A stretch of 64,000 bases of DNA from Novakomyces olei (Eukaryota). The stretch covers positions 806,001-870,000 of the forward strand of contig JADEYG010000007.1 in the NCBI GenBank assembly GCA_016906335.1, read 5' to 3'. The translations under genes and the position numbers were made by a program. Under the pieces are notes generated by a model, which saw only the letters and a program-made list of their open reading frames with translations, did no database searches and was not told where the DNA came from. Shown one piece after another: positions 1 to 64,000 of the stretch. Each line of letters starts with the position of its first letter. Within the stretch, counting starts at the first letter, position 1.

Positions 1-2176
1 TTGTCACTGAACGGCTTTGCATCCGGCCACCTGTCGGCCATTACACTGAGCAGGGAAACACACCGAGTAATTTGTGGCATTATCCGGTGAATAACGTCAA
101 AAAGCCTCTCCTGATCCTGGCTCCAGAGGCAGTAAAGTAGAGTAATCCCAGCTCCATATATGTGGTGAAGCGTGTAGTAAGTATGCCTTAAATATCCATT
201 GGATTGCATTATTTGAAACAGGTTCAGCATCTCTGTTGCTGCGGAAACAACACGGAAGACTTCGTCGCTAGTTGTGCTCCCGTCAATTAAGGCATTTCTG
301 CAGAGTGTAAAAATCGTATTGTGATAAACGAGTCCCAGTGTGGAGTAAGGGTCCCCTCGCAGTAAGGAAACGTCCAAGTCTCGCGGCAATTCTGCCCAAA
401 CTTGATCTAATTCTCTAATAAAATGCTTGCGCTGTTCTCGTCTTTCCTCGATTCCACCGTCGGCCCTTTTACACAGAAAGCTCTTCACTAACCCCTGCCA
501 CCGGCGAAGCCTAATGGTTGCATTGAATATTTGAATAGCAACACTATCAACACTCGTATACTCTGGCAACCAAGGATCAGGCAGGCAAGCGTCAATCTCG
601 TCATCTGGGATCCGTGTTGGTCGACCCAGTAGGAAAGTATCACTGCGATCAAGCGCATAAATTGAATAAAAAAGCCGATTCCGTTGATCAACATCAAGTC
701 TTGACCAATGTAACCGGTCCCGGTGCAATGAGGCATCTCTATGTAAACCTTGCTGCATGGCAGTGTTGAGCGACATGCCCACTAGTCGCCAAAGGCTCTG
801 GCCGGATCGGCTTTGCAGGCTGTAAACGGCCAGTAAGAAAAGCGCCTGCACGCATAGAGTATCATCTCGTACAAGCACCGGGTCAATGTACCTCAGTGCC
901 GACATGTAAAAGGCTCGTGAACTGTACTTTGCATGGTAACTGAAATGTAAAGGCTCCATAAATTTAGCGCCAATGGCCCACACCATATAAACTTGGAACA
1001 AATCTTGTGCTTGAGCTCCGTTTCGGAGTGTTTGTACATTTGCTAGACGTTGAGCAAAAGCATGACGATCAAGTATGGGGTACTGCCAATGAATCCAGGC
1101 GAAAAAACTCTCTACCAGCTCTTCAGAGTGAGCAGGATTAGGGATAGGAGCCTCTTTTACCTGGCTTTTATATATACTATCATACATCCTGTACTCGGGC
1201 TGTGAATCAACTGGGAGGGGCACCTCCATCTGCAATGTCTTCCCAAGCACTCTCGCAAAAGTTAGGCCTGAAGACGAGCCCATGAAATGATGTTCGCTAG
1301 AGGCACTTAGAGCTAAAAGGCCAACACCTGACGCGATCTCGTCATACTCGTGCGAAGGCAGAACCATGCCCGAAGATTCGGCTGAAACTGATTCCGGTGA
1401 CTTTTCCGATAGACTTTGTCTGGAATCTAGTCGCTGTACTTGCCCAGGCTTTGATCCCGGGGCCGAGCCTGATATATGTCTTGATCCTAATTGAGACTCG
1501 TAAGTTTCATGTTTTGCCAGTTTGGATACTGGCTCTTCTGCACTTTCAGGCGCAGCTGTAGTTGGACCGTTTTCTTCTGCTCCTGTTCCTCCTGCAGCTG
1601 CCGCTGGAAGTGCAATAGAAAGCGACACTCCCGAGTCTGCAGCTGCAAAATGGTCCAGCACTAAATCCGGTCTGTATACATGCAACGATTTTTCCAGTAG
1701 AGCGACTCGTTCTTCCAGAGACTGAACGTATCCGCGCGGATAAAGCCGTTCCGAGTACGGATCTTCCATAACGCAGACCAAATTGGCCCTTCGGCACGCG
1801 GAGCAGCTGAACGTGGGTTAAACAAACCGTAAAGATAACGCATTTGTAATAAAGCAACATCCAACGAATTCAGGCGTAAAAAAAAGAATTGAAAACATTG
1901 GAGATGATTATCCATAATGACTTACGATGGTACTTCACCGTCGCACTATCGCGATAAAAAGCAAACGCATTAGTTACAATTAAACTTTAAGAGGCAATTG
2001 TTTTGCCTTTGGCGCTTCAATCTTTTGTACCTTGCAATCTCTTCTTTTCTCACCTCTATTTTGCTTTATTTTTATTTTTAATCATTTTACAACGCTCCTT
2101 CTCAACTCACTCTCTGTTTGCGCTGTTTGCAGCGCGTGCAAGCAACTGCCACGCGACGCGGCATCGGTGGCGGCAT
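1..2176 (-). CDS. Zn(II)2Cys6 fungal transcription factor (3' end runs off window)
   Basis: Manual splicing of exon 2176-2111, micro-exon 1945-1926 and exon 1806-<1 gives MPPPMPRRVAVACTRCKQRKQR/CDGEVPS/CSACRRANLVC, then YVQSLEERVALLE (coiled coil), HFMGSSSG, FFAWIHWQYPIL and AMQQGLHRD (fungal TF middle homology region). Missing from the ORF track because it has no stop inside the window. Confidence 0.9.
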
Positions 2177-4212
2177 AAAAGACGGCAATTTCTAATATTC
2201 CACAAAACCTCAGTCTTGATCCTTGAACGCTGTAAGAGTCTTTGCTGGCGGTCTCAAGATCAAAAAGTAAAATCGGCTCTGCTCAATTCTTTTGTGCCTT
2301 ACCACCGTACGGTTTCCATTTTGGGACACTCTTATCAGACGGTAGTATATATGTAAAAGGATATGGGAAACACGAGGGCAGCGAGTGATTTATGTATGGG
2401 ATTTGCTTAAAGCCAAACTTTGATAGATTTCCTGTTCACGAGGACTATGAGCACGCGTGTTATTTTACTTACTTGAGAGCCTGCACGATTTCTTACGCAC
2501 AAGCAGGTAATACGCTGGTGTGGAATAGATCGCTGGCGCTAATAAATATGTACAGTACATAAACGACACAGAGTTTGGATGAATGTAGCTTTTATTGGTG
2601 AGGCAGGCAGACTGCGCCGCCTTTCACCACCACGGCCACTTTGGAAGAGGACCGTTACTGTGGGAAAAAGGTGTCGGAACTTTCCGTATTGGAAATGTAT
2701 AGGTTTATAAAATACATCCATTAGATATCCATTGCAGTGCCATGCAAGCCCTGTGTTAGCATGGCTTATTTATCCTGTGGCCACGATGGAAAAGAAAAAG
2801 CTAAAACATACTAGTGCCTGACACGGACTGTACTAGAGAACGTTTTTCTTTTTTTCTTGCTGTCTGCCAATAGTATCCAAGCTAAATAACGCCTTTCGTT
2901 ATGATTACATTTCAGGGGATTGGCCCCTAATTTTCGCTAGCTGGGCGTCTGTAATTTAAAAAAATGCACGTAAAGATTGGTTGGATAAGAATGTCAAAAC
3001 GTAGATAAGAAGCTTTTAGTTTTAAACCTTTCCTCATAGGAATTATACATCTGCCACTTGACTGGCACATCATTTATATCCACTATTGGCTAAGTTTCAC
3101 TTTAGTATCGGATCTTGTCCATTGACCCGTTGCCGTTAGATTCAAGACCGATGCTATAGCCGAATTAACCGCAGCGGTTACTTTGGGCTAAGTATACTAT
3201 ACTACTCTACGGCTAACAAATAAATTATTATGTAACCAGTGTAAATTCTGAATAACATCATTAAAAATCCCACTTTGCTGAGCGGGTGGATTGAGCCTCA
3301 TAATAATAGATTGCGGCATTAGTTCTCGAGCATATTGCCAACAATGCCCATAATAGTGCAACCTTTCTTATCGGCCGCGAAGTAGGACCAATTGAGACGC
3401 CGTCGTGAGCCTCACGGGCTTTGAATGCAGAATGTAGACTGCTATATTGGAATATATTCCTGGGAAAAATAAAAGCAGTCTACCGGTATTGAGGGTTGAG
3501 GCGTATTATCGGTAATTAGAATGATTACCCTCTCCTTCTATAAACGGGCGCAAAGTCCGGAAGAACCAGTATGAATCTCAAAACAGGACATTGCCCTATA
3601 CTCGCACGCCCCTGCCCCCTATACCAATCGCATTAAATTTTCCACGAGACAAAAAATATAGCAAGCTTGCCCGTTGGAATTGCGTTATACCATGCCAACA
3701 CGCACCTCATTCCATTGGTGTATGGTAAAGATTCGGCAATATAGTTGTTTGATTGTGTGATTGCCCAACCGTCTACTTCAATATACGCGGCATTGGAAAA
3801 AAAAAACAAAGCTACGGAGTCTACTGGCCAACGGTAAAAGCCTACAATTGGTGAATTTGCTAATGCGTGCCAGTTGACTACATATATATATCTACTAAAT
3901 ATATAGCTGTCGTGATTTTAAATTTTTTAGCGCAATATATTGTGGCGAAACCAGGCGCTTTTGCTAAATGGTTACGGACCCCCGTTTTGTTTCCGTGCAC
4001 CCCGATCCCAAATACCTTGAGCCGAGCGACATAGACTATACAGCAAGTAAGCCTGCAGCAAGCTGACTTGCCAAAATATCCCACGGTGCTCGGTCTATTG
4101 TGTCGTCATCAGCGTATATAAAGCGTTTGGCCTTCTCCAGGTTTCCATACCTTCAAAGCTTCCAACCATTCAGTCCGATACTGTGTCGAGAAGAGCCGAG
4201 ACAAAGTACGCA

Positions 4213-5136
4213 ATGGCCACTGGACGATTTGCAACTCTTCGAAACGGTGTAACTATCCCACTCGTGGGCCTTGGAACGTGGCAGTCTGAGCCTGGCCAGG
4301 TAGCTGAGGCGGTCAAGATTGCTCTGCAAGTGGGGTACCGCCACATTGATGCGGCAGCCATCTATGGCAATGAGAAAGAAGTCGGGGAGGGAATCGTAAA
4401 CTCTGGTGTCCCTCGCAAGGACTTTTTCCTGACCTCCAAGCTCTGGAACAATTCCCACCGCCCTGATCGGGTCCTCCCGGCGCTTGAGCAGACTCTGTCT
4501 GACTTGGGAACAGACTACTTGGATCTCTACTTGATCCATTGGCCGTCGGCCTTCAAGGAGGGCGCTGAAAAAATGCCCAAGGGCCCAGACGGGAAAGTCA
4601 TACTCGACACGGGTGTAAAGCTCATTGATACCTGGCGCGCTATGCTAAAACTGCTTGATACTGGTAAAGTGAGAGCCGTCGGTGTTTCCAACTTTACTGC
4701 CTCACAGCTGAAAGAGATCACAGCGGAGGGGGACCCTGCACCTTTTGTTCAGCAGATTGAACTGCACCCATACTTGGCACAGCAAGACTTTGTCACCTTT
4801 CAGGAGTCAATGGGTATCCACGTAACCGCTTACTCGCCTTTTGCCAACCTGAACCCGCTGTACCAGAAGCCGGGAGAGCCCCGCCTCGTAGACAATGATG
4901 TCATCACGGAGGTTGGCAAAAAGTACAATGCTACGCCTTCTCAGGTGCTCGTTTCCTGGGCGGCCTCGCGCGGCACTTCAGTGGTTCCCAAGTCAGTGCA
5001 CCCGAAACGAATTGAAGAGAACTTTCATGATTTCGTTTTAGCGCCAGAGGATGTGGAGAAGATTACTGCGCTCGACAAAGGTCACCGATACAACGAGTCT
5101 GTGCCTGACTCTGATTATCCTTATTTCAAAGACTAG
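4213..5136 (+). CDS. Aldo-keto reductase (GCY1/YPR1-like, NADPH-dependent)
   Basis: Intronless ORF with IPLVGLGTW, GYRHIDAAAIYGNE (catalytic D/Y), TSKLWN, DLYLIHWP, GVSNF and VVPKS. TATA-like TATATAAA near 4115. Confidence 0.93.
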   Translation: MATGRFATLRNGVTIPLVGLGTWQSEPGQVAEAVKIALQVGYRHIDAAAIYGNEKEVGEGIVNSGVPRKDFFLTSKLWNNSHRPDRVLPALEQTLSDLGTDYLDLYLIHWPSAFKEGAEKMPKGPDGKVILDTGVKLIDTWRAMLKLLDTGKVRAVGVSNFTASQLKEITAEGDPAPFVQQIELHPYLAQQDFVTFQESMGIHVTAYSPFANLNPLYQKPGEPRLVDNDVITEVGKKYNATPSQVLVSWAASRGTSVVPKSVHPKRIEENFHDFVLAPEDVEKITALDKGHRYNESVPDSDYPYFKD

Positions 5137-5634
5137 AAAAGTGCCAGCGAGCGCTTGGCCCTATGAAAATATAAATTATAAAGTACAATTTAAAATTTAC
5201 TGTGAATATCCACTATGGCAAGGCAGGTTTATTGTAGTACACACTCTATTAAATACTCTCTATCCCAAGTATAGAATACACTATTCATATGCGAAAAAGC
5301 TGGCCACATTCCTGCCACGTCTATATTGCAATGAGCAAAATGTATCGGATAAACTACTGAGCAAAACGCTGTCTCATGTGCAAAATGCCAAAGCTGTGAA
5401 TTTATCCGGCCTGTCAAAGAATAGTAATGACGTAAAGTGCATGATTCAAAACAGTACAAGAAAAGTTTGAAACTAGACTTAAAATGATATATTCTATAGT
5501 CGAATAGGCAGGCACAAGGAGAAGAATCCGTACAATTCAACGTGTAATATAGAGTTGAAATTTACAAAGTAAAAAGTATTGGTAATAGGTAAATGAATAG
5601 GAAATGTATAAATCAATATCGATAATAGATTAAA

Positions 5635-8600
5635 TCACATGGTAAACCCACAAGACTCTCGCTCAAGATCGAGCAAACGACCATACTCCAGAAGCAATCG
5701 GAACAAGTATACTTGAGCATCCTCATACCGTAGAGCCCGATTAGACCAGTCTTGGCTCTGCCGAGCGATCCTTTGAGCCAGTAAATCGCCATTGCCATAG
5801 CCATCGGAATCAGCTTCGGCTTCTCCTGGCTGAGCCAAAAAGTAATCAACTAGCGTATAAAGCTCAGAATAATCGTTACTCAGAGGAATAAAATGAACCC
5901 AGGGCATCAGCCGCTCATCGTGCCACTCGTGAAACACCGTGTTTTTCATAGCAACCGAATTGCTGCGCAAAAACGCGTAAAAGCGTCCAGAAAACGCGTT
6001 TCCATCAAGATCTAAAAGTAACCGGTACCTCCAAAGCTCTTGGAAGGCAACGCCATTTTCTATCTGAAAGTATTCCGATTGTGCTGAACAGTCTTCCGCA
6101 TCACATTGGCCCACGTGCGAAAAATGGGTATCAAGCAGCCCACGCTGTCGATACTCGGCTGTTTCTGTTCGTTCTAGCAAAAATAACGTATTTCTAGTCT
6201 CATCCACATCACTTTGGCTTCTATTGATGTTTTCGTTACTCTGGCCGCTTTTCTTTTCATCATCTTTTTGGCCTTGATTTATATAATCTTCCTCCCTCCT
6301 TCGCAGTACAGCTTTACTCGGCCGTATAACAGGAGCGTGTTCAGCACGTTCAGCATAACGAACAAAACGCTGCCGTTGTTGTGTCTTCCAACCTCCCCCA
6401 CGCGAAAATCCGCCAGTTGTGCTCCCACGCCAAAAGAGCCGAGACTCCTTTGATTGCCAGGGCATGTCTCGACTCGAATCATAGCGAACAGCGTCCTTGC
6501 GAAAGTACCACGGCGAAGGGAACAATATATCTGAAAAAATCTCGCCTGGCTTGCTCTGTGAAAAGACAGGGATCGGATAGTGAGTACTGCTAAAGGCGTT
6601 TGGTCTTTGAAACATACCCAGCTTTGCACCAGCATCGGGCCAGTCACATATATTGTATGCATCGTCGTCAAAAACATTGTAATTGTAATAGTCATCGTCA
6701 TTATTTTGTATATTATTATCAATAGGCTTTTTGACACCTTTCCCCGAAACAAGGCCAAACCGATCGGTCCCAAAGCCGTCGAGCGTCCCGTGAAAAGCCT
6801 GATCTTCTAGCGCTGCAGCCACTTGTTCTTGAGAGGGAGAAATTGCAGATCTCGCCCGAGATTCAAGAGGACAGGCTTGCCGGTCATAGTCCCAGGGAAC
6901 TTCATGTGTTGCTCTCATAAACCTTTGATTGATTGCAGCCTCCTCGAGCGGGTACAGATCGGTATTCGAAACTGCATTCCACGCGTTTCGGTAATTGAAA
7001 TTACCCCTTCGTTGAGAGTAAGGCTCCATTACGCGTTCGCGTTGAACGCGTCCCGCTTTGTCATCATGCAAAAGAACGACTCGGGCTTCATCGTGCAGAT
7101 TTATTGCAATATCCATGTCGGGTAGAAACTCAACAAAGTCATTGATCATGGCGATGAACTCTTTCACTAGCCAGTCCTTATTATCATAAAGCTTTTCAAC
7201 ACGTCCATTACGGATTGCGACCCCGGCAATTAAATTACCAGGATTGGAAATTGCCTCCCGGACAAGTTGACGGAGACTTTGGGGATCAACTGACCAAAAA
7301 GGAGCCATATCGGTTTGTATTTTAGAGTACCCGTCCAATACAGAACTCGACCGGTCCTGGGCAAAAGCGTGCCATTTATCAAAATTGCAAGGCGGGGGCC
7401 TTGCATGTGTTTGGGTATAATAAGTATAAGAATCATGCAGGGAGCCCAACGATCGCCATTGAGACCATTGGGACTCTGCCTGCTCAGCCATTTTCATAAT
7501 CGGATGGCGAAGTAGTGTTTCTGTAGCCAGCGGATGGGCTGAATGCTGAGAGGAGGCACGGAGAGAGACTGTTAGTACGAAGCCAATTACTGAAGCTGCG
7601 ACAATAGTAATGCGTGATTTTCTTGGTGATTTTTGAAATTTAATAGAGGCTGCTTTTAGATTGCTTATTGCCGCCAAGGCAATTTGTGCAAGCGGCGAGA
7701 CTTTACTTGGTCCCCGTCCCGATTCAGGTTCGATTGCAATTCCTACGTCTTCAGTCTGCGAATAGCTTAAAGGCAAAGCATTGATGAGTGTAGAAAACAA
7801 ATGCAAAACGGTGACAGTAAAAGTAGTGAGCGAGCACCGATGAACCAGGGCAAAAGGGAAGATAGAACTCGTCAAAGCCAGAGCTGGGCCGGCTGTACTA
7901 TGGCCGGCAACAACAATATTCAGTAGAGCATAGTGATTAGCTACACACGAAAAGGCCACAAGTAAGAGCAAAAAAAACTCGGTAAAGGAGCCAGTGGGCC
8001 AAATTAATGAAGGCGTTAATGTCCCATCGTACACGGCAATGGCCAGACTAGTGACGCCACTGAGACCGCACCACAATGGAGCAGTTACTGCTAGATTGTA
8101 CTCTTCGTTTGCACAAACACAAAGGTACACCGGCACCAGCGCCACTACGAGCGAGGGAGCCAAGTGGAGAAAGACGGGTCGAATGATTGCCAGAGCCGCT
8201 AAAACAGAGACGATTTGGAGTACAACTTTACGAGATCGAGCAGCGTTCCAAGCGTACCAGACCAGAGCGAGCAGCGACTGCAGACGTGATTAGCATTGAT
8301 TCAAATAACGGATAATAATCCGTCCAAGGAAAACCTAAACTTGATTGAATAAAATAAAAGAATAAAATAAAACAAAAATAGACAAAGCAGTATCGATTAC
8401 CAACAGAGCAGAGTATTCGTCAAATGTTTGTACTCGCCGATCGAGAAATGAGGCCGCTGAATAGCCGGCAAAAAGTGCCCCATTGTATAGCTGAGAGCGT
8501 AGAGCAGGTGTCCAGTGCCAATTGTCAGCAGTAATTCGGCTTTCACGGCCTTTTGCCAAATGGAGCCCACCGAAACCCAACCATAAAAGCCCAAAAAGCG

Positions 8601-8691
8601 CAGTCCCACTATTGCGAGAAGTGAAGGTCTGTAAAATCTGTGCAACAATACCGAATCCCAAGTACGCGGACCAAAGTTTAACGATTTGCAT
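5635..8691 (-). CDS. Glycosyltransferase family 90 (CAP10/CXT1-like xylosyltransferase) with multi-TM N-terminus
   Basis: 842-aa ORF with RPPPCNFDKW, LPDMDIAINLHDE, LFWRGSTTGG, DLDGNAFSGRF and EWHDERLMPWVHFIP. Hydrophobic upstream exon (ORF 8335-8691) is probably joined via an intron ending GCTAATCACGTCTGCAG near 8279. Start codon uncertain. Confidence 0.85.
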
Positions 8692-9403
8692 GCCTTATTC
8701 ACCACGCGTCCATTCTCAAACGCGGCCTTGGTATTTGAGATGCTGGCCGTTGTTTCTGGTCAAAATTTCAGAGTATCTTGCAGGTGATTGCGGTAATGGT
8801 TTTACGGTCAAGTCCAAAAGAATACCAAATGATCCTGAAGCGACCCAATTCAAATTGGCAGCATTGACAAATTGCCCCTGATTCGTGCGCTTTATCTTTA
8901 GAATTTAAAATAATATTAAATATGATTAGGTACGTGCACTATAATCTACTTGGACTCCATACAAAAAGAGGTTTATATACTCTGATAATCTTATACGAGC
9001 GATCCATACAATATGGATACAAGAACTTGATAATACTAATAATAATATGCCAATAAATTTGCTAACATGCGTCGCTAATTACATTTAAATATGTTTGCAT
9101 TGCTCATACACAAAGGTACTTGATCCGCTGCTTCCACGCAGCTGCTCTTTATTAAACTCGAGACTTGCTAGGTCCACTGCCAGAATAAGTCCATACGTCA
9201 TATTGATATATTTCCTTGTTATAGCCAAGCGTAGGGCTCCCAATGTGCAGTGGACGACAGCCTTCCGTATTCGGTGTGACTTAATTCGTCCTCAAATGAC
9301 TTAATCGTGACTTGGCTATCTACATGTAATGGTCGGCAGTCTGGTAACGTTTTACGTGAATATATTTATCCTTGACCAAAACAAAGTGCGGTTTGAATCC
9401 ACA

Positions 9404-10772
9404 ATGGTTATCCAAGTGGAGCACGATTATCCGCAGACAATCCCCAACGGTCCACCAGGCACACCGGGCAATCTCGATGCGGAGCAGGTAAATTGCCGAT
9501 AATATGATTTTCATTCGAATTTTGGCTGACAAACAACCGTGGCAGGAGGCAAAACTGTTTCAGATCCGAGAAATGCTCAAGGCAGAGGGCTACACTGAGC
9601 GGCTCGATGATCCCAGTCTCGTATGTCTATTGAATTTAGATGTCTTGTATGCTCTAACGCTCTGGTATAGTTGCGGTTTCTGCGTGCACGAAAGTTTGAT
9701 GTGCCAAAGGCCAAAGAGATGTATACCAACTGCGAGAAATGGCGCAAGGATTTCAAAGTCGATGAGCTTATCGAGACATTTGACTATGAGGAAAAGCCCC
9801 TTGTCTCTCATTATTATCCGCAGTACTACCACAAGACGGACAAGGTACGCAATTCCCCACAAGTCTTCAATATCTTTTTTCTCTCTCTTTTTCTTTGATT
9901 CAGATTATTGTTTGATGAAATAAATATCAAGTTTGTTTATGTCGACAACTCTAACAAATCTAGGATGGCCGTCCCCTGTACATCGAGCAACTTGGAAAGA
10001 TCGATTTGCACAAAATGCTACAAATTACAACAATGGACCGTATGCTAAAGAATCTTGTCGTGGAGTATGAGAGATTCACGTTGTTCCGGCTGGTACGTTT
10101 TAATGGCATAATGCAAACCAAAAGCTGACTAGTTTGTCAAATAGCCCGCTTGCTCTCGCAAAGCAGGAAAACTGATAGAAACATCATGCACGATTATGGA
10201 CTTGAAGGGTGTGGGTTTGCGAAGTATGACTCAAGTCTATAGCTATGTGCAGCAGACGTCTGTCATCGGGCAAAACTATTACCCGGAGCGTATGGGTGAG
10301 TGGACACAGCCGGTCTTGGGCCGTACTCATTCTTTTACATATAAGCACCTGTGAAATACTATTGATTAACAATTTTTAATTCATGCTAACGCTTCTAGGC
10401 AAATTCTACCTGATCAATGCACCCTTTGGCTTTGCGCAGGCATGGAAGCTGGTAAAACCCCTTCTTGACCCGATCACTGTGTCAAAGATTTTCATTTTGT
10501 CCAGTCACTATCGCGATGAGCTGCTTAAGCAGGTCCCTATAGAGAATCTACCAAAGATTTTTGGCGGTCTTTCGGACGTAGAGAACGTGGAGCTGACTGA
10601 CATTGGACCTTGGTGTGAGCCTCAGTATCAAGGTGCAGAGCTAGAAATTGAACGGTCTATTGATGAAGCGAAGCAGGCCCGCAAGGAGGGCAAGTCGGCG
10701 CCTTCAGAAGGTGCAGAGGGTGATGCTAAACAAGACGATGCTAAAGATGCTACTGTAGCCGCCAAAGAATAA
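9404..10772 (+). CDS. SEC14: Phosphatidylinositol/phosphatidylcholine transfer protein
   Basis: Spliced exons give [69 protein letters not shown] and [12 protein letters not shown]; multiple GT-AG introns. Confidence 0.93.
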
Positions 10773-11121
10773 TACAGTAGCATAATATTTATCGGTTTAA
10801 CATAGGGATACAATTCAGAGTTGTTATTTACATTATTTTATGTATTTCTAATTTGATTTTCATCCATAGTTAGATGTATCGCTCGGATCGAGAGAATAAG
10901 GCATTTAATCCATGACTTAAAGTGATCGGGGACAATAATTTCTCCTGCAAAATGTTTATGTATGAATGGAAGCTGTCTACATTACCTTAATTTTTCTAAA
11001 TTAAATCTATATTTTTATTTATTTATGATAACAAATATATACGAAAAGCACTGTATCACACAGAAACGTGTACCTCACATTGACCGAACAAAAAAAAGAC
11101 TGTATAAAGATGACCGTGAAG

Positions 11122-13136
11122 CTAGTACATCCAGCGGTAGGCGATGTTTGATGGCCCATCCGCCAAAAGCCTTGTTGGGACAGACTTGAATGTATAGTCG
11201 ACCCCCATAATCCGGTTGCGTCGCCGGTTATCGTAAATCATAAACACCAAAATACCAGTGGCTATACATATACCAGCTGCTCCAAACAAAGAAGTGATAA
11301 TCAGAGCTGGACGGTAAGTTGGAGCATCGGCTTCCCGGAAAATGTTACTCGACACGAGACCCATCATATTGGCAATAGGAACACCGACAGCAGTGACAGA
11401 GGCGCGTTTCCCGTCAGACGGCGTATTGTTTGCGTACCAAGTAGAGGTGAGAACCGAACTGGCACTCGTTCCAGAGCACATGAGGAAAGTTGCAAAATAC
11501 GCGACTCCAGTATGCGTATCAACGTCAATTGCTCCAAAAACGATAAACCCTAGCATAGTACTGCACATGGCAGCTGCTGCCCAGACAGACCTTTTGCAAG
11601 TGTAATCTGAGGCTGTGCAATAGCAAATGAGACAGACCGCACCCACTATATTGGGAGCAACAGTCAAAAGGTTTGTGCGGACAGTCGTGCTGGCCAGGTT
11701 TTGAATGACCTGAGGCAGCCAATTATTGACAGAGTTTAGGGGTACGCCGATACACAATTCTTGTGCCATCCAGGCCCAGTAAACTGGATGCTTGAACACG
11801 AGAAGTGACTCACGGAAGCTCATGTTTTCGCCGATACGCGTGGACGCATCCTGCTCGATACGATGCTTTGCGAGCCTTCTCTCCTCCACCGTAAGGATGC
11901 GCGCTTTATCTGGAGACTGAGGCAGCACAAAACTATGGTTAGGGTTAGGGATTAATCATTAATTTGTGGGAAATGGTTTCATATCTTACAATGCGACAAG
12001 TGCGACACAGACAGTGCACCCGCCCTCGATCAGGAATAGATATTGCCACGGGTGCATTCCGCCAGACTCAATATGGAACACACCAAACGCGATAAGGCCA
12101 GAGAAGGCATTTGCGATATTTGCGGCAGCGTAGAAAAAGGCAAGACGCCTTGCAAGTTCTGTGCGACGATAAAAGTTGGTGAGGTAATAAATTACCTAAA
12201 ATTGTTATTAATGGAATTGAAATACAAAGCAGAATAGAATGAACAAAGAATTTGCTGTAATGGTTCAAAAGCAGCAAGAAATGCCCGCAATTGTACGAAA
12301 AAGTTTGAACTCAATTTGAAGGAAAATTATAGTCAAAAATCAGACGGCATACGCCAAAGGCTTTCAGCATTGGAAACTTACACTTGGGAAGAAGGCACTT
12401 TCAAACATGCCAAGAAACCAGCGGCAGGCCATAAGGCCACCCTGATAAGTTAGCGATTCAAAATTAGTCTTTTGCTAGAAGTGTACGGCTCAACTTTCAT
12501 GAAACCGCAGCACCTCACAATGCTGTAACTTACAAAGTTTTTGACAGCAGAGGTACACATGCACAAAATCCCAAATCCCAGCATGTATATCGGCAGAATG
12601 CGAGCGGCTCCATATTTCTTGGCGATAAAAGTAAAAGGGAGCGCGGCCAAGATGAATGGAATATAAAATATCTGATGTAATCAGTAACGCTCAATGTCTT
12701 GGACGTACACTAAGGATGATATTCCATTGATTGCCCACCAACCCAATATCGTGACTAAGTCGTTAGTAAAGCTTTACCTTTTGGGTGACTTACTGGAACC
12801 CGGCAGTCCTTGCATTGGAAATGTTGCTTCTATCCATAGAGCTGATTCACCGTTAGCCATTGTAAATGAATGTGTCACTATGGTTGACATAAAATTAAAA
12901 TCTTACTTGAAAAGGTACATGACTGCGAGCATTGGGAGAATAGTGAGATCCAGTTTCATGCACAGACGCCTTTCTGTCGCTTTGTCAAAAGAGATGAGTT
13001 CTTCCGACGAATCTCCCAGCTCCACCATCTCCCCCCTGTTTTCATTGACAAACGCATCCACAGATTTACCTTTTTGATCCATTTGACTTGTATTTGTGTC
13101 CGCCGTAACGTTGTTGGTAATCTCCGGCATGGCCAT
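11122..13136 (-). CDS. MFS transporter, allantoate permease (Dal5/anion:cation symporter) family
   Basis: Exon 1 has ERRLCMKLDLTILPMLAVMYLF, the next exon has SMDRSNISNA, plus multiple TM segments, LPQSPDKARILTVEER and a C-terminal DNRRRN...YRWMY. Several short introns. Confidence 0.88.
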
Positions 13137-13883
13137 GTTTGCCAATTAAAGATCTTACTAAGCTTATATTGTTAAATAACGGGCCGTATTGTCTGAACCC
13201 CAAAAGAAGACGCTAAAGATATTCACTTTGGGCTTTTGCAGGTACAGCGGACACTTGGCGATCAATTAGACTTTTATACAGCAGACGAAATTCTTGGCTT
13301 CCATTTGCACGTGACCTATATCGCTTAAGTTAAGCATGCTACTATGATTGGACAGATCGAATCGAGTAGTCACGTGACTAAAGTAGGAAACTTCCGATAA
13401 GCGAAAATTTAGGCGTAATGCTCCTTTCGATAGGTAATTCAAATAGACCTACGGCGAAGAGCGTTTTCCAGATACTAAGTAACTTTGGACCTTTTTACTG
13501 TACAAAGAGTCCCGTCTTTTTTTAGCGGCGCGCGAGTCCTGTCTCGGTACGATCGTATCTGGTTCCCATACTTTTGCAAGATTGGCCGCCATCCGGCTAC
13601 GAATATTGCTCTAGCGTGTCACGATACTTGAAATTTCAGCTTGAAGTTTCTTAATTTTCAAGTTGCAAACCGATTTTCAGTCTGTGATACACTGCGATTC
13701 TAAAGTATACATCCCACGTTAAATAAAAGTAAATTAGTCAGCAGCGGCCCCCACCACACTAATTATAATGGCCCCCACCTGCCAAGCAAGATAGCGGCTG
13801 GTAATATTAATACGGCGACGCTGTCTTCCACCCGTCGCGCCCTATCATCATTGCCAAGAAAGCAGCAGCAATTGGCAGGAGAC

Positions 13884-38199: not shown

Positions 38200-41100
38200 A
38201 AAGGCCTGATCTGGGCAAACAACAATTTAGGCCACCAGAAGTTATGACAGTTTTTACGGAACCGGACAAAGCAAAGCATCTGACTGTCGTCGTGAAAGTC
38301 AAGACAGAGGATGGAGAGTTGAACGCGAGAGCCCTGATTGACTCAGGAGCTACCTCTAATTTTATCAGCGAGAAACTCGCATCGCATGCTTTTATTAAGC
38401 TTACGGAGAAGAGCGAGACCGAGCCCATCAGAGTCGTTGATGGAAGGACAATCAAGTCAGGAGGTATTCGCTTTCACACCAGCGAGATGGATATATCAAT
38501 TGGCGAACATCGAGAAAGGATGACCTTCAATGTCATACCTCTTCGTGGATACGATGCTATCTTGGGCAAGCCATGGTTGGACAAGCATGAGCCTACGATC
38601 GGATGGAGTCGCGCAAACGTCGAGTTTAAGTCGAACTACTGTTTGGCGAACTGTTTGAAGTGCAGTACATTATCCGAATCCATGCAAGTCAGCGCAACCG
38701 AATTTGCAAGATTGGCTCGTAATGGAGAATCAGGTATTTTATGTGTGTACGCAACGGACGAGCAAGATATCAAGCCTCGCGTTACATTGCCTGGGTTCTA
38801 CGAGGGATATCGCGACCTATTTGAGAAGAAGAACGCGGACGTTTTGCCGAAACATCAACCTTGGGATCATGCGATACCCTTGGCCGAAAATGCAAAGCCG
38901 CCTTTTGGTCCGATCTACCCGCTCGCCGAACGCGAATTGCAAACGCTGAGAGATTATATCAAGGAAAACCTCGCTAAAGGTTTTATACGACCGTCGTCGT
39001 CGCCCGCGGGGGCGCCGATCTTATTTGTCAAAAAGAAAGATGGATCGCTTAGATTATGCGTTGACTATCGCGGTCTGAACGCAATCACTGTCAAAAACAG
39101 ATATGCATTACCGCTTATATCCGAACTTCTAGATCGCATTCGCCAAGCAACTATTTTTACGCGATTGGATCTTCGCGGTGCATATAATTTGGTTAGGATA
39201 CGAAAAGGCGACGAATGGAAAACGGCCTTTCGTACGAGGTACGGCCACTACGAGTACCAAGTCATGCCGTTTGGGCTTACGAATGCCCCGGCTTCGTTTC
39301 AAGCACTCGCCAACGACACTTTGCGAGATTGCCTGGATCGATATGTTGTCGTTTACTTGGACGATATACTGATTTACTCAAATACAGAGGAAGAACACGT
39401 GGAGCACGTGCGCGGAGTATTGGAGAGACTTCGCAAGGCAAATTTATTTGTCAAATTGGAGAAATGCGAATTCCATACCGACACAACGGAGTTTCTTGGC
39501 TTCGTGATTTCAACGAAAGGTGTGTCGATGGAAAATACGAAGGTCAAATCGATTGAAACATGGCCCGAGCCAAAGAATGTTAAGGAGGTTATGTCGTTCC
39601 TGGGACTGGCGAACTATTACCGAAGATTCATCGCCAACTACAGCAAGATTACGGTACCTCTTACCCGGCTTTTAAAGAAGGATACAAAGTTCGTGTTTAG
39701 CGACGAATGCAGGGAGTCATTCAATGCGTTGAAGGATGCATTCTTAGGCGCACCTATTCTTGTGCACTTTGATCCACAAAAGCCGAGCTTCTTGGAAACG
39801 GACGCCTCAGATTTTGCGATAGGCGGGATCCTTTCGCAAAAGGATGAAAACGGCGACACGAGACCAATCGCATTTTACTCGCGCAAGATGACAAGCGCAG
39901 AGACGAACTACGACATTCACGACAAGGAGCTATTAGCTATTGTTGTATGTCTTCGGGAATGGAGGGTATACTTGGAGAGTCCCCTTCACAAAACCACGAT
40001 ATACACGGATCATCGCAATCTTGTGTACTTTTGGACCGCGCGTGTCCTGAATAGACGGCAAATGCGCTGGTCGCAGTTACTTGCGTCTTACGATTTTGTG
40101 ATCGTGTATCGTGCGGGAAAGTTTAACCACAAGGCTGACTCCTTATCGCGAAGAAGCGATTACGTTAGCAGCGAAGAGGAGGAAAAGCCAGAACGAACAA
40201 TGGTGCTTTTGGACAAATCGCAATTTGTGTTTGCGATTGAGGACAACAAAACGCTGGCACAGGATATTAAGAAATGCTACGAGAAGGACAGCATTTGCAA
40301 AAATATTATTGAGGAGTTAAAGAGCAAGCCTCGTGCTGCTCATTTGGAGAACTATACAATAGACAAGGAAGGTCTGTTAATGTTCTCGGGTTTGATTTAC
40401 ATACCCAGAGACAACGATTTGCGATTATCAATCATGCAAGAATGTCATGATTCGCAGACTTCAGGTCACCCCGGACAGGCCAAGACGCTAGAGCTTGTGA
40501 CACGAAATTACTACTGGCCTAGGATGCGGAAGGACGTATTTAACTATGTGGACTCATGCGACACTTGCGCACGAAGTAAACCATCGCGTCATGCTCCTTA
40601 TGGTCTACTACATTCGTTGCGAGTGCCTACAAAGCCTTGGGAAAGCATTGCTATGGACTTCATTGTGAAGCTCCCGGTGTCAAGAGATGTCATCACAGGC
40701 AAAGACTACGACTCAATTTGGGTTATAGTATGTCGCTTTACGAAGATAGGCATCTTTGTACCAATATGCGAGACCATGAGCGCGAAAGAACTAGCATTGC
40801 TATACGCTCACAGAGTATTTGCTAACTTTGGACTGCCAGAAGAAATTATCTCAGATCGTGGATCAGTTTTCGTATCACATTTTACAAAGCATTTACTCGC
40901 ACATTGTGATATCAAGCAAAGGTTATCAACTGCGTACCATCCCCAGAGCGATGGACAAACGGAAAGGCTTAATCAGAGCCTCGAGCAATATTTGAGAATT
41001 TACAGCAATTACCAACAAACGAATTGGGTAAACTTGCTACCTTTTGCACAGTTCGCATATAACAATACTGAGCAATCATCAATAAAAGCGACCCCTAGTT

Positions 41101-41429
41101 ACGCTTTATATGGGTATCACCCCAAATGCCGTTTTACGATAGCAACAGCACGGCAGTGTCCATCGGCGGACAATCGGATTGATTTCTTGCGAACGCTACA
41201 TCGCCTTTTACAGATTGAGATCAAGCACGCCATTAGCGATCAAGCACGGTTTGCTAATACGCACCGTGTCGACAAGGATTTTGAAGTCGGCCAAAAAGTA
41301 TGGCTAGTGAGAAAGAACATCAGTACCACTAGGCCAAGCGACAAGTTGGATTACAAGAAAATTGGACCTTTTACAATCTTGGAACGTATCGGTTTACGTG
41401 CATACAAGTTGGATTACCGAACACGATGA
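38172..41429 (+). CDS. pol: Gypsy pol (PR-RT-RNaseH-IN), -1 frame relative to gag
   Basis: LIDSGAT (protease), MPFGLTNAP and YLDD (RT), TDAS/DHRNL (RNase H), HPG..C..C, MDF/SDRG/GQTER (integrase) and IGPF (GPY/F). Entry is probably via the slippery site at 38172-38178. Confidence 0.95.
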   Translation, partial: GKSERPGPMKRPDLGKQQFRPPEVMTVFTEPDKAKHLTVVVKVKTEDGELNARALIDSGATSNFISEKLASHAFIKLTEKSETEPIRVVDGRTIKSGGIRFHTSEMDISIGEHRERMTFNVIPLRGYDAILGKPWLDKHEPTIGWSRANVEFKSNYCLANCLKCSTLSESMQVSATEFARLARNGESGILCVYATDEQDIKPRVTLPGFYEGYRDLFEKKNADVLPKHQPWDHAIPLAENAKPPFGPIYPLAERELQTLRDYIKENLAKGFIRPSSSPAGAPILFVKKKDGSLRLCVDYRGLNAITVKNRYALPLISELLDRIRQATIFTRLDLRGAYNLVRIRKGDEWKTAFRTRYGHYEYQVMPFGLTNAPASFQALANDTLRDCLDRYVVVYLDDILIYSNTEEEHVEHVRGVLERLRKANLFVKLEKCEFHTDTTEFLGFVISTKGVSMENTKVKSIETWPEPKNVKEVMSFLGLANYYRRFIANYSKITVPLTRLLKKDTKFVFSDECRESFNALKDAFLGAPILVHFDPQKPSFLETDASDFAIGGILSQKDENGDTRPIAFYSRKMTSAETNYDIHDKELLAIVVCLREWRVYLESPLHKTTIYTDHRNLVYFWTARVLNRRQMRWSQLLASYDFVIVYRAGKFNHKADSLSRRSDYVSSEEEEKPERTMVLLDKSQFVFAIEDNKTLAQDIKKCYEKDSICKNIIEELKSKPRAAHLENYTIDKEGLLMFSGLIYIPRDNDLRLSIMQECHDSQTSGHPGQAKTLELVTRNYYWPRMRKDVFNYVDSCDTCARSKPSRHAPYGLLHSLRVPTKPWESIAMDFIVKLPVSRDVITGKDYDSIWVIVCRFTKIGIFVPICETMSAKELALLYAHRVFANFGLPEEIISDRGSVFVSHFTKHLLAHCDIKQRLSTAYHPQSDGQTERLNQSLEQYLRIYSNYQQTNWVNLLPFAQFAYNNTEQSSIKATPSYALYGYHPKCRFTIATARQCPSADNRIDFLRTLHRLLQIEIKHAISDQARFANTHRVDKDFEVGQKVWLVRKNISTTRPSDKLDYKKIGPFTILERIGLRAYKLDYRTR

Positions 41430-41719
41430 AAATACATCCTGTATTCCATGCTTCTTTATTGGAATCGTACAAGTCTACGTCTACGATTGTGCGACAGCAG
41501 ACAGCACCACCACCACCAATAATAATTGAGAATACACCAGAGTGGGAGGTAGAGAAAGTGTTGGACTCCAGGAAGCGAAGAAATAAATTGGAATATTTTG
41601 TACATTGGAAGGGATACGATAGTGCTAATCGCACTTGGGAGCCGGCAGGCAATTTGACAAATTGCGACGATTTAGTGAAAGAATTTCACAGATTACACCC
41701 GGCTAAGCCGAAGCTATGA
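41416..41719 (+). CDS. Integrase C-terminal chromodomain, out of frame with pol
   Basis: IHPVFHASLL followed by WEVEKVLDSRKRRNKLEYFVHWKGYDSANRTWEP; one inserted T at about 41414 would rejoin it to pol. Confidence 0.88.
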
Positions 41720-41931
41720 TGTTTACGTTAATCGCGATACAGGTTACGTCATTCAACTCACGTAATCTTACGCAATCGCGAGACTCAACTCTTGATTTTT
41801 GTTTACGACTGCGATATAATACACAATTCGCACTAGTTATTTATCGCTATTTGGAAATTTTTTTTTGAAAATGTATTAAAAATTATTAAAATCAAAACAA
41901 GATGTATCGCATATTTGAAGAATTTTGGCGC

Positions 41932-42363
41932 TCATTCCAAGCCGCGCAAAGCCGAAATTTCCGCTTTCAGCTCTAGGACCTGCTGACGGAGCGAATCGAT
42001 TTCGCGATCTTTAGCGGCCAATGCTCTTTCAACAGCAACCCCGAGGCCCTCAGACGAATCGGTTGCCGCGCATTGGGCGACTTCTACAACGGGCGTCGCA
42101 ACGCGAGGAACAGTGGAGGCCAACTTTGCCTTACGAGCGTTATCATACTTACGATACTCGCGCTCGACGATCGACCCGCGTATGCGCGAATTCAACAGGG
42201 TCGGCGACATAAACATCGCGCCCTCGCACTTGGTTTTACGCGCCGCACACGCTAAGCAGCGACGGACGCGAGGGATGGCTGTCATGAAGAACTCACAGCG
42301 CCTCCCCTGCGAAACACAATAGCCGCACGGCTTCTCGGACACAGTCACACGTGCAAGCGACAT
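41932..42363 (-). CDS. Antisense accessory ORF in the gypsy element: six-Cys zinc-cluster-like domain plus C-terminal coiled coil (143 aa)
   Basis: C-x2-C-x6-C-x12-C-x2-C-x6-C spacing; heptad-like IDSLRQQVLELKAEISALRGLE; ATG start, GC-rich relative to AT-rich flanks. Confidence 0.72.
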   Translation of the reverse strand: MSLARVTVSEKPCGYCVSQGRRCEFFMTAIPRVRRCLACAARKTKCEGAMFMSPTLLNSRIRGSIVEREYRKYDNARKAKLASTVPRVATPVVEVAQCAATDSSEGLGVAVERALAAKDREIDSLRQQVLELKAEISALRGLE

Positions 42364-42625
42364 CGCGTTCAGAACTGTCTTTGCGAACGCGACTGGATAC
42401 TATTTATCTTCGCGTTTTGCCTCTTTACCCCTCTGCAACAAAACGCGAACACCCCTTTTATTTTCCCATGCTATTCTATATGTTTATTTACGCGTTTACT
42501 GAGGAGAAAATATTATTGTGACACGCGGCAATTGAAATTAGCGTTATTTTGTTCGCCTTTCTATTTTTATGGAATATTTTATGTTTTGCGGGCGCGGGGA
42601 CCTCGCCCAAGGGAGGGGGGGATAC

Positions 42626-43264
42626 TGTCATGACTGTCATGATCCTCGCCTTGGCGAGTCCCTGACAACCGCGTTGGGAAGCGAGGGGCGACGCCTGTAG
42701 TCGGACTTGGGATGTCCGCGCGTCGCAAGCTTCGCCAACGCGGCCCAAGACCAGTCGGCGCGTAATGCGATGGTCTTGGGACGTAGAAGTTGTCTTAGTG
42801 CGCATGTAGGTACGCGCACTAAGCCAGCTTGGCCCACGGGAGCGAGGGGCTCCATGCACAATGTGCACGGACCTCGCTTCCCGTTCTCATTCTCGCACGC
42901 TAGCGAGTGCGACCCTTCGCACTCCGCTAGCGCGAGAACATTCATAGTTATTTCATAGATTAGTTTAGGCTGAGAGCTTCCCTCTCTAACTTGTGCGACC
43001 TTCGCATAAGTTAGCTTGGGAAGAGTAGTTTAGAATGCGAAGGAGCATCCGCTCCTCCGCAACTTAGTTTAGTTTATAGTTGCCCGTGAAGGCCTCTCGC
43101 CCTTCACGGGTTGATTATCTCAAAGTGGGAGTAATATATTATATTACTCCTGGTAAGCTTTACAGTAATCGCTTTCTGCTTTCCTGGTCTTTCTTATTCC
43201 TTTACTTTATTTAAACTATACACGGCCGGCCTCCAGCGATTGTAGCTGTAAGGACCGTCTTACA
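42626..43264 (+). repeat. Gypsy 3' LTR
   Basis: Preceded by the PPT and followed by TSD CTTTT. Confidence 0.97.
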
Positions 43265-44230
43265 CTTTTGTCAAATGTCCATATATTCTGCAATTGTTAC
43301 AGTATCTTGCGTTTTTCCCATTAGGATTCTTAAAGCAGTCATTTGTTTTGTGGCCATTCTTATCGCAGTAACCGCATTTGTTAACAGACTTTTTAGACTG
43401 TCTCTCAGCCTTATCGCTATATCCATTGTTTCCACTTTTGAAATTTTGATTTGATCTGTTGATATGATAGGTAGATTCTTCTCCTCGAACAGGAATATGG
43501 TGGGCTCCATTTCCGGAATAGGAAGTCTTATCCATTGTGTAATAAATTAGTTCATTATCGATAAGGTCAAGTAGATCAAATACGTGGGTCTCAGAATTAA
43601 TAGTGGAGCTCACGTTGTGTCGGATTGTATTTGCAATGTCGCGAGGTATTGCAGAAAGTATGCCGCAATAGGCAAAGTAGGTGAGTTCCGTGTAGCCGAG
43701 TCGAACTAAATTTACGATTTGTTTTCTGTATTCCGTAATAAAGTTTTCCGGGTCTCCATTCCATAGTTTCGACGGATTCATAAATTTTGATACAATGGAT
43801 TCGGTCACTTGATGCTTTCTTTTTTCGAATTCGGTGTCCAGTAGTTCAAATAGTTTTTGAGGGGTTTTGAGCCCTTCGATTCGGGGTCCAAGAAGATCCC
43901 CACTTATTGCTTCGACTAGTTCAGCCGTGACTATTAGTGTGCTCACATTCGACACTGTAGTTGTGTCGACAGAATTGTCTAGCAGCGATGAAAGGCCATG
44001 TAATTCAAGTCTATTTTTGATTTTAATTCTCCACTCCAGATAGGAATGCCAATCTTTCAATTGAGGGATGACTCCAAGAATAATAGTATTATTTCTGATG
44101 CTAGATGCCTGTCCGGGGGTGACATTGACATCAGCCATTTGAGCTTTGAATAAGAGAAATAGTTTTATTAAAAGACAGCGAGCGGTATCTTGAGTTTGAA
44201 ATTCAACAATCACCTTCCAGGCTCATAACC

Positions 44231-44445
44231 TGTTGAATATAGAAGGTTGGAATTTGCTCTTATGGTAGATTAAATGAATTAGATACTCTAGATTGCTTCA
44301 GCTGAATCCCCCCCGAGGGTGTGAGGGTTCGCTTGAGCTATATATATGTAACTATGTATTTTTGAGTGAGTATTCTGTAAAGCTAAAAGTCAAACAACTG
44401 ACACTCATGGTTGAGTTGTCTTAGCCGGTCAGTGAGTCGGCGAGT

Positions 44446-44537
<92 letters not shown>

Positions 44538-44564
44538 AGGGGATAATAGATTCATATTTCAACA
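44231..44564 (-). repeat. Copia 5' LTR (334 bp, contains (TAT)30)
   Basis: Followed on the minus strand by PBS GGTTATGAGCC at 44230-44220. Confidence 0.97.
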
Positions 44565-44767
44565 GTACCTAATCTTTCGGCAAGACGTGTGACTTAATAA
44601 ATCACGTAATATTTTATATCCTTAATAAAATAATCATGTTGTAGCCGTTTGGAAATCTAAAATAGACAACGATAATAAAGCTATAATTTAATCCTATATA
44701 TATCGCGGTTGTTGTTTACTGTTTATTTGCGTCGGCCGCGAGAGCAGAGTCCCCACTACCTTTTGTG

Positions 44768-46373
44768 ATGGCGTCCGCTTTTGAAAGCGCCATACGCATA
44801 AGTATAGCTGATAGTCGCTGTAATGCAGCAGTCGCTAAAGAGTTTCATCGAAGGGCGCGTATTTTATTGCGACAAGAGATGGGCAAAACTGAAGAGTTAC
44901 AAGCGGTAAATGATGAATTGCGCAAAGAAATGGCCTCGAAAATGCATAGCTTAGAGTCGCGTCTACTTTTAGAAATGGCCAAAGCTAGAGAAAAACACGA
45001 AAGCGCTTTAAATGAGCAGGTATTGTTGGCGCACATGTGATATTTATATATCTCTAAATCTCTTCATTTTTATTTTCTAACTGTTCTTCACAGAAATCGG
45101 AAGCAAAGAACTTGGCAGATGCGAAAGCCGCACTTACACAAGAAATGCAATCGGCTAAGCTTGAAATTCTTAGCCTTAAGCGAGAACTCCACACTGCAAG
45201 ACAAGCACCTCCCGCCAAGCGGGCTGCAACGGACGCGCTTGAGAAAACTATTGTCGACCTCAATGTAAGAAGTCGCCACTTTACGTGTTTTCGCAAGCTT
45301 TTTACTGACTGTTGAAGGCACAATTACGTAAACAAACGCAGGCTTCCAACGAGATGCAATGTGCTTTGAATAAAGCAGAATCCGACTTCGAGAAAAGGAG
45401 AAATGTGTTGGAGACCAAACTTGCGGCTGCAACAGAGAAAATCAAGTGTCTCAGCGATAAACCGTCAATGCGTTCTGTAGATAGTACTTCACCAATAAAA
45501 AGTCCAGGAACATTGAGACCGTCTATTGTTAATCGGAAACGTAAAGCTAACAGATCCTCGCAGTTTCATCTTGTGGAGCCTTCTATTTTATCACCTGTTA
45601 AGTCAACAGATTCAACGCCGCCAGTTAAGCGGCTCAAGTTTGATGCTCTTGGAAATTTCAACAAAAAGATTTCTCACAAGCCTGGTAATAAAGCTGCCCA
45701 GTCTGCCACGTCGGCTTTTAGCATGACGCCTTTCTTTGACAGGACAAAGTCGGTAGCGCCTCAAGATAAGCAAGGTTCGGCAACACCAAGCAAGAAGAGT
45801 TCAGAAACGCAATTTGGACAATCGGAAGCTCAGCAAGAAACGGAGCCTTTGCAAGAAGAAACTGCCACTGACGCAGATAAAGTCCGTAAACCTGCGGCTG
45901 GATCTAGTTCTGACGAAAATACTTCTCTAGCATCCAAATCTACCTTGCCATTGCAAGCGTCTGGGAGCTTGAACAAAGCTCCAGACGTGAAATTTTCTGG
46001 GGATTCTGGGTTTGGAAAGCTCTTTTTCAAGGCTGGCGGCGAAACCTCCTCTCTAGATTCGCCATCAGGAATGACCACAGGCATTTCTGTTGCTCAGAAC
46101 GGTACTGAAACAGACGGTCAGAAAAAGAAGCGGAAGCTTGGCAGACCTGCGAAATCCGCCAATATGCTGTTCTCTAATAGAGATGAAAATGGAATCGCGG
46201 ATTTTGGAACTGAAGCCGATAACCCGTCATCTTACACGGGACGGCCACTCAAGCGATTAGCACTAGCAAAACCCAATGACGAATCTAAATTTACGATCGT
46301 GCAAAGCCCAATCAAGAATCGCTCAGAGGCTGCTGTTAACGTCAAAAAGGCTTTTACTGTGGGACCTTCTTAG
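44768..46373 (+). CDS. Hypothetical protein: N-terminal coiled coil, S/T/P/K-rich disordered C-terminus with SP/TP sites and a basic KKKRK NLS-like motif
   Basis: ORFs 44765-45040, 45112-45315 and 45312-46373 can be joined by GT-AG introns (about 45020-45093 and 45264-45317). Start codon uncertain. Confidence 0.7.
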
Positions 46374-46554
46374 TCAGAATAGGTGGAAGGTTGCGGTTGA
46401 GGGAGTATGGTATCGCTGCATGAACAGAGCCATTGTGAACGATTTTTGGCATTTTTTTTTATCTATTTCCCCTTTTTTAAATTCTAGGATTTTGGATTTT
46501 TGGAATACTTTAGTAGATTTATTTGAACAAAATGAAATGCAATTATGGTAAATC

Positions 46555-49446
46555 TTATAGACAAACAACCTCAGCATCGGATTCCGTGGTATCATCATCA
46601 TCTTCTTCTTCCAGCCAATCAATGTCGATAGTAGAAGTCTGTCTTTGTAGTTCAGCGAGGCCACAAAGCTCGTTGACATAGGAGTCATTTGTGATTGCCT
46701 CAAGTACAAATTGCCACCGTCGTCTAAACCAATCTTCGCGTACGCGACTCGAGCAAGCTGAGCATTGAGCAAAGGCGCGACCAATAAAAGGCATGTTTTT
46801 CCAGTCGTGCAAGTAACCCCGCATTTGGTGTGGAATGATCCCTAAATCTGTGGTGACTGGGTCTCCTTCATCGTTGCTAGCAGGTGCAGCCGGCCTTGAC
46901 GGTCAGAACAAAAAATGAGCCTACTTAACAAAAAAGAGACGATATACAAAAAAAATTTAAAAGTAGGACAGATGGATAGCATTAAAACATAAAAGTGTAT
47001 TATTTTGAGGTATTGAATTCACATGCGCTTAGAAGTTAAATGAAATATTAAAGAATGAAAAGCTTTGCAAATATTTGATAGTCAGGACAATACTAGATGC
47101 ATACCCAAGCTCATGCTGTAATAGAGAGATCAGCAGCTCTACAGCTAAACCTGACGCTATTGGAGCCAATCCAGGCCGCGTTACTGTACACATTTGATCG
47201 AGAGTGCGGTCACTAAGCGACTAGATTTCAAGTTAGTTTCAACTTTGTACATGCTTTTTAACTTTAAAAAAAATTCCTTTTTTGTGGTTTATGCATTTTT
47301 CCTAAGGTTTTTGTCTCTTGATCCTTTTCCTTTTAAAAAAAAAGAATATTTCCTTTCCCCTATTATCTCTTTCCCAAAGCATACATCTGATGGCGTAACG
47401 ACATCGTTACAAAAATAACATCCCAGCATTTGCTGCTGATCAAGGTGCCCATGCCGCATGACCACATAGCTATCAAACCCCAGTGCAGCAGTAATTACAC
47501 ATTTTCGTAAAGCTGAGCCAATAACGGAAGGAAGCCAACGCGATTCTCGACTGTCCATCAAGAGAAAAATTGCATCGTGCTGAGATATAAGCTCTTCCAA
47601 TTGATCATAGTCCTGTCTGGCAGCATCGGCATTAGAAGGTGGATGGCCAATCATAGGAACGGCCAAATTATAGCCTTGAGACGACTTTAATTAGTAATTT
47701 CATCAAAAAATTTAATATAAAATATAAGTTTATAAAGGCTATTCCCTACCACTAGTGGAAATATCTGTTTAAGCGCTAAAGCCGCTTGTTCCGCCTTACT
47801 CGTTTTTCCCCCCACGCAGTCTTGGAATGTGTAAAGAGGTTGCCTTACAGGATTCGAGTATGATACAGTCGCATTATCCACAAAAGTGATATGCCGAACA
47901 CCCCAGCCCTTTAAAGTTAATAAAGCAGAAAAGAGAGAAGAGCAAATAACACTAAATATAGGCGTGGCACTTTATTCTGAAATACGGGGAAATATTGAAA
48001 AATTATCAAAAAAGCTAAATAAAGCATAGCTCAAAAATCAATTTGAGATAAATGAATAAAAGAAAAAGGAATACCAGAAGAACGCGGGCAACATAAGACC
48101 CTAAGGTTCCCGCCCCTAAAAGTAAGGCTTTACAGTTTTTTATCTCGTCAAGTCGAACGCTTTTGGCAGCTCGCCATTTCATCAGCTTAAGATTAAGGTC
48201 GATAGCAGTACTAGCCAGTGCGGTGCTATCCATCACTGAAGCCAAATCTGCCATCTCTGGGGCCAACTTTCCATGTGTTCCACGTTGCCAGCCCACGACT
48301 TTCGGCATAGAATCGGACTTTCTCTGAGAATCTGTGGAAATTTGATAGAGCCGGCTCTTCCCATGGCCCCGATAGCACAGAAGCCTGCATTGCCGGTAGC
48401 CACGATGGAATACTGCCGCCAAAAGGTTACGTGCTGGAAGCCCTGGTCCTTCACCGTTTGAAGGATCAATCAGGCCAACAAAGGCAATGCCATTTGCATC
48501 ATCACATTCGCATAAAGTGTCCAACTTATTGACTGATACTGAAGCAGCAGAGTCAAAATTAATGCCAGACTGTTTACTCTTCCCAGAGTTTGCCCCTCTA
48601 GCTCCAATACAAATCTTATCCGGCTCTGGGCCCTCATTCTGTTCACCATTCACTGCAATGGTAAAGAACGGAGTGGCATTAGATTCCAAGTACTGTGTAA
48701 TTTTTGTCTCAGTCTCTAAGGCAACACCAAAAACTTGCTCCTCATACAGCCACGTGGGAGAGGAAAAAGAAGGGAACGCAAACCAATAATAATATCGGTG
48801 TTTTTTCAAGTCTGCAAAAGTCAATAAGGCAAACATATTGAGCAGATCTGGTTCGCGAAGCACGCTTCCGTCGCGTATAGCATTATACATCTTTGATTAG
48901 ATCTGATTAAACATTACGGAAATCAAATCAATAATAAATGAGGCACTAGAATCATAAATTAAAGACTGAAGAACAATACTAAAATGTTTGGCCGTCAAAA
49001 GAAGATAATTCAGAACAATGAAGACAATGTAAGTGATATCGAAAGGTAGTACCTGTTCAGCATGTTGGCGTATAAATGCCTCCTTGTCAGTGCGACGAAA
49101 CTCCTCGAGAGTATTCGTATTCAGAATTGTACCCTGGCACACTACTCGTAAAGCTTCACGAGATCTGGTTGTCAGCCCCCATCGAACCCTACAATCATAT
49201 AGATAAAAAGCAAAAGCTATTATTTGTTTAGCGCGCTAACCCTTCTAATGTATCATCTTCCACTTGAAATAAGCCACTTGCGTCCACGTATGAGGAGGGC
49301 CGGTACGAGGCTCTGATTGAGTATGGCTTATCCGAAAGCCGATCGTGGTCGAGCTTACGTTGAGCTAATTGGCTCCAAAAGGACACAGGGACAAACGGCG
49401 CAAAAGGCGCAAACTTTAGAGGCTCTTTGGTCGGGAGACTCGACAT
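46555..49446 (-). CDS. ATG7: Autophagy E1-like activating enzyme
   Basis: [91 protein letters not shown] (catalytic Cys) and IPHQMRG...CSACS; multi-exon. Confidence 0.95.
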
Positions 49447-49895
49447 ATTGTTTAGAAATAAGAAAGCGCTTTTGTCATTATCTTTTGCCTTTCAAACTCG
49501 GTTTCGTCATACCAGATATGACAGATTGGCACGTGACCGGTCCCGACTTGGATCGTATAGATGCCAATAAGATTACTAGACTATCACGATTAACGATATG
49601 ATCTTGTGCGAACGACTTCATATGCAGTGCAAATATCCGAGAAAATACTTCTAAGGCCAGGGTTAGGGTTTTGTTGGAATTGTCCAGCCCAATCTTGGTC
49701 GTTAGAAGGCAAAATTGAAGGACATATGGATAAACATTGGGAATTTGACCGACATATTATTTTAAAGTATTCCTGAATTTCAAATCCTTGTGGAAGTATT
49801 GGTTTATGTTCAAATCATGGTTGAATTAGATATTATAGATGCTTTACATATTGCAGGCCAATGATTACTGCCGTGCAAAACTGCTCAGACCCGAC

Positions 49896-52795
49896 TCATT
49901 GTACAAGAGTATAGAAATACATATAGCTAGTGCTGAAGGCCTCCTTTAGATCATTCACAAGAAAGACTTTTTCGTCATTAAACAGGGCCCAGCGCTCACC
50001 CTGGTCTTGTACAGATTTAAGGAGATAAGCAACGTAGTGGCCGACGTGGATACTGTTGCCCTTGTGGCAGATGACACCCTCCAACTTGTATTTCGGATCA
50101 TCAAGGTCCAGACCATGCTGCTTGTCATCTTGATCATCGGGCTCGGCTGATTCGGTTTCTGGGGCCGTATCGGGAACTTCCGGATTTTCAAACAGCCATT
50201 CAACAGCCGCCTCTAAGCTGGTCTTTGTTCGGTGTTAGTAAACGGGCTTGGAAAGGCAAAATCTGGAGAGAGATAAAATATCATACAAGAATATTGATGG
50301 AAAACAAGAAATCAAAAGTAACGGTCCAAAAGGAGGAATAATTACAGTAGATTAATCACAAGTCTCCATTGAAAAATAAAGTAGCAATTAGATTCGACAG
50401 ACAAATAGCAAATGAGCAAGAAAATCAAATCAAAATTAAGAACAAAGATAAAATGATACCACTGCCAAAAGAGCTCTTTTTGCTTGGTTGGATGTAAATC
50501 CCATTGAAGCTATAGTGGCCACTGCTTCATCGTTTACGCTGACGAGTGATGATTTATTCGATTTAAAAGGCTCATCAATATCAGGATCCTCCATATGCTC
50601 AAAGAGCCAATTCATCGCAGGCTCTGTGCCAACATTTCCAGTGGCTAATAGTGCCTTTTCAGCCCTGTTTACTGGGAACCCCATCGCCTCGAGCTGCTGT
50701 GCGAAATTAGGATCTACCAATGAGCCCTTATCTTCTTCTTCGTCAGGTAAAAGAGTCTCATTATCATATTTCCCAGTTGCTTTGTACTTTGCAAAATCCA
50801 GAGGACTTTCGGCGTCAATGGCTATATTTAACTTTTGAGGTACCCAATTAACCAAATGGAACCGCTGCACGTTAATAGCGAAAACTTTTGGAAAAGTCGA
50901 AAACTGGGTTCTTGTAATTGCAGTCCCTGGTTCTCGTATGTCTGCTGATTTCCTACACGCACTGCATGAGTAAGAGATCACCTCGTCCTGAGTAAAGGCA
51001 TCTAGACACTCTACCAAGGACACTGGCTGCAGATCATCAGAGCCTGAAACGCGTACAGTGGGTACGGAGACGGAAAGACTGTCCTGTACTTGTTGGTGGT
51101 ACTTTACACCGTGGCATTTTTGGCATTCTAGCCGCTGTTCCGTAATAAAGCGGAAAACGTCGGTTGGATCATGTTTGCCCCGCCGTGATTTGCTAATCAA
51201 ATCCTCCAAATACAGGAAAAACTCATAAGCATCTTGCTGCCTCATTGTAGAAAACTCTTGATGACCTTTTCCAACCAAAGCTTTGAATAAAGCAGGATTA
51301 ATTCCATGTGGACGGGGATCCACTTGGAGATCTTCATACCTGTCTGCTTGGGCATAATCAAGAGGCGCCGCATACCTACCAGAATGGAGACCATCAGCGA
51401 TTCTGTACAACTGTGCTTGCAAATCTTCAGCTGGATTTTCCAGAAGCTCACAATGCTTTATGATCTCTTGGCCCTCGTAGACAGTATTAAATTCTTTTAA
51501 AGCGAAAAGCGACTGCATCACACTGCTTATATAACACGTATTGCCCAAATTTTTGAACCCAGTCAAGTCTGGGCCAGTCACGCGAGGTAGCTCGCTCCCA
51601 TCGCTGTCCGCGGAGGAAAAGTCCCATTTCATATTCTGTTCGATTTGCTAGAATTAGATTTCGTTTAATTAATAATGTCAAGGACAAATGTTGCTATAAT
51701 TATACCATCTCTGTAAGGCTCTTTTCCACCTTCTGTCGTTCCGCAATATCGATATTCCAGTGTGCTAAATGGTCTTTCAATTCTGCATCGATACGTTCTT
51801 CATTGCACGCGTAACAGTAAACATCTACGAGGTTAATAATAAGCAGTTTTTATAGATAACCTTGGAACAAAATGGGATTGAATACCTGCAGTGCCTTCGG
51901 GAGTGATACTACCCAGTTTCACAGAGACAGGATGCTTTGTCTCTTCGTAATGTGCCAGTCCGTGTGAATTTCCTCCACTTCCACCAAACTGAGCCCGACC
52001 ACAACCGAGGTTTCCACAGTAAAGACAGAGCCAAAGATTTTCCGATAGCTCGCATTTCGAACAGTGTTCAAGCGGAGGCACTTTGCCGTCTATCGGCTTT
52101 TGCTCTACATAAAGTGTATGCTCACAGGCCGTCAACTCGTTCTCCCAAGCTTTAATCTCACTCTTACGGGCGGCCGACGTTGATTGTAAGATACCCTCGA
52201 CAACTCGTAACATCTAACGTTAGAAAATTGAACACAGACACAAAAAATTAAAATGGAATCATTCTAAATTTGTGATGGTTAGGACAGAAAATCAAAAAGT
52301 TTCGGTAACCTTTTCTGTGGGCTCCACTAGTTTACGGCCATCGGCATAAGAAACAATAAGATTATGCGTATCCCATTTACTGTCCTCCGTTTCCTCCTGT
52401 ACAGCCAACTTTGTCAACTTTTCAGGGCGCCCACCGTCCGACTATACGCCTAGTTCAGCTTTCGATTATTCGAAATAGAAAAAAAAAAATTAGAAAAAAA
52501 TACAGGTTTGCGCTTAGGCACTCGGCGAATGTTTACCGCCAGTGCATGTTGGGTCGATTCGAAATGTTTTTTTCCGTGCTCGTGTGCGATACAGCCTGCA
52601 TTAAAACAGTGTAGACACACATCTATGCCGAGCTCGAATGTCTGTACATACGTCAGTCTGCATCCAATGTACAACGTAAAACTGATGGTCGGAGCATCAA
52701 GTGACTATTTCACACACAGTATCGTCAAAGCAAAGTGTACATTCATCCTTGTACACGCGCTGTTGCGGCGTTGGCGGTACGAGGTCTATGTCCAT
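49896..52795 (-). CDS. UBP14: Ubiquitin C-terminal hydrolase, USP5/isopeptidase T type
   Basis: VYKDECTLCFD, ZnF-UBP NLWLCLYCGNLGCGR...GNSHGLAHY, Cys box GFKNLGNTCY, RQQDAYEF, two UBA domains and His box ICHKGNSIHVGHYVA. The 5' end is approximate. Confidence 0.93.
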
Positions 52796-53129
52796 GCTTG
52801 GGAATAACGTGGACTTGCAGTCGGGCTTGCTTCCTATGGAAGACGGCCCACCAAATAGTAACTTTTATGTACGTCAAAGTTTTAGTTATAGTTGGTAAAA
52901 ACAGAAATTACACGTTCACGTTACTCTAAGTTAGACTTTAGGACTCGGTATAGCGATAACGGGCTAGAGATGATACTTTGAAATGGTTACGCGTAAAACA
53001 TACAGAATTTAACTTGAGTGCTCGAGAAAGTAAGGTTGAATGGTACTAAGCTTGAACGATACTGTAATTACAATGATACTGTAATTACATTATTATTATT
53101 CATTTATACTCATTAATGCGAATAATCTA

Positions 53130-54662
53130 TCACTTTTCTTTACGTTCTTTTTTGCCATCTGCAGACTCCAAGTCACAACGGAGTGAAGTAAAGGAACCTC
53201 GCTCCAATATTAAACATATCGCCAGATACAAACCCCCTAGACTAGCTCCTAGGGCGAGGAATTGTATAGCGTTAATGCGTAGATTTGTGTACAATCCCTG
53301 CACTTGGGACAAGGCAAAGTACAGACCGAAAAGGAGCGGCCAAAGCGACAAACGAGGTATGGAGGACCGCAGAGACCATTCACGGCTAATATGATGTAAA
53401 CACCAGGCGATGCGAGTCACCAGACTAAGGCAGTTTGCGTAAACGAGGGCGCAAGGTGGTGGTAAGAGGCTGACTGATACAATGAAAACCGCTGAGCCAA
53501 GAAGCATGCTGCGGTTTTGTTTGTACAAAGTACCAGCACTGGCCGTACTGGCAACATAAGCTTCCAAAACACCATTAGCCGCTAAAAGTGGCAGGTAGGC
53601 CATATAGGCGTGCAGTATTCGTACAGCGTCCGTGCTTTGAAAATTACGGGCGACAAAATGCAATAAAAACTCACCATAAAACCATCCAAAAATTACGACA
53701 GCCCCTAATAAGATCGTGTAGCAACGTAAAAGAAAAGTCAGGATCCGTACGGCTGTTTCGTCACGACCCTGAGAGTGCAGTTTAGCCATAACGTTACGTG
53801 AGGCGTCCTCAACCGGGAGAAACACGATGCGTGCGAGCAGTGACGCGTAATTGGAAACGAGAGCATAAATGCCCTGACTATACGCGTCAAGTCGGTACGA
53901 TATCGCAAATTTATCAGCCTCCGTGAGTACTTGTTTAAGGACGTTTTGCAGAGTAAACACTAGGGCTAAGCGAACGCGTGACCAGTCCAGGTATTCTACT
54001 TTAAAGCCGAATAAACTGGGGCAGGTACGACGCAGGCATGCAAAAGCCAAGCAGGCAAGGAAGCTTGCTCGTCCAGCAAACTCGCCGAGTGCAAAAGGCA
54101 GAGCACCAGCAGCAATGTTCTTGTGTGAAGCGTAAAGTGTGACTGCAAAAGTAGTCACTGCGGAAACAATTACCATACTGCCTTCTGCACGAGTGCGTAT
54201 ACTGTACAGCAAAAACAGTTCAGTGTACGCGTAGAACGGTTCGCTGAGCAAATCCGCCATAGCTGCTGCTGCGTACAGCGCCACACTGCCTTTAAAGTAA
54301 GGTAGGGACCTTGCTTCAGTGCCTGCAAAGATATAGTAAAGTATACAAAACACAGACACTAGAAAGGCTCCCAGTGTAGAAGCCAAGTAGGCAGTTGTCA
54401 CTGTGCGGTGCACTACAGCCACATCATCCTTTTGTGCACCAGAGGCCACTGTACTACGCTGCAGTACAGTACGGAATCCTTGGCGCGCAAGTGCTAAAGT
54501 TAGAGAGAGCAGCAATTCCAGCTGCATAGTGGCGACACCAAAGGATTCAGGTGTTGTGAAACGTAGAGTCATCTGGTTTACGACAAAGGTGCAAACACGT
54601 GCGAGAAATTGTACACCAATAAGGTACGTAGCTCCGCGAGCCGATTGCCGCCAAAGGTCCAT
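53130..54662 (-). CDS. RFT1: Man5GlcNAc2-PP-dolichol translocation protein
   Basis: GATYLIGVQFLAR..TFVVNQ..LR, QLELL..L.LARQGFR, DLLSEPFY, LKQVLTEADK, QGIYALVSNYASLLARIVFLPVED and AANGVLEAY. Confidence 0.92.
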   Translation of the reverse strand: MDLWRQSARGATYLIGVQFLARVCTFVVNQMTLRFTTPESFGVATMQLELLLSLTLALARQGFRTVLQRSTVASGAQKDDVAVVHRTVTTAYLASTLGAFLVSVFCILYYIFAGTEARSLPYFKGSVALYAAAAMADLLSEPFYAYTELFLLYSIRTRAEGSMVIVSAVTTFAVTLYASHKNIAAGALPFALGEFAGRASFLACLAFACLRRTCPSLFGFKVEYLDWSRVRLALVFTLQNVLKQVLTEADKFAISYRLDAYSQGIYALVSNYASLLARIVFLPVEDASRNVMAKLHSQGRDETAVRILTFLLRCYTILLGAVVIFGWFYGEFLLHFVARNFQSTDAVRILHAYMAYLPLLAANGVLEAYVASTASAGTLYKQNRSMLLGSAVFIVSVSLLPPPCALVYANCLSLVTRIAWCLHHISREWSLRSSIPRLSLWPLLFGLYFALSQVQGLYTNLRINAIQFLALGASLGGLYLAICLILERGSFTSLRCDLESADGKKERKEK

Positions 54663-54837
54663 GTCTGACTGCTTGTTGGGCCAGATCTTGTAAAGACACG
54701 CTTCTAGCGAAGATAGTGCTACTTTGCAGGCCTTCAAGTTAGAGTGCCTTCACCTTCAGTACAGATCGTTCGCCAGCGTCATGCAAAGCCGCACCCTGCT
54801 CGGTTTATTGAAACAATATTCCAATACATAGAGGTAA

Positions 54838-54980
54838 GCTGGTTGCTCTGGGCTGGTCGCTCTGGGCTGGTCGCTCTGGGCTGGTCGCTCTAGGCAGGTC
54901 GCTCTGGGCTGGTCGCTCTAGGCAGGTCGCTCTTGGTAGGTCGCTCTTGAAAAGTCGCTCTACTAGAAAAGTCGCTCTTG
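54838..54980. repeat. Degenerate 14-bp minisatellite (GGCTGGTCGCTCTG), about 10 copies of core GTCGCTCT
   Basis: Read directly; lies in the divergent intergenic region between RFT1 and the carrier gene. Confidence 0.9.
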
Positions 54981-55435
54981 CACGTTGCTAGTACTCTGAC
55001 TTGCAGTGAAACATATACTTCTATTAGGGTCCCGCAGTAGACGTGTGAATATTCGCGTTGGCCCGTACTTTATTTATACCTTATGTACCGAAAACCAATA
55101 CTCGTTTGAAAAGTTACTCGTGCATACGCTACCGCAGTGCCCACAACCTACTATGTATAATTCTAACTTTAGCGAGGTCGAGTCCTATAGTAAATGAATA
55201 TAGATTATAGTACATTAGGGTCGTCTGGGAAGTGGAGTTGGGGGTACACATTAATATTATTGCAAAGTATATAGCAGGGTACAGCAAGACTGCCAGTCTC
55301 CTGGCTCAGTAAGAGGCAGCTCTGCGATCGCCGTGATTGAGTAATTATTCACTCGGGAAAAAGTGTTGGCTGCTGCATGCGGTGCTGTAACCTGCGATTG
55401 CTTGGCGTCAGGGAATTTTGCATGGCAAGGTGCTT

Positions 55436-56629
55436 ATGAATACGGCAACCAAAACTGCCGTTGCCCCGGCGGCTAGAGATGAGGCGCCGGTGCAAACCCA
55501 ATCAAGGTGGGTGCGAATACGAGCGTCGCTCTCAACGTCACTGAGCTCTCCGCTTTTCATGTGCTCATTCATCGCGGGAGGTATTGCTCTCAGTCTTATT
55601 CTACATTATTTGTTTTTAATTTTTATGGGTTTCTCTAATACTTTTACCTTTGCCTTTTCCTCCCTGCTCTACCGTTTCGTTTCCCTTCTCTTTTCCTGTC
55701 TCTTTTCCTTGCAGTACTTTAAACCTTGGGGGTATTTTAAAGATTAATTTCAAGGTCTGGCTGGGGCTGTATCACGCACCGTTGTTTCACCGTTTGAGCG
55801 CATAAAAATAATTTTCCAAGTGCAGCGCAAAAGCGACGCCGGTGGGAGCAAGAAACATTATGAGGGCGTGTGGAATACCCTGACGAAAATATACCGTGAA
55901 GAAGGTCTCAAGGGCTACATGCGGGGCAACGGTGTGAACTGTATCCGCATTTTCCCTTATTCTGCTATCCAGTTTGCGAGTTACCACGTATTCAAGAACG
56001 CGTTATTGTCACCTGGCCAATCAGAATTGTCTACAGACGAACGGTTGCTGGCAGGCGCGTTAGCCGGCATGACGTCCGTCGTGTCAACGTACCCGTTAGA
56101 TATTACACGCACACGGCTCAGCGTGCAATCCGCCCACATTTCTGCGCGTCGCCTAGTGCAAGGAAATCAACTCCCTGGAATGTGGGACGCTATGCGCAAT
56201 ATTTACAGGACGGAAGGAGGAATATCCGCCCTTTACCGTGGACTGTGGCCCACGGTACTTGGAGTGGCCCCTTATGTGGGCCTTAATTTCGCTGTATATG
56301 AGGGTGCGCGGGCGCACTTTACCCCAGACGGACAGGAGCCCTCGCAGTTAACAAAATTATTATGCGGGGCTCTTTCTGGGGCAGTTGCTCAGACAGTGAC
56401 ATACCCGGCTGACGTATTGAGACGGCGCTTCCAGGTCAGCACGATGAAGGGCGTGGATTACAATTATCGCGGAGTATGGCACGCACTTTCTGTTATGGCT
56501 CGGGAAGACGGCATGCGCGGGCTTTACCTCGGACTTGGGCCAAACTTGCTAAAAGTTGTGCCGGCTATGGGCACGAGTTGGGTGGTTTATGAGTCTGCCA
56601 TGGGGTTTATGGAGCAGTACGTAAAATAG
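55436..56629 (+). CDS. Mitochondrial carrier, YPR011C / SLC25A42-like (adenine nucleotide/CoA-type)
   Basis: FIAGG/LAGAVSRTVVSPFERIKIIFQV, GNGVNCIRIFPYSAIQF, YPLDITRTRL and YPADVLRRRFQV; one intron at about 55581-55754. Confidence 0.85.
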
Positions 56630-57571
56630 AACAGGATAATATAAATCAGTTCTTTGTCAGTGATTCAAGATCTTGATACTGTCATTGTAGTCGATCTATA
56701 CTGAAATCTAATTACGCTTGACACCAAGTCTGCAAATATTGTCAGGGTACAAAGAAGTTTATCCATTTTCGTATCCTACGCTCCTATTGACAGGCCGAAT
56801 TTGGTGCCGGTGTAGAGTAGTCATCGGCCCTATAAATAGTCCAGAGCAGATGAGAGCCAGTTTATTAAAAATTCAAGCGGTTCTTTCCCTATTTTTGACA
56901 CTTTGTGTTTCAGTTCAATTGTTATTGTTGCTATTATTATGTCGTATAAATTGCCACGTCTGTGTTGCAGGGGAGCCACAATGGCTGTGACACTGTCTGA
57001 ATCAATGTATCTGACACTAGCTTTGTGAAACCCCTCACATTTATTAAGGATTGCTTGGCCATTTACGAGTTACCTGGAAATATATAAATTTTAAATATTG
57101 CTTGACTTGGGTGAGGCTCATTTGAAACCCTCCGATTTTGTCTTTAAGTGGCAGTGCACAAAAGTAGACGCGTCATCTTTTCGTAAATGAAGAGATGCCG
57201 ATGTGAATTTAAAAGGTTAAGACAATAAATAGAATTAAGTAAATGCTCCAATACCCATCCAAAACCCCTTGAAGCCATCATGTCATGTCATGTCTCTATC
57301 TAATCTTATCTAGATCTGTGCACAGCTCTAGTGTGAATCATACACCATAGGACGGCTGTTACGTTACTTAATCCACGGTGCTTTTGAGCTGCGAATGGAT
57401 TGTTGTTCGTCCACGAATAGGTACAAATGGGCAATTAGCTCCGTTTCATATGCTATTCGCCTCCCCATTTAATTTACACACGCATCCCGCATATGAATAT
57501 CAAGTAACGTATCAATCCCACAGATCGTGGGAGGAACAGGTTTCCCGCCATACCCGCACGATACGATATAA

Positions 57572-60700
<3,129 letters not shown>

Positions 60701-61265
60701 TAATATAATATAGCTCAAGGATAGTCACCTTGACCATTGCTTTAGTTGATAGCGATTCTCGCTACAACGAAAATACATTGCACGAGCATATTGTTGGACA
60801 AACTGATTTATTCCATCAGACAGTCATAGTTTCATCTCGGTTTGCTTATGTAGCATCGATAGTGTTGCCTATATCGATGTCTCGTAAATCAACTTTGAGT
60901 TTTTCTTGTTAGAATTGAAAAGATATAAAATCATGACTTATTATACAAGACCAAAAAATGATCGATTGAGCCGATAATAAAACCGACACTGTGCGCGTAC
61001 TTATTAGAAATTTGGAGATTATTGACCAATGCAAGTAAACTAATTACTACGCGGCTATAATTGATCACCTTTGACAACGTCGTCTTTGACAATATTTCCA
61101 GATTATTTGCATGACATAATGATCATGAAATAAAATATTTATGTGTGCTGCATTACTTTTAAATCGAAAGACTTACTCTTGATAAGTAACGCTGACAAGT
61201 AATCCTGAAATCCATGCAACCTTTAGACATTATTATTTTACAGTATATATAGCAAATGGCATGTT

Positions 61266-61275
61266 AGGGTAGGGT
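61266..61275 (+). promoter_or_regulatory. Homol E-like ribosomal protein promoter element AGGGTAGGGT
   Basis: Exact match to the fission-yeast Homol E consensus, about 80 bp upstream of the RPL18 ATG; overlaps TTAGGG. Confidence 0.6.
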
Positions 61276-61352
61276 TCGTTCCTGCTCTTTTTCAAGACAA
61301 ACAAGATACACACACAGGTTAGACTTGCAACAAGCTTCAGTGTCAGTTCACG

Positions 61353-61972
61353 ATGGTAAGCCAAACAGCTCTATTCAATGAGACAATGGCCATTAGCTAA
61401 CAATATAGGGCGTTGATATTGAACGACACCACGTGAAAAACAGTCAGCGCTCTGCGCCGGCTAGCAAGAACGTCTATCTTGCTCTGCTTGTAAAACTCTA
61501 CCGGTTTCTTGCTCGCCGCACGGATGCGCGTTTCAACAAGACCGTCCTCCGACGTCTGTACCAATCTCGCACTAACCGCCCACCCGTTTCTCTCTCTCGG
61601 CTCGCGTCTTTTGTAACTGGCGCTGATGGCGAAATCAACGCAAAGAACACTATTGTCACGGTCGGTACTGTGACTGACGATGAGCGTTTGCTCCAAGTGC
61701 CCAAACTCACAGTCGCTGCTCTACGTTTCACCCAGTCTGCCCGTGCCCGTATTGTCAAGGCAGGTGGTGAATGCTTGACTCTCGATGAGCTGGCTCAACG
61801 TGCTCCCACTGGCGCCAACACGCTGCTTATCCGTGGCAAGCGTACTGCCCGCGAGCCGTACCGTCATTTCGGCTTTGGCCCACACAAGCACAAGGCACCG
61901 TATGTGCGATCTTATGGCCGCAAGTTTGAGCGTGCTCGTGGCCGCAGAAAGTCTCGTGCTTTCAAGGTCTAA
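61353..61972 (+). CDS. RPL18: 60S ribosomal protein L18 (eL18)
   Basis: ATG, then an intron at 61356-61408 (GTAAGC...GCTAAC...TAG), then [10 protein letters not shown]...[18 protein letters not shown]...[16 protein letters not shown]. Confidence 0.97.
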
Positions 61973-62322
61973 AAAGTAATTTTATAAAAAGATAATTTTA
62001 TTAAAGGATAATTTTATATTCGCATTGCGAGTGTTAATTGACAAATCGCACAATGATACTTGAACGATGTAGCGTAGAGAGTCGCACTGCAGCTGTAGAC
62101 TATGTTAATGGAAATATTTTGATCCAAAATAGTAGGATTATAGATTATTTGTGCTTTCATGGCAATTATAATTGTGATTAATTTGTTTTGAATATACTTT
62201 GAATCTACTATTTTCCATATCATAAAGTTCAAATTAAAAGCAATTTTTTTTTTATTTACGTCTGATTAATATTTAACTGATATTAAATTGATATTTATAG
62301 CATGCCTAAATTCACGTACACC

Positions 62323-64000
62323 CTAGACAGAATACTTTTCAATCTGGCTTGCCAGGTCGAGCGACTCCTGCACATAGTTTATATGTGAAGCACTGAGAAC
62401 ATTGTGACGAATCCGTGTATTGCCCTGATAGGAATCCTGTTTTGCCCGGACACGAAACACATAAGAAGTACAGACAGCAGCAGCAATAATTGCATTGTAT
62501 TCGTCTTCTGACTGGGCACGCACGTCCATGAGCTCATTAGCCGATTTGCCCAAAATCATGGCCCCCACATCGTTAAAGGCAGAAAGCCATAATTGGCCAG
62601 TGTGATCTGTCACACTCATGGTCATTATATAACGATATTCGGGCTTTGGAAACGAGCGATTGCATCTCTCACAGCGCCAAGAGCCGTCAGTGTCCTCATT
62701 CACTTTTTTACTGCAGTCTGGTGAAGGACAGGCGGGATAAGTTAAATTGTCCTTTTTGAAAAAGGTCACCATGGCCTTGCATGAATAATAATCCGGGCTA
62801 TCACCCATTCCAAGATTCTCATCCGTTACCTGAGCCAAAGTTTTGCGTTGGTCTTTACGCGTCTCTCCATTAACGCTCGCAACTGCAGCTGTGTGATGAG
62901 TAGCAAAAGTCTCATTACGGCCCTGTGCATCGTACCAACCCTTGAGCATATGAGCTTGAGGCATATCAGGGTCAATTGCCATCGTGCTTGAAGAGACCAT
63001 GGAGAGAGAACGACCACCAAAGTCACTTACTCGCATGTTCTTAAAGGCAAGAACGCTGTCTTGATTGGCACCGAAATTTATAGCAGTTTTTCCCCATACT
63101 GTAAGGCGAATTTGGTAGCCAGAATTGTCAACTAGAGTCATTTCACGTTTAGTCATAGCTCTGTTTGTTGTTTTGGACGTAATTTCTGTAGCGTCCGCAA
63201 CGTCTTTAAGCACACCAATCACATCACACGTAGCGTCCTTTTCAATATTGGCAATATCACGAATTGGTTTAAAATCATACTGAATTTGGGGTACGGCTGA
63301 TTGATCCTCACACTTGCTGACCTCAGAGTCACGTTCAAACATTAGCTCGTACTCATGCTGGATATTGGTAAACTGCTTTTTGGCAATATTGACTCGGCAA
63401 CGTGAGATATAGTACGCTGAGCCTTCTTGCAAAACGTCATACAGCATATCAACTTCATTGTTGAACGCAGTTGCACGTATCTCACCGCTTTCATCCAGCA
63501 AATTTACGGAAAACAGTTTGCCCTCACCACGTTGATTCGACCACTGCCGTATATCCGTTTTCGAGGTAACTCTTGCCTTTATTGTCCACTTGTTTTGGTA
63601 GGGAGAAAGTGCTTCAATCATAGTTATTCCTGCTGGTGGCCGAGAGGCAGTTCCGCGTCCAGTAACGGAGGACTGATGGGGTTTGGTAGCGTTGCTGCTA
63701 TTTGAGACATTGTTTGTTGAGGGTTTGCTCTCGTTCCCGTAGAAGGATTTCCCGTTTGCTCCTGAATCCGACTGAGGCTGTGATTTGCTCATCTCTAGGG
63801 GCTTAGGAGACCCAAGCTTTTCCGTTATCGAGGAATCTACGGGCTCTGCATCCAACACGATGATGATCTTTCGTTCCTTCATCTGATTAAGCGTATACAT
63901 ATTGAACCGGACCAAGGCGCCTTTTGAAATGGCGCCTGATTGAACAAGATGATTAAGAGATGTAGTAAGCATTCCCTGCAGATAGTTCTCTGTGTCTGAT
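62323..64000 (-). CDS. RFA1: Replication protein A large subunit (5' end outside window)
   Basis: IEALSPYQNKWTIKARVT, GEGKLFSVNLLDESGEIRATAF, LKGWYD and the zinc motif YPACPSPDCSKKV...WRCERC. Confidence 0.95.
   Translation of the reverse strand, partial: SDTENYLQGMLTTSLNHLVQSGAISKGALVRFNMYTLNQMKERKIIIVLDAEPVDSSITEKLGSPKPLEMSKSQPQSDSGANGKSFYGNESKPSTNNVSNSSNATKPHQSSVTGRGTASRPPAGITMIEALSPYQNKWTIKARVTSKTDIRQWSNQRGEGKLFSVNLLDESGEIRATAFNNEVDMLYDVLQEGSAYYISRCRVNIAKKQFTNIQHEYELMFERDSEVSKCEDQSAVPQIQYDFKPIRDIANIEKDATCDVIGVLKDVADATEITSKTTNRAMTKREMTLVDNSGYQIRLTVWGKTAINFGANQDSVLAFKNMRVSDFGGRSLSMVSSSTMAIDPDMPQAHMLKGWYDAQGRNETFATHHTAAVASVNGETRKDQRKTLAQVTDENLGMGDSPDYYSCKAMVTFFKKDNLTYPACPSPDCSKKVNEDTDGSWRCERCNRSFPKPEYRYIMTMSVTDHTGQLWLSAFNDVGAMILGKSANELMDVRAQSEDEYNAIIAAAVCTSYVFRVRAKQDSYQGNTRIRHNVLSASHINYVQESLDLASQIEKYSV

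What the first reader, a model, noticed from the sequence alone, without database searches (positions are those of the whole stretch)
41932..42363. Chromovirus carries an antisense accessory gene encoding a half-swapped Zn2Cys6-like protein with a coiled coil
Seen: between the chromodomain stop (41719) and the PPT (42609) there is an intact 143-aa ORF on the opposite strand. It reads PCGYCVSQGRRC-x12-CLACAARKTKCEG, the six-Cys spacing of fungal binuclear zinc clusters, and ends in a heptad coiled coil. The halves look swapped: the basic module CxxCxxRKxKC[DE]G normally comes first (compare the host TF in this window, ACTRCKQRKQRCDG), but here it comes second, and the PCxxC-x6-C module comes first. 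No acidic activation region or middle homology domain is evident. A TATA-like AAGATAAATAG lies about 40 bp upstream on that strand, with an AT-rich 3' flank. Established: standard Tf1/sushi chromoviruses encode only gag and pol. Inference: the element encodes its own small dimeric DNA-binding regulator (self-repressor, activator, anti-silencing factor or dominant-negative decoy).
Basis: partly seen in the sequence, partly recalled or inferred. Interest (0 to 1): 0.85.

Follow-up and report, generated by a model that had tools for sequence, protein, structure and literature searches.

The report
Divergent BRTN-like antisense gene in chromovirus
A young fungal retrotransposon carries, on the strand opposite its gag and pol genes, a small gene for a zinc-cluster-like protein with a long helical tail; it looks like a divergent, shortened version of the already described but functionally unexplained 'brtn' gene of Boty-type elements.

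Summary
A 143-aa antisense ORF (41932-42363, minus) lies between the chromodomain stop and the polypurine tract of a 6973-bp chromovirus with identical LTRs. It has six Cys in Zn2Cys6 spacing and a confident C-terminal helix.

It is not unique. The three metagenomic chromoviruses nearest by integrase (43-45% identity) each carry an antisense ORF of 173-202 aa in the same slot, also with six Cys followed by a coiled coil. A profile of these four ORFs finds 64 proteins, including Sclerotinia SS1G_06438. That protein is 64% identical to a Botrytis cinerea protein that UniRef names 'Putative BRTN'. brtn is the antisense gene of Boty-like retrotransposons published in 2011.

The window's ORF is an outlier. 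A family HMM built without it does not find it. hhalign aligns only the Cys module (E 3.6e-4). It lacks the family's C-terminal motifs and does not overlap pol.

With the family as alignment, AlphaFold2 gives pLDDT 82. At least 17 of the 21 Foldseek rows shown are Zn2Cys6 DNA-binding domains, at weak scores.

Expression, zinc binding, DNA binding and dimerisation are untested.

Verdict: a real accessory gene, a new variant of a known kind. Interest is moderate.

The parts
36287..36291 (.). Target-site duplication CTTTT, left copy
   Evidence: Junction sequences. The same 5 bp follow the right LTR.
36292..36930 (+). 5' LTR, 639 bp (TG...CA)
   Evidence: 639 of 639 identical to the 3' LTR.
37267..38199 (+). 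gag (Ty3 capsid, Retrotrans_gag, CCHC knuckle)
   Evidence: Pfam.
38103..41429 (+). pol: protease, RT, RNase H, integrase and SH3. It ends at a one-base frame break near 41413.
   Evidence: Pfam. All contigs of runs X1 and X2 that cover 41413 carry one more base there (table 4). The break is therefore private to this copy or to the assembly.
41426..41719 (+). Chromodomain end of pol, in a shifted frame
   Evidence: Pfam Chromo, E 1.3e-17.
41720..41931 (-). AT-rich spacer, 3' flank of the antisense gene (29-32% GC)
   Evidence: Variant copies diverge here (loose end at 41857; substitutions at 41859 and 41877).
41932..42363 (-). Antisense accessory ORF (ORFx), 143 aa
   Evidence: No difference inside it in X1 contig record 6. 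None either in X2 record 15, which covers 41908-42292.
42226..42327 (-). Six-Cys module, residues 13-46 (Zn2Cys6 spacing)
   Evidence: Regex. All six Cys and R35 fall in nearly invariant family columns. hhalign E 3.6e-4. Model residues 10-52 superpose on Gal4, 1cld and Hap1 clusters.
41938..42054 (-). C-terminal helix or coiled coil, residues 104-142
   Evidence: AF2 helix 104-142 (single sequence) and 107-142 (with alignment). Heptad count.
42400..42410 (-). TATA-like AAGATAAATAG, 36 nt upstream of the ATG
   Evidence: Sequence. Function not tested.
42609..42622 (+). Polypurine tract
   Evidence: Sequence.
42626..43264 (+). 3' LTR, 639 bp
43265..43269 (.). Target-site duplication CTTTT, right copy

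Best explanation
ORFx is a genuine accessory gene of this chromovirus. It belongs to the same kind as brtn, the antisense gene that Boty-like chromoviruses carry between pol and the 3' LTR, but it is a strongly diverged and C-terminally shortened version.

Shown: the ORF, its position and its motif. The nearest relatives carry an equivalent gene. The conserved Cys columns are retained. The predicted fold resembles Zn2Cys6 domains.

Inferred, protein: an N-terminal Zn2Cys6-type binuclear zinc cluster, followed by a linker helix and a long helix. This is the layout of the DNA-binding plus dimerisation part of Gal4-, Hap1- and Ppr1-type factors.

Inferred, mechanism:
- The gene is transcribed antisense from a promoter in the 245-bp AT-rich spacer or in the 3' LTR.
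- The protein binds two zinc ions, pairs through the helix and binds DNA.
- It thereby tunes transcription or chromatin of the element's own LTR, or competes with host zinc-cluster factors there.
- Because it lacks the acidic-aromatic tail of the BRTN family, it would more likely block than activate.
For: 1. Same slot in relatives. L001, L002 and L003 are the three best integrase matches of 80 metagenome loci (45, 44 and 43% identity). Each has a minus-strand ORF of 184, 173 or 202 aa with six Cys and then a coiled coil. Each lies between the chromodomain end of pol and a polypurine run plus LTR start.

2. Link to BRTN.
- The profile of the four ORFs finds 64 proteins at E <= 0.01.
- One of them, P0044 (Sclerotinia SS1G_06438), is named 'Zn(2)-C6 fungal-type domain-containing protein' by UniRef.
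- P0044 finds 127 proteins, including a B. cinerea protein named 'Putative BRTN' (64% identity, 100% coverage, E 1.3e-61).

3. Conserved columns. In a 108-row alignment, ORFx's six Cys and R35 sit in nearly invariant columns. 101 of the 107 other rows have all six Cys, and 99 of 107 have the Arg.

4. Direct similarity.
- hhalign of ORFx against the 63-row family: E 3.6e-4, 33 columns, all six Cys aligned.
- Smith-Waterman against the L001 protein scores 62. This was reached by 2 of 2000 full shuffles, and by 77 of 2000 shuffles with the Cys held fixed.

5. Integrase tree. The window, the three carriers and L004-L006 form one clade (SH-aLRT 95). The carrier label needs 2 changes. The well-supported branches do not rule out a single origin. 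0 of 500 shuffles were as clustered.

6. Fold.
- AF2 with the family alignment: mean pLDDT 81.9; the ten-residue blocks over the Cys module (residues 11-50) average 78-91; helices at 14-19 and 37-42.
- 17 of the 21 Foldseek rows shown are entries of proteins I know as Zn2Cys6 factors (Pho7, Ppr1, Put3, Leu3, Gal4, AlcR, Hap1). Two more (1cld, 6gys_B) I recall to be such.
- VIA-align: Z 2.2-3.8. For example 1cld, 33 of 33 residues at 2.1 A; Gal4 1aw6, 36 residues at 2.7 A.

7. Keeping 6 of 6 Cys, the Arg and an open frame through this much divergence argues for selection.
Against: - A family HMM built without ORFx does not find it (E > 10 among 5741 six-frame ORFs).
- Smith-Waterman scores against the L002 and L003 proteins are at chance: 1127 and 994 of 2000 shuffles did as well.
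- At the same integrase distance (43-46%), the three carriers score 74-132 against each other, while ORFx scores 31-62.
- ORFx lacks the family's conserved C-terminal motifs.
- It does not overlap pol, and its ATG is 245 bp from the polypurine tract. In the relatives that distance is a few to about 30 bp.
- Its inter-half spacer of 12 residues occurs in no other row.
- No homologue of ORFx itself turned up. Sources searched: 5.8 billion clustered proteins; 1.84 billion representatives, with one hit to an internally repeated protein that I judge spurious; metagenome DNA.
- Pfam Zn_clus is below threshold, and all structural scores are weak.
- The copy is so young (identical LTRs) that an open frame in this copy alone proves nothing.
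- No dN/dS could be computed.
Confidence: 0.6

Rival explanations
1. Decaying relic. ORFx descends from a BRTN-type gene but is no longer functional. It lost its C-terminal third and drifted, and it is still open only because this copy inserted very recently.
For: - It lacks the conserved C-terminal motifs.
- The family HMM misses it.
- It is more diverged than the carriers are from each other at equal integrase distance.
- The LTRs are identical, so the frame has had no time to decay in this copy.
- Word depth over the ORF is lower than over pol (X1: 36 against 53). The tool warns that depth is not copy number.
Against: - Drift large enough to defeat an HMM should also have hit the six Cys, the Arg before Cys4, the start codon and the frame. 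All are intact.
- The helix keeps a heptad pattern.
- X1 record 6 differs from the window at three places, all in the flanks and none in the 432-bp ORF. This is weak: about 2.7 changes would be expected.
Confidence: 0.18
2. Independent capture. The antisense slot was filled, or refilled, by the N-terminal DNA-binding and dimerisation part of a host Zn2Cys6 transcription factor. ORFx would then resemble BRTN by convergence or non-orthologous replacement.
For: - The ORF is a sharp GC island (57-60%) between AT-rich flanks, unlike pol at 40-45%.
- Its second half matches the canonical Zn_clus first half (16.5 bits, E 0.0095 against 24,736 models). This is at least as good as its match to the BRTN family.
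- It has no overlap with pol and a different spacing.
Against: - No host-type zinc-cluster protein matches it among 1.84 billion representatives. A recent capture is therefore excluded.
- The same slot, strand, size and order of modules occur in the three nearest elements.
- The N-terminal S-L-A-x-V stretch aligns with the family's conserved L-A-x-x-I motif.
- R35 is conserved.
Confidence: 0.14
3. Chance ORF in a GC-rich stretch of non-coding spacer.
For: ORFs of this length arise in 1.75-5.25% of shuffles. No RNA evidence exists, and no homologue of ORFx itself was found.
Against: - The strict six-Cys spacing arose in 4 of 2,000,000 residue shuffles.
- An equivalent gene sits in the nearest relatives.
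- The AF2 model is confident when given the family alignment.
- GC is lowest at codon position 2, as in the other genes here.
Confidence: 0.04

Closest known systems
[quoted passage not shown] 2011, Virology 417:248). The paper itself is not held. I saw it only as cited in passages of PMC8365987, PMC7264820, PMC4227169 and PMC5987419.
   Same: - Antisense orientation, between pol (with chromodomain) and the 3' LTR of a Ty3/gypsy chromovirus.
- A small protein with six Cys in two C-x2-C-x6-8-C halves, followed by a coiled coil.
- The host element falls in the same integrase clade as the carriers found here.
   Different: - ORFx is 143 aa against a family median of 188 aa.
- It is not found by the family HMM.
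- It lacks the R-R-G-L...L-D-E-L motif and the acidic-aromatic tail.
- It has no tail-to-tail overlap with pol and a 245-bp leader before the polypurine tract.
- It has a 12-residue inter-half spacer.
- Its basic R-K-x-K signature is in the second half.
Zn2Cys6 binuclear-cluster DNA-binding domains with a coiled-coil dimerisation element (Gal4, Hap1, Ppr1, Put3, Leu3, Pho7; Pfam PF00172)
   Same: - Cys spacing.
- Two short helices, each starting at a C-x2-C.
- The order cluster, linker, long helix.
- These structures fill the Foldseek list, and model residues 10-83 align to them.
   Different: - Below the Pfam threshold.
- The structural scores are weak (Z below 4).
- The canonical basic residues between Cys2 and Cys3 are missing in the first half.
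- No middle homology region or activation domain.
- Encoded by a retrotransposon, not a host locus.
Antisense ORFs between pol and the 3' LTR of plant Ty3/gypsy elements (Grande, RIRE2, Retand, PvRetro13), as reviewed in PMC7264820 (section 5 read)
   Same: Same slot and orientation. Conserved within families. Function unknown.
   Different: - The hosts are plants, and Retand is called a non-chromovirus lineage in the abstract of PMC11963269.
- No sequence relation was tested or seen here.
- The passages read report no zinc-cluster motif for them.
HBZ of HTLV-1, an antisense-encoded dimerising transcription factor expressed from the 3' LTR
   Same: It works alike in outline: an antisense gene at the 3' end of a retroelement that encodes a small factor with a dimerising helix.
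   Different: No homology. HBZ is a bZIP protein of an animal retrovirus. The regulatory role of ORFx is only inferred.

Membership tests
BRTN-type antisense gene of Boty-like chromoviruses | Antisense ORF between a chromodomain-ending pol and the 3' LTR | tested here: met
BRTN-type antisense gene of Boty-like chromoviruses | Significant match to a family profile (HMMER) | tested here: not met
   An HMM of 67 family sequences built without ORFx gave E > 10 among 5741 ORFs.
BRTN-type antisense gene of Boty-like chromoviruses | Profile-profile or pairwise similarity | tested here: inconclusive
   hhalign probability 36.8%, E 3.6e-4, Cys module only. Smith-Waterman against L001 reached by 2 of 2000 shuffles. 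Scores against L002 and L003 are at chance.
BRTN-type antisense gene of Boty-like chromoviruses | Six conserved Cys and the Arg before Cys4 | tested here: met
   101 of 107 rows share all six Cys, and 99 of 107 share the Arg.
BRTN-type antisense gene of Boty-like chromoviruses | Conserved C-terminal motifs (R-R-G-L...L-D-E-L, or A-I-x-V-E-E with L-S-P-F-T-W-S; acidic-aromatic tail) | tested here: not met
   Alignments. ORFx ends right after its helix.
BRTN-type antisense gene of Boty-like chromoviruses | 3' end overlaps the end of pol, and the ATG lies next to the polypurine tract | tested here: not met
   L001-L003 overlap pol by 92, 100 and 146 bp. In the window there are gaps of 212 bp and 245 bp. 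That this feature holds for the published Boty brtn was not checked.
BRTN-type antisense gene of Boty-like chromoviruses | Host element related to carrier elements | tested here: met
   Integrase clade of 7 rows, SH-aLRT 95.
Zn2Cys6 binuclear cluster (Pfam PF00172) | C-x2-C-x6-C-x5-12-C-x2-C-x6-8-C spacing (consensus recalled) | tested here: met
Zn2Cys6 binuclear cluster (Pfam PF00172) | Score at or above Pfam's gathering cut-off | tested here: not met
   16.5 bits against 21, half of the profile only. In the related family, 22 of 63 members match at E <= 1, best 2.1e-4.
Zn2Cys6 binuclear cluster (Pfam PF00172) | Fold of the cluster | tested here: inconclusive
   Zn2Cys6 structures dominate the Foldseek list, but the best E is 0.28. 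VIA Z is 2.2-3.8.
Zn2Cys6 binuclear cluster (Pfam PF00172) | Basic residues between Cys2 and Cys3 of the first half, which read DNA in Gal4-type proteins (recalled) | tested here: not met
   The first half reads V-S-Q-G-R-R. The R-K-x-K signature is in the second half.
Zn2Cys6 binuclear cluster (Pfam PF00172) | Binds two zinc ions and DNA | not testable with these tools
   No assay was possible. CGG pairs in the LTR are not enriched.
Chromovirus (Ty3/gypsy with chromodomain) | gag, PR-RT-RNH-IN, C-terminal chromodomain, LTRs, target-site duplication, polypurine tract | tested here: met

The most novel reading that the evidence does not exclude
The BRTN family, this outlier included, is a retrotransposon-borne branch of the fungal zinc-cluster transcription factors. 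These would be self-encoded, antisense-expressed DNA-binding dimers that set the transcriptional or chromatin state of the element's LTRs.

ORFx would be a natural version with only the DNA-binding and pairing parts. It has lost the acidic-aromatic tail and carries its DNA-reading basic signature in the opposite half of the pseudo-symmetric cluster. It would therefore act as a repressor or decoy with a different binding geometry.
Probability: 0.15. Interest if true: 0.75.

Novelty: new variant of a known kind. Interest (0 to 1): 0.45.

Why it matters
Antisense genes between pol and the 3' LTR are known in plant and Boty-type elements, but the review read here calls their function unknown (PMC7264820).

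This work adds the following:
- The fungal family is large: 64 and 127 proteins in two searches.
- Its named members span at least two classes of Ascomycota. Botrytis and Pseudogymnoascus are Leotiomycetes, and Sporormia is a Dothideomycete.
- The family sits in a distinct integrase clade.
- It has the layout of a zinc-cluster DNA-binding domain plus a pairing helix.
- The window adds a shortened outlier from a very young, possibly still active copy.

If these proteins bind LTR DNA, they would be a self-encoded transcription factor of a fungal retrotransposon. That is a testable handle on how such elements control themselves or evade silencing.

In four library searches I found no open paper that links brtn to zinc clusters. 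The 2011 paper itself and all supplements were not readable, and UniRef already carries an automatic Zn(2)-C6 label on the Sclerotinia members.

Tried and rejected
Genome and earlier notes
- No genome is held for the window, so copies could not be counted or compared directly.
- Earlier notes of this scan: nothing by sequence or by genome.

Searches with ORFx alone
- Word-indexed protein search: 37 candidates, none scored.
- Exhaustive phmmer: one hit, P0001, a 1198-aa internally repeated protein at 26% identity. I judge it spurious.
- PDB sequences: best E 1.5.
- Metagenome tblastn: none of 447 pattern matches.
- ESM Atlas, whole protein: top score 0.77. Residues 1-60, named clusters only: top score 0.84, no zinc-cluster family. 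These are leads only.
- Exact look-up: ORFx, gag and four host ORFs are not in the collection.
- Viral contigs searched with the integrase: none.

RNA
- No RNA holder is listed.
- Two RNA-seq runs of the same species label (X5, X6) laid 0 reads on the whole element. The tool says this is no test, because the organism or the element was not shown to be in those runs.
- Several other runs of that label hold next to none of the words.

Dimer
- Complex prediction on residues 60-143, two copies: no verdict (0.30 against the mark of 0.32).

Binding sites
- One CGG-N11-CCG lies in each LTR, but there are 11 in the window against 7.1 expected.
- CGG/CCG pairs at 0-15 spacing in the LTR are not enriched: 752 of 1000 shuffles had as many inverted pairs.

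Other
- Depth and variant tables cannot give dN/dS. The ORF shows no listed variant, but 21 variant rows were not shown.
- The single-sequence AF2 model was poor over the Cys module (pLDDT 43-52).
- Host taxon: only that it is a fungus with Fungal_trans, Rft1 and similar genes. No class could be assigned.
- Zhao et al. 2011 could not be read.

Full report
**The element.** The window holds a complete Ty3/gypsy chromovirus at 36292-43264 (6973 bp).
- Its two LTRs (36292-36930 and 42626-43264) are identical over all 639 bp.
- A 5-bp duplication, CTTTT, flanks it.
- Pfam finds gag (Ty3 capsid, CCHC), then protease, RT, RNase H and integrase, then a chromodomain.
- pol is split by a one-base frame break near 41413. 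All contigs of two DNA runs that cover this place carry one more base there. The break is therefore private to this copy or to the assembly.
- The element sits inside a copia-type element. The copia pol (32613-35912, minus) and gag (43260-44138, minus) lie on either side of it.
- The surrounding genes are fungal: Fungal_trans, Rft1, ATG7, RPA1 and others.

**The observation.** It is correct.
- A 143-aa ATG-to-stop ORF lies on the minus strand at 41932-42363. It sits in an unusually long 906-bp spacer between the chromodomain stop (41719) and the 3' LTR.
- It has six Cys spaced C-x2-C-x6-C-x12-C-x2-C-x6-C. This is the only such string in any frame of the window.
- It is a GC island of 57-60% GC between flanks of 29-36% GC.
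- The TATA-like string lies 36 nt before the ATG.
- Length alone is weak evidence: 35 of 2000 shuffles (or 105 of 2000 with the GC island kept) give an ORF this long.
- The Cys pattern is strong evidence: 4 of 2,000,000 residue shuffles reproduce it.

**ORFx alone has no detectable relatives.**
- Nothing came from the word-indexed search.
- The exhaustive phmmer search gave one hit, to an internally repeated protein, which I judge spurious.
- Nothing came from PDB sequences, metagenome DNA or the ESM Atlas.
- Pfam Zn_clus matches only residues 36-48, to the first half of its profile, at 16.5 bits against a cut-off of 21.

**The turning point was the element's own relatives.**
- A metagenome scan with the integrase gave 80 loci.
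- A six-frame search for the Cys pattern over all 80 hit only the three best matches, L001, L002 and L003 (45, 44 and 43% integrase identity). The hits were on the minus strand, just downstream of the integrase. Four other pattern hits, in L058, L062, L069 and L075, lie on the plus strand next to or upstream of the integrase match and were not examined further.
- Each of the three has an antisense ORF of 184, 173 or 202 aa: a basic N-terminus, six Cys, then a coiled coil.
- In each, pol ends with a chromodomain, and the antisense ORF overlaps the end of pol tail to tail by 92, 100 or 146 bp. Its ATG lies a few to about 30 bp from a polypurine run that is followed by an LTR start. L002 also shows a 127-bp terminal repeat.
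- ORF listing was done for L001-L040 only. The regex and a family HMM over all six-frame ORFs of 50 aa or more covered all 80 loci.

**These ORFs belong to a large family, and it is BRTN.**
- The profile of the four proteins found 64 proteins at E <= 0.01 among 8000 scored candidates. Most come from metagenomes and run assemblies. Many lie on contigs of 6-7 kb.
- Named ones include a Sporormia fimetaria protein and Sclerotinia SS1G_06438. UniRef calls the latter a Zn(2)-C6 fungal-type domain-containing protein.
- Searching with that protein gave 127 hits at E <= 0.001 among 502 candidates. Among them is a Botrytis cinerea protein that UniRef names 'Putative BRTN' (64% identity, full coverage, E 1.3e-61). 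Members also come from Monilinia, Stromatinia, Hymenoscyphus, Pseudogymnoascus and a Mollisiaceae species.
[quoted passage not shown] All cite Zhao et al. 2011. That paper is not held.
- The review says the function of such ORFs is not known.

**How ORFx relates to the family is less clear.**

For a relationship:
- In a 108-row alignment its six Cys and R35 fall in nearly invariant columns. 101 of 107 rows have all six Cys, and 99 of 107 have the Arg.
- hhalign against 63 family rows aligns all six Cys (E 3.6e-4, probability 37%).
- Smith-Waterman against the L001 protein (score 62) is reached by 2 of 2000 shuffles, and by 77 of 2000 with the Cys held fixed.
- On the integrase tree (71 rows; 10 loci with short matches were left out), the window, the three carriers and L004-L006 form a clade with SH-aLRT 95.
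- On that tree the carrier label is more clustered than in any of 500 shuffles, and a single origin is not ruled out. L004 and L006 lack such an ORF.

Against a relationship:
- A family HMM built without ORFx does not find it.
- Scores against L002 and L003 are at chance.
- At equal integrase distance the carriers resemble each other far more (scores 74-132) than ORFx resembles them (31-62).
- ORFx lacks the conserved C-terminal motifs and the acidic-aromatic tail.
- It does not overlap pol.
- Its inter-half spacer of 12 residues is unique in the alignment.

**Fold.**
- Alone, AF2 models only the C-terminal helix well.
- With the family alignment the mean pLDDT is 81.9. The ten-residue blocks over the Cys module (residues 11-50) average 78-91. 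Short helices lie at 14-19 and 37-42, and long helices at 54-101 and 107-142.
- Foldseek finds nothing at E <= 0.001. Yet 17 of the 21 rows shown are entries of Pho7, Ppr1, Put3, Leu3, Gal4, AlcR and Hap1, which I know as Zn2Cys6 proteins. Two more (1cld, 6gys_B) I recall to be such.
- VIA-align gives Z 2.2-3.8. Model residues 10-52 lie on the whole cluster in register, and residues up to about 83 lie on the linker and pairing helix of Hap1 and Ppr1.
- I read this as support for the fold, not proof. The domain is small and the scores are weak.
- Because the cluster is pseudo-symmetric, the superposition cannot settle the 'swapped halves' idea. At the sequence level the basic signature is indeed in the second half of ORFx, but not in the family.

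**Population data.**
- Contigs of two DNA runs hold the element.
- In X1 one contig spans 41828-42603 with three differences, all outside the ORF. In X2 one contig covers 41908-42292 with none.
- Among the 41 variant rows shown none lies in the ORF, but 21 rows were not shown.
- About 2.7 differences would be expected in 432 bp at the pooled rate of the other X1 contigs. This is no more than a hint.
- Loose ends at 41857 and 42552 show copies whose spacer diverges.

**What I conclude.**
- ORFx is most likely a real accessory gene of the brtn kind, strongly diverged and shortened (confidence about 0.6).
- The proposed mechanism is an antisense-expressed, zinc-binding, paired DNA-binding protein that acts on the element's LTR or competes with host zinc-cluster factors. 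It is inferred from the layout alone.
- A preprint reports that zinc-cluster factor sites are the most frequent class enriched in yeast Ty5 LTRs (passages of 10.1101/2025.04.25.647736). This makes the idea plausible but is not evidence for it.
- The rivals are a decaying relic (0.18), an independent capture of a host factor's N-terminus (0.14) and chance (0.04).

**Novelty.** The kind is known: brtn was published in 2011, and UniRef already carries an automatic zinc-cluster label on some members. New here are:
- the outlier form in this element;
- the breadth of the family;
- its restriction to one integrase clade among the loci sampled;
- the fold assignment with its Gal4-like order of modules.

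Noticed in passing
window 32613-35912 (minus) and 43260-44138 (minus): The chromovirus is nested in a copia-type element. The copia pol and gag ORFs lie on either side of the insertion, and the gag frame runs into a stop just inside the chromovirus LTR end.
   Followed up: partly
window 41413: The pol frame break of this copy is absent from all covering contigs of runs X1 and X2, which carry one more base here. A second one-base difference lies at 42543, in the spacer.
   Followed up: partly
window 41857 and 42552: Contig ends in X1 and X2 run on into sequence that resembles the window's spacer but differs from it. Word depth over the ORF is lower than over pol. Some copies of the family therefore seem to carry a different spacer.
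   Followed up: no
window 1773-1805 (minus): The Fungal_trans ORF at 3-1817 starts with only the second half of a zinc cluster, followed by a coiled-coil-like stretch. Its first half is presumably in an upstream exon.
   Followed up: partly
P0071, P0044 (family proteins): Some family members have Tyr in place of several of the conserved Cys. Examples are P0071 of B. cinerea and P0044 of Sclerotinia. Such changes need G-to-A transitions, as expected for copies hit by repeat-induced point mutation (inference).
   Followed up: no
L004 6404-6673 (minus) and L020 11233-11463 (minus): The sister group without a BRTN-like gene shares a different short Cys-rich minus-strand ORF downstream of pol. It may lie in the LTR. 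Not examined.
   Followed up: no
window 42702-42718 and 36368-36384: Each LTR holds one CGG-N11-CCG palindrome. This count is compatible with chance.
   Followed up: yes
run list: Only 2 of the 23 listed runs with the source species label hold the stretch. Most of the others hold next to none of its words. The element may be present in only some isolates.
   Followed up: no
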